Below are positions 1 to 49,673 of a DNA stretch of 49,673 nucleotides, one piece after another; the stretch's first letter is position 1; every line of letters starts with the position of its first letter. Source of the stretch: a virus (taxonomy: Duplodnaviria > Heunggongvirae > Uroviricota > Caudoviricetes); the IMG/VR virus record IMGVR_UViG_2778261214_000022, positions 1 through 49,673 of that record. The stretch is one strand, 5' to 3'. The translations under genes and the position numbers were made by a program. Below the pieces are notes generated by a model. It searched no databases and was not told where the DNA came from. It saw nothing but the letters and a program-made list of their open reading frames with translations.

Positions 1-342
1 ATGATGAAAAAAAGTATTCTGACGTTTCTGTTACTCACCAGTTCTGCAGCGGCGCTGGCTGCACCGCAGGTGATTACCGTCAGTCGTTTTGAAGTGGGTA
101 AAGACAAATGGGCGTTTAATCGCGAAGAGGTGATGCTGACTTGCAGACCGGGTAATGCTTTGTATGTCATTAACCCAAGTACCCTCGTGCAGTATCCTTT
201 AAACGATATCGCACAAAAGGAAGTTGCCAGTGGGAAGACTAAAGCCCAACCCATTTCGGTGATTCAGATTGATGATCCTAACAATCCCGGCGAAAAAATG
301 AGTCTGGCACCGTTTATAGAACGAGCTGAAAAACTCTGTTAA
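1..342 (+). CDS. yebY: YebY-like periplasmic protein (DUF2511-type), chromosomal flank
   Basis: 113 aa ORF with N-terminal signal peptide ([22 protein letters not shown]); sits beside pphA/yebW as in E. coli; identity by recall, not searched. Confidence 0.7.
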
Positions 343-377
343 TTACCTAAAATAGCCTTTTGATTTCCAATAAAAAA

Positions 378-414
378 ACCGCCTCAGTTCTTTCACCAGA
401 ACGGGCGGTTTTTA
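378..414 (+). terminator. Intrinsic terminator after yebY
   Basis: GC-rich hairpin accgcc...ggcggt followed by TTTTT. Confidence 0.6.
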
Positions 415-576
415 ACATTTCAGCTGATGACCACCACGCTTTTTATTGACCATTTTGCACGCAAACTGGAAAACCTGGCGTCGTCATCTATTCTTAAAGG
501 GCAAGGCAACTAAGCCTGCATTAATGCCAACTTTTAGCGCACGGCTCTCTCCCAAGAGCCATTTCCCTGGACCGAA

Positions 577-602
577 TACAGGAATCGTATTCGGTCTTTT
601 TT
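577..602. repeat. attL core (direct repeat with 48581-48607)
   Basis: acaggaatcgtAttcggtct+T-run here versus acaggaatcgtGttcggtctc+T-run at the right end; core also forms hairpin ccgaatac/gtattcgg. Confidence 0.7.
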
Positions 603-637
603 TAATTGTATTTAAAATCAATCAGTTGCAAACGTCT

Positions 638-668
638 CCCCGAAATTCCCCGAAATTTACTCGAATTT
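638..668. repeat. Tandem ccccgaaatt repeats, candidate integrase arm-type sites
   Basis: ccccgaaatt at 638-647 and 648-657, degenerate copy actcgaattt 659-668; similar cccgaaaattt near attR. Confidence 0.4.
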
Positions 669-734
669 CTGTATTCCGGTCTTTTTTGGTTATATCACAA
701 CTAAAATGCATTTAACAATCCATTTACGTTAAAA

Positions 735-1811
735 TCAGAGCAGTAAGTACGTTTTTTCTCTCTCATCAAGATACATTTTTGTTGTCTTCTCCGATGTGTG
801 GCCAAGTAGACGCTGAGCAAATTCTTCTCCACATGTTTCTTTGTACAATCGTCCAGCCAGACTTCTGATCTCGTGAAAAGTTGGTGGGTTTTCACTGAAC
901 TGGATACCTGTTAATTTTCTGGCTGCGACAAATTTTTTTGTCAGGCCATCCGGGTGAATGCTGCCGTCAGGGCTATTTTTTCTAATCCCGGCACTGATTA
1001 GATAATCTCCCCGGCTTACCAGGCGGCAGCGTTCAACTACTGTACCAAGCCGTAGACCAGCGACAGGAAGGCTGAGTGACAGGGGGATAGCAATCATCAT
1101 TCCTGTCTTAATTTGCCTGATGTGGAGACGATCATCATAAATATCACTGAACCGCATATTCGTTATGTCTTCGCGACGTTGTCCTGTTACAAGGGCTAAG
1201 TCCATAGCTAATGGGAACCATGTCGGAAGTTGATCTGCTGCCTCCCTGATGCAGTTGTATGTCTTTAGTTTCAGTCGTTCTCTTGTAACTACTATTTTCG
1301 GTGCTCTTGTTGGCGTTACTGGATTTTGAGATATACGTCCTTCAACAATGGCCTCACGAAACATATCAGACAACACAGAACGCATTGATCCTGCCATTGT
1401 GTTTTTCCCTCCTTCAATCCACAAATCAAGAAACTCGGCAATATGGCGAGTGGTTATTTCTGTCAGTAAAATCCCTCCCAATTTTTCTTTTATTGTCTCT
1501 AGTTGATTTACCCGAATTTTATAAGTATTTCTGGACACTTTTCTCCTTATAAGAATCGTTTTGTAACGTTCAATCCAATCTGCCATAGTAAATGAGTCGA
1601 ACCCTTTAAGCTTTTCAATTAAGGCAGCAGGAGAGTAGTTTTTGTATATATAATGATTTGCTTCAATTGCCTGCGCTACTGCATCTCTTCTTGAAATTTT
1701 ACCTAGTGTAAATTCTTCTTTCGTCAGAGGGTTGCGCCAGTAATATGCTTTGTCCCTCCTTCGATATGTTAAGTTTTTAGGCAAATTGGGATCGTATTTT
1801 TTCCGCTGCAT
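735..1811 (-). CDS. int: Tyrosine integrase, lambda Int family
   Basis: 358 aa; lambda-Int-like N-terminus and C-terminal catalytic region (HEIRSLAGRLY ... LLGHTSEKTTKMY). Confidence 0.95.
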   Translation of the reverse strand: MQRKKYDPNLPKNLTYRRRDKAYYWRNPLTKEEFTLGKISRRDAVAQAIEANHYIYKNYSPAALIEKLKGFDSFTMADWIERYKTILIRRKVSRNTYKIRVNQLETIKEKLGGILLTEITTRHIAEFLDLWIEGGKNTMAGSMRSVLSDMFREAIVEGRISQNPVTPTRAPKIVVTRERLKLKTYNCIREAADQLPTWFPLAMDLALVTGQRREDITNMRFSDIYDDRLHIRQIKTGMMIAIPLSLSLPVAGLRLGTVVERCRLVSRGDYLISAGIRKNSPDGSIHPDGLTKKFVAARKLTGIQFSENPPTFHEIRSLAGRLYKETCGEEFAQRLLGHTSEKTTKMYLDEREKTYLLL

Positions 1812-2058
1812 GTTTTAACTTCTCCAGTAACGGACTGTCTCTCCCTTGTCGCCCATTAGGCTGATGGTATGTTATATCGGTATCAACCTTATTTGGGTTG
1901 ATATAGAAAGCCTCCGGAACCACCCTGTAACTCCTCCCGTGTAGTTCAGGTGCAGGATAAATGTTTCCATTCCTTGCCCATCGTCTCAGCGTTGATATTG
2001 ATGGTGGGTTATCCGGATATCTGAGTTTTCCCCACGTTTTGAGTGTCACAAGATTCAT
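1777..2058 (-). CDS. xis: Excisionase
   Basis: 93 aa, overlaps int start by 35 nt; Xis-like motif (ISTLRRWARNGNIYPAPELHGRSYRV); start moved to Met3 for RBS spacing. Confidence 0.8.
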   Translation of the reverse strand: MNLVTLKTWGKLRYPDNPPSISTLRRWARNGNIYPAPELHGRSYRVVPEAFYINPNKVDTDITYHQPNGRQGRDSPLLEKLKHAAEKIRSQFA

Positions 2059-2164
2059 TGCCATACCTCTTACGATATGACCGCCAGTAAATATACAGAA
2101 TACTGGCGGACGTGATTGATTTTTAATAATCAGCTATGAAGTTATAATTTGGATATAATGCAAC

Positions 2165-2353
2165 TCATGAGGACAGAAGTTTCTCGCAATTAAAATTTAT
2201 CAGCTTTACTTTCTGCTCTCTGGAAACGTCTGCTTCTTTTTTTCCCGAGAGCATTTTTTCGCATTCCGATTTGGTTAACTTTGTTTTTGAGTACCTTGTC
2301 CAGTTAGTAGGAGTGCCACCTTCCTTTTCAATAGTGGCGGTAATTTTATACAT
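2165..2353 (-). CDS. Hypothetical small protein (Rac ydaC position)
   Basis: 62 aa from internal ATG with GGAGG RBS 6 nt upstream; 8 nt overlap with upstream gene. Confidence 0.5.
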   Translation of the reverse strand: MYKITATIEKEGGTPTNWTRYSKTKLTKSECEKMLSGKKEADVSREQKVKLINFNCEKLLSS

Positions 2354-2552
2354 GAACACCTCCATTATTATTTCCAGTGGTTCGTTTATTCCATCGTTCG
2401 AGTGCTTCTTTTTCACTTCCACCATAGCCGGTTCGGGATTCGCATCCGTTACACTTCGCGCGGTAATATCCTGAAATGGCTTTCACCGTTACTGATGGAC
2501 AACCACAAAACGGACATGGTTTAACATCGTCATATCTCAAAGTTTTTGTCAT
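2346..2552 (-). CDS. lar: Lar-family restriction alleviation protein
   Basis: KPCPFCG ... CNGC ... EALERWNKR motif pattern typical of Lar family; start at Met10 assumed. Confidence 0.6.
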   Translation of the reverse strand: MTKTLRYDDVKPCPFCGCPSVTVKAISGYYRAKCNGCESRTGYGGSEKEALERWNKRTTGNNNGGVHV

Positions 2553-2596
2553 AAAAACTATCTCACGTTGGCGGTGCATTACACCGCCAGGCTGGA

Positions 2597-3430
2597 TTAT
2601 TCTTCTGGATTATCGATTACACTGTATTCCCCGGCTATAACCGATATGTCGTCTGGATTAATTGTTTCCACCTCTTTTCCATCCATCGATACAGCACGCT
2701 GGATTTCAATAGATACCGGCAGATACTTGAACAGTTTTCGTATCACTGTCTTTTTGGCCATGTCTTCAAAGTGTTCATCCCAGATGGACGACTCCCCTTT
2801 TGACGCTGCGTTTTTTGCTGCCTTGCTGTGTGTGTCGCGAACTTTTTCTACCTGTTTGCGGGTCATGACTTCAAACTGCACTCCTCCGTCTTTCAGTTTT
2901 GCAACAGCATAGACATGGGTTATAGGGGCATCTTCGTTTTCACCGGGACGATGAACCAGTTTTTCATCAAGGCCAAGTTCATAGCTGAATTCATCACATT
3001 CACGGACAACACGAGCTGACAGACTGATGATTTGACCTGATCGACGGGCAAGGTCGATCATGCCGCGATAACCGATGATCAGCTGTACGTTCTTCTTACC
3101 GTTTTTTGCTTTTCCGTTGCCGAACGGTAGCAGATATGCATGACCGAGGGCGCTACCTGGCTCAAGTCCGAGCTGTGAACACTGTACGATGGCACCGATA
3201 AAACTCGTCGAGTCACAGTTTCTTAGTTCCGGTACTTTACGGATTTCTGTTGTGGCAATGCGGATCATGCGTTCCGCTGTCATGTGACGTGGCAGAGCTG
3301 CTGCCAGTTGCGCTTTCATTGCCGGGCTGTTAATCACGCACAGCACATCCTTATCGTTAACTGCTGCTGGTGCACGGTTTCCCTGAGTTTTTTGCAGATC
3401 GGCTTTTGCGATAGGTGGTTGCTTAGTCAT
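2597..3430 (-). CDS. recT: Recombinase RecT (single-strand annealing protein)
   Basis: 277 aa from [23 protein letters not shown]; near-identical to remembered Rac RecT; 8 nt overlap with recE. Confidence 0.95.
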
Positions 3431-6110
3431 TTGTATATTCCTTAGCCCAGCGGGGCAGTGATAACGTCTTAATAGCTGGCCATTCATCGGTATTGAGGCA
3501 GTCAGCCAGGGTTCGCAGATTGCGGTGATATTCCTGCTGGCCTGCCAGTTTTGCTTCTTCGCCCATCATGAAAATTTCAACCGGATAACGTCCGCATTCA
3601 ACTGTTGTGCTGACGGCCAGAAAAACGAAAGTTGGTTGCACACCAAACTGTGCCTCATAACCGTCACTGTAGAATGCATCCTGAACGTGATAGCGGTATT
3701 CGTAATATGCGGTTTTGAATCGCTGAATATCCGCCGTAGTTTTCACGTCCACGATCCAGTGAAATTCAGGGATAATTTTGTCCGGACGGCACCGACACAA
3801 AATTCCCGTTTCCGGATCTTCCCAGTAAATTGATGATTCAGCGTGTCCGGCGCTTTCAACAAGCCATTGCCCCAGCGGCAAAGCCATAACGCTCTGATAC
3901 ATGAGTTCAATTTTCCGGCCTTCTTCCGCAGTGATAACTGTTTTTCCTGTGCTTGCGCATTCCATCAGAAACGTTTTCTCTTCTTCTTTTCCGGCGTTTG
4001 TACGGCGGTTAAATTCAGGTGCTACGATAAAGCGGTTACTGAATTCTTCCGGTTCAAGTACACGGCAGTGGAAAGCGGTTCCTAAATCGAGCGTTTTTGT
4101 CTTTGTAGTGTCCACGGGGGCATTTTTACGCCACAAATACAGTGCCGGAGTATCAGCAATGTCATCGAGCTGAGACTTACTGACACCGGGACCCGCGTGG
4201 TAATTCTCATTCGAAATTCCGTAATAAATACCTAGCTCTATGTCTTCTACGATTACGGGATCTGCGACTTCGCCAGTTTCATCACTGCAATCGCGATGCG
4301 GATCGCTGCCAGCATTCTCATTGTGCGGATGTTCAGCGCCTTCCATTTCCTCCGGATCTTTTTCCTTAGCTTCAACCTGATTCTCTTCACCGAATGTTTC
4401 CTGGTATGTTGCGTCGCCCATCACCGCACCACAGTCAGGGCAGTTATCCCCGCCAGTCTGACCGCAGGCATTGCAGACTTTTTCCACTTCCTGTTGCGCC
4501 ACTGGTTCAGGCTGTTTCGTTTCTGGCTCGTTTTGTAACGCATTTTGGCTGTTTTGTTCCGCTTTCTGGTCGTTTTGTTCCGATTCGGGCTGGTTCTGGT
4601 TCACAGAATCGCGGGTTTCAATCCCCTTAACCCATTTCGGATCATTCGGGTCGCTAATTCCGTCAACGAACTCACCGCGTGATGCAGCAAGAAACTTATC
4701 GGCGTCAGGCTGGTTGATATTGGCAGCCTGCATAATTTTGTTTACTTCGTCAGCGGTAACTTTTACCTGATTAACCGGATCTATCTGTGCCTGAGTATCC
4801 AGCGATTGCGTGTCCTGGCGATGTTCAGTTGTATCCGGCTCCATTGCTTCAGTCGTTGCCTGTTCATCTGCCAGTGCGCCAGACGGTTGCGATTTTTCTT
4901 CATCGTTTTTTTCTTCTTCTGTTTCTTGCCCGGCAGCCAGCTCGCGGTTTATTTCTTCCAGGATATCTTTTTCCGGTGTATGTCGTGCAGCAGCGAGGGT
5001 TTCCTTGCTGGGGTTCTCGTGATCAGTTTCCGTTAAGTGGGCGTTGATATACACCTGAAGGCGTACCCTGTAGAGATAAAGTTCAGGGTGGGCGCTCCGG
5101 ATAAGTGCAAAAATAGCGGCACGGGAATAATCCAGGATACCCGGGATTGCGCGAAGTGCTGCGGACCATTCTTTGAACGGACTTTCTTTCTTCCGGACGA
5201 CTTTTTTTGCGCGACGATAAACGCTGCCCGGGATTTCATAAATATTAAAATCCATCGGAAGGGTGGCCGCTGCAATCTCCACATCCAGCGTATCGAAGGT
5301 GTGTACTAAATTCGGATTGCGATCGGTTTTGTTCCCGCCGCCAGCATTAGCACCGGAAGCCGTGCGGGTGATACGCGAAACACGATTTCCTTTCATCCAC
5401 TCTTTTGTCAGCAGACCGCGATCGGTGTAGTCGGCGTCCAGGTATGCTTCGATAAAAGAGGTTATCAGTCCCAGGTCCGAATTTACGGGGGCGGGGAAAA
5501 CTTTGTCAGTGTCTCGCACCAGTTTGTGGAGATCGCGAATTTCCAGTGGTTCGAGTTGCGCTGCTTTATTTGAGATGGCCAGCGCGGCAACGGCGGGAAG
5601 TTTTTCATCCTGTGCGTTATGTAATGCGCGCAGTTCGTCCCGCGAAACGTGTGTGATCGGTTTTTCGCTGCCGTGCTGTGCCAGCCATCGAACAGGCAGA
5701 ATCTGACCTGAAACCGGCAGGAGCATGTTCTCCTCAATCTCAGCCATGTCTTCGCCGTTGACGTTGGTATTGTCAGTGCTGGCTGGTTTATCCTGAACAG
5801 AGGGTGAGGGCGCGATAAATACCATTGTGATGCCATCTTCCCCGCCTTTTTCGTAACGGTTGCAGAATTCCGTATCAAATACGCCTTCTGGCGGGAGGTC
5901 ATTAACAACGGGCAAATTGACGCGAACAGGTTTTTTGAAGTCATCTTCATCGTATCCAGCATCGTCAATCGCAACAGCACCACGGGAGATGGCAATGGAT
6001 AATTTTTTCGTTTCAGCCCAGTAAAAACCGCCTTTAATACCGAGACGTTTTCTTACTTTGTCATTTTTTGCTTCGTAATACAGTGGGTAAACTTGTTTAT
6101 CGGTGCTCAT
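3423..6110 (-). CDS. recE: Exodeoxyribonuclease VIII RecE
   Basis: 895 aa; C-terminal nuclease domain matches remembered Rac RecE ([48 protein letters not shown]). Confidence 0.95.
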
Positions 6111-6211
6111 TGTTTTTTAACCTCAACTCAGATTAAAATTCGTTTTGTTCAGTGAATGATCTTGCTGGATACACACTGTTCGTAGCCTGCGACATACGCA
6201 GGCTATTTCTT

Positions 6212-6487
6212 TCAGATTTCACCTTTTAATTTCATTGCAATCAGAGTTGCCAGAAATTCGGCTTTTTTTTCTGCAGGCAGATTCTTTCCGATATGCACCA
6301 GGCACATTTTTTTGACACCTTCATCAAGTGTTTTTACGTTGCCTGATGGACCATCGATATCAACCACAGTGAATGGGGTTTCTTTATTTTCTGTTTTAAT
6401 CACGTAGCCAATACGCTTTCCTTCCAGATTAACCTCGTGAACAATGTCATCGGTAGTTACAACAGTGGCTTCATAACTGGTAATCAT
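6212..6487 (-). CDS. racC: RacC-like protein
   Basis: 91 aa (MITSYEATVVTTDDIVHEVNLEGKRIGYV...), position just downstream of recE as in Rac. Confidence 0.8.
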   Translation of the reverse strand: MITSYEATVVTTDDIVHEVNLEGKRIGYVIKTENKETPFTVVDIDGPSGNVKTLDEGVKKMCLVHIGKNLPAEKKAEFLATLIAMKLKGEI

Positions 6488-6560
6488 TTTTTCTCCTTAA
6501 TTAAGGTTGAGCGAATACCTGCCATTTTTGGCATAAATTCAGTTTCGAATAGTCAATTAA

Positions 6561-6731
6561 TTAAAGTTCGTGTGCCATCTGGTCTTTTTCGGCACAGATT
6601 TCACTACAATATTTTTTCATTTCCGTCGTTGGTATAACTCCACGCATGAAATGAAGTGGTCTTGTAATGATTTTGCTTTCTTCAATTTCTTTATTGCAAA
6701 GGTGATAAGCACATTTTATTTTCTTAGTCAT
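6561..6731 (-). CDS. ydaE: YdaE-like small Cys-containing protein
   Basis: 56 aa ORF found by hand translation ([56 protein letters not shown]); below the 60 aa ORF-track cutoff; start overlaps kilR stop (TAATG). Confidence 0.65.
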   Translation of the reverse strand: MTKKIKCAYHLCNKEIEESKIITRPLHFMRGVIPTTEMKKYCSEICAEKDQMAHEL

Positions 6732-6952
6732 TACCATGACTCCGCCTTTACAGGTAAACCATCACGACCGAGGAAGACTTTAATCATGCAGTCAGAAATG
6801 CATGTTTTTGTAGTCAGGCTACGAATATAAAGTTTTCGCTTTTTAATATTGTTTGCCGAGGCGATATATGTCCGACCTTCATGAAGAACATAATCGCCAG
6901 GGGTCACACACTGACGTGGTATTTCATCAGTTCCGAAGTGATGAGCAATCAT
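6731..6952 (-). CDS. kilR: KilR-like cell-division inhibitor
   Basis: 73 aa from Met5 ([32 protein letters not shown]...), GGAG RBS 6 nt upstream; matches remembered Rac KilR. Confidence 0.8.
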
Positions 6953-7130
6953 AATTATCTCCATTTTTACAAATGAATTTTGTCGATGCGGTGCCTGGTG
7001 CCTCCAGGTGACGTTAACCAGTTAACAATTAACGCCGGATATTTCACCCATAACTCTGCTACGAAGGACAATAGCTTTTTAACTGTTCCGCGTGCGCTTA
7101 GCCGCATTCACCGCATCACAAAATTCACTT

Positions 7131-7178
7131 TAAAAAGGGCGGACATCAGTCGAACTTCAAGAAAAAACTGATGCCGCC
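7131..7178 (-). terminator. Intrinsic terminator-like hairpin inside the leftward early operon
   Basis: ~12 bp stem gggcggacatcagt/actgatgccgcc; the plus-strand A-run 7131-7136 gives a T-run after the hairpin on the minus strand. Confidence 0.45.
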
Positions 7179-7376
7179 AAGACTACACACAGCAGTGTTG
7201 TTATTCACAACCGGAGGCGCACTCCCACCATTTAAATTTAACAGACAAGACCGACTCTTTATGGATATCGGAAATGCGCCTTCGTGTTGTGCCCGGTTTT
7301 ATTTCACCACCTCCGGGCTTTGGTGGCCTCGGCTATACCCCTACAGCGAGAATATTGAATTAATCCAAATAATGGA

Positions 7377-7529
7377 TTAGCAAGTATTTCTGGCAAGCCA
7401 GCGACGTGCGCCCGTTTCAGTTTTGAATGTCTTGCTTTTGGTATAAGTCATGGCGGTGAACGTTCCATCCTGGTTGGGGAACACGCCACACACCAGGGAT
7501 TCGTTGTTGCCGAGGTCGATTTTTTGCAT
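7377..7529 (-). CDS. ydaF: YdaF-like small protein
   Basis: 50 aa ORF by hand translation (MQKIDLGNNESLVCGVFPNQDGTFTAMTYTKSKTFKTETGARRWLARNTC); name from Rac synteny and size. Confidence 0.55.
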   Translation of the reverse strand: MQKIDLGNNESLVCGVFPNQDGTFTAMTYTKSKTFKTETGARRWLARNTC

Positions 7530-7539
7530 TTTTCGCACC

Positions 7540-7674
7540 TCACATTTTGTTGTTGCGGATAGAGGCTTCTGCCTGCCAGAGATCCCAGTCGTTGCTGCGT
7601 AGAGCCTGTACAGCCTGGCTGTAAGTGATACCGCAACAATCCATCAAATACTGAACTACTTCGTAATGCACCAT
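7540..7674 (-). CDS. ydaG: YdaG-like small protein
   Basis: 44 aa ORF by hand translation (MVHYEVVQYLMDCCGITYSQAVQALRSNDWDLWQAEASIRNNKM); first gene of leftward operon. Confidence 0.55.
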   Translation of the reverse strand: MVHYEVVQYLMDCCGITYSQAVQALRSNDWDLWQAEASIRNNKM

Positions 7675-7741
7675 TTTATCTCTCCCTTTAACGCCGGGTT
7701 GCGGAACTAAAACCTACAGCGCCGTGCTGTTCTTGATAGAA

Positions 7742-7770
7742 ATATTAGTAACGCGGATATTTTAAGTCAA
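7742..7770 (-). promoter_or_regulatory. PL-like sigma70 promoter for leftward early operon
   Basis: Minus strand TTGACT - 17 nt - TAATAT (plus coords 7765-7770 and 7742-7747), ~65 nt upstream of ydaG-like start. Confidence 0.5.
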
Positions 7771-7867
7771 CAGTATGGCGTATAATATTTTTGATTTGGT
7801 AACTATGTAAATGTTTTTTCAAGGGAAAAATATTAGTTATACAGCTGATTTGCAGAAGTTATGGCAC

Positions 7868-7898
7868 AAAAAAAACCGACTAAGACGTCGGTTTTTTT
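7868..7898. terminator. Bidirectional intrinsic terminator downstream of repressor gene
   Basis: A-run, hairpin ccgac-taagac-gtcgg, T-run. Confidence 0.6.
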
Positions 7899-7924
7899 GT
7901 TGTGGATGGGGTAGTGAGCGGTGG

Positions 7925-8386
7925 CTACTGGTTACGTTTCTTTAGTGCCAGCATGTTCTCGAAGGCTTCCTCGTAGAGCTTGTTTAGTCCACGTAGCTGG
8001 TTAAGGAGTTTGGCTTTTTCTGACGCAGGTAGAATCTCGAAGAGGTTAAGCAACTCTGCCTGTTCTTCATTGACCAGCCTCCATCCTTTGCCTGAAAAGC
8101 TATCATCATAAGTATCTGATGATCTTACATAATTCATTAAGTCTTTAAGGTCTTCTCGAATGTCCTCTGGTTTTACCTTTAACAGAGCCGCAAATTTTAG
8201 CGCAGCATCGGTATTTACCGGTATCTTGCCGTTCAGATACTGGCTAACGGTGCCTTGAGATTCGAATCCCAACAACTCAGCCGCCAGCTCTTGAGTCAGC
8301 TTCAGCTCTTTTTTTCTTGCATTCCATGCGGCTTTTAAATTCTTGCTCGCTTCTGGAGTTGCAATCACTTCGCGTGTTTTTTTCAT
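7925..8386 (-). CDS. Prophage repressor, XRE-family HTH, DicA/RacR-like, no S24 peptidase domain
   Basis: 153 aa; HTH (LTQELAAELLGFESQGTVSQYLNGK) and C-terminal region resembling DicA; divergent from cro/ydaS-like gene. Confidence 0.85.
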   Translation of the reverse strand: MKKTREVIATPEASKNLKAAWNARKKELKLTQELAAELLGFESQGTVSQYLNGKIPVNTDAALKFAALLKVKPEDIREDLKDLMNYVRSSDTYDDSFSGKGWRLVNEEQAELLNLFEILPASEKAKLLNQLRGLNKLYEEAFENMLALKKRNQ

Positions 8387-8434
8387 ACATAGAGTTTATT
8401 TGTTTTACCAATATTATCAAAGATAGTTTGACTA

Positions 8435-8463
8435 TTGATCTTTAAAATTAGTGGGGCTAATAT
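8435..8463 (+). promoter_or_regulatory. PR-like promoter for rightward ydaS-like operon
   Basis: TTGATC - 17 nt - TAATAT in the 100 bp divergent intergenic region. Confidence 0.4.
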
Positions 8464-8487
8464 TTGCTCGAGGCATAACGTAGAAGG

Positions 8488-8769
8488 TTGGCTATGAACT
8501 TAAGAGACTATTTAAAAGAGAAACATATCACCCAGCTACAGTTTGGGAAGCTAACGGGTTTATCTCAGGTGCACGTAAGTCGAGTGCTGGGGGGCTATGA
8601 AAGATTCAGCCCTGAAAAAGCATTACGTGTTGCTGAAGTAACGAATTTCGAGGTTACACCTCATGAACTCCGGCCTGATATCTACCCGAATCCAACCGAC
8701 GGTTTACCTGTTGGATGTAAGGCTAACACACAAAATACACAGGAGTTGATTCATGAAAATCAGGCATGA
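8488..8769 (+). CDS. ydaS: YdaS-like Cro/CI-family HTH protein
   Basis: 93 aa, HTH (LTGLSQVHVSRVLGG), LRPDIYP motif; first gene rightward of repressor as in Rac racR-ydaS-ydaT. Confidence 0.75.
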   Translation: MAMNLRDYLKEKHITQLQFGKLTGLSQVHVSRVLGGYERFSPEKALRVAEVTNFEVTPHELRPDIYPNPTDGLPVGCKANTQNTQELIHENQA

Positions 8770-9175
8770 GCACATCGAATCAGTGCTGTTAGCCCTGGCA
8801 GCCGAAAAAGGGCAGGCGTGGGTCGCTAACGCAATTACTGAAGAATATCTGCGCCAGGGGGGAGGTGAATTGTCTCTGACACCAGGCAAGGACTGGAACA
8901 ATCAGCAGAACATCTATCGCCGTTGGTTAAAAGGTGAAACGGAAGCGCAAAGGGAAAAAATTCAGAAGCTGATCCCAGCAATTCTGGCAATCCTTCCGCG
9001 GGAGCTGCGTCACCGACTCTGCATCTTCGATACCCTGGAACGCCGTGCATTACTGGCGGCGCAGGAAGCGTTGAGTACGGCAATTGATGCGCATGATGAC
9101 GCAGTCCAGGCCGTTTACCGTAAAGCGCATTTCGGCGGTGGTGGAGCGTCCGACGATTCTGTTGTAGTGCATTGA
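8753..9175 (+). CDS. ydaT: YdaT-like protein
   Basis: 140 aa (MKIRHEHIESVLLALAAEKGQAWVANAITEEYLRQGGGE...); matches remembered Rac YdaT; 17 nt overlap with ydaS-like gene. Confidence 0.8.
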   Translation: MKIRHEHIESVLLALAAEKGQAWVANAITEEYLRQGGGELSLTPGKDWNNQQNIYRRWLKGETEAQREKIQKLIPAILAILPRELRHRLCIFDTLERRALLAAQEALSTAIDAHDDAVQAVYRKAHFGGGGASDDSVVVH

Positions 9176-9194
9176 TTGAATAGGGTATCCAATA

Positions 9195-9608
9195 ATGAAA
9201 ATCAAACCGTACATAAATGCCGGAAATCTTACTCCCGGCGAACTACGAGACTGGATCCTGAAACTTGCAAAAAATGCAGAAATTGCGGGTTGGGGTACAG
9301 AAACTTCGGTTCGGAAGCTTCAGAGCGCAGAACTTAGCCTGCGCTCAGTTATGGACGATTTATCCCCAAGAATTAATTTTCTGGGGTCAGAGCAAATAAT
9401 TCGTTCGGAAGGTCACTCCAGCGAAGTTGCGGAAGTTCTGAATACTCTGAGGGTAACTTTTGCTGCCGTTCGCGATATTCAACGAACCATTCTCTCATTG
9501 ATTTCTCAGCTTCAAGAAATTGATAGTCGCATTCCTGACGGGGGTCATAGAGAGCGTCTTCCAGAATGTGAAGAGCAAGGACAGGGGAAACAGATAAGGG
9601 ATCAGTAA
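9195..9608 (+). CDS. Hypothetical protein
   Basis: 137 aa ORF 20 nt after ydaT in the same direction; weak RBS; overlaps an antisense ORF. Confidence 0.45.
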   Translation: MKIKPYINAGNLTPGELRDWILKLAKNAEIAGWGTETSVRKLQSAELSLRSVMDDLSPRINFLGSEQIIRSEGHSSEVAEVLNTLRVTFAAVRDIQRTILSLISQLQEIDSRIPDGGHRERLPECEEQGQGKQIRDQ

Positions 9609-9828
9609 TACGTTTTTCACTTGCCTGGTATAGCAATCTCGCCAGCGAATCATAGCTACTGGGGCTCAGGAGAGAATCCCGTGAGTGATTTGTAAGAATC
9701 AGGTGGAAGCGGGTGAGAACTATAGCCCTGCATGTTACCAGGTTAACCATGTCGTGGTCGTGCTGGTTAATTTTGTACACAGTGCGCATGTGATTTTTAA
9801 TTTTTTGGCAAACAGCCATTAAAGACAT
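9373..9828 (-). CDS. Hypothetical protein antisense to rightward operon
   Basis: 151 aa ORF with strong GGAGG RBS 6 nt before ATG; 3-prime 236 nt overlap the plus-strand ORF 9195-9608. Confidence 0.4.
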   Translation of the reverse strand: MSLMAVCQKIKNHMRTVYKINQHDHDMVNLVTCRAIVLTRFHLILTNHSRDSLLSPSSYDSLARLLYQASEKRITDPLSVSPVLALHILEDALYDPRQECDYQFLEAEKSMREWFVEYRERQQKLPSEYSELPQLRWSDLPNELFALTPEN

Positions 9829-9907
9829 GTCGAACCTCCTTTGGTTCTGTTGATTGGGGAATCACAGATTATATCCGGAGGAAGGTTCGACACCAGATGA
9901 GGCAATT

Positions 9908-11032
9908 ATGGTTAAGGCTAAAAACATGCCAAATCCCATGCCAAAAACTAAGGCAAACAATGAGCCTTATCGCAAGGTAAAAATAACGATATGGGATGAT
10001 CCCAAATTTAGGGCGTTATCTCCTCTGCCTCCAAGTGGACAGAGTTTGTTTATTTATCTGCTGACCAGTCCATTTACCGGGATTATTCCTGGGTTGTTTA
10101 AAGCCGGGCGGGCAGCAATGGCTGAAGAGTTGGGGTGGGATATCGAAGCCTTTGACTTAGCCTTAGGCGAAGCCATGAATCTTGGCATGGTGAAAGCAGA
10201 TATCAAAGCCAGAGTTTTTTGGCTCCCGAATGCTGCGAAACACAATCCGCCAAACTCGATAAATGTCATTAAATCCTGGGCAAAGGCATTCGCTTTAATT
10301 CCTGATTGCCCTCTCAAATGGGAGGCCAGGGAATCGCTGAGAGCCGCGTCCTACGGGGTTTCTGAGGCTTTGGGGATGGCATTCGATAAGGCAATCCCTT
10401 TGCCTGAGGATAAGCCTAAGGATAAGGCTAACGCTTTGTCATGCGGTATCCAGATAACAGATAACAGATATATAAACCCCACACATAACGCGCGCGTGCG
10501 CGAGGGTGCTCCGGCCAGTGAGGCAAATGGCGTGCCGTTGCAGACAGCGGAACCTGATTACCTGGAAGGCCTGAGCGAACCCATCGGGAAATTTCCGATG
10601 ACCGATGGCTGGCATCCGTCGCCGGATTTTCGACGACGGGCTGCGCTGTGGGGCGTGGCTCTTCCTGAGCCGGAATTTACACCAGCTGAACTTGCCGCCT
10701 TCCGGGACTACTGGGCAGCGGAGGGGAAAGTTTTCACGCAGGTTCAGTGGGAGCAGAAATTCGCCCGTCACGTAAATCACGTCAGGGCGCAGGTTAAACC
10801 AGTCAGCAAGGGGGTGAGCCATGCAGCCGCACCAGGTGGCGCCGCATCACGGGCAGTTCAGGAAATTCGGGCAGCACGTGAGCAGTGGGAACGTGAAAAC
10901 GGATTTATCAGCGACGGAAACGGCGTGGAAGCTGTGGGAACTCATGGGGGAGGTTTATTCGAACCGCTGGACCCAGAAGAACGGGGCCGCACCTTCGAAG
11001 CTCTGGATTGCACAGATTGGCGCGATGACTGA
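9908..11032 (+). CDS. Replication initiation / primosomal protein (O-like position, DnaT-like C-terminal region)
   Basis: 374 aa from Met19; C-terminal region ([39 protein letters not shown]) resembles DnaT-type domain; lies upstream of P-like gene. Confidence 0.65.
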
Positions 11033-11486
11033 GCAGCAAATCCGGCTGGTCTGCCGCCAGTGCATGGACCGCTGCCGGGCGGGTGAAACATGGCCTCCGG
11101 ACCTGGCTGAGTTTGTGGCGCTGATTTCGGAAAGCGGGGCAAATCCATTTGGTCTGACGGTGGATAACGTGATGGAGGAATATCGCCGCTGGCGCAATGA
11201 GTCCTGGCGATACGACGGAAGCGATAAATACCCGTGGTCTCAGCCTGTGCTGTATCACATTTGCCTCGAGATGCGTTCAAAGGGGATTGAGCGCCAGATG
11301 ACCGAAGGGGAGTTAAAACGGCTTGCAGAACGGCAGCTGACGAAATGGGCAAAGCATGTTGGTAACGGCCTGAGCGTTCCGCCAGTCCGGCGGCAACTGG
11401 CAGCACCAGAACGCCCGTCGGGGCCAACACCAATTGAGTTGCTGAAACAGGAATATGAACGCCGGAAGGCAGCTGGTTTTGTTTGA
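10821..11486 (+). CDS. Lambda P-like replication protein (helicase loader)
   Basis: 221 aa; alignable by eye to lambda P (FVA..GLP.V.E...YPWS...ELRR.A); GGGGGTGA RBS before ATG at 10821; overlaps upstream gene by 212 nt. Confidence 0.7.
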
Positions 11487-11520
11487 GATTGGTAAATAAT
11501 TTTTAACGGGAGAAATTTTA

Positions 11521-12300
11521 ATGGAAACGTTGATTGATACGTTAAAAGCGATGCAAAAGGTGACGTGCACTGAGCTTGCTACCAGTTTGGGCATTGCACC
11601 GGCTGAGGCGATTAAAATGTTGCGGGAGTACGAAGAGCAGGGAGAAGTTGTATCGGTTAATGGTTACTGGTCTGTTTCAGAACGACAAAGTGGCGTGAAA
11701 GAAAAAACAGTGCCGGTGTGTAAAGCGGAAAGAAAATCCCGCATGGTGGTCAGCAGAAAAGACCGTGAGCCACTGAATCGCTGCGACATCCTGTCCACAC
11801 TTGCTCATGGTGGGGCAATGACCACCGCTGAGATTGCAATTGCTGTGGGGCGTGCTGATTGCGTCAGGTCGCTGGTTTCTGCGATGGAAAAGCTTTGCCG
11901 CGATGGCATGGCGATTAAGCTGGGACAGGGGAAGGGGTGTAAGTGGATGCTGGTAAAAGAAACCGGGGAAAATTTACCAGCAGAGCCGAAATTTGTATCG
12001 GTAGCGAAAACACCTGGTAAAGCCTTTTCTCGGCCAGCCGGTGTTGCGTTACCAGTACAGGAGGTTGCAACACAGGAAGATATTAAAACAGAAACTGTGG
12101 CGGACATTGTGCATTCGCTGCCATCGTTTACTGAAACGCGAGCTGATGACCTGGTTTTACCATCACTGCATATGGCAAACCGCGAACTGCGTCGGGCGAA
12201 AAATCATGTCCGGAAGTGGGAGCGAGTCTGCGCGGCGCTGCGGGAACTGTACAGGCACAAGGATATTGTCAGACAGATTATCGCCACCGGAGAACGGTAG
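11521..12300 (+). CDS. Hypothetical protein with two winged-helix-like segments
   Basis: 259 aa ORF; function not recognised. Confidence 0.65.
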   Translation: METLIDTLKAMQKVTCTELATSLGIAPAEAIKMLREYEEQGEVVSVNGYWSVSERQSGVKEKTVPVCKAERKSRMVVSRKDREPLNRCDILSTLAHGGAMTTAEIAIAVGRADCVRSLVSAMEKLCRDGMAIKLGQGKGCKWMLVKETGENLPAEPKFVSVAKTPGKAFSRPAGVALPVQEVATQEDIKTETVADIVHSLPSFTETRADDLVLPSLHMANRELRRAKNHVRKWERVCAALRELYRHKDIVRQIIATGER

Positions 12301-12302
12301 CG

Positions 12303-12620
12303 GTGAGTGGCTGGAAGAAGTGGTGCAGGGCTGAAATCATGGTGCTCCGGCAGTGTGCGGGAACGATGACAGTCGACAGCATCGGCAGTCTGATTGGTCG
12401 TAGTGAGCCGGCGGTCAGGGCGAAAGCACGGGAACTGGGTATCGGCATGATGTTGCGTGGTGATTATCACCAGTCAACAAAATATCCGCAGAGCGATATT
12501 GAGCTGGTGCGACAGTTGCATCAGCGTGGCGTGTCCAGGAGAGAAATTGCCAGAAAATTCGGAATGCCGTTGCGCACAGTGAATAACTACGTTTATTTCA
12601 ACAGGAGGGTTCTGGAGTGA
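12303..12620 (+). CDS. GcrA-like / HTH DNA-binding protein
   Basis: N-terminus SGWKKW...GTMTVDSIGSLIGRSEPAVRAKARELGI fits GcrA N-domain pattern; C-terminal HTH (VSRREIARKFGMPLRTV); GTG start inferred. Confidence 0.5.
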   Translation: MSGWKKWCRAEIMVLRQCAGTMTVDSIGSLIGRSEPAVRAKARELGIGMMLRGDYHQSTKYPQSDIELVRQLHQRGVSRREIARKFGMPLRTVNNYVYFNRRVLE

Positions 12621-12907
12621 GGGTTTATATCGCCGGTCCAATGACGGGCTATGAAAATTTCAACCGTGAGGCGTTCCACAAGGTGGAAGAGGAACTGAAA
12701 CGGGATGGGCACACAGTCTTAAATCCGGCAGTACTTCCGGACGGACTGACGCAGCCGCACTACATGGATATTTGCATGGCAATGATTCGCTGCGTGGATG
12801 CGATTTACATGCTGAAAGACTGGCAGCGGTCGGCAGGTGCCAGGGCAGAACTGGCACTGGCGGAGAAGCTGGGGCATGCGGTTATTTTACAGAAGGCGAT
12901 GCAGTGA
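12617..12907 (+). CDS. DUF4406-like protein, nucleoside 2-deoxyribosyltransferase-like fold
   Basis: 96 aa; N-terminal YIAGPMTGYENFNREAF motif; GTG start with AGGAGGG RBS; GTGA overlap with upstream stop. Confidence 0.7.
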   Translation: MRVYIAGPMTGYENFNREAFHKVEEELKRDGHTVLNPAVLPDGLTQPHYMDICMAMIRCVDAIYMLKDWQRSAGARAELALAEKLGHAVILQKAMQ

Positions 12908-12909
12908 AT

Positions 12910-13086
12910 ATGTTCTGGATAATCAAAATTGAGCTGTTTGTTATTGTTTTCCTGATCAGTGCATTTCTGGCAGCGGCTTTTATTATCTGGGAAAATCCTT
13001 TTCGACATATCAGTCCACTGTTTGCAATCAGGGTGTTAATAGCATCGGTTGTAGTGGTGTGGTTAATTTGTTTTGCATTATTTTAA
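12910..13086 (+). CDS. Small membrane protein
   Basis: 58 aa, two hydrophobic segments; coupled to upstream gene. Confidence 0.4.
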   Translation: MFWIIKIELFVIVFLISAFLAAAFIIWENPFRHISPLFAIRVLIASVVVVWLICFALF

Positions 13087-13099
13087 TGGAGTTAATGTT

Positions 13100-13411
13100 A
13101 TGAACGAAATCAAAGAAATGCCGGTAGAACGTGATGCATATGGCTGCTGGATACATCCTGAATATGAAAAATTTTGTGATGGCCGGGAGTATATTTCGAC
13201 GGAAGAATTTAATGCCTGGATGAAGGCGAATAATCTTCAGTGGACCATTCGCGCAATGGATGAAGATGATTTTAATCCGGATGCGGATGGTCCTGATATT
13301 TCCGCATGGGAGCCGGAACGACCAGAGGGTGATGGGTGGTTTATTGGCTCCATTCATGACACGGAAGACGGCCCGGTTTGTGTATGGATGAGAAATAAGG
13401 TTCAGGCATAA
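13100..13411 (+). CDS. Hypothetical protein
   Basis: 103 aa from Met10, GGAG RBS 8 nt upstream. Confidence 0.6.
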   Translation: MNEIKEMPVERDAYGCWIHPEYEKFCDGREYISTEEFNAWMKANNLQWTIRAMDEDDFNPDADGPDISAWEPERPEGDGWFIGSIHDTEDGPVCVWMRNKVQA

Positions 13412-13537
13412 AGCGATAAACAAACTGACAATAAGACACTGAAATTTAAATCAGAAGTGATTTTTATTAAATCCTTAACCGGAGGGATTTCTGCACCCTC
13501 AAAACATCAGGAGGCCGCCCGAAAGGGCGGTAAGACA

Positions 13538-13711
13538 ATGCGAAAATTCAAAATAGTTATCGAAACGAGGATTGTTGGTAACGTGCGTGAAGATGTATTT
13601 GAAGTGGATGATGATGCGACTCCTGAGGAAATAGAAAACGAGGCAATTGATGTTTTCTTTAATCACTGCAATTACTCAATTTACGAAATAAAAGACGAAG
13701 TGGAAGAGTAA
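13538..13711 (+). CDS. Hypothetical small acidic protein
   Basis: 57 aa from internal Met; upstream AGGAGG is followed by hairpin ccgccc-gaaa-gggcgg. Confidence 0.4.
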   Translation: MRKFKIVIETRIVGNVREDVFEVDDDATPEEIENEAIDVFFNHCNYSIYEIKDEVEE

Positions 13712-14074
13712 ATGGCGACTTTGACCAAAGAAGAACGGTTTACCAAAGAGCAGTTAATAGCCCACGCAGAGGAGGCTATTGAATCACAGAGACTGTGCAT
13801 ACCAGGCACAATCGACCATGACCTCATTCGCGCATATAAGATGGATATTGCTGTTCTGGAAATTGCACTGCAATCGCTGGCAGCAGCGCCAGTTGGTAAA
13901 TTTTATGAATACAAACCAGTGGGGTATCAGTGTCTGGTCGACGAGTTAACTATGCAGGTAAAGCAGTTAGCCTGGCAACTGAGGAAAGCGAAGCCGGACT
14001 GCAAACTGCCGGATAAGGCGATGGACTACCTGGAGCGAAACGGACTGACAAGCGTGGAGGATGTTTTACGATGA
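13712..14074 (+). CDS. Hypothetical protein
   Basis: 120 aa ORF starting right after previous stop. Confidence 0.6.
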
Positions 14075-14154
14075 CCTGGCCTGAAGCATTCACAACGGCA
14101 GGAATTGCGATGGCGGTGGCGCTGGTGGTGTATTCGATTTTCTGCTGGGGATAA
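14071..14154 (+). CDS. Small hydrophobic peptide
   Basis: 27 aa ([27 protein letters not shown]) by hand translation; ATGA overlap; GGAGG 10 nt upstream. Confidence 0.35.
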
Positions 14155-14156
14155 CA

Positions 14157-14187
14157 AAAGCCAGCCCATTAGGGCTGGTTTTTTAAA
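14157..14187. terminator. Bidirectional intrinsic terminator
   Basis: aaaag-ccagccc-atta-gggctgg-tttttt between convergent genes. Confidence 0.7.
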
Positions 14188-14470
14188 GAGGTAGCTTCAT
14201 GATGGCTGCCAGTGCGCCAACAGCAACGACGAGCATCCCGCCAAATCTGACAGTCAGTTGCAGGGTGAGTTTATCAATTTTTGCATCAATGGCAGCAATG
14301 TCATTTTTTAGTTCAGTTTTAACATCGTTCAGGTCGCGCTTTGTAGCGACTTCTGCCGCTTCGTGAGAATCCTTTACTGCAGCAGATATGGCGCGAGCTT
14401 GTGCTGCAGGCATTCCGGCGGCTTCTAGGGTTTCAACGAATTTCAGAGTATCAAAATAGACCTGAGCCAT
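14183..14470 (-). CDS. Coiled-coil protein with C-terminal membrane anchor (DUF1640-like)
   Basis: 95 aa; predicted helical N-region and hydrophobic C-terminus (FGGMLVVAVGALAAIMKL); reverse-oriented inside a forward operon. Confidence 0.6.
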   Translation of the reverse strand: MAQVYFDTLKFVETLEAAGMPAAQARAISAAVKDSHEAAEVATKRDLNDVKTELKNDIAAIDAKIDKLTLQLTVRFGGMLVVAVGALAAIMKLPL

Positions 14471-14671
14471 GGTATTAAGTCCTTCGTTGTTGGGGAATGT
14501 TGTTATTTTAGCTTGTTATGTCTGTTGACGACAACAGACATCCGGGGCTATAGCACTATAAAACCGTTTAGGAGTAGCATGGCTGGGGTGTTGTCAGCAA
14601 TGAGCAATTGGTGGTGTGATGCGGTTGTGATGATAAGAAGAACAATACCCCCCCGTGGGATTGTGGAGGGA

Positions 14672-14842
14672 TTATTTATTGGGTGTATTGATGTCTTGAA
14701 GAGTGACTTTTATTTCTTCACCTGAATCTGCATTTTTGAGGACATATACAATGTCGTCATTAAGAATGTGCACTACGAGCCATTCTCCATCTTTTTCACG
14801 TAAGTGAACGATACTGCCTGTTGATATGCCATGAACGGTCAT
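14672..14842 (-). CDS. Small beta-rich protein (DUF2158/YodC-like guess)
   Basis: 56 aa ORF by hand translation (MTVHGISTGSIVHLREKDGEWLVVHILNDDIVYVLKNADSGEEIKVTLQDINTPNK); weak RBS. Confidence 0.4.
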   Translation of the reverse strand: MTVHGISTGSIVHLREKDGEWLVVHILNDDIVYVLKNADSGEEIKVTLQDINTPNK

Positions 14843-14959
14843 TTCTGCGTCTCTCGTGTTGTAGGTATAAGGTTAGTATAGCCAAGAATGCATGAAAGGC
14901 ATAGCAGGCTATAAAGTAGCAAAAGGTGATGTTAATCGTCCTGATCGTCATCTGTTTAA

Positions 14960-15156
14960 CCGTCATAGTGACGACACTGGTAACGAGGAAAGACCTCTGT
15001 GAGGTACAAATCCGAATCGGTCAGACGGAGGTCGCTGTCTTTACAGCTTACGAACCTGAGGAGTAAGAGACCTGGCGGGAGAGAAATCTCCCGCCTCCTC
15101 TGATGTGTCAGGCATCTTCAACGCCCCCGTACTTAACCCGCTTCGACGGGTTTTTT
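14960..15156 (+). ncRNA. Candidate structured small RNA or leader
   Basis: No convincing ORF; perfect 9 bp hairpin ggcgggaga-GAAA-tctcccgcc (15074-15095) then intrinsic terminator. Confidence 0.25.
15137..15156 (+). terminator. Intrinsic terminator
   Basis: cccg-cttcga-cggg followed by TTTTTT. Confidence 0.6.
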
Positions 15157-15319
15157 GTTACGATTATTTTTAATCAAACAGGCTTTTTGTGTTTTTGTGA
15201 TTTGTTGTTCTTGAGGCTAATTACGGGGGAAATAGAATCTCATTACTTGATTGGCGCGCAGGGAGAAGAGGGATGGCCCCCAAACAGGGGAAAGTTATTT
15301 ATCCAGAAGGATTCTGCTG

Positions 15320-15493
15320 ATGAAAATCGAAGAATTGCGTGAAATTTTTAGTGAAAATGGCCTCTATGCTGTGCGCGTTGAGAATGGGGAAGTTATCTAC
15401 GCAACGTTAATTCCTGATGATCATGTAATTTTATCTATCGAGGCATTCATTGAATACCTGGAAAGGCTCGGTTTCAAGGTAGTTTGGGAATGA
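15320..15493 (+). CDS. Hypothetical small protein
   Basis: 57 aa from Met24, AAGGA RBS. Confidence 0.45.
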   Translation: MKIEELREIFSENGLYAVRVENGEVIYATLIPDDHVILSIEAFIEYLERLGFKVVWE

Positions 15494-15552
15494 GTTATAA
15501 TTCGTAAGCCAGCCTGAACACCTGGCAACCTACAGCGCTATTGGAGAAAGCA

Positions 15553-16152
15553 ATGGCGCATATACAACTGGTCAAACAAACCTCTTCCGGATTACTTCTC
15601 CCGGCGACGCCGGAGAGTTGCGATTTTCTGTATCAAATCAAAATAGGTGAGTGGATACACGCAGACTTTAAGCGTGTGCGTAACTACGCATTCCACAAGC
15701 GTTTTTTCAAACTCCTGCAACTGGGATTCGATTACTGGACTCCGATCGGTGGGGCGATCACACCTCGAGAACGAGAAATGGTATCAGGATTCGTTGATTA
15801 CCTGTGTGAATCAGTAGGCCGGGAACATACGCCAGCTCTGAGCGAAGCCGCAGAGCAATATCTGAATACAGTTGCGACACGCAGAACCCGGGATACGGCA
15901 TTGCTTAAGTCATTTGACGCTTTCCGCGAGTGGGTAATCATTCAGGCCGGATTTTACACCGAGCATTTTTATCCGGATGGTAGCCGTGGGCGCAGGGCGA
16001 AATCAATCGCGTTTGCGAATATGGACGAAACCGAGTTTCAGCAGGTTTATAAATCTGTACTGAATGTGCTGTGGAACTGGATCCTGTTCCGTAAATTTTC
16101 CTCTCCGGAACAAGTCGAAAATGTGGCCGCGCAGCTGCTGGAGTTTGCGTAA
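15553..16152 (+). CDS. DUF1367-like phage protein (nin-region type)
   Basis: 199 aa from MAHIQLVKQ; GGAG RBS 6 nt upstream; family by recall. Confidence 0.7.
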   Translation: MAHIQLVKQTSSGLLLPATPESCDFLYQIKIGEWIHADFKRVRNYAFHKRFFKLLQLGFDYWTPIGGAITPREREMVSGFVDYLCESVGREHTPALSEAAEQYLNTVATRRTRDTALLKSFDAFREWVIIQAGFYTEHFYPDGSRGRRAKSIAFANMDETEFQQVYKSVLNVLWNWILFRKFSSPEQVENVAAQLLEFA

Positions 16153-16442
16153 TGGTGAATTTGCGTAAAGCGGCGCGGGGCCAGATGTGCCAGGTCAGAA
16201 TTCCTGGCTACTGCAATCACAATCCCGGAACGTCTGTGCTGGCACATTACAGGCTGGCGGGGACGTGTGGAACAGCGACAAAACCACACGATATGCAGGC
16301 GGCGATTGCCTGTAGCTCGTGCCACGATTTAATCGACGGGAGAGTAAAAACCATCGATTACACCAAAGAAGAATTGCGCCTGATGCATGCAGAAGGTGTT
16401 TTTCGCACACAAGAAATCTGGAGAAAGGAGGGATATTTGTGA
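16152..16442 (+). CDS. DUF1364-like Cys-rich phage protein
   Basis: 96 aa with CQVRIPGYC ... CSSCHDLIDG motifs; TAATG overlap with upstream gene. Confidence 0.7.
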   Translation: MVNLRKAARGQMCQVRIPGYCNHNPGTSVLAHYRLAGTCGTATKPHDMQAAIACSSCHDLIDGRVKTIDYTKEELRLMHAEGVFRTQEIWRKEGYL

Positions 16443-16981
16443 TTTACCCAACGAATACAGGAAAAAGCGGAGAACACCTTCGTCTCACTACGCTGGAAAG
16501 TGTCTGGATTCAGGGAAAACTGCGTATGTGGGGGCGCTGGTCGTATATTGGTGGCGGTAAGACAGGGAATATGTTTAACCAGATGTTGACCTCTAAAAAG
16601 CTGACAAAAACGGCAATTAACGAGGTGCTCCGGAGGATGAAAAAAGCAGGTCTGGACAAGCCTGAACTTGAGGCTTTTTTGCGGGATATGATTAACGGCA
16701 AGCAAAAGAGCTGGCTGGCACATTGTGCCGATTCAGAGGCATTAATAATCGACAGAGTTATTGGCGAAGTTATGGCGGATCATCCGGGATTGATTTGTAT
16801 TCTCCGGCAACGCTATGAGGGGCGGGGGATGACTAAGCGAAAAATGGCTGAATTGCTAAATGATGCACACCCAGAGTGGTGTTTTAGCACATGCGAAAAG
16901 CGAATTGCTAATTGGTTGGCTGTTGCTGAGTATGCGCTATACATTCCCATGCGAGAATCATTTGCTCAAAAAATGGCTTGA
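16439..16981 (+). CDS. Q-like late antiterminator (candidate)
   Basis: 180 aa from GTG with AAGGAGGG RBS; MWGRWSY motif resembles Q family; sits immediately upstream of terminator, tRNAs and lysis genes. Confidence 0.55.
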   Translation: MIYPTNTGKSGEHLRLTTLESVWIQGKLRMWGRWSYIGGGKTGNMFNQMLTSKKLTKTAINEVLRRMKKAGLDKPELEAFLRDMINGKQKSWLAHCADSEALIIDRVIGEVMADHPGLICILRQRYEGRGMTKRKMAELLNDAHPEWCFSTCEKRIANWLAVAEYALYIPMRESFAQKMA

Positions 16982-17061
16982 TTTTTTACGTACAAACTGC
17001 TTCAATTTTGGTACGCTTCGTAAAGCTGTATCACGAGGCGTATAGCAGACATGGACACCTG

Positions 17062-17088
17062 AAAACCCGCTTAATGTGGGTTTTTTTA
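17062..17088 (+). terminator. tR-prime-like intrinsic terminator downstream of Q-like gene
   Basis: aacccgc-ttaat-gtgggtt followed by TTTTTTT, ~80 nt after Q-like stop. Confidence 0.6.
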
Positions 17089-17700
17089 CGCCCGAAAAGT
17101 GGTGCGGTACGTTAAACGTGCCCGAGGCTGTGAATACGGTTTTTTAGCTCACTGATTTTCTCGACAGGAATTATTGGTATGTCAAAATGCTACTGACAGA
17201 TAAACTGAAAAATGCACAATAAGAGAAGAACGGGAAACTTATTATCAAGCAGAATACGAGACGCGAACTAAGATAGGTGACCGTGCTGGCAGTTTCATTG
17301 TTCATCTGCCAGCGTTTGACACAGGTTGTGTACTGGCTGCGAAAGCGCGTGGGGTGATGAGTTCTGCGTTCACATACAGGGTGGTGTGAAGCCAGCTTTT
17401 TGTGTATTCAGATGGCATTCTGATTTTGTTTGGAGTTTTTAATATCAAGGGATTACGCATCGGGTCGCCAGCTTAATACAATGTATTTAGTAATGTGATG
17501 CTTAGTATCACTTATATTATTACGACCCCCTTTTTTAGAGGGGCGATATGGCGTGTTTAGTAATTTTTTATTCAAACAAATTTACAATTACATAGTTGGT
17601 AAATATTGCATCCTGATTATTTATTAGTATTATTTTTGTGGTTCCGAGGGAATGATACATTATGTATCGGGGCATCTCATCTCACTCCCGAGGAACCAAC

Positions 17701-17776
<76 letters not shown>

Positions 17777-17779
17777 TAT

Positions 17780-17851
<72 letters not shown>

Positions 17852-18026
17852 CTCTTGTAAAACAAACGAGGCATAGCTTTATCAGCACTGGCGAATTTTC
17901 GCGGAGAACAGCTTTGTAGGTACTATTGTTTTTCTTCATGCTGTAATATCTGAACGGTTACAGTTTCAGTGCTGCTTTTTTTGTATTACATAATGGTATG
18001 TGATTATTACTTGTAAACGTCGTTAG

Positions 18027-18103
18027 CAGAATGAGTCGTTACCTGTTCCATGCGCACACGTACAGTAAGCCAGGGTGGCTTTGTAGGTTGACGACTCATT
18101 CTG
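18027..18103 (+). other. Long inverted repeat (13 bp stem, ~50 nt loop)
   Basis: cagaatgagtcgt ... acgactcattctg. Confidence 0.4.
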
Positions 18104-18153
18104 GTGGCGACCATATATAAATATAATTCTATTACTACACGATGAATGCTCTG

Positions 18154-18180
18154 GCCCGTCTCCTGACGGGCATTTTTTTA
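18154..18180 (+). terminator. Intrinsic terminator
   Basis: gcccgtc-tcctg-acgggc followed by TTTTTTT. Confidence 0.6.
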
Positions 18181-18307
18181 TCCATATACAGGGTTCGTAC
18201 CAGCGGACCTTTTTCACATCTGTGTCCTGCACACACCACACCAGAAAACACCAGATAACACCACACAAAAGGCATCTGCGGGTGCCTTTGATGGGGTGTT
18301 TTTTTAC

Positions 18308-18330
18308 GGGCCGACAGAGGCCCTTTTTTA
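18308..18330 (+). terminator. Intrinsic terminator just upstream of holin RBS
   Basis: gggcc-gacaga-ggccc followed by TTTTTT. Confidence 0.6.
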
Positions 18331-18347
18331 TTTACAGGAGAAAAAGT

Positions 18348-18737
18348 ATGTCTGAACCCTTATCCGGTTCCGGCACGGCTGCGGCGCTCGGCGGGGCGAC
18401 GGTATTCGGGCTGTTTACCGGAACGGATTTCGGGATTGTGTTTGGTGCATTCGCAGGGGCGCTGTTTGTGGCCACGATACCACAGAAGATTTCTGTCTGG
18501 CGTGTAGCAGCGCATTTTCTGGTGTCGTTCATTGTTGGCGTGCTGGGGGCGGATGTGATGGCGTCTTACCTGGTTGAAAAACTGAATCTCCACAGCACAT
18601 CTCTCGACGCGCTTTGCGCGGTACTGGTATCGGTGGTGTCGGTGAAGATTCTCTCATTCATCCACCAGCAGGATATCGCATCGCTGGTATCCGGGCTGTT
18701 CTCCCGTCTGCGGGGTGGAGGCGGTAATGTTAAGTAA
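18348..18737 (+). CDS. Holin-like membrane protein
   Basis: 129 aa, Gly/Ala-rich hydrophobic segments; AGGAG RBS; first gene of lysis cluster. Confidence 0.55.
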   Translation: MSEPLSGSGTAAALGGATVFGLFTGTDFGIVFGAFAGALFVATIPQKISVWRVAAHFLVSFIVGVLGADVMASYLVEKLNLHSTSLDALCAVLVSVVSVKILSFIHQQDIASLVSGLFSRLRGGGGNVK

Positions 18738-19002
18738 CCTTCCCGGATTACTGAATGTGGTGTTAAGCACGGTTATCGTGCTGACGCTCTTTTTTTATCG
18801 TCGTGGTAAGTCGAGACACAAACCGCTGATGTCGTGGCTGGCCTGGCTGCTGATGCTGCTTTATGCCTTTGCGCCGCTTTGTTATCTGTGTGGTCGCTTT
18901 CCACCCGGTAACTGGCTGGTCGTCCTGATTAACCTGGTGTTCTGCGTGCTGGTGATACGAGCACGCGGGAACGTATCAAAAATCCTTTCATTACGGAGGT
19001 GA
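18727..19002 (+). CDS. Lysis-associated small membrane protein (holin/antiholin-like)
   Basis: 91 aa with 2-3 hydrophobic helices; GGAGG RBS; between holin-like gene and endolysin. Confidence 0.5.
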   Translation: MLSNLPGLLNVVLSTVIVLTLFFYRRGKSRHKPLMSWLAWLLMLLYAFAPLCYLCGRFPPGNWLVVLINLVFCVLVIRARGNVSKILSLRR

Positions 19003-19004
19003 GT

Positions 19005-19382
19005 ATGCCCGGTAAATTCAGATTCAGTCGTCGAAGTGAGAAAAATCTGGAGGGCGTCAAACCACAGCTGGTTGCTGTTGTTCGTCGCGCTCTGGAGTTG
19101 TCGGAGGTTGATTTCGGTATTACGGAAGGCCTGCGCAGTAAGTATCGCCAGAAACAGCTGGTTGCAGAAGGGAAAAGCCAGACCATGAACAGCCGCCACC
19201 TGACCGGTGATGCGGTGGATGTTGTGGCCTACATTGGAAGCCAGGTGTCATGGGACTGGCCTCTGTACGAGAAAATCGCGCAGGCATTTAAGCAGGCTGC
19301 CGCAGAGCTGGGAACTGCCATCGAATGGGGCGGGGACTGGCGGACGCTTAAAGACGGCCCACATTTTCAATTGAAGCGATAG
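19005..19382 (+). CDS. Endolysin, peptidase M15 family (L-alanyl-D-glutamate peptidase type)
   Basis: 125 aa; metal-binding motif SRHLTGDAVDV, WDWPLY; GGAGG RBS. Confidence 0.85.
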   Translation: MPGKFRFSRRSEKNLEGVKPQLVAVVRRALELSEVDFGITEGLRSKYRQKQLVAEGKSQTMNSRHLTGDAVDVVAYIGSQVSWDWPLYEKIAQAFKQAAAELGTAIEWGGDWRTLKDGPHFQLKR

Positions 19383-19399
19383 CTTGCAAAACATACAGG

Positions 19400-19420
19400 G
19401 CCGCCATGAGCGGCTTTTTT
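19400..19420 (+). terminator. Intrinsic terminator after endolysin
   Basis: gccgc-catga-gcggc followed by TTTTTT. Confidence 0.55.
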
Positions 19421-19452
19421 ATTGCTCAAAAAACGAAAGAACGGAGGTACGT

Positions 19453-28881: not shown

Positions 28882-29491
28882 TATTAACTTTCATCCGTTT
28901 AAAAACCGTGGAGCATTTGGTGGCCTTTTTAACGTCGAATCCCGTGGGCTGATGCAGGGGGATGCGCAGGATGATCCGGCAATTCGTCTGCAACTTTGCT
29001 CCGGTCGACTGGACAGCAAAATCACTGAACCGGTATGGGGTGGAGTTGGAGTTATGGAGTGCATTGCTCCCGCGAAAGACAGCGTTAACGGTGCGGTAAT
29101 TAAACAAGCCACGAAGGACGCCTGTAACGCCTTTACTGTCTTTAATCAGGCATTTCATGGCATTACCACGCCGGATAATCCGGTGCCGTTATATCTCGCG
29201 GGTGGCTTTGTTCACTATTACCGCGTTGGCTCAGGTGCCCGCATTCCTCTCCCTGTCAGTGCAGAAGTTGTTGCGCTGGCTGATGGAAATAACACCGTTG
29301 CTGCCAGTGGTTTTGTGTGGGATCTGACGAAAAACATGGTTGATGTTTATTCGGGATCACCCGGCGCTAATCCGAAAGTGGATATTAAGCTGCTGATGGT
29401 TTCAGTTGACGGAAACCTGACGGTGAAAAAAGAGGATGGCGGTAACGTTGTCTGGGAAATCGGCAAACCGTGCGGCCTGTTTTTAATTTAA
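28874..29491 (+). CDS. Hypothetical head-associated protein
   Basis: 205 aa between scaffold-like and capsid genes. Confidence 0.55.
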   Translation: MADINFHPFKNRGAFGGLFNVESRGLMQGDAQDDPAIRLQLCSGRLDSKITEPVWGGVGVMECIAPAKDSVNGAVIKQATKDACNAFTVFNQAFHGITTPDNPVPLYLAGGFVHYYRVGSGARIPLPVSAEVVALADGNNTVAASGFVWDLTKNMVDVYSGSPGANPKVDIKLLMVSVDGNLTVKKEDGGNVVWEIGKPCGLFLI

Positions 29492-29505
29492 GGGGATATT
29501 AATTA

Positions 29506-30534
29506 ATGAGCGCATTTACTCCTGCGACTACTATTGTGTCGCCGTCAATGGTGCTGCCGGAAATGATCGTGCAACAGAGCATGGCTTCCGGGGCGTTTGA
29601 AGTCCTGGCTGGTGGTGCTCCAGCGGTAAAAATCAGTTCCAGTGATTTGATGGTCTATCAGAAATATCTGCGCATGACCTCGCAGGCGCAGGTCAGCCAG
29701 TCTCTGCCGGGTCAGTTACCGTCTTCCAGTATCTCTGGCGGCTATGACGGAATGATGACTTACCGAATTTCTTCCCGCTCGCAATACAGCTATCTCGATA
29801 CTGATGCAGCAGATCGCTGGGGCTATTCTCTGATTGAAGGCCTGCGCCTGGCTAACCGTCAGGGACACGCTCAAATGTTGCGTAATATGCTGCTGTATGG
29901 CGTGAATGCAGCTAATAACGAGGGGATCACCAACTCACCGAACGCAGTGACGCTGAATCTGGGCAACGACAGCAAAGGTAACGATTCGTACACCACCTGG
30001 GATTCCGGCGAGATGGCTAAATTTATGCTTGGCCTGATTGCTGACCAGAAAACCCGCATGTTGCTGCTGGGGCAGCCATTAACGACTGTTATTCTGAGCC
30101 CACAGCGATTCATGAAGGCGCTGGAGTGGACAGGAATTGTTGAGCTGACCAGTTACCAGCGTCCTGGTGGTGGTACCGGAACGGTGGGAACGATGGTTAA
30201 AGACGTCGCCGATAAGGCGACAGGCGACGACATCATGTTCTGCCAGGACGACACGCTGATCGGTAAAGGCGCTGGTGGTAATGACCTGATCATCGTTACG
30301 AACCCGACGATTGAGGTTCCGGAAGCGCGTCACACCATTAACACCAATATTTTCTCCACGCTGGTACCTAACCAGCAGGCCGTCAACGTGATGTTCTGTG
30401 ATATGGCAGCGCCGACGGAAATCCCGTCCCCTATGCCGGATGGCGGCCTGACCACGTTGTATACCATGCGCGCGACGCCGGGCTGGAACTTCCGCCCTGA
30501 GGGGATCACCCTGTTGTCTGCCAAATACGCATAA
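29506..30534 (+). CDS. Major capsid protein (putative)
   Basis: 342 aa, position after scaffold, followed by terminator. Confidence 0.65.
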   Translation: MSAFTPATTIVSPSMVLPEMIVQQSMASGAFEVLAGGAPAVKISSSDLMVYQKYLRMTSQAQVSQSLPGQLPSSSISGGYDGMMTYRISSRSQYSYLDTDAADRWGYSLIEGLRLANRQGHAQMLRNMLLYGVNAANNEGITNSPNAVTLNLGNDSKGNDSYTTWDSGEMAKFMLGLIADQKTRMLLLGQPLTTVILSPQRFMKALEWTGIVELTSYQRPGGGTGTVGTMVKDVADKATGDDIMFCQDDTLIGKGAGGNDLIIVTNPTIEVPEARHTINTNIFSTLVPNQQAVNVMFCDMAAPTEIPSPMPDGGLTTLYTMRATPGWNFRPEGITLLSAKYA

Positions 30535-30553
30535 ACGTTCAATCTGATAACGC

Positions 30554-30577
30554 GGGGAGCTAAATGCTCCCTTTTTT
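30554..30577 (+). terminator. Intrinsic terminator after capsid gene
   Basis: gggagc-taaat-gctccc followed by TTTTTT. Confidence 0.6.
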
Positions 30578-30590
30578 GTGGGAAAAATTT

Positions 30591-31061
30591 ATGAAGCTCT
30601 ACATCGCTAACTGCTCACGTCAGCCGCACACGTTCAACTACAAACTCCCCGAAAAAACGCAGTCGTTCGGTGTGACAATTCCGTCCGGACGTCAGCATAT
30701 GATCGAAAATCAGTCCGATATTATCGACCACATCATCCGACAGCATGAGCCTTACGGATTCCAGCGTTGTGACAAGGTGGACAAGAATTTTTCCGGTATC
30801 TGCTATTCCATCGATAAACCTGTGAGCGTCGGTCGCATTGAGGATTGCGCGGAGCAGAAAACGGAAAATCTGGAATCCCTGTCAGAAGAAATTCTTGCAG
30901 CCAGCGCCGTATCGCTGAATAACGCAGTGGATCAGGCAGTGATTCAAAGTGGCGAAAAACCTCAACCGGGTGGTATTGAAATGGAAATCACCGGGGAAGC
31001 GATTAACACTGAACAGGAAAATCCGCCCAGCACAAAGCGAAATATTAAGGTTAAAAAATAA
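30591..31061 (+). CDS. Hypothetical structural protein
   Basis: 156 aa from Met10. Confidence 0.55.
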   Translation: MKLYIANCSRQPHTFNYKLPEKTQSFGVTIPSGRQHMIENQSDIIDHIIRQHEPYGFQRCDKVDKNFSGICYSIDKPVSVGRIEDCAEQKTENLESLSEEILAASAVSLNNAVDQAVIQSGEKPQPGGIEMEITGEAINTEQENPPSTKRNIKVKK

Positions 31062-31501
31062 TGACCTTGCGTCCGTCACTGGAGGGATTTATTCGCTTTG
31101 TTCGTGACGACATGAAAGTACCGGTTCACGCTATTGCTGACGATGATCCGACGCTGGAATGTTGCTTTCAGTCTGCGATGGAGCTAATCCCTCACGATCA
31201 GGGGCTGGAGCGTTTACCCATCATCTATGTGCGAACGGTTTATAACGCTGCCGCCTCATTTCTCCTGAATTTCGCTCCCGGCTCGTGGTTTGCCGACCTG
31301 AGAAAAAAACTCAACCTTGGGAAACTGGCTACCGGGCTTGTCAGCGCGGCAGCAGACCAGGGGACATCTGGTTCGATCACCATCAGCGACGCGCTGAGTA
31401 ATCTGTCTTTGCTGGATTTGCAGATGTTACAGGATCCGTATGGACGACAGGTTGTTGCGGTGCTGATGCAGATGGGCACGGTATGGGGTTACACGCCATG
31501 A
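31061..31501 (+). CDS. Hypothetical head-tail joining protein
   Basis: 146 aa, TAATG coupling. Confidence 0.55.
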   Translation: MTLRPSLEGFIRFVRDDMKVPVHAIADDDPTLECCFQSAMELIPHDQGLERLPIIYVRTVYNAAASFLLNFAPGSWFADLRKKLNLGKLATGLVSAAADQGTSGSITISDALSNLSLLDLQMLQDPYGRQVVAVLMQMGTVWGYTP

Positions 31502-31938
31502 AACTTTGTTTTGGGGTTATCGACCAGCCGTATGACTACGGCGACGAACCGGGAAAAACCACGTTTGACGTGGCCTGTGACCTCGAGGAGCGATACGAAA
31601 TTTTTACGCACTTCTGGGAAATGCATAAGGACGAGATTATCCAGGAGGCAGGTACTGAACTGGCGTACCAGTTGGTCAATCACTTCAAGTATAAGGCTCC
31701 GCTACCTGGCGAGCATTTTCTGGAAGGGACCGGGAAGATTTTCCATATATTTCTTGAAACCGAAGAAATGGCCGGAATGACGATCAACGGAAATCAGGTC
31801 CCAACCCAGGCTGCGTTACAGGGTGTTAACTCAAGGCTTAAGGACAAATATACCGGGGAGCGGCGCCCGTCATTCATAGATGGCGGCCTGTTTAAGGGCA
31901 GCTTTATAGCGTGGATAGATAACAATGCCGAGTCTTGA
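31498..31938 (+). CDS. Hypothetical structural protein
   Basis: 146 aa, ATGA overlap. Confidence 0.5.
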   Translation: MKLCFGVIDQPYDYGDEPGKTTFDVACDLEERYEIFTHFWEMHKDEIIQEAGTELAYQLVNHFKYKAPLPGEHFLEGTGKIFHIFLETEEMAGMTINGNQVPTQAALQGVNSRLKDKYTGERRPSFIDGGLFKGSFIAWIDNNAES

Positions 31939-32869
31939 AGAATTAGCCGAACAGCACAGTTCGCAGCTCTCGTCCGTTCTTAAATCCGCAGTTGAAACCA
32001 TCTCGTCAGACCAGGAAATCACGTTCAGGCTCTATGTCCGGCAGGTTCTGCCGCTGGATGGTTTTGTCTATTGGGTTAATGCGGAAATCATCAGTTGCGA
32101 TGAACTGTGTCGTCTGAATATTGAGTCACCAACTCGTCTGAAAATCAAAGGCAGCCTGCATCGTCAGGTTATTGCGATTCAGGACGAGTCTGTCTCGAAG
32201 GATGTGAACAACATTATTTTCACGCCTGTTCAGCAGGTTGATGATTTTAATGTGGAAAATCCCGATGCGATCTATCTCGGTGAGTACGGCGGCGTCCAGT
32301 TCGCTTTTTCTCGAATGGAGAGCCGCTATCAGCAGTCGGGTATTTTTCATTATCGCGGCATGGCGATTTTGCCAACCATGCGTTCCCAGATTATCGACTG
32401 CGAGGAGGATATCAGCGACGAGCAGATCATATCCAACAGCATCCCGATCTGGCTGCAAATGAAAGATGCCGCGACCGTGTATCCGTCTTACCTGGTACCG
32501 CAGAACCTTCGCCCTCCGTATATCGCGGTGGATGTTCGCAACAGTATTCCGTTGCAGGTGGCTCCCGTTGTTTTCGGAGGTGAGCGGTTCCAGCTAGTCC
32601 AGGATTCGGTTCGCCTGACGCTTTACGGATTCAGCAACAAAATGGCGCTGGATCTTGTCGACTCGGTGGTGAACAGGGCGCTGGAGGAGGAAAAGTTTGG
32701 TGTAACCAATATTCCGGTGGTTCAGGACGCAAAGTCGGGACAGGTTGAAATCAACGCTCTGGCGAAGAAAAAGATTGTCGATTTTGACGTGAATTACTAC
32801 CAGAGCACCGCCCGGGAAATATCCCGGCAGTTGATTGAAAAAGTTATTTGTAAATATGAGGTTAAATAA
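31925..32869 (+). CDS. Hypothetical structural protein
   Basis: 314 aa. Confidence 0.55.
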   Translation: MPSLEELAEQHSSQLSSVLKSAVETISSDQEITFRLYVRQVLPLDGFVYWVNAEIISCDELCRLNIESPTRLKIKGSLHRQVIAIQDESVSKDVNNIIFTPVQQVDDFNVENPDAIYLGEYGGVQFAFSRMESRYQQSGIFHYRGMAILPTMRSQIIDCEEDISDEQIISNSIPIWLQMKDAATVYPSYLVPQNLRPPYIAVDVRNSIPLQVAPVVFGGERFQLVQDSVRLTLYGFSNKMALDLVDSVVNRALEEEKFGVTNIPVVQDAKSGQVEINALAKKKIVDFDVNYYQSTAREISRQLIEKVICKYEVK

Positions 32870-34206
32870 TGGGATTTAATATCGTCACGGTGAATGTGTC
32901 CCAGACCATCGGGGCCATTCCCTCGAATTTGCAGCAGATGTCTGCGGTTCTCTCGTTTGGTTCCACGACTCATGAGCCGGGAAAACCCGTATTACTCACC
33001 CGTAATCAGGACATTAACGAACTGGTTAAAAATCCGATTGTTGCCTTGTCGGCAGCTGTCGCAGGAAGATCTGCGACAAACGTCACTGTTACGATGACGC
33101 TTCCGGAAGGGAGTAATATCCGGCGCGAAAACAGTTCTGAGGTAAAGATTGTCGTTTCCGGTTGCTCTCCCGACGCGTGGAACGGCGAATATACTGCTAC
33201 CGTCGCGGATGAAAAAACACTGACCTGGACAATAGCTGATTCTCAGCTTTCCGGTTCGCCAGTGACACTGGGTCAGTTTTCCATTGCTGGCAGTGAAAAT
33301 CTGGTGACGGCAGTAAACACGTTTTTTGCCCAGGGAAATTCAGTGGGGATTTACCTGCTGGAGTTGGGAGTACAGAAAGGCGGAGTCAGTAAGGAAATCG
33401 CTGCACTGAAAGCTTATATGGAAGATCCGCTCCTGCGTTTTTATGCGTATCTGGTGCCGCAGCCGTGGGATGGTGACGCAGAGTTTATCAGTCTGGCAAA
33501 ACTCCACACCGCCAACGAAGCGATGCAGTATTTCTTCGTGCTGACGAAAACGCCGGACGACACGAATTACGTTTCGCCTTATGCCGGTATTAAGTCGGTT
33601 ATTGCAACGGCGGATGATACGTACCCGGCGACAAACGCGGCAGCAGCCGTAATGTGGAACTATGTTTCCGCATCACCTTCAGAAATCAACAAGGTGCCGC
33701 CGATGGCATTTCGCTATTTACAGGCGGTAAACGCCCACAAGGGCAAAAATTCCATTCTGGCCACGATGACGAAGCAGAATATTAACTACATCGAAACGGG
33801 TGCTGAGGGTGGAATCTCCAACACGATCCTGGTGAAAGGCGTTACCAGTGACGGTAACGATATGACGTACTGGTATTCCGTGGATTGGGTGCAGATTAAC
33901 GTCGATATGCAGCTCGCCAACGCGGTGATCAACGGCTGCAATAACCCAATTAACCCGCTTTACTACAACCAGGACGGGATCGACCGTCTGCAGCAGGTCG
34001 CACAGGCGGTGTTCAATACGGGCGTATCTTACGGCCTGGTCAACGGCCAGCCTGTCGTAGATGCAGTGCCTTTCCGCCAGTATATCAACACGAATCCGAA
34101 TGATTACGGTATCGGGCGTTATGCGGGCCTTTCGGCCTCCTATACGCCGATGCGCGGATTTGTCGAAATCATTTTTAACATCAATGTGACAATGCAGCTT
34201 TCGTGA
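32869..34206 (+). CDS. Tail sheath protein (putative)
   Basis: 445 aa, directly precedes tube-like gene; by size and order. Confidence 0.6.
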   Translation: MGFNIVTVNVSQTIGAIPSNLQQMSAVLSFGSTTHEPGKPVLLTRNQDINELVKNPIVALSAAVAGRSATNVTVTMTLPEGSNIRRENSSEVKIVVSGCSPDAWNGEYTATVADEKTLTWTIADSQLSGSPVTLGQFSIAGSENLVTAVNTFFAQGNSVGIYLLELGVQKGGVSKEIAALKAYMEDPLLRFYAYLVPQPWDGDAEFISLAKLHTANEAMQYFFVLTKTPDDTNYVSPYAGIKSVIATADDTYPATNAAAAVMWNYVSASPSEINKVPPMAFRYLQAVNAHKGKNSILATMTKQNINYIETGAEGGISNTILVKGVTSDGNDMTYWYSVDWVQINVDMQLANAVINGCNNPINPLYYNQDGIDRLQQVAQAVFNTGVSYGLVNGQPVVDAVPFRQYINTNPNDYGIGRYAGLSASYTPMRGFVEIIFNINVTMQLS

Positions 34207-34217
34207 GGGACTGAACC

Positions 34218-34661
34218 GTGCCTAATCCAATGATCCCCGTTGGCACCCTTAACCGGGTTCGCGCCAGCGTTAAATTCACCTCTCATTCCGAACTGAATGT
34301 GTCCGCCTCATTTCTGGCAAAAGAAGGCGTCGAATTGTCCTTTCAGGGCAATATCACGGAGTTTTTACCCGCCATGACGGGAGCCGTGCAGTCGCCGCAG
34401 CCATACATGATTTTACAGGCGCGTGTTCATCTGCTGCGTAGCCAGGCGCTGGGGAAACAATTCAAGGCTCAATGGGAAAAGAACGCCACGATCGGCGACG
34501 CAAAAGTGTATAGCGACAGCACGGTATTCGGTGACTTCGATATCTATAACACGGCGATCACCAACGTGCAGGATATGACCTTCGCCGGGGGCGAGCCTGG
34601 TGTAGCCATCACCATTACCGGTACGTATTACATCAACTCTGAAATGTGGGATCTGGTATGA
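34218..34661 (+). CDS. Tail tube protein (putative)
   Basis: 147 aa, GTG start with GAGGG RBS. Confidence 0.55.
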   Translation: MPNPMIPVGTLNRVRASVKFTSHSELNVSASFLAKEGVELSFQGNITEFLPAMTGAVQSPQPYMILQARVHLLRSQALGKQFKAQWEKNATIGDAKVYSDSTVFGDFDIYNTAITNVQDMTFAGGEPGVAITITGTYYINSEMWDLV

Positions 34662-35275
34662 AAATCGCGCGAAATTTGAATCTGATTATTCCTGTCCGGA
34701 CAGAAAAGGGGAACGGCTGGATCCATGCCACGCCGATCAGCAAAGAGGTGTTTAAAGAGCATTTCTTTATTCTGAGTAAAACCTTTTCTGCCATTTTTTC
34801 AGAAGGTCTTGGCGTCGTTTCGGGGCCGCGTATCGCCTGCCTTATGCTGGAACGGATCTCCTCAGATATGAATATCTGGGATGGCGAAAAGGGCGTTCGC
34901 AATACGCTCGTGAATGAAATCATTCGTCTTGCGAATCTGGTTTACCCAGTCGAAGGGAAAGGCTACGACACGATCCCGCTTGATATGGCGCTAGAGCGCG
35001 GCATCGTTGAATTTGATGATGTGGCAGGTGAACTCGTTTTTTTTACATGCGTCTCGTCGATAAACACACCGGAGCAGACGGAACAGATGATGCTGGTAGT
35101 CAGTGGAATGTGGAACAGTCGCACTTCATCCTTGAGTCTTACGGAATGGATTGCTTCATTGCCGACATTGAAGCCTGTCGCCAGTTCTGGCGCGACGGCG
35201 AGCACGTTATCAGCGACATCCTCGACTACTCAGCCGGAGACGGATTCAGCGACATCTGGGCAAATTCCGGTCTGA
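34658..35275 (+). CDS. Tail assembly chaperone
   Basis: 205 aa, immediately upstream of tape measure gene; contains slippery run. Confidence 0.6.
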   Translation: MKIARNLNLIIPVRTEKGNGWIHATPISKEVFKEHFFILSKTFSAIFSEGLGVVSGPRIACLMLERISSDMNIWDGEKGVRNTLVNEIIRLANLVYPVEGKGYDTIPLDMALERGIVEFDDVAGELVFFTCVSSINTPEQTEQMMLVVSGMWNSRTSSLSLTEWIASLPTLKPVASSGATASTLSATSSTTQPETDSATSGQIPV

Positions 35276-35349
35276 ATGTAAAAACAGCAGCTCAGTTTCG
35301 TGAGCTGCGTAAATGCACGACGCCGGGAGGGGTATTGAATGTCAGGTAA
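35038..35349 (+). other. Programmed -1 frameshift site and extension of tail chaperone
   Basis: T_TTT_TTT heptamer at 35038-35044 in frame with chaperone; -1 frame stays open to 35349 and ends at the tape measure start. Confidence 0.5.
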
Positions 35350-37312
35350 TCAGATGCCAGTTCTGACACTGGACGTTAATGAAGAACACCTTAAGCGACT
35401 TGAGGCGATATTTGAAAAGTATCGCAATGGGCTGATGATTGGCCCTGCGGGGACGCCGCTTAAAATACCTTCAAATACAGGTCTAGGAGGTGGCACGCAG
35501 CAGGCAACCTCGGGCGGAGAAGCCAATCAGGCTCCCAGGAAACCATCTTCACCTGCGCCCACCGATGGACGTTTAAGGGATGAAAAAGGGAGCTTTGTCG
35601 GTAGCGGAAAAACACCTGATTCGCTGGTGAGCAACTATAAAGGTCGCGGCGAAACGATGTTTGATAAGTATCTCAGTAGTCTGGGTAAAAACGCTCAGGG
35701 GACGCTGAAAACTTACAAGCAGATCAATTCAACGCTTAAAACGACCAATTCACGACTGAAAACGCTGTTTAAAACGACTGTATCCTGGGGGAGCAAAATT
35801 GCGGCGCTTGGTTCGGTCGGTGCTTTCGGGTACGGATATATGGCGAGCAAGGTTGCAGCGCAATACAGCGTGGCTCAGGGGCTGGGTATGGAAACCGCAC
35901 AGATGCAGGCCGCACGTGCCACCTATTCGCCATATTTTTCTGGCACAGAAGAACTGGTTCAGCATCTGGCGAACGCACAGAAAAATCCGAATGATCCAAA
36001 CTATGCTGGTCTGGTCAGTCTTGGAATTGATCCTCGAGATGGTGCAGCAAAGAATCTGCCCAAACTTATGAGCGCGCTTGCATCTCTCGTTAAGCAATAT
36101 AAAGGTTCAGGACTTACTCAGGGGATTCTCAACGGACAAGGGCTTGGATTTGTTGATGTCGCGACAACTAACCAGGTGGAAGCGAATCTGGACAAGATCC
36201 CCCAACTGAACGAGAAATTTGCATCAAATACCAGGTTGCTCGGTGCTTACCTCACGCCAGCTATGCAGTCAGGTTATCAGGATACGGTGAGTAACCTGAT
36301 GGTAAATGGAAACAGAATATCAAATTCCTGGTATGCAGCTCTCGCCAGATATAACCCACTAATCACAGGTGCATCTGATGGGCTGACATCCAATATTGAA
36401 GGTTTTCTGAATGGTGGAAATTTTCAGAAAATTCTCACTGAGGCTGGCGAAGGGCTGGAGAAACTTGGTAAGTGGCTGAATAGCGAACAATTTAAAAATG
36501 ATCTTGACGATTTTTCTCTGGCGGTGAGCCGGATTGCAAAAGCAATATGGTCAGCTATCAAATGGATCGGTGGGGAAGATAAATATCTCCCCGGAACCGG
36601 AGTTGGTGCTGAACAGGCAGATCCAGTTCTTGCGGCATTTGGGAATAAATATCTCGGTGGTGCGTTGCCGGGAGCAAACCCGATGACAAATCAGTATACG
36701 GGTGAGTTTTATAAACAGGATGATGTATATAAAAATTACCGTATGCCTAATGATTTAAAGAGAAATATTCAGAACTTTGTAGAGCAAGCCAATAATACTT
36801 ATCGACTTCCTAAAAATATGATGTCAGCTATCGCGGAGGTTGAATCTTCGTGGAATCCTCTGGCAAGAGGAACTCCAGATGAAAAAGGTAGATTCGCTAA
36901 GGGGTTGTGGCAATTCTGGGATAGCACCGCAAAACAGTATGGTCTGGTGGGTGATGATGTTTATGACCCAAATAAATCCACTCTTGCGGCTGGCCGCTTT
37001 TTAAATGATCTGAACCGGCGTTATAAAGGCGATGTGGCAAAAATGCTTACGGCATATAACGGAGGTCGTATTGATAGAGATGGAAATCTAAGTTTGAGAA
37101 TGGAGACTGTAAAATATTTAATTAAATTATTGCCTCAGATACAGGGAGCTTTGGATCAACACCCTGGTATTATGAATCAGCTAAGAAATGCCAGAGATAA
37201 CCTTCAGGGTGCTGGCAAAAATGCCCGCGCAATAATTGAGCTTCAGGTGCGACAATCGCCGGGTTCCGACATACTGGCACAACTCGCCGGAACGCAACAA
37301 ATACCGGGGTAA
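35339..37312 (+). CDS. Tape measure protein with lytic transglycosylase-like region
   Basis: 657 aa; motif MMSAIAEVESSWNP ... TAYNGG near C-terminus. Confidence 0.8.
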   Translation: MSGNQMPVLTLDVNEEHLKRLEAIFEKYRNGLMIGPAGTPLKIPSNTGLGGGTQQATSGGEANQAPRKPSSPAPTDGRLRDEKGSFVGSGKTPDSLVSNYKGRGETMFDKYLSSLGKNAQGTLKTYKQINSTLKTTNSRLKTLFKTTVSWGSKIAALGSVGAFGYGYMASKVAAQYSVAQGLGMETAQMQAARATYSPYFSGTEELVQHLANAQKNPNDPNYAGLVSLGIDPRDGAAKNLPKLMSALASLVKQYKGSGLTQGILNGQGLGFVDVATTNQVEANLDKIPQLNEKFASNTRLLGAYLTPAMQSGYQDTVSNLMVNGNRISNSWYAALARYNPLITGASDGLTSNIEGFLNGGNFQKILTEAGEGLEKLGKWLNSEQFKNDLDDFSLAVSRIAKAIWSAIKWIGGEDKYLPGTGVGAEQADPVLAAFGNKYLGGALPGANPMTNQYTGEFYKQDDVYKNYRMPNDLKRNIQNFVEQANNTYRLPKNMMSAIAEVESSWNPLARGTPDEKGRFAKGLWQFWDSTAKQYGLVGDDVYDPNKSTLAAGRFLNDLNRRYKGDVAKMLTAYNGGRIDRDGNLSLRMETVKYLIKLLPQIQGALDQHPGIMNQLRNARDNLQGAGKNARAIIELQVRQSPGSDILAQLAGTQQIPG

Positions 37313-37315
37313 AAG

Positions 37316-37984
37316 ATGTCACTTAATTACTTTGGACAAGCTTTCAAACTGGCGTTTGAAGTTTCGCCCATTCTTTTAGTTGATGGCATAGCGTCGAAAA
37401 TTCCCGGCGGGGTGATGCCGATTGCTGTTCTGACCGAAGGACTAAGTATCGCGAACGGTCTGCTGCATGGAGAGATTCATACACGCTCGATGGCGGCATT
37501 CACGCCAATGGCCGGGACAACGCTGGTCCAGCAGGATATTTGCAACCTGAATTTCTATAACCAGGTAACGGCAGCGAATGCGACCGTCAGGAAGCCTAAC
37601 CGGGTAGTCATGCAGATGATCCGTCCGGTATCAACGGAGGACGGTGGCTACACCACTAAGGGGATGACGTTTACGGCGCTGAAAATGGCGCTTGATATGC
37701 ATAACCAGTATGGCGGTTGTTATACCGTTATGACTCCCTCGTTTATCTACACGCGCTGCCTGATGCGGTCGTTTATCGATACATCTGGTTTCTCTGAGCA
37801 GAACAAGCAAGTGCAGCACACCTGGCTGATTGAGTTTGAGCAACCATTGTCGTCTGTCGAACAAACAGTAAAGACGCTGGCTAGTGTTCTGGATAAATTT
37901 GATAAAGGGATGCCGTCAGACGGGCCGCTATCGTGGTCAGGCATTAAGAACCAGGTCGTGCAGGAGTTTGGTATTGGCTTATGA
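37316..37984 (+). CDS. Tail/baseplate protein
   Basis: 222 aa, follows tape measure. Confidence 0.5.
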   Translation: MSLNYFGQAFKLAFEVSPILLVDGIASKIPGGVMPIAVLTEGLSIANGLLHGEIHTRSMAAFTPMAGTTLVQQDICNLNFYNQVTAANATVRKPNRVVMQMIRPVSTEDGGYTTKGMTFTALKMALDMHNQYGGCYTVMTPSFIYTRCLMRSFIDTSGFSEQNKQVQHTWLIEFEQPLSSVEQTVKTLASVLDKFDKGMPSDGPLSWSGIKNQVVQEFGIGL

Positions 37985-38247
37985 CAACGTTAATTCCTTT
38001 TAAACCTGACGGGCGAGGCCCGTTTCAGTTCACGGCCAGAATTGGAGAATATGAAACATTCGCCCGCGTTCCGTTTAATCTGTATGCAAATCGTTACTAC
38101 TTGGAACTGAAAGACAGTTCTGGCGACGTGATTGTGTACATGCCGTTGATCGCGTCACCTGACAGTTACGACATCAATCTGGCGCTGCCTTGCTCACCGG
38201 GGAAACTTGTTTTTCGCGAAAGTACGAATCAGTTTGAGGTTTCGTAA
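37981..38247 (+). CDS. Small tail protein
   Basis: 88 aa, ATGA coupling. Confidence 0.5.
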   Translation: MTTLIPFKPDGRGPFQFTARIGEYETFARVPFNLYANRYYLELKDSSGDVIVYMPLIASPDSYDINLALPCSPGKLVFRESTNQFEVS

Positions 38248-39254
38248 TGCGTTATTACCGACTGGAAATTATTAATCCTAAAACAGGCAAGCCGCCAGTG
38301 GATAGCAATGGAAAACCCATTGGACCTTTTGATACCAGTGAAACACCAGGATGTGGGTTGCATGTTGAATTTGACTTTGAAGTAACCGGCCTGGATGTAG
38401 TCTGTTCGGGCACGATGCTGACGATCTATGGATTACCAATTGACATGCTGAAGCAAAGCGTAAGCTTGCAGGGTTGTCTGGTCCGTATGAAAGCAGGCTT
38501 TGTTCAGGGGTTACCACTGGCAAATAAGGATCAACAGGGGGAGGTAATCTATGGTGAAATTTATCTGGCCTATGCCAACTGGATCGGCACGAACCAGACT
38601 TTAAACCTGGTAATAAATCCAAGCATACGCAAAACCGATGACGGTAAACCTTTTTCAATTGAGGGGCAGGGGGAAGCAGGCGAAAGGGTTGGCGATGTTT
38701 TAGTCCGCGCTTTGCAAAAAGCATATCCCAATAAATTGATTGATTGCACAGTCAGCGACAACCTAGTTTTGCCAGAGCCGTGGACGGGTAAATATACAGA
38801 GATTGGTTCTCTGGCAATGGTCGTAAAAAACGCCTCTATTGCGATGATGCGTAATGAAAGGTATAGCGGAATCGCCATCAGTATTCTTTCCGACAGAATA
38901 CGAATCTACGATAACGCATCGGCAAAGTGGGGTGAGCCAAAAACAATTCATGCCCATGAACTGGTCGGGCAGCCGACATGGGTAGCGCCGTTTACCGTCA
39001 GCTTCAAATGCCCGATGAGGGGCGATATCAGATGTGGTGATGTGGTTAATTTGCCGGAGGGGCTTTATTCGGGCGCCGCGTCGATTGTGATGGCTAATAC
39101 AATGGCTCCTGGCGTTATCTCCAAAAACTCGACCACGTTTACCGGGAAATTTCTTGTGAAATCGGTCAGACACATTGGTTCGTATCTGACAGCCGATGGC
39201 GATGCCTGGGTGACGGTATTCGAGGCATATGCTGAGAACTGGGCGAGGGTGTAA
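38247..39254 (+). CDS. Baseplate hub-like protein
   Basis: 335 aa, TAATG coupling. Confidence 0.5.
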   Translation: MRYYRLEIINPKTGKPPVDSNGKPIGPFDTSETPGCGLHVEFDFEVTGLDVVCSGTMLTIYGLPIDMLKQSVSLQGCLVRMKAGFVQGLPLANKDQQGEVIYGEIYLAYANWIGTNQTLNLVINPSIRKTDDGKPFSIEGQGEAGERVGDVLVRALQKAYPNKLIDCTVSDNLVLPEPWTGKYTEIGSLAMVVKNASIAMMRNERYSGIAISILSDRIRIYDNASAKWGEPKTIHAHELVGQPTWVAPFTVSFKCPMRGDIRCGDVVNLPEGLYSGAASIVMANTMAPGVISKNSTTFTGKFLVKSVRHIGSYLTADGDAWVTVFEAYAENWARV

Positions 39255-39967
39255 TGTCAAACGCTCAAAAAATACCGTTTCTCCGAACGCTGTCGGAGAT
39301 GATGACCAGTTCTGGTAACCAGCAAGCCGAGCTTAAAGGCCGTGAATTGCCCTGCCATGTTGTCGATGTCAGCGGGCAGATAGTGACAGTTCAGTTTGAT
39401 ATGCTCCCCGAGGGGATCAACTTTCCGCAGATAACAATCCCTGTCGCCACATTCCCGTATATCCGTTACCCGATACAGCCGGGCGATCGAGGAGTAACAA
39501 TTGCCGCTGATGTATCCCTGCGCGGTGTGTCCGGGTTGGGAACTGGTATGGCGACGCTCTCTTACTCGATGTCGCTCACTCCCCTGTTTTTCGTGCCACT
39601 GGCAAACAAGGACTGGTCCGACGAAGATCCGCAAAAAATCGTTTTGTACGGTCCGGATGGCGCGATCCTCAAAACAGAGGACGGCAGTAGCTCGGTAACG
39701 GTGGCTCCGGAAGAAATCAGGCAAAAGTCGAAAGCTGTTTACCTTGAGGCCGAAGATATTTTCCTGAACGGGAAAATTCACCTCAACGGACCGATCGTCC
39801 AGGACAAAGCCCAGATGAAGGATACAACCGCTTCGCTGATTGGCCCTCTTAAGGTCGAGAAAGATGCAGTTATCAACGGCGTGAGCGCCAGCGGCCACAG
39901 CCACGATGTGACTGGCGTTCAAAGCGGCGGCAGCACGATCACGTCGAAGCAACCAAATCCGGGTTAA
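39254..39967 (+). CDS. Baseplate spike-like protein
   Basis: 237 aa. Confidence 0.5.
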   Translation: MSNAQKIPFLRTLSEMMTSSGNQQAELKGRELPCHVVDVSGQIVTVQFDMLPEGINFPQITIPVATFPYIRYPIQPGDRGVTIAADVSLRGVSGLGTGMATLSYSMSLTPLFFVPLANKDWSDEDPQKIVLYGPDGAILKTEDGSSSVTVAPEEIRQKSKAVYLEAEDIFLNGKIHLNGPIVQDKAQMKDTTASLIGPLKVEKDAVINGVSASGHSHDVTGVQSGGSTITSKQPNPG

Positions 39968-40006
39968 CCGGTTAATTTCACTTTAAATTCTATCCATAAA
40001 GCGAAA

Positions 40007-40037
40007 GCCCCGACTGGGCAAACAGTCGGGGCTTTTT
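40007..40037 (+). terminator. Strong intrinsic terminator ending baseplate operon
   Basis: gccccgactg-ggcaaa-cagtcggggc followed by TTTTT. Confidence 0.75.
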
Positions 40038-40069
40038 GTTTCTGACCTTGAATAAGGCAAGGAGAAGTC

Positions 40070-40207
40070 GTGTTTGATTTTAGCAAACTGATTCGGGAGA
40101 TTCGAGTTATGGCTGAAAAATTATCCACCTGGAAGTTTTTGCTTATTTGGTTGGTCTTTCTGATTCTTGCGTCTGGTTATTTTGTTGGTCAGATCCGATG
40201 GTGGTGA
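40070..40207 (+). CDS. Small single-pass membrane peptide ending RWW
   Basis: 45 aa from GTG with AAGGAG RBS (MFDFSKLIREIRVMAEKLSTWKFLLIWLVFLILASGYFVGQIRWW). Confidence 0.4.
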   Translation: MFDFSKLIREIRVMAEKLSTWKFLLIWLVFLILASGYFVGQIRWW

Positions 40208-40214
40208 GGGCGCG

Positions 40215-40562
40215 ATGAGAACATGGGGCCGCGTCAACGACGCGAACGGCAACAAAAAATGGGTTGCAGTAGAATCTGACACCAACGGTGATTTCTCCTA
40301 CGGCTGGCTGACGACGCTCATTCAGACGTTAAAGCTGGGGTTGGGGGAGTCGCCGTTTTACGCGAATTACGGCATTCCAGCGCAGCAGTGCATCGTGCAG
40401 CAGATTTACCCGGATTACTATGTGAACATGGTTCAGCAACAGTTTGCCGGGTATTTTGCATCATTGGCAATTTCAAAGGTAGATGGGGCAGAGAACCCCA
40501 CCTATAACATCGATGTTGTGTTTTTTAATGGGACCAGTTATCGGACGCAGGTTCCGGTTTGA
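40215..40562 (+). CDS. Hypothetical protein
   Basis: 115 aa from Met17; possibly a baseplate component or cargo. Confidence 0.55.
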   Translation: MRTWGRVNDANGNKKWVAVESDTNGDFSYGWLTTLIQTLKLGLGESPFYANYGIPAQQCIVQQIYPDYYVNMVQQQFAGYFASLAISKVDGAENPTYNIDVVFFNGTSYRTQVPV

Positions 40563-41101
40563 GGCAAGTTTTCGGGCATCAGTTGGGCCAGTGGCGTATT
40601 AAGAAGTTCATCGCGTGGCATGACAATCCATCCACTTTTGCGTAGTAAGTGAATTGCCCATTCTGTGGTGATAACTGAGCCTGATTTGTGGTGCTCAATG
40701 TGGGTAACCGATCCGTTTCTGACGCGCATGATGATGTCAACATTCAGAGGGGATTGTGTGCTGGTAGTTTCTTCGCGCAGCTTCTTCTCGCACTCGATGA
40801 AGTATCGGCGGATCTGGCGGCCTTTTTCGTTGCGTTCGACCATTGCCAGCTCTTTGGCGGTATCTAGGGTGAGGTGGTAGTCCTTGCGGTTGTGGCCTCC
40901 CCGGCCTTTTGCTTCCCGAATTTGGGAAGCAATCACATAGTCCTGATTTTCTACGAATTCATACTCGCTAAGTCGCTCGGTGATCCAAGTAGCAAAGCGC
41001 TTACCTATTTCGAGAAAGGCGTGCAGATCGCGAGCATTACAGAGAAGGATGGTTTCGTTTGAGACTGTTCCGTTGAAAACGGGGATCAGTTGGGTTGTCA
41101 T
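40538..41101 (-). CDS. AntA-type antirepressor-like protein
   Basis: 187 aa from internal Met with GAGGT RBS; N-terminal antirepressor-like region (ARDLHAFLEIGKRFATWITERLSEYEFVENQDYV ... LTLDTAKELAMVERNEKGRQIRRYF). Confidence 0.7.
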   Translation of the reverse strand: MTTQLIPVFNGTVSNETILLCNARDLHAFLEIGKRFATWITERLSEYEFVENQDYVIASQIREAKGRGGHNRKDYHLTLDTAKELAMVERNEKGRQIRRYFIECEKKLREETTSTQSPLNVDIIMRVRNGSVTHIEHHKSGSVITTEWAIHLLRKSGWIVMPRDELLNTPLAQLMPENLPQTGTCVR

Positions 41102-41434
41102 GATGACCTCTGTTTGTTTTCTTCGAATTACCACTATCTGAGTGGTGCCAGGAGGTTCGAAACGGCACAAACAAAGCCGCGGACTTATTCCCCTTTCGGG
41201 TGTTGTATTCGTCGCCCTCCCGACATTGATCGGGGATGTGACCGCACATGGTGCCATCACTAAATAGTAGGCATAAAAAATCCAACACTGACGGGGTTGG
41301 TTGTGACCGTGTTTGTTGAGGTTTCGACGCCTCATGCACATAATCATACTCAATAGCTCATGGATGTAAAGTCTGATTTGAATAGAGAAAAACCGTTGAT
41401 AAAATCCGCATGAACATTTGATAATGAGGTGATT

Positions 41435-41824
41435 ATGTCGGTAAGTATAAAAATTGCACTCCCTTTATTTACAATTTTATTCGTCTCTTGGTGTGCGATT
41501 GGTACGCCAATTGAAAAATCAGAAAGGCTCATTACTAATCAAGATGTTTCTTTAAGCGAAGAACAACGGCAATTGCTTCAGCATATGAGAAATGAAATGA
41601 TTGTAACAGATCAACTATCAGAATCGTGTCGCTTGGTGAGTGAAGGAAAGGAAAAAGCGGCTTTAACAAAACTCCAAAGTATAGAATGGAGCAATACGGG
41701 GTTAAAAATTTCCAAAAATGGCGTTCATAATGACGGTATTATTGAATACTTTAAGAAAAGACTGCAATTAGGTAGCGAAGGATGTGATGTTTTTACCCAA
41801 GATCTTATTCGTGACGTATATTAA
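41435..41824 (+). CDS. Secreted hypothetical protein
   Basis: 129 aa; hydrophobic signal-like N-terminus; GAGGTGA RBS; AT-rich. Confidence 0.6.
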   Translation: MSVSIKIALPLFTILFVSWCAIGTPIEKSERLITNQDVSLSEEQRQLLQHMRNEMIVTDQLSESCRLVSEGKEKAALTKLQSIEWSNTGLKISKNGVHNDGIIEYFKKRLQLGSEGCDVFTQDLIRDVY

Positions 41825-41828
41825 AAAC

Positions 41829-41857
41829 AGCCCGCGTTCAGCGGGTTGTTTTTTTTT
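41829..41857. terminator. Bidirectional intrinsic terminator between convergent genes
   Basis: cccgc-gttca-gcggg followed by T-run, A-run upstream. Confidence 0.7.
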
Positions 41858-41861
41858 GAGG

Positions 41862-42338
41862 TTACTTGTAATTACCTATTGTGCCACTGATTTCGCATGA
41901 ATACTTACTGAATTCAGTAGGTACAAATTCAACGGAAATAATATCCCCTACTTTTAATGGTCTTGAATCGGACATTCTTATTTCATACTTTAATTCTGGA
42001 TTTTTGAAATCAACCGCAGATAATCTTTGGTTTGATAGTGAATTTACTTTAACTTTTGTTTTATACCAATGCTTGTCTAGATTTGAATCAAAAAATATCT
42101 TTGCGGAATCATCAGTGCTAAACTGATCGCAGATTTCGGAAACTATTTTGTCGCTTTTAACGACCGCTGTCTTATAAGATGATGATTCATTTTTAATATC
42201 TTCATCGGAAGGTGATGAAAAATGGCCAATTAAATAAAGTATAAAGACAATTCCAATTAATGTTCCACAGCCACCATTATTCCTTCCGCTTGATACAGAA
42301 ATACCAGAAAGACCTTTTTTGTTGAAATAGAACCGCAT
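41862..42338 (-). CDS. Membrane-anchored hypothetical protein
   Basis: 158 aa; AAGGAG RBS 5 nt before ATG; N-terminal TM segment; AT-rich codon usage. Confidence 0.65.
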   Translation of the reverse strand: MRFYFNKKGLSGISVSSGRNNGGCGTLIGIVFILYLIGHFSSPSDEDIKNESSSYKTAVVKSDKIVSEICDQFSTDDSAKIFFDSNLDKHWYKTKVKVNSLSNQRLSAVDFKNPELKYEIRMSDSRPLKVGDIISVEFVPTEFSKYSCEISGTIGNYK

Positions 42339-42375
42339 TATATCTCCTTATAACGTATTCAAGTGATAAGTAAAT

Positions 42376-43602
42376 ATGTCAGAAATACCAATTACTATGA
42401 CCAGTGCGGGTGCGCAGCCTACGCCACCCAATGATTTGCTCGCAAATCTTATCACCAGAGTTGCTGAAAAAGTACCTGGATATACAGCCAACCTTCCGGC
42501 GGGACTTATTACAGACCTTGCCAGCACGGCAGTCGGGGCGCTGGCATTAATAGACCAGGCGCGGGTTGATCTTATTAACTCCGTAAGCCCATACGGCGCG
42601 AATATTCCGTTACTGATGCAACTCGGAAACATTTATGGAGCACAGAAGGGATTAAGTACAAATACGGCGGTATACGTGGTGTTTGAGGCGTTGCCGGGGT
42701 TTGGTATCCCTAAAGGATTTGTTGTCGGTGACGGCAACTACCAGTATGCAGTTTCCCGCGATACGGTGGTACCGGAAAGCGGGCAGACTGAGCCAGTCTA
42801 CTGTGTGGCCACAACGTCAGGCTCATGGGCTGTACCGGAAGGAACCGTAACGCAGGTCATTACATCGGTACCCAAAGATCAGCCTGTAAAATGCACGAAC
42901 CTTACCGCAGGTATGCCCGGTCAGGAGGCGCAGACGTGGGCATCATACCGCGCCGAAGTCATGGAGTCCGGCATGTTTGGTGTGCAGGGAACACCGGATT
43001 GCTTTAAAGCGATGCTCAAATCAGTAAGCGGTGTGCGCGAAAACCTGATTTCTTTCCGGCAGTCGTCGCTGGGGAAATGGGTTGCGGTTGTTGGTGGCGG
43101 TGATCCGTATGATGTGGCTTATGCGATTTACAAATCTGTACCGGATATTTCGAAACTGACCAACGATGTTAGCAATCTGTCCGGTGCGGCAGTGGAAAAA
43201 CGCACGGTTTCAATAACCGTTTCGCCGGACGTTTATCAGGTGCCTTTCGTTATCCCGTCATCACAAAATGTTATGGTGCTAATCACCTGGAACACGGTGT
43301 CTGATGATTATGTTGATCCGGCGGGTATTGCTATGGCTGTGCAGCAAAACGTTGCTGATTACATCAATTCAATTGAAGTCGGACACCCGATAAATCTGCT
43401 GCGAATCCAGGATATTTTTACCAGCTCCGTAAAATTGCTGGTTGATGCGACGTTGATCTCAACAATCAGTGTGAGCATTGGTATTAACGGCCATATTGTT
43501 CTTCCGGCAAAAGACACAAGCCTGGTTTATGGCGATACCTATTCCTATTTTTCGACGGTGGCATCACAGGTTCAGGTCAACAAGTATGCAATATCTGACT
43601 GA
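42376..43602 (+). CDS. Baseplate J-like protein
   Basis: 408 aa, followed by I-like and tail fiber genes. Confidence 0.65.
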   Translation: MSEIPITMTSAGAQPTPPNDLLANLITRVAEKVPGYTANLPAGLITDLASTAVGALALIDQARVDLINSVSPYGANIPLLMQLGNIYGAQKGLSTNTAVYVVFEALPGFGIPKGFVVGDGNYQYAVSRDTVVPESGQTEPVYCVATTSGSWAVPEGTVTQVITSVPKDQPVKCTNLTAGMPGQEAQTWASYRAEVMESGMFGVQGTPDCFKAMLKSVSGVRENLISFRQSSLGKWVAVVGGGDPYDVAYAIYKSVPDISKLTNDVSNLSGAAVEKRTVSITVSPDVYQVPFVIPSSQNVMVLITWNTVSDDYVDPAGIAMAVQQNVADYINSIEVGHPINLLRIQDIFTSSVKLLVDATLISTISVSIGINGHIVLPAKDTSLVYGDTYSYFSTVASQVQVNKYAISD

Positions 43603-44212
43603 GAAAATTCTCCCTGCTTATCCATTTGTGCAGTACAGAGATGATCCGAATGTTGTTGCGTTCTTTGATGCATACAATGAAATTGCTCAGGAATACCTTG
43701 ATTCACTCAACAATCTGGCATTGCCATGCTGGACATCGGAATCAATAACCGGGCAATTGCTGGACTGGATTGCACTCGGGATTTATGGCGTTGAAAGGCC
43801 TTTACTACAGGTTTCCGAGGAGGCTATTGCACGCGGCGCATACGATACCATTGAATACAATACGATCCCGTATGCAGCAATGCGGAATTACGTTCCGGGG
43901 CAGGCATCGTATGTTCCTGATGATTATTTCAAACGAATATTAACGTGGAATTTTTATAAGGCTGACGGTTCGCATTTCTGCATTGACTGGTTAAAGCGCC
44001 GTGTGGCGCGGTTCATTCATGGAAAAAATGGAATAGACCCGCCGTTGCAGCACACTTTTGATGTGAGCGTGACTGTGTCGGACAGCGTTTTTTCTATTCA
44101 TATACCAGAATATGGTGATGGTATAGGCTATTTTCTGAAAGATGCCATTGACCAGAAATATGTAAAACTCCCTTTTATTTATTCTTATGCAACAACGGTG
44201 ATTCAAAAATGA
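43586..44212 (+). CDS. Tail protein I-like
   Basis: 208 aa from internal Met, 17 nt overlap with upstream gene. Confidence 0.5.
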   Translation: MQYLTEKILPAYPFVQYRDDPNVVAFFDAYNEIAQEYLDSLNNLALPCWTSESITGQLLDWIALGIYGVERPLLQVSEEAIARGAYDTIEYNTIPYAAMRNYVPGQASYVPDDYFKRILTWNFYKADGSHFCIDWLKRRVARFIHGKNGIDPPLQHTFDVSVTVSDSVFSIHIPEYGDGIGYFLKDAIDQKYVKLPFIYSYATTVIQK

Positions 44213-45702
44213 TTCTTGGGTTCGGCAATAACGTTGTTTCAGCACTGGCTGGTGATATCACCACGATTCAGACTGATATTCCGGTAATGCCCGGTACAGG
44301 GGCTAAATTTGCAAAATTGCTTTCTGCCGATTTTGAAAATAAATCGAACGGGCAACGCGTCTATGCAAAAATTACGCTTACCGATAATAAAGAGTCTGCA
44401 TTTGAGATTTGTCATTTGGTATCGGTAAGCGGTGATGTGTTGAAAGTCATTCGTGGGCAGGAAGGAACAACCGCGAAAGGTTGGTCCCTTAATGATGTTG
44501 TGGCTAACTTTGCCACGCGTGGTTCGGAAAACTATTTCGTACAGATAGCGCAGCTTCAGAGCGGTCATTATATTGCGGGTGTTGCTGGCGGCACTGCAAA
44601 CGCACTGACGCTGGAACTTCCCTCGACGTTTTTTGTTAATGGAGGTACAGATTGGACGCTACGAACTCCGATTATCGTTTTCCCCGTTCAGAACAATACC
44701 AACGCCGCGACGCTTCAATTAACACTAGGCGGAAAGGTTCTTGGTTCGTTCCCACTTTATAAGGGGAACAAGTCCGAGCTGGTAGCGAATGATATCATTA
44801 AGGGTATTCCTTTGATTTGCCTTCTTGATAGCGAGAAAAGCTATTTCAGTGTGATAAACCCCGGCAATATCTATTCAGATTTTGATCTGCGATATGTAAA
44901 AAAATCTGGTGATTTGATGACCGGGGAGCTGAAAATTCGTGGTGTTAATGCATTGAGGATTTTTAACGAGGCTTTTGGCCTTATTTTTCGTCGTTCGGAA
45001 GAGTGCCTGCACCTTATCCCTACCAGTGAAGGTCAGGGCGAAAACGGTGATATCGGCCCATTAAGGCCATTTGCTATAAATCTGAGAACAGGCGCTATAT
45101 CAGTCAGCCACGGTGCAAAAATTGATGGTGGGCTGGCGCTTGGTACGAATAACGCATTGGGTGGTAATTCTATTACTCTCGGTGATAACGATACAGGTAT
45201 AAAACAAAACGGCGATGGCATTCTGGATGTTTATGCTAATAATCAGCGCGTATTTCGCTTTCAGAATGGAGTTGCTATTGCTTTTAAAAACGTTCAGGCC
45301 GGGGATAGTAAAAAATTCACGCTATCCAGCTCCAACAGCTCCACGAAGAACGTAGGGTTTAATTTATGGGGTAATCCATCCAGACCTGTAGTTGCAGAAC
45401 TTGGTGATGATTCCGGCTGGCATTTCTACAGTCAGAGAAATACAGACGATAGCGTCACATTCGCTGTAAATGGGCAGATAACTCCATCAAACTACGGAAA
45501 CTTTGATGCCCGCTATCAGACCAAAACAGGCGGCGTGCAGGATGTACGTCTGGGAAGCGCCATTGGTATTGGACGCGGGGGAAATGCGCCATCAGGTCAT
45601 TTACTGAGTGGTGTTGATGGCGGTGAAAGTGTGAACTGGGCCAATGCACGCCCGGTGCAGGTTCTGATTAATGGCGTCTGGAGAAATGTAGCGAGTTTGT
45701 AA
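44209..45702 (+). CDS. Tail fiber protein
   Basis: 497 aa, Gly/Asn/Ser-rich C-terminal part, followed by assembly chaperone. Confidence 0.7.
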   Translation: MILGFGNNVVSALAGDITTIQTDIPVMPGTGAKFAKLLSADFENKSNGQRVYAKITLTDNKESAFEICHLVSVSGDVLKVIRGQEGTTAKGWSLNDVVANFATRGSENYFVQIAQLQSGHYIAGVAGGTANALTLELPSTFFVNGGTDWTLRTPIIVFPVQNNTNAATLQLTLGGKVLGSFPLYKGNKSELVANDIIKGIPLICLLDSEKSYFSVINPGNIYSDFDLRYVKKSGDLMTGELKIRGVNALRIFNEAFGLIFRRSEECLHLIPTSEGQGENGDIGPLRPFAINLRTGAISVSHGAKIDGGLALGTNNALGGNSITLGDNDTGIKQNGDGILDVYANNQRVFRFQNGVAIAFKNVQAGDSKKFTLSSSNSSTKNVGFNLWGNPSRPVVAELGDDSGWHFYSQRNTDDSVTFAVNGQITPSNYGNFDARYQTKTGGVQDVRLGSAIGIGRGGNAPSGHLLSGVDGGESVNWANARPVQVLINGVWRNVASL

Positions 45703-45704
45703 TC

Positions 45705-46253
45705 ATGATGCACTTAAAAAATATTACGGTACAAAACCCTAAAACAATTGAGCAATACCAGCTGGCGCGACAGCATAAATTTTTATTGTGGCTGTTCTCA
45801 GATGATGGACAGGAATGGCACGAAGCCCAGGAAAAATTTCTACCAGACACCCTGAAAGTTATTTATGTTAAAACTGGCGAAGTGGTCTGGGTCGGAAAAG
45901 ACATCACCTCAATCTGCCCGGAAAATAAAAGCGTGATTGAGTTGCCGGATATTACCGCTAATCGTCGCATTGAAGCATCAGGCTACTGGTTTTACCGCAA
46001 TGATGAATTTGTTTTCGACTACAAACTTAAAGCGGAAGACGAGCGTGATGCCCTGTTAAAACAGGTCAGTATCATGACCAGCGAATGGGAAAAAGACCTG
46101 CTGCTGGGATTAATCAGCGACGAAGACAGGGAAAAGCTGAAAGCGTACCGCATTTACGCGAAATCGCTGCAGGCGATGGATTTCAGCACCATCACTGATA
46201 AAGCCTCATATAACGCCATTGAATGGCCCGTCTCTCCGGAAGCCTCTTCCTGA
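45705..46253 (+). CDS. Tail fiber assembly protein (Tfa)
   Basis: 182 aa, C-terminal AIEWPVSPE motif typical of Tfa. Confidence 0.75.
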   Translation: MMHLKNITVQNPKTIEQYQLARQHKFLLWLFSDDGQEWHEAQEKFLPDTLKVIYVKTGEVVWVGKDITSICPENKSVIELPDITANRRIEASGYWFYRNDEFVFDYKLKAEDERDALLKQVSIMTSEWEKDLLLGLISDEDREKLKAYRIYAKSLQAMDFSTITDKASYNAIEWPVSPEASS

Positions 46254-46276
46254 TTTAATTTATCGCGAGAAAAACT

Positions 46277-47701
46277 ATGTCTGTAGTGATATCAGGTGCG
46301 CTGATTGATGGCGCAGGCATCCCCATGTCCGGATGCCACATAATTCTGAAATCCCGGGTAAACACCTCAGAGGTGGTGATGCGCACAGTTGCCGACGTGG
46401 TGACAGGAAACTGTGGCGAGTACTGTTTTGAGGCGCAGACCGGAAAATACTGCGTATATCTGAAGCAGGACTGGCGCGACGAGTACTGTGTTGGAGATAT
46501 TGCTGTATACGACGACTCAAAGCCCGGCACACTGAATGATTTTCTGACCGCCCCCGATGAAGGCGACCTCAAGCCCGACGTGGTGAAACGTTTTGAGGAA
46601 ATGGTGGCGCAGGCGCAGCAGAGCGCGGAAACTGCAACAGAAAGCGAACGACAGGCAGGGCAACATGCAGACGCTGCCGCCCGTGCAAAAGAAGAGGTAA
46701 AAAAACTGGCGGAAGGTGTTCAGCAGAACGCCGACGCGGTTGCGGAGGGTAAACAACAGGCCGAAAATCTGGCCTCACGGGTTGAGGATACCGCCGCGGA
46801 GGTCAGGCAGGATGCTGAAGTCGCGAAAAAGGCCGCATCTGATGCAGAGCATGTCAGGGAGGATATTGATACTGCGTTATCTGCGGCACTGAAAACGGCG
46901 AATCGTTTATCAGAGCTGGCAGAAGAAGGCGAAGAGGCTCAGCAGGAATCCCGTGATAATCTTGGACTGAAAAGCGCAGCCACAATGACGCCACAGAGCG
47001 ACATTCGTGACCGGACTGAAGGCCGTCTGGCGACACCTGGCGCATTTGGTTTTGGGCATATTTTTTTGCCCGCAGAGCGTATCCGTTTTAACACAGAGGA
47101 TGATTTTCTGTCCTGGGTAAGGAATGCGACGCCGGGTGAATATTTTGTTGAGGGTGACAGTAAAATCATATCCGGAGGTGTGTTGTTTAACGGGATGGTC
47201 CGCATCCGGTGGGTTGAGGCACACAATAATCCACCGGAGCCGCGATATACAGCAAAGGCCATTATTTTCTACGGTATTAATGGCAATGTTTATTACAACC
47301 GCTACTGGACAACAGGTAATGGTTATCTGACTGGCTGGGAAAATCTGAAGATGACCTCACAGGACATTATCTCTCTTCTGTCCGGTATTGCTCCCGGTAC
47401 CACGGACGGCTGGTACGGTGCAGGCAGTCTTGTACTGGCGGCTTATAACGGTAAGGGAGACGCAGACACCGACCGCCGGATAAAACGCGGTTACAGCTAT
47501 CCGGGGTCACGCCTGAGCGCGGTTGAATTTATGTGTCACGGCACGACCGGTAGCGGGGTTGGATATAACGACAGCGTTTCCGTATATGTGCGGGGTTCTG
47601 GTGGTGGTATGCCGGGGTCGTATCGGGCACTGTCAGGTGATGGGCTCGGGTCTGCCGGGTCAGCCAGTGTCATGATTGGTTTGTTCATACGTATTGCGTA
47701 G
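46277..47701 (+). CDS. Side tail fiber protein (Stf-like)
   Basis: 474 aa; N-terminal lambdoid tail-fibre domain and Ala/Glu-rich coiled-coil. Confidence 0.75.
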   Translation: MSVVISGALIDGAGIPMSGCHIILKSRVNTSEVVMRTVADVVTGNCGEYCFEAQTGKYCVYLKQDWRDEYCVGDIAVYDDSKPGTLNDFLTAPDEGDLKPDVVKRFEEMVAQAQQSAETATESERQAGQHADAAARAKEEVKKLAEGVQQNADAVAEGKQQAENLASRVEDTAAEVRQDAEVAKKAASDAEHVREDIDTALSAALKTANRLSELAEEGEEAQQESRDNLGLKSAATMTPQSDIRDRTEGRLATPGAFGFGHIFLPAERIRFNTEDDFLSWVRNATPGEYFVEGDSKIISGGVLFNGMVRIRWVEAHNNPPEPRYTAKAIIFYGINGNVYYNRYWTTGNGYLTGWENLKMTSQDIISLLSGIAPGTTDGWYGAGSLVLAAYNGKGDADTDRRIKRGYSYPGSRLSAVEFMCHGTTGSGVGYNDSVSVYVRGSGGGMPGSYRALSGDGLGSAGSASVMIGLFIRIA

Positions 47702-47708
47702 GTGTTTT

Positions 47709-48272
47709 ATGGAAATAAAACGCATCGAAAATGCGCGTTATCTTGAAAATGGCGCGATTGACTGCGGGGTGTTGTTTGATGGCATGGATGAACCGGTTCC
47801 GTATACGGCAACTGCCACGGATACAGCAGAGACAGGGCAGCGAGTCTGGCAGGAGCTGCAAAGCGGGAGATGGGGAGAAATAACGCCGTTCACCGTCACG
47901 TCAGAGATGCTGGAAGCAGCAAAAGCAGCCAAACGCCGGGAAATTGAAGCATGGCGTACAGAGCAGGAGGCGCAGCCATTCATTTTTGAATGGAACGGTC
48001 ATAGCTGGAACGGGGGACCGGATTCGATGGCCCGTCTTTATCCGGTGGCGATGGCATCGAAATCCGACACAGCACGGGACGTCATGACGTGGGGCGATGC
48101 GGAAAATCAGCAGGTAAAGTTGTCAATGCAACAACTGGATGAGCTACTTACTGCAATGGTTCAGGCGCAGGTTGATCGCAATGATGAAATTTATCGCCGT
48201 CAGCGTGAATTGAAAGAGGAACTGAGCAGTCTGGGGGATTTGAATTCGATTAGGAATTTTATAGTGGAATAA
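47709..48272 (+). CDS. Tail fiber assembly / chaperone protein (second copy)
   Basis: 187 aa from Met12, directly after side tail fiber. Confidence 0.55.
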   Translation: MEIKRIENARYLENGAIDCGVLFDGMDEPVPYTATATDTAETGQRVWQELQSGRWGEITPFTVTSEMLEAAKAAKRREIEAWRTEQEAQPFIFEWNGHSWNGGPDSMARLYPVAMASKSDTARDVMTWGDAENQQVKLSMQQLDELLTAMVQAQVDRNDEIYRRQRELKEELSSLGDLNSIRNFIVE

Positions 48273-48437
48273 CAAAAGCCGCGGCACGTCGTATGCAAGA
48301 ACGTACCGCGGCTGGCTGATGGACGTTCGATAGCGCGAGTTTGAATGAAAATCAGCCGGAGGTGATTTTACATAATTGCTACGGAATTATTCAATACAGG
48401 AATTGCTTGTGTATGCATGGATTGATCTGAAATATTC

Positions 48438-48468
48438 CCGAAAATTTCTCTAAAAAACTCGAAAAAAA
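48438..48468. repeat. cccgaaaattt / ctcgaaaaaaa motifs, candidate arm-type sites at right end
   Basis: Resemble the ccccgaaatt repeats at 638-668. Confidence 0.35.
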
Positions 48469-48580
48469 TAGTAACTAATTGAATGTATTAATATGTAATG
48501 GTATGTGTTAGGGATTAAAAGATGAGCATGAATTTATTTAACACATTAATTCTAAAAGATTTTGTTGTTTGTTGACGAAA

Positions 48581-48607
48581 ACAGGAATCGTGTTCGGTCT
48601 CTTTTTA
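48581..48607. repeat. attR core (direct repeat with 577-602)
   Basis: acaggaatcgtGttcggtctc+T-run. Confidence 0.7.
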
Positions 48608-48740
48608 TCTGTTAAAAGCCAGAAGCATTTCCTTCGCTGACTTTATAGTCAACCATAACACACACTCTACTGTCTGAGTCCAGCGTTTTTTAACATTCTT
48701 GTTAAGATTATGTGATCTTTAGCGCGGGAGGAAAATATTG

Positions 48741-49673: not shown

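Follow-up and report, generated by a model that had tools for sequence, protein, structure and literature searches.

Introduction

The lysis of Gram-negative hosts by phages is taught as a process of three steps, those of the holin, the endolysin, and the spanin. Among the described systems that come closest to the genes reported here, the HK97 gp15 moron is a gene for a small inner-membrane protein located among structural genes, at a tail-operon position similar to that of one of our genes, and morons carry their own promoter and a downstream terminator. The host proteins of the ElaB/YqjD class are tail-anchored in the inner membrane and consist of a cytoplasmic N-terminal part, a C-terminal helix, and a short dibasic tip. 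In phage P22, the immI arc-ant locus contains the annotated antisense RNA sar, which is transcribed from a promoter within the first 35 nt of ant, begins 1 nt ahead of the ant ATG, and terminates at an upstream hairpin.

Here, we analysed two very small genes, pep1 and pep2, in a 49.7-kb stretch of DNA (the window) that represents an E. coli prophage and shows 100% identity to strain C5 at the pep1 and pep2 loci. The peptide sequences are already present in databases as hypothetical proteins and in PHROGs of unknown function. However, our literature search found no paper containing them. A small-gene study of EHEC Sakai does not list them in its supplements, and a paper on Stx-phage architecture, a spanin survey, a microproteome preprint, and a search on sar and lysis yielded nothing relevant. 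We found no description of their recurrent location between the genes for endolysin and spanin, of the interchangeability of several families in this slot, of their [RK]WW tail-anchor design, or of their sar-like leader.

Results

Structure of the pep1 and pep2 loci

The features of the two loci are summarized in Table 1. The initial annotation of the window had drawn attention to two microprotein ORFs that share an RWW end, and both are present, each ending in RWW followed by TGA. The two genes terminate with CGN-TGG-TGG-TGA, and the 9-mer tggtggtga (TGGTGGTGA) occurs at only two sites in the window, namely the ends of pep1 and pep2. In shuffled sequences, this 9-mer was found 0.31 times on average, and two occurrences were reached in 3 of 100 shuffles. 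The stop codon of pep1 is located 7 nt ahead of the ATG of a 115-aa gene, and that of pep2 is 1 nt ahead of the ATG of a 60-aa lipoprotein gene. Hairpin terminators were found just upstream of both ORFs, in agreement with the initial description of each gene as lying between a terminator and a closely following gene. The general layout of such a cassette is a hairpin terminator, a conserved leader with a ribosome-binding site (RBS), a GTG start, the ORF, and a stop codon placed against the start of the next gene. The leader of pep1 is kept across six diverged cassettes.

Table 1. Coordinates of the pep1 and pep2 cassettes and of their neighbours in the window
Feature	Coordinates	Strand	Description
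Holin gene	18715..19002	+	Lysis cassette containing pep2
M15 endolysin gene	18999..19382	+	Lysis cassette containing pep2
Putative antisense RNA, pep2	19733..19826	-	Spans the pep2 RBS and start; hypothetical
Hairpin terminator, pep2	~19735..19779	.	-21.8 kcal/mol, z = -3.4 (plus strand); strong U-run on both strands; detected in part by the terminator scan
pep2, long form	19826..19978	+	50 aa, MGKYKRFFLRLSIMKGIEVETPASLDLTRAAAFAIRLVAVAVLIWAVRWW; phrog_4493; GGAG at 19813-19816; predicted helical
Promoter-like sequence, pep2	19833..19862	-	TGGACA-18-TATACT, 10/12 matches; inside the first codons of the long form; putative function
pep2, 37-aa form	19865..19978	+	Internal ATG, Met14 of the long form; GAGG 9 nt upstream; end ...VLIWAVRWW
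60-aa lipoprotein gene	19980..20162	+	Lipobox LVGC; phrog_7528; joined to pep2 via TGAcATG; in the place of the spanin genes of lambdoid phages
Putative sar-like cis-antisense RNA, pep1	39996..40069	-	Spans the pep1 RBS and ends at the hairpin; hypothetical
Hairpin terminator, pep1	40003..40036	.	14-bp stem with 8 GC pairs, T-run; -28.6 kcal/mol, z = -6.1
RBS of pep1	40059..40064	+	AAGGAG, 5 nt before GTG; within the conserved leader ACCTTGAnnAAGGCAAGG(G)AGAA
pep1	40070..40207	+	GTG start, 45 aa, MFDFSKLIREIRVMAEKLSTWKFLLIWLVFLILASGYFVGQIRWW, RWW-TGA end; phrog_6632; helices at residues 4-17 and 20-44
Putative extended -10, pep1	40077..40085	-	TGCTAAAAT; inside codons 3-6; read from the sequence
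Internal ATG of pep1 (Met14)	40109..40111	+	GGAG 9 nt upstream; possible second start giving a 32-aa form
115-aa gene	40215..40562	+	phrog_7986; slot between the baseplate V-like (39254-39967) and baseplate J-like genes

In this window, pep2 belongs to a lysis cassette and pep1 to a baseplate operon. Over pep1 and its flanks, the identity to phage Rac-SA53 and to a record that bears the name Actinobacillus phage pPE4 is ~96%. As judged from its sequence, the 3' end of pep1 (GGTGGTGAGGG) acts as the RBS of the 115-aa gene, and the close stop-start junctions of both genes are likely to bring about translational coupling to the next gene.

Conservation of the two genes

Both peptides matched profiles of the PHROGs collection, all of which are labelled 'unknown function'. 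Residues 1-45 of pep1 aligned to positions 1-45 of the phrog_6632 profile (E = 2.1e-28), and the pep1 relative of Salmonella phage SEN34 matched the same profile (E = 3.5e-24). For pep2, a 57-aa ORF from GTG 19805, which includes the 50-aa form, matched phrog_4493 (E = 3.3e-23) with its N-terminal extension covered, and the 37-aa form gave an E value of 7.4e-16. PHROGs 1115 and 3246 are related to phrog_4493. Searches against Pfam and NCBIfam detected no named family for pep1 or pep2, and PADLOC detected no defence-protein match for pep1, pep2, the 60-aa lipoprotein, or pep3, a further peptide described below.

Among the IMG/VR alleles, the dN/dS ratios in the ORF frame were 0.066 for pep1 and 0.063 for pep2, as opposed to 1.5-4.7 in the other two frames. 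Six deeply diverged pep1 genes gave a ratio of 0.19, and their synonymous sites had reached saturation in the part encoding the membrane helix. Of the 5426 complete E. coli genomes, 902 contain pep1 DNA, most copies of which have no annotation, and 180 contain pep2 DNA. Relatives are known from Escherichia, Salmonella, Yersinia, and Cronobacter, and when 1.84 billion representative proteins were searched with a profile, 39 clusters were obtained at the 50% identity level. The wider pep1 family has in common the N-terminal motif SKLIRELRxMxEKLPxW[KR]F, which is its most conserved part. The homologue search proposed in the initial annotation thus returned hundreds of syntenic copies in other prophages, and its view that the two ORFs are not products of chance is borne out by the PHROG matches, the purifying selection, and this conservation. 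Taken together, these sequence comparisons show that pep1 and pep2 are genuine protein-coding genes.

Start codons and possible dual starts

The initial annotation described pep2 as a 37-aa peptide. The corresponding ATG ORF exists, but it probably does not represent the sole or main start. The 37-aa form is the one annotated by most pipelines. The most likely start of pep2 is GTG 19826, 13 codons earlier, giving a product of 50 aa with the sequence MGKYKRFFLRLSI-MKGIE.... This reading is suggested by the start-codon variants at this position (GTG here, ATG in L110, and TTG in L128), by the long (60-aa) pep2 relatives, in which an ATG at the equivalent position directly follows the strong RBS AAGGGAG (AAGGGAGAAC), and by the coverage of the extension in the PHROG profile. 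The extension contains four basic residues and no acidic ones.

In pep1, Met14 is nearly invariant, the GGAG upstream of it is conserved in the alignment, and 32-aa forms are called by some pipelines. Both genes may therefore produce a long and a short form, if the second starts are used as their sequences suggest.

Predicted topology and the RWW tip

Each peptide is predicted to consist of a basic N-terminal part of 23-28 residues and one hydrophobic helix, followed by R-W-W only. The single C-terminal hydrophobic helix noticed initially was thus predicted at the extreme C-terminus of each peptide, and structure prediction yielded helices only. According to these models, pep1 and pep2 would be tail-anchored proteins with the N-terminus inside. 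An i-spanin has an N-terminal membrane helix and a periplasmic coiled-coil, whereas only three residues follow the helix in these peptides. The possibility that pep2 is the i-spanin partner of the 60-aa lipoprotein was rejected, because it has no periplasmic domain and the lipoprotein gene stands alone in phiP27 and pPE4.

The RWW tip is a feature of the protein itself, because it is kept with different stop codons, in members that have no coupled gene, at variable spacing, and with synonymous Arg codons. It is followed by TAA in SPN3UB and by TAG or TAA in members of a tandem array (contig L288, described below) that lack a coupled gene. The gap from the RWW-stop to the next gene is 1, 7, or 15 nt, or there is no next gene. 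The Arg codon, which lies outside any RBS, varies synonymously among CGA, CGC, and CGT. We therefore rejected the idea that RWW is forced by an RBS or by coupling. In the wider pep1 family, most members, though not all, have an [RK]WW tip, which plausibly serves as an interfacial anchor at the periplasmic face.

Location of the cassettes

We surveyed the gene context of the best 80 IMG/VR loci for each peptide. In 59 of its best 80 loci, pep1 directly follows a SAR endolysin gene and is separated by 1 nt from the downstream i-spanin gene Rz, and in 20 it is located 7 nt upstream of the 115-aa gene of the baseplate slot, as in the window. Thus, the initial description of the two genes as lying at unrelated positions is correct for the modules of this window, but most relatives of pep1 reside in lysis cassettes. 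Of the best 80 loci of pep2, 74 have the gene 1 nt upstream of the 60-aa lipoprotein gene, behind an M15 or GH108 endolysin gene, and 3 have it 1 nt upstream of Rz. The upstream endolysins are of the SAR-lysozyme, M15, GH108, or GH19 type, and the downstream i-spanins are of the lambda type (Rz) or the DUF2514/RzpQ type. A scan of viral contigs with the junction pattern CGNTGGTGGTGANATG provided a few informative variants, 78 of its 120 matches being attributable to chance.

Several phages contain other combinations of these elements. Prophages of E. fergusonii carry, in this order, a GH19 endolysin gene, pep3 (the product of which ends in KWW), a terminator, pep1, and a gene for a DUF2514/RzpQ-type i-spanin. 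Salmonella phage SPN3UB has an unannotated pep1-like ORF between the endolysin gene and Rz, and a different 43-aa single-helix ORF (phrog_4906) immediately precedes Rz in 933W and PhiR12. The cassettes are thus exchangeable: pep1, pep2, and at least two more families of small membrane peptides are found at the endolysin-spanin junction in temperate phages of Escherichia and Salmonella. The baseplate V-W junction is a second hot spot. In the Salmonella myovirus SEN34, a pep1-like ORF lies between the baseplate V gene and a W-like gene, and in contig L288 the V-W slot contains a tandem array of small membrane ORFs that holds both families. The carriers of the peptides include Shiga-toxin phages (Stx1 and Stx2) and Salmonella phages.

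The link of the peptides to lysis is statistical and non-obligatory, because pep1 of the window is located in a baseplate operon and one pep2 relative precedes a Dam methylase gene. The same endolysin-spanin or lipoprotein genes occur with no peptide in the K-12 prophages DLP12 and Qin and in phiP27 and pPE4, and the peptides are therefore accessory and dispensable. The possibility of a named small protein of K-12 between R and Rz was also considered and rejected, since these two genes overlap directly in both DLP12 and Qin and no peptide is encoded there.

Relationship between pep1 and pep2

The alignment of the two peptides that the initial annotation had proposed did not establish homology. 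BLASTP produced no alignment, and the probability given by hhalign was 20.5%, or 49.5% with deeper alignments, in both cases for the last 13-14 columns only. PHROGs also assigns the peptides to different groups, pep1 to 6632 and pep2 to 4493. A proven single homologous family was therefore rejected, in view of the empty BLASTP result and the weak hhalign match. The two genes nevertheless have the same slot, flanks, and architecture. Where pep2 is located upstream of Rz, its terminator and leader tgaccttgaataaggcaagggagaa are identical to those of pep1. Both peptides have 13 residues before Met14, and their predicted topology places a basic part in the cytoplasm and a membrane helix at the C-terminus, ahead of RWW. 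An alternative tail, SPxx[FY]GLA[KR], occurs in variant members of both families. Therefore, the 'family of small membrane peptides' suggested by the initial annotation stands as a positional and architectural class, defined by slot, flanks, size, predicted topology, Met14, and [RK]WW, but homology over most of the length was not found. We conclude that pep1 and pep2 are interchangeable occupants of one slot and form one functional class; they may be of common descent.

Hairpins and putative antisense RNAs

The pep1 hairpin is flanked by an A-tract and a T-tract and is thus potentially bidirectional, and it shows compensatory changes among homologues. The minus-strand RNA of pep2 has a folding energy of -31.9 kcal/mol (z = -5.1). 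A promoter scan detected no sense-strand promoter between the terminator and the ORF.

On the minus strand, the Rfam sar model (RF00262) gave hits at 40000-40066 (24.4 bits) and 19736-19839 (20.5 bits), both below its gathering score of 43. No Rfam model reached its threshold at either locus, and the matches to sar, OhsC, and the rimP leader are driven by the hairpin. Most of the sar score at pep1 and pep2 comes from the hairpin, and at other loci the sar model matched the hairpin only. The minus-strand RNAs predicted at the two loci would contain a 5' hairpin with an anti-RBS sequence, followed by the terminator hairpin.

Promoter-like sequences are located within the first codons of both genes. 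At the putative -10 element of pep1, TGCTAA[A/T/G]AT is kept in the six diverged cassettes; the -35 element is weak, and this promoter was missed by the promoter scan. Across 36 distinct cassette sequences, the promoter-like site of pep2 (AAGTATAAA) does not vary, unlike nearby codons; shuffled sequences contain about one match of this quality per kb. The synonymous divergence of pep1 is lowest in codons 2-13 (0.34) and reaches 0.79 in codons 24-45, although the low 5' value could instead reflect a constraint on translation initiation or recent recombination.

Discussion

Possible role of the peptides

We regard it as nearly certain that pep1, pep2, and their relatives are conserved genes for tail-anchored microproteins that reside in exchangeable cassettes concentrated at the endolysin-spanin junction. 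As to their function, we tentatively propose that they are late-expressed accessory peptides of the lysis step that couple ribosomes to the next gene and are perhaps gated by an antisense RNA, a reading that, taken as a whole, we rate slightly below an even chance. Given the upstream terminator and the failure to detect a sense promoter, we expect late production of the peptides from the Q-antiterminated operon. They would insert into the inner membrane with the N-terminus inside and, through contacts of their membrane helices, tune holin triggering, the release of the SAR endolysin, or the action of the spanin. Translation of the peptide would load ribosomes onto the spanin or lipoprotein gene by stop-start coupling, and a sar-like antisense RNA, running from a promoter in the first codons to the upstream hairpin, might repress both the peptide and the coupled gene as long as late transcripts do not outnumber it. 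A more ambitious version seems unlikely to us. In this version, interchangeable [RK]WW microproteins with dual starts would constitute an unrecognised lysis regulator at the endolysin-spanin junction of Shiga-toxin and other lambdoid phages; sar-like RNAs would gate their translation and, through coupling, that of the spanin, and the two together would set both a threshold and the timing of the last lysis steps, and hence of toxin release.

Other explanations place the peptides outside the lysis of their own phage. The classical layout of a type I toxin-antitoxin system, in which a cis-antisense RNA covers the RBS of a small hydrophobic peptide with a single helix, agrees with the predictions for the cassettes, which are also mobile, occurring in unrelated slots and tandem arrays. 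They may thus be selfish, moron-like elements in which a membrane-damaging peptide is held in check by a minus-strand RNA antitoxin and serves addiction or abortive infection. Remote relatives are found among ParE/RelB/HicAB modules beside terminase genes, and the window itself has the type I pair RalR/RalA. However, since no sense promoter was found, the mRNA would have to arise by readthrough of the late operon; the antisense RNA is a prediction, searches of Pfam, NCBIfam, PADLOC, and Rfam gave no toxin or antitoxin family at threshold, and the preference for the endolysin-spanin junction would be left unexplained. We therefore consider this explanation rather doubtful. Superinfection exclusion or host modulation by a membrane peptide, which would bind a host inner-membrane protein independently of lysis in the manner of HK97 gp15, could explain why pep1 lies within the tail or baseplate operon here and in SEN34, and larger membrane proteins are commonly regulated by small single-helix proteins. 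The upstream terminator and the absence of a detectable promoter argue against expression in the prophage, most copies are located in lysis cassettes, and PADLOC yielded no match, all of which make this role improbable.

It is also conceivable that the peptide is irrelevant and that its ORF only reloads ribosomes past an inserted terminator and provides an RBS, the RWW-stop being a by-product. The junction sequence GGTGGTGA (TGGTGGTGA) differs by one mismatch from the extended Shine-Dalgarno sequence GGAGGTGA, the RWW-stop lies 1-7 nt before the next ATG in most contexts, and loci lacking the peptide have a separate RBS for the downstream gene. This explanation is nonetheless very improbable, because dN/dS is ~0.06-0.19 along the whole ORF, with synonymous change saturated in the membrane helix, and because the most conserved part, the N-terminal motif, is far from the junction. 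In addition, RWW persists with TAA or TAG and in the absence of a coupled gene, and the Arg codon is outside the RBS yet conserved through synonymous changes. As for chance ORFs in intergenic spacers, the ORFs are short and the pep1 copies in complete RefSeq E. coli genomes are mostly unannotated, but the family matches, purifying selection, conserved start and RBS, and hundreds of syntenic copies refute this idea, leaving it a negligible probability.

The conserved genes form a fourth, tiny gene class that lies exactly between steps two and three of lysis and is present in approximately one-sixth of the complete E. coli genomes. The peptides have probably been neglected because the K-12 prophages lack them and pipelines skip them. 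If the proposed tuning of lysis timing or spanin expression is true, burst size and the release of Shiga toxin would be affected. Even otherwise, the cassettes clearly exemplify the exchange of micro-genes, and they are a candidate for a new application of the antisense design known from P22 sar. In practical terms, both ORFs merit annotation, with the correct start of pep2.

Comparison with known systems

The holin/antiholin dual-start pairs, S105/S107 of lambda and S68/S71 of phage 21, are likewise small membrane proteins of lysis cassettes. As in these pairs, there are two in-frame starts, each with an RBS, and the longer form would be the more positively charged one (in pep2, by MGKYKRFFLRLSI). 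Unlike holins, however, the peptides have one membrane helix at the extreme C-terminus, their extension comprises 13 residues rather than 2-3, and their gene follows the endolysin gene instead of preceding it, in phages that already encode holins. No holin family of Pfam or NCBIfam matched the peptides, and the window has a separate holin gene (Table 1). The spanins, both Rz/Rz1 and unimolecular ones, are direct neighbours of the peptides and, like them according to the predicted topology, are anchored in the inner membrane with the N-terminus inside; i-spanins, however, need a periplasmic coiled-coil that reaches the outer-membrane partner, whereas the peptides would expose three residues.

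The type I toxins of Hok/Sok, ShoB/OhsC, and Ibs/Sib are similar in being hydrophobic single-helix peptides of at most 50 residues, with, in our case, a predicted antisense RNA over the initiation region, and the translational coupling proposed for the peptide cassettes has a counterpart in the control of mok-hok. In contrast to type I toxins, the peptide mRNA has no promoter of its own and the cassettes lie inside phage late operons; no type I toxin model or sequence matched, the OhsC hit (18.9 bits, E = 0.88) being noise. The HK97 gp15 moron differs from pep1 as well, in that the terminator of pep1 is upstream and no promoter was seen. Compared with the ElaB/YqjD proteins, the peptides are much shorter, phage-encoded, and tipped with RWW, and they have no sequence similarity to them.

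The 5' half of the cassette resembles the P22 sar/ant module, an analogy that provides a coherent, though undemonstrated, lead. Like the arc-ant locus, the cassettes contain a hairpin of similar sequence, a short leader with an RBS, and a start codon. A putative minus-strand promoter would likewise lie within the first ~35 nt of the ORF, and the predicted RNAs have the corresponding order of a 5' hairpin with the anti-RBS sequence and the terminator hairpin. The -10 hexamer TATACT of P22 Psar recurs at pep2; counted from the first base of the start codon, it begins at base 7 in ant and at base 8 in pep2. The payload is different, being a 300-aa antirepressor in P22 and a membrane peptide of 45-50 aa in the cassettes described here.

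Small ORFs and the lysis cassette

At loci in which pep2, the small peptide of the lysis cassette (phrog_4493), is encoded upstream of the i-spanin gene Rz, the shared leader is followed by an 8-codon mini-ORF and then by pep2; the stop codon of the mini-ORF overlaps the GTG start codon of pep2 in the sequence GTGA. The tandem array in the baseplate V-W slot of L288 includes two ORFs similar to pep1, the tail-anchored micro-protein of phrog_6632, with the stop codons TAG and TAA, and one pep2-like ORF; the 49-aa and 55-aa membrane ORFs of the same array had no PHROG match.

A third peptide type was found in Escherichia fergusonii prophages, where its gene is located 5' of the pep1 cassette. 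This gene ends in the arrangement KWW-TGA-t-ATG, in which the ATG opens only a short remnant ORF.

No i-spanin-like gene was recognisable in the lysis cassette of the window. The usual place of the spanin gene, 3' of the endolysin gene, is occupied by a gene for a lipoprotein, the mature part of which comprises ~30 aa with 3 Cys residues. This lipoprotein is possibly a factor of unusual type that disrupts the outer membrane.

RNA genes and related phages

The chromosomal SraC/RyeA-SdsR/RyeB pair probably marks the prophage boundary. The sRNA-Xcc1 match in the window is located just 5' of the coding region of an AntA-type antirepressor, within a long ORF call (40538-41353).

Features identified in the window and in the compared loci
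Feature	Locus	Position	Strand	Remarks
SraC/RyeA and SdsR/RyeB sRNA pair	window	463-607		179 and 118 bits
RalA antitoxin sRNA	window	2169-2347	+	antitoxin of the type I pair RalR/RalA; 212.8 bits in Rfam
Two tRNA genes	window	17701-17851	+	upstream of lysis cassette
60-aa lipoprotein gene	window	19980-20162	+	lipobox LVGC; phrog_7528
sRNA-Xcc1 family match	window	41139-41224	-	70.9 bits, above threshold
Further sRNA-Xcc1 family match	L288	4759-4844	-	
Tandem small-ORF array	L288	2732-3841		degenerate prophage contig
8-codon mini-ORF	L164-L166, L209, L210			ATG GGT AGG GAG GTA CTT TCC CTG TGA; ~30 nt upstream of pep2
Third peptide type	L289	2756-2908		phrog_12997; MKESSNKTNLNTGGKMSEKGADRAGVILAVAALISALALLVWAASWVKWW
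43-aa single-helix ORF	L297 (phage 933W)	3439-3570		phrog_4906; unannotated; 7 nt before Rz ATG
Relative of the 933W ORF	L295 (PhiR12)	2040-2171		upstream of Rz

Over pep1 and the flanking sequences, PP818812.1, named Actinobacillus phage vB_Apl-pPE4, is ~96% identical to the E. coli prophage of the window, and its host label looks doubtful. In phage 933W, an ant gene is inserted between the endolysin gene R and Rz, and the 43-aa ORF is located 3' of ant.

Follow-up and report, generated by a model that had tools for sequence, protein, structure and literature searches.

Background

Antirepressors decide between prophage silence and induction, and neighbouring prophages can also be induced by them. 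In the stretch of viral DNA analysed here (49,673 nucleotides, i.e. 49.7 kb; hereafter the window), a gene for an antirepressor-like protein interrupts a cluster of baseplate genes, on the strand opposite to theirs. The untranslated leader of this gene was studied by means of covariance models, computed RNA folds and duplexes, and comparison with related loci from viral and bacterial contigs.

The ant gene and its leader

The gene (ant; 40538..41101, minus strand) has its start codon at 41101-41099, not at 41102, and its stop codon at 40540-40538. It codes for an AntA/AntB-family antirepressor-like protein of 187 aa, which matches Pfam PF08346 AntA (E = 1.3e-26) as well as PHROG anti-repressor families (best E = 2e-74). 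The gene beyond the leader is divergent (plus strand, ATG at 41435), leaving an intergenic gap of 333 nt. A sigma-70-like promoter candidate for the leader/ant transcript was found by promoter scan on the minus strand at 41343..41370 (-35 TTTACA, 41370-41365; 16-nt spacer; -10 TATGAT, 41348-41343). It has 10 of 12 consensus matches. When 11 related leaders are aligned with it, their TTGAC and -10 hexamers fall on those of the window, in contrast to the flanking sequences, which are divergent. Based on the position of this promoter, the transcript is predicted to start near 41336 and the leader to comprise ~235 nt.

This extent agrees closely with the first-pass annotation, which had described about 250 nt of structured leader without a credible ORF (41102-41350) upstream of an AntA-like gene. 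Its claim of structure held up when RNA folding, the check proposed there, was carried out: the folding energy of the 271-nt stretch has a z-score of -2.17, 4 out of 200 shuffled sequences folding equally well, so that the structure of the leader exceeds chance expectation; moreover, an Rfam family is represented in it. The encoding of a conserved small protein, named there as the refuting case, was also checked, and no credible ORF was found in the leader upon comparison of ATGs and reading frames across 91 distinct relatives. Only one ATG recurs, located at the 5' border of the helix P1 described below; 51 of the relatives have it and 40 lack it. The ATG-bearing motifs are split over all three frames relative to the invariant core (25/22/4), the ORFs starting there range from 3 to 335 codons, and indels of 1-2 nt separate related leaders, close relatives included. 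The small-protein reading was rejected on account of the often missing ATG, the split frames and the indels between close relatives. A 13-codon ORF (MSGGRRIQHPKGE) recurs in E. coli-type leaders.

An sRNA-Xcc1-family RNA ahead of ant

Positions 41139..41224 match the sRNA-Xcc1 family (Rfam RF02221) on the minus strand only, i.e. the strand of ant, with 70.9 bits (gathering threshold 53), E = 6.7e-13 and coverage of model positions 1-87 of 87. The match ends 37 nt ahead of the ant ATG. According to the structure alignment with RF02221, the 86-nt RNA forms a three-way junction: helix P1 is composed of a 5' strand (41224-41216) and a 3' strand (41155-41147) followed by ACCA (41146-41143), P2 (41208-41188) carries the invariant core AUACAACACCCGAAAGGGGAA, and the P3 stem pairs 41180-41176 with 41166-41162. 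All three helices that define the family, including P2 with its AUACAA...ACCCGNAAGGGGAA core, are present. G-U pairs in P1 and P3 are compatible with a minus-strand transcript alone. Across phyla, the core AAUACAA...ACCCGNAAGGGGAAU is nearly invariant. Nothing comparable to the invariant internal loop of P2 (AAUACAA / GAAU) or to its GNRA loop exists in the c4 RNA of phage P1, and the pairing model developed below does not account for them.

Two folds compete in this region. The minimum-energy fold of the RNA in isolation contains P1 and P3 (-29.9 kcal/mol), whereas in that of the whole leader both helices are replaced by a long-range helix involving the boxes at the ribosome-binding site (RBS). 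Directly 3' of the RNA, a hairpin (P4, CCACU-CAGAU-AGUGG; 41131..41145, minus strand) is predicted, which opens with CC from the RCC(A) motif bordering P1. Most relatives possess a hairpin starting with CC at this place, and in three of them (L035, L042 and L013) its loop bears an a-type box as defined in the following section. Of 148 distinct motifs, 110 have RCC at their 3' edge, and among these 110 position +1 is G in 109 and position -1 is U in 74; four motifs have a U-run directly 3' of P1. The 5' edge in the window falls between CAAU and G, and the 3' edge reads GGC-ACCA.

To our knowledge, the function of the sRNA-Xcc1 family has been unclear since 2010. The title of a 2011 article by Chen et al. 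is said to describe sRNA-Xcc1 as trans-acting and HrpG/HrpX-controlled. Rfam lists the family as trans-acting sRNA without assigning it to a clan, and target predictions have been published for the Xylella homologues. In Xanthomonas, a discrete RNA of ~88 nt was demonstrated by Northern blot and RACE (PMC2996969), and in E. coli O157:H7 EDL933 the annotated sRNA-Xcc1 interval is abundant in RNA-seq and has low ribosome coverage (PMC5331693). Family members occur in integron cassettes, and other authors have remarked on copies that precede an ORF6N gene (APSE phages) or symE (cassettes of Xanthomonas). A link of sRNA-Xcc1 to c4, co-varying targets at a downstream RBS or an upstream decoy were not found described in the searchable literature.

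Proposed recognition elements and their targets at the ant ribosome-binding site

Two single-stranded elements of the RNA are complementary to the region preceding the ant start codon. The P3 loop UUUGUUUGU (41167..41175, minus strand; recognition element b, the counterpart of the hairpin-2 loop of c4) pairs with 41117-41108 at -8.3 kcal/mol in a computed duplex. The junction strand J3/1, UUUCGAA (41156..41162, minus strand; recognition element a, the counterpart of J3/1 of c4), likewise pairs with 41127-41122 at -5.6 kcal/mol. The latter site is the a-type box UUCGAA (41122..41127, minus strand; a2-like), which co-varies with J3/1. The former is the b-type box ACAAACAGAG (41117-41108; b2-like), which overlaps the Shine-Dalgarno (SD) sequence AGAGG at 41111-41107, the two together occupying 41107..41117 on the minus strand. 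Three occurrences of the composite box TCGAA-N(3-12)-ACAAACA were counted in the 49.7-kb window versus 0.11 expected, all within the leader: two are copies of the target and one is the complement inside the RNA. The b pairing covers only part of the SD sequence, and pairing of every loop base with the P3 stem intact may be sterically strained.

Co-variation across relatives

A comparison with homologous regions, also proposed in the first-pass annotation, was performed with about 125 distinct relatives from viral contigs (67 loci differing in their recognition sequences) and bacterial genome contigs (57 further loops). Because inconsistent gap placement by MAFFT displaced the pairing register by a column in an alignment of as few as 12 close relatives, duplex energies were used instead of column-wise pair counting, with the same best-match search for true and swapped (control) pairs. 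In the viral set (n = 67), the P3 loop paired with the 25 nt before its own start codon at a mean of -7.73 kcal/mol, compared with -3.60 kcal/mol for swapped pairs, and none of 10,000 permutations reached the own mean. In 40 cases the loop's own target ranked best or second among the 67, and in 82 % of the loci at least 85 % of the loop formed one helix with its own pre-start 25 nt (7.9 % of swapped pairs). The bacterial set behaved likewise for the P3 loop and the pre-start region (own -7.54, swapped -4.49 kcal/mol; 0 of 10,000 permutations). For J3/1 and the own downstream flank, the respective values were -4.26 versus -2.27 kcal/mol (viral) and -3.38 versus -2.24 kcal/mol (bacterial), again with 0 of 10,000 permutations each. 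The P3 loop also fits its own upstream 152 nt better than those of other loci (-7.26 versus -5.25 and -9.01 versus -6.90 kcal/mol swapped; 0 of 10,000 each). The complementarity of the boxes thus co-varies with the RNA at three sites across many relatives, and both boxes recur upstream of the RNA throughout the family.

The recognition sequences themselves are hypervariable, with 57 distinct loops among the 67 viral loci. The Ant protein of locus L021 is 98 % identical to that of the window, yet its three b sites differ jointly (ACUUGUA / UACAAGA / UACAAG compared with UUUGUUUGU / ACAAACAGA / ACAAACA in the window). In L065 and L072, the specificity of the window is retained, and the proteins encoded downstream are unrelated and of greater length (269 and 302 aa). 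No obvious match of loop to RBS was found for a Xanthomonas/Rhodanobacter subgroup, and another subgroup has a promoter-like palindrome 3' of the motif in place of the RBS.

The downstream products belong to one functional class rather than to one family. Six N-terminal domain families that are seen in phage antirepressor-like regulators together account for 47 of the 71 non-redundant products (Bro-N, 12; KilA-N, 8; Rha, AntA and ORF6N, 7 each; P22_AR_N, 6), and P22_AR_C is present in 15. Spacing is conserved as well: in 89 of 91 loci with an SD-preceded ORF, the ORF starts 34-79 nt past P1.

The upstream segment

Between the predicted transcript start and the RNA, copies of both target boxes recur. 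A 5' hairpin (GAGG-CGUCGAAA-CCUC; 41318..41333, minus strand) presents in its loop GUCGAAAC (41328-41321) the upstream copy of the a-type box (a1-like), which is complementary to J3/1 and forms a duplex with it at -5.2 kcal/mol. The placement of this box in a hairpin loop is family-wide, and the loop changes together with J3/1, as in L004 (UCAGAA with UUCUGA) and L037 (CUCAAAA with UUUUGAG). Next follows the upstream copy of the b-type box, ACAAACAC (41316-41309; b1-like), which is complementary to the P3 loop (-6.3 kcal/mol) and is followed by GG (together 41307..41316, minus strand). The corresponding box is followed by GCGG or CGG in relatives and likewise in b1 of phage P1.

The third component is a hairpin (CCAAC-CCCGUCAGU-GUUGG) that is followed by AUUUUUUAU (41273..41300, minus strand) and appears terminator-like by inspection. 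A terminator scan of the leader gave no match, the 9-nt loop of this hairpin breaking the loop-length rule of the scan. Apart from the Xcc1 motif, no part of the leader is better conserved than this one. A hairpin with a U-run of at least 5 and the loop motif CCCGNNAG occupies the same place in 37 diverse relatives, a U-run 3' of the b box having been the criterion for their selection. The order of a-box hairpin, b box and U-run hairpin was recognized by inspection in the window, in 12 close relatives and in these 37 selected ones. An automatic consensus fold of the upstream element (MAFFT, 36 sequences) yielded only 6 pairs and was uninformative, because the variable boxes shift the register. 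Judged from its sequence, the U-run hairpin is possibly the terminator-like end of a short, IsrK-like decoy RNA, and transcription of the RNA and of ant would then depend on read-through at this hairpin.

Between this decoy segment and the RNA, a spacer hairpin (GUGAUGGCAC-CAU-GUGCGGUCAC; 41238..41260, minus strand) is predicted in the minimum-energy fold, the pairing of which is maintained in L021 by changes on both sides (GUGGUUGCA / UGCAACCAC).

Relation to phage P1 immI and other antirepressor RNAs

The c4 RNA of phage P1 is processed by RNase P. It blocks ant translation at the RBS (PMC12197685; PMC8198154). According to the annotated P1 record, which served as reference, the immI region consists of a1, b1, c4, a2 and b2 (at the icd RBS), followed by icd and ant. 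The window shares with it the order on one strand of promoter, two upstream boxes, hairpin with U-run, three-way-junction RNA, target boxes and antirepressor operon. In both cases the upstream a box is located in a hairpin loop, and the upstream b box is followed by CGG in phage P1 and by GG in the window. The b2 box of phage P1 (GUUAGUGA followed by GG) overlaps the icd SD sequence in the same way as the window b box overlaps that of ant. Recognition sites are also placed alike in c4 and the Xcc1 motif, with b in the loop of hairpin 2 and a in J3/1. Overall, two layout features of a C4-type system were found in the window: two recognition sequences complementary to downstream boxes on the same strand, the distal one over the SD sequence, and duplicates of these boxes located between promoter and RNA. 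The edges agree, too, as c4 starts with G after UAU and ends with GCC-ACC, and the Xcc1 motif likewise has a U|G boundary on its 5' side and RCC on its 3' side. By sequence, the ends of the window RNA look like those of c4 and RNase P-substrate-like. Preferences of RNase P have been described (PMC4919922).

Several differences separate the two. Helix P1 has 9-11 bp in the window RNA versus about 17 in c4; P2 is long, with the invariant internal loop and a GNRA loop, versus 5 bp and UUCG in c4; and in the window the P4 hairpin intervenes between RNA and a box. Unlike in phage P1, the regulated ORF is ant itself, without an icd-like coupling ORF, and the module is an opposite-strand insert in a baseplate cluster rather than part of an immunity region as in P1/P7 immI. 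The C4 model (RF01695, clan CL00128) gave no match in 40900-41500 (E up to 1); the C4, c4-a1b1 and isrK models gave none in eight related loci (E up to 0.1 for C4), and the Xcc1 model did not match P1 c4. The sRNA-Xcc1 module may accordingly be placed outside the C4 family while apparently working like c4, and homology with c4 is unproven because the covariance models fail to cross-detect in either direction.

For the upstream segment, Gifsy-1 IsrK (RF01394, upstream of anrP) offers a comparable layout, in which a short 5' RNA ends at a terminator and read-through produces the antirepressor message. The short form acts in trans on this message, pairing with orf45 sequences and activating by translational coupling (PMC4825925). 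An orf45-like coupling ORF is lacking here. As expected, the isrK and c4-a1b1 (RF03163) models match phage P1, where isrK covers the a1/b1 segment and the terminator; by position, the P1 a1/b1 segment under the isrK model corresponds to 41336-41273 of the window. Neither model matched the window leader (E up to 1) or the upstream element of L010 (E up to 10).

The first-pass annotation had considered a regulator analogous to either P1 c4 or P22 sar. The c4 alternative gained ground from the same-strand RNA, the co-varying complementarity to the RBS and the box order of phage P1, while the sar alternative did not. In phage P22, translation of the antirepressor is controlled by RNA-RNA pairing at the start region (PMC12197685), and comparable pairing is proposed for the window. 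In contrast to the opposite-strand and fully complementary sar, the window RNA is located upstream on the same strand and has short, discontinuous complementarity. A sar-type opposite-strand RNA is not supported, given that the Rfam match and the G-U pairs are minus-specific and that no plus-strand promoter-like site directed toward the ant RBS was found: those in the gap (41316-41344, 41378-41405 and 41396-41425) all point away from the ant start, and the first of them (9 of 12 matches) is the only one within the leader. The small RNA 24B_1 of a Stx phage, a proposed ant repressor, is encoded elsewhere (locus lom-vb_24B_43) and is unrelated.

Proposed control of ant and alternatives

The leader is probably an immunity-I-type (P1 c4-like) RNA control module of ant. 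This proposal draws on the RNA family match, the complementarity, the co-variation at three sites, the gene association and the box-for-box correspondence to phage P1; co-transcription, translational repression, processing, action in trans and a decoy role we infer. A single promoter would drive, in order, the 5' segment (two decoy boxes and the hairpin with U-run), the RNA and finally the message of ant, whose ribosome-binding region bears the genuine pair of boxes. P3 loop and J3/1 of the RNA would pair with the boxes at and 5' of the SD sequence and thereby block Ant translation. In addition, the RNA is likely to build up as a separate, stable sRNA, which could act in trans on new or incoming ant messages of matching specificity. 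The upstream decoy would compete for the same recognition elements, either in cis, while still part of the growing transcript, or as a short RNA released by termination in the manner of IsrK, and an effect in either direction is conceivable.

Rather unlikely, though the best of the alternatives, is a purely cis-acting sensor leader of riboswitch-like or protein-binding type, in which a ligand or protein at the junction sets RBS sequestration and no separate sRNA exists. Such a leader would suit the location of the element within the 5' UTR itself, neither a promoter nor a strong terminator having been detected by scan before ant, and the competition of the whole-leader fold, with its RBS helix, against the P1 and P3 fold. 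The near invariance of the AAUACAA...ACCCGNAAGGGGAAU core across phyla, outside the pairing model, is consistent with it, and downstream genes of one functional class but different families would fit a shared signal. We know of no ligand or binding protein for the sRNA-Xcc1 RNA. A sensor, however, has no need of a second co-varying pair of boxes upstream that ends in a hairpin with U-run, and the layout is that of P1 immI. Moreover, a discrete RNA end is suggested by the RCC edge (110/148, with G at +1 and U at -1 among those) or the U-run after P1 (4 motifs), and a discrete RNA of ~88 nt has been seen in Xanthomonas (PMC2996969).

Improbable is an independent, trans-acting prophage sRNA with targets in the host or in other phages, for which the place upstream of ant would be incidental. 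Its case comprises the trans action and HrpG/HrpX control reportedly announced in the title of Chen et al. 2011. To this are added the abundance and low ribosome coverage of the EHEC copy (PMC5331693) and the published target predictions for the Xylella homologues. Against it, the hypervariable recognition sequences fit their own downstream RBS far better than those of other loci, gene association and start-codon spacing are conserved, and the composite target occurs nowhere in the 49.7-kb window outside the leader.

That the region instead codes for a conserved small protein or acts at the level of DNA (attC-like or operator repeats), its RNA structure being irrelevant, is very improbable. 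In its favour are the P1-edge ATG in 51 of 91 distinct motifs, the recurrent 13-codon ORF and the family members in integron cassettes. Against it, 40 of the 91 lack the ATG, the frames are divided (25/22/4), the ORFs range from 3 to 335 codons, and close relatives differ by indels of 1-2 nt; the G-U pairs and the Rfam match are strand-specific, and co-variation maintains pairing and not codons.

Implications for the sRNA-Xcc1 family

Beyond the c4-like module proposed for ant, an evenly balanced case can be made that the whole sRNA-Xcc1 family constitutes a second, far more widespread c4-type immunity scaffold: a portable cassette of decoy, antisense RNA and RBS target, reprogrammed by concerted change of three short boxes, with which temperate phages and integron cassettes throughout the Proteobacteria would gate genes that are toxic or induce prophages (Ant, KilA-N, Bro-N, ORF6N, Rha and possibly SymE). 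The invariant P2 module, which c4 lacks, might provide a further input, for instance by a protein or ligand. If this holds true, a catalogued but functionally obscure RNA family would be given a concrete role open to testing, with one defined target per genome, and the principle of P1 c4 would no longer be confined to a few plasmid-prophages but would apply to many phages and cassettes of Proteobacteria, including Stx-converting phages. The three co-varying boxes would then represent natural orthogonal pairs of RNA repressor and target, of use for the prediction of immunity groups and for engineering, and the downstream gene could be annotated as RNA-gated instead of an orphan sRNA being listed. 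In Stx-converting phages, two such modules are arranged in tandem.

The antirepressor gene and its RNA leader

The gene ant (ATG 41101–41099, stop 40538–40540, minus strand) encodes a protein matching Pfam PF08346 (E = 1.3e-26) and also PHROG anti-repressor families, a clear AntA/AntB-family member by sequence, in agreement with the first-pass annotation of an AntA-like ORF. A hexamer scan predicted a promoter-like site on the same strand (TTTACA 41370–41365, 16 nt, TATGAT 41348–41343), which lines up with the promoters of related leaders. From its position relative to the ATG, a leader of about 235 nt is predicted, essentially coinciding with the interval (41102–41350) earlier proposed as a long structured leader. 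Twelve close relatives conserve this leader over its full length, promoter through ATG, and their variable islands coincide exactly with the recognition and target boxes described below.

Positions 41224–41139 (minus strand) gave a full-length match to the sRNA-Xcc1 model (Rfam RF02221; 70.9 bits versus a threshold of 53, E = 6.7e-13), by which the leader RNA is a member of this family; up to E = 1, the leader matched no other Rfam family. The predicted architecture is a three-way junction composed of the outer helix P1; P2, a long hairpin whose internal loop is nearly invariant and which also has a GNRA loop; P3, a short hairpin whose loop measures 9 nt; and J3/1, a 6–7-nt junction strand returning into P1. 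P1 and P3 form when the RNA is folded in isolation (-29.9 kcal/mol), and only the minus-strand transcript accommodates their G-U pairs.

The 3' edge of the motif reads RCC in 110 of 148 distinct motifs, with G at +1 in 109 and U at -1 in 74 of these 110, and a U-run replaces RCC in four of the 148. Bacterial RNase P prefers U(-1), G(+1) and RCCA (PMC4919922). A discrete sRNA-Xcc1 species of ~88 nt was detected in Xanthomonas (PMC2996969), and in E. coli O157:H7 EDL933 the annotated copy combines high abundance with low ribosome coverage (PMC5331693). In three related loci (L052, L060, L110; L-numbers denote loci collected from viral or bacterial contigs) a U-run directly follows P1 without RCC and P1 resembles an intrinsic terminator, which may offer another route to 3'-end formation of the sRNA.

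Predicted pairing with the ribosome-binding site of ant

The P3 loop UUUGUUUGU (41175–41167) can pair with ACAAACAGA (41117–41109) and J3/1 UUUCGAA (41162–41156) with UUCGAA (41127–41122), at computed energies of -8.3 and -5.6 kcal/mol, respectively. Here and in related loci, the complement of the P3 loop (b box) comprises the bases directly 5' of and overlapping the Shine-Dalgarno sequence of the downstream ORF, and the complement of J3/1 (a box) lies a few bases further upstream. Loci sharing the invariant core comprised 120 from viral contigs and 120 from bacterial genome contigs, collected with a pattern that itself requires the core, so that core conservation was not independently measured. 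A Shine-Dalgarno-preceded ORF follows P1 in 91 of the 106 viral loci with enough flank, starting 34–79 nt past P1 in 89.

Because P3 loops are hypervariable (57 distinct sequences in 67 loci), each loop was compared with its own start region and those of all other loci (swapped), using an identical search for both. With distinct recognition sequences only, from loci that are not phylogenetically independent, the P3 loop paired with the 25 nt before the start at -7.73 (own) versus -3.60 kcal/mol (swapped) in 67 viral loci and at -7.54 versus -4.49 kcal/mol in 57 new genome loci; the corresponding values for J3/1 against the downstream flank were -4.26 versus -2.27 and -3.38 versus -2.24 kcal/mol. 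In each of these four comparisons, 0 of 10,000 permutations reached the own mean. Among the viral loci, the own target of the P3 loop ranked first or second of 67 in 40 cases. Nearly the whole loop is engaged in one helix with the own target in 82 % of loci versus 7.9 % of swapped pairs.

No obvious complementarity between P3 loop and downstream start region was found in Xanthomonas and Rhodanobacter copies (L127, L131, L133, L159, L187 and similar), which may be symE-type integron cassettes, perhaps working differently. Six other loci (L005, L008, L033, L034, L074, L103) carry no ribosome-binding-site target 3' of the motif; they share a TTGAC...TATTCT promoter-like site in the palindrome GCTAGCC...GGCTAGC, followed by a GGGGGCGACCCC hairpin.

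Upstream copies of the target boxes, a proposed decoy

Both targets recur on the minus strand near the 5' end of the leader: the hairpin GAGG-CGUCGAAA-CCUC (41333–41318) repeats the J3/1 target in its loop and is followed by ACAAACAC+GG (41316–41307), which repeats the P3-loop target, and by a conserved hairpin with a U-run (41300–41273). The composite TCGAA-N(3-12)-ACAAACA occurs three times in the window versus 0.11 expected, two occurrences being the minus-strand targets and the third their complement within the RNA. Upstream copies are family-wide and change jointly with the RNA (e.g., L004, L015, L021, L027, L037). Against its own upstream 152 nt, the P3 loop reached -7.26 versus -5.25 and -9.01 versus -6.90 kcal/mol swapped in two locus sets (0 of 10,000 permutations each). 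The layout of a-box-in-loop hairpin, b box with GCGG, hairpin and U-run is shared by 37 diverse loci, chosen for a U-run of at least 5 after the b box. The same is seen in a natural experiment: Ant of L021 is 98 % identical to that of the window, yet all three b sites differ together, and L065 and L072 keep the specificity of the window with longer, unrelated proteins.

The loop of the U-run hairpin (41295–41287, and the same place in the 37 relatives) holds a conserved, so far unexplained (A/G)CCCG(U/A)(C/U)AG. Many relatives carry GCGG-N4-CCGC-loop-GCGG, permitting two alternative hairpins as in phage P1.

Relation to phage P1 c4 and proposed function

The phage P1 record annotates on one strand promoters with C1 operator, a1, b1, the 77-nt c4 RNA, a2, b2, icd and ant, and describes b2 as the site of icd-ant translation repression by C4. 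Read against the Rfam C4 structure, this sequence shows c4 to be a three-way junction as well, with the b recognition sequence in the hairpin-2 loop and J3/1 as the a recognition sequence. A hairpin loop contains a1; after b1 come CGG and then a GCGG...CCGC...GCGG-U-run segment covered by the isrK model; the icd Shine-Dalgarno sequence consists of b2 plus GG; and c4 starts after UAU|G and ends GCC-ACC. Judged by sequence, each of these features has a counterpart in the window leader, including the b box and the RNA edges. The window RNA differs from c4 in its shorter P1 helix and its long P2 with invariant internal loop, a module left unexplained by c4-like pairing, and its leader in an extra P4 hairpin and the lack of an icd-like coupling ORF. 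The C4, c4-a1b1 and isrK models miss the window RNA and the Xcc1 model misses c4; as judged by covariance models, the sole test applied, the RNA is thus not part of the C4 clan, and the Rfam entry of sRNA-Xcc1 lists no clan. The literature searched contained no paper tying sRNA-Xcc1 to c4, a downstream ribosome-binding-site target or a decoy; the 2011 sRNA-Xcc1 paper was outside that search and may hold an earlier description.

C4 acts at the ribosome-binding site to prevent antirepressor translation (PMC12197685; PMC8198154), and its precursor is an RNase P substrate according to a paper cited in a review (PMC4919922). The sequence architecture and its co-variation are observed; the functional steps that follow are all inferred. 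By analogy with c4, synthesis of Ant is most likely prevented by the Xcc1-type RNA through pairing with both boxes in the start region of ant; this could happen in the transcript that carries the RNA, and probably a free, stable form acts likewise. The upstream decoy would compete for the recognition sequences; it may mask the RNA on nascent transcripts, titrate it or affect termination.

In the related IsrK system, antirepressor translation is switched on in trans: IsrK, a short 5' RNA made by termination, acts on the message produced by read-through and pairs with ~30 nt of orf45 (PMC4825925). Within Gifsy-1 isrK-orf45-anrP, the nucleotide sequence of orf45 is conserved and its amino-acid sequence variable (review, PMC12197685), and in phage P1 the isrK model match sits just upstream of c4; conceivably, 'orf45' is itself a c4-type RNA.

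Downstream genes and genomic context

Bro-N, KilA-N, Rha, AntA, ORF6N or P22_AR_N domains occur in 47 of 71 non-redundant downstream products and P22_AR_C in 15; the remainder are small proteins without Pfam match. Since these domain families represent different folds of one functional class, a portable RNA gate is the likelier arrangement, and autoregulation by the downstream protein an unlikely one. Others have reported Xcc1 copies that precede an ORF6N gene in APSE phages and, in integron cassettes of Xanthomonas, the toxin gene symE. Tandem modules, each with own loop, decoy and ribosome-binding-site target, precede separate AntA-type genes in Stx phage P13771 (L003; 1571–1660 and 2110–2195) and likewise in L069 and L075; five copies spaced ~380 bp were reported in Xylella. 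Exact core matches (L128, L135, L148, L156, L191 and others) also come from metagenome-assembled genomes that carry the labels Acidobacteriota, Bacteroidota, Planctomycetota and Synechococcus; either genuine spread or contamination could explain them.

Due to its opposite-strand position within a baseplate gene cluster (PHROG neighbours: hub, 38247–39254; wedge, 42376–43602), ant looks like an inserted accessory gene carrying its own control region, separated by 333 nt from its divergent neighbour (ATG 41435). Two small ORFs without PHROG match adjoin it, one of 129 aa with hydrophobic N-terminus (41435–41824, plus strand) and one of 158 aa (41862–42338, minus strand), with a GC-rich hairpin and T-run between them (41831–41845); the two ORFs and ant resemble an accessory insert of three genes. 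Rfam matches elsewhere in the window (463–607, 2169–2347, 17701–17851) to the SraC/RyeA and SdsR/RyeB pair, the RalA antitoxin RNA and two tRNA genes suggest a Rac-SA53-like prophage beside the ryeA/sdsR locus.
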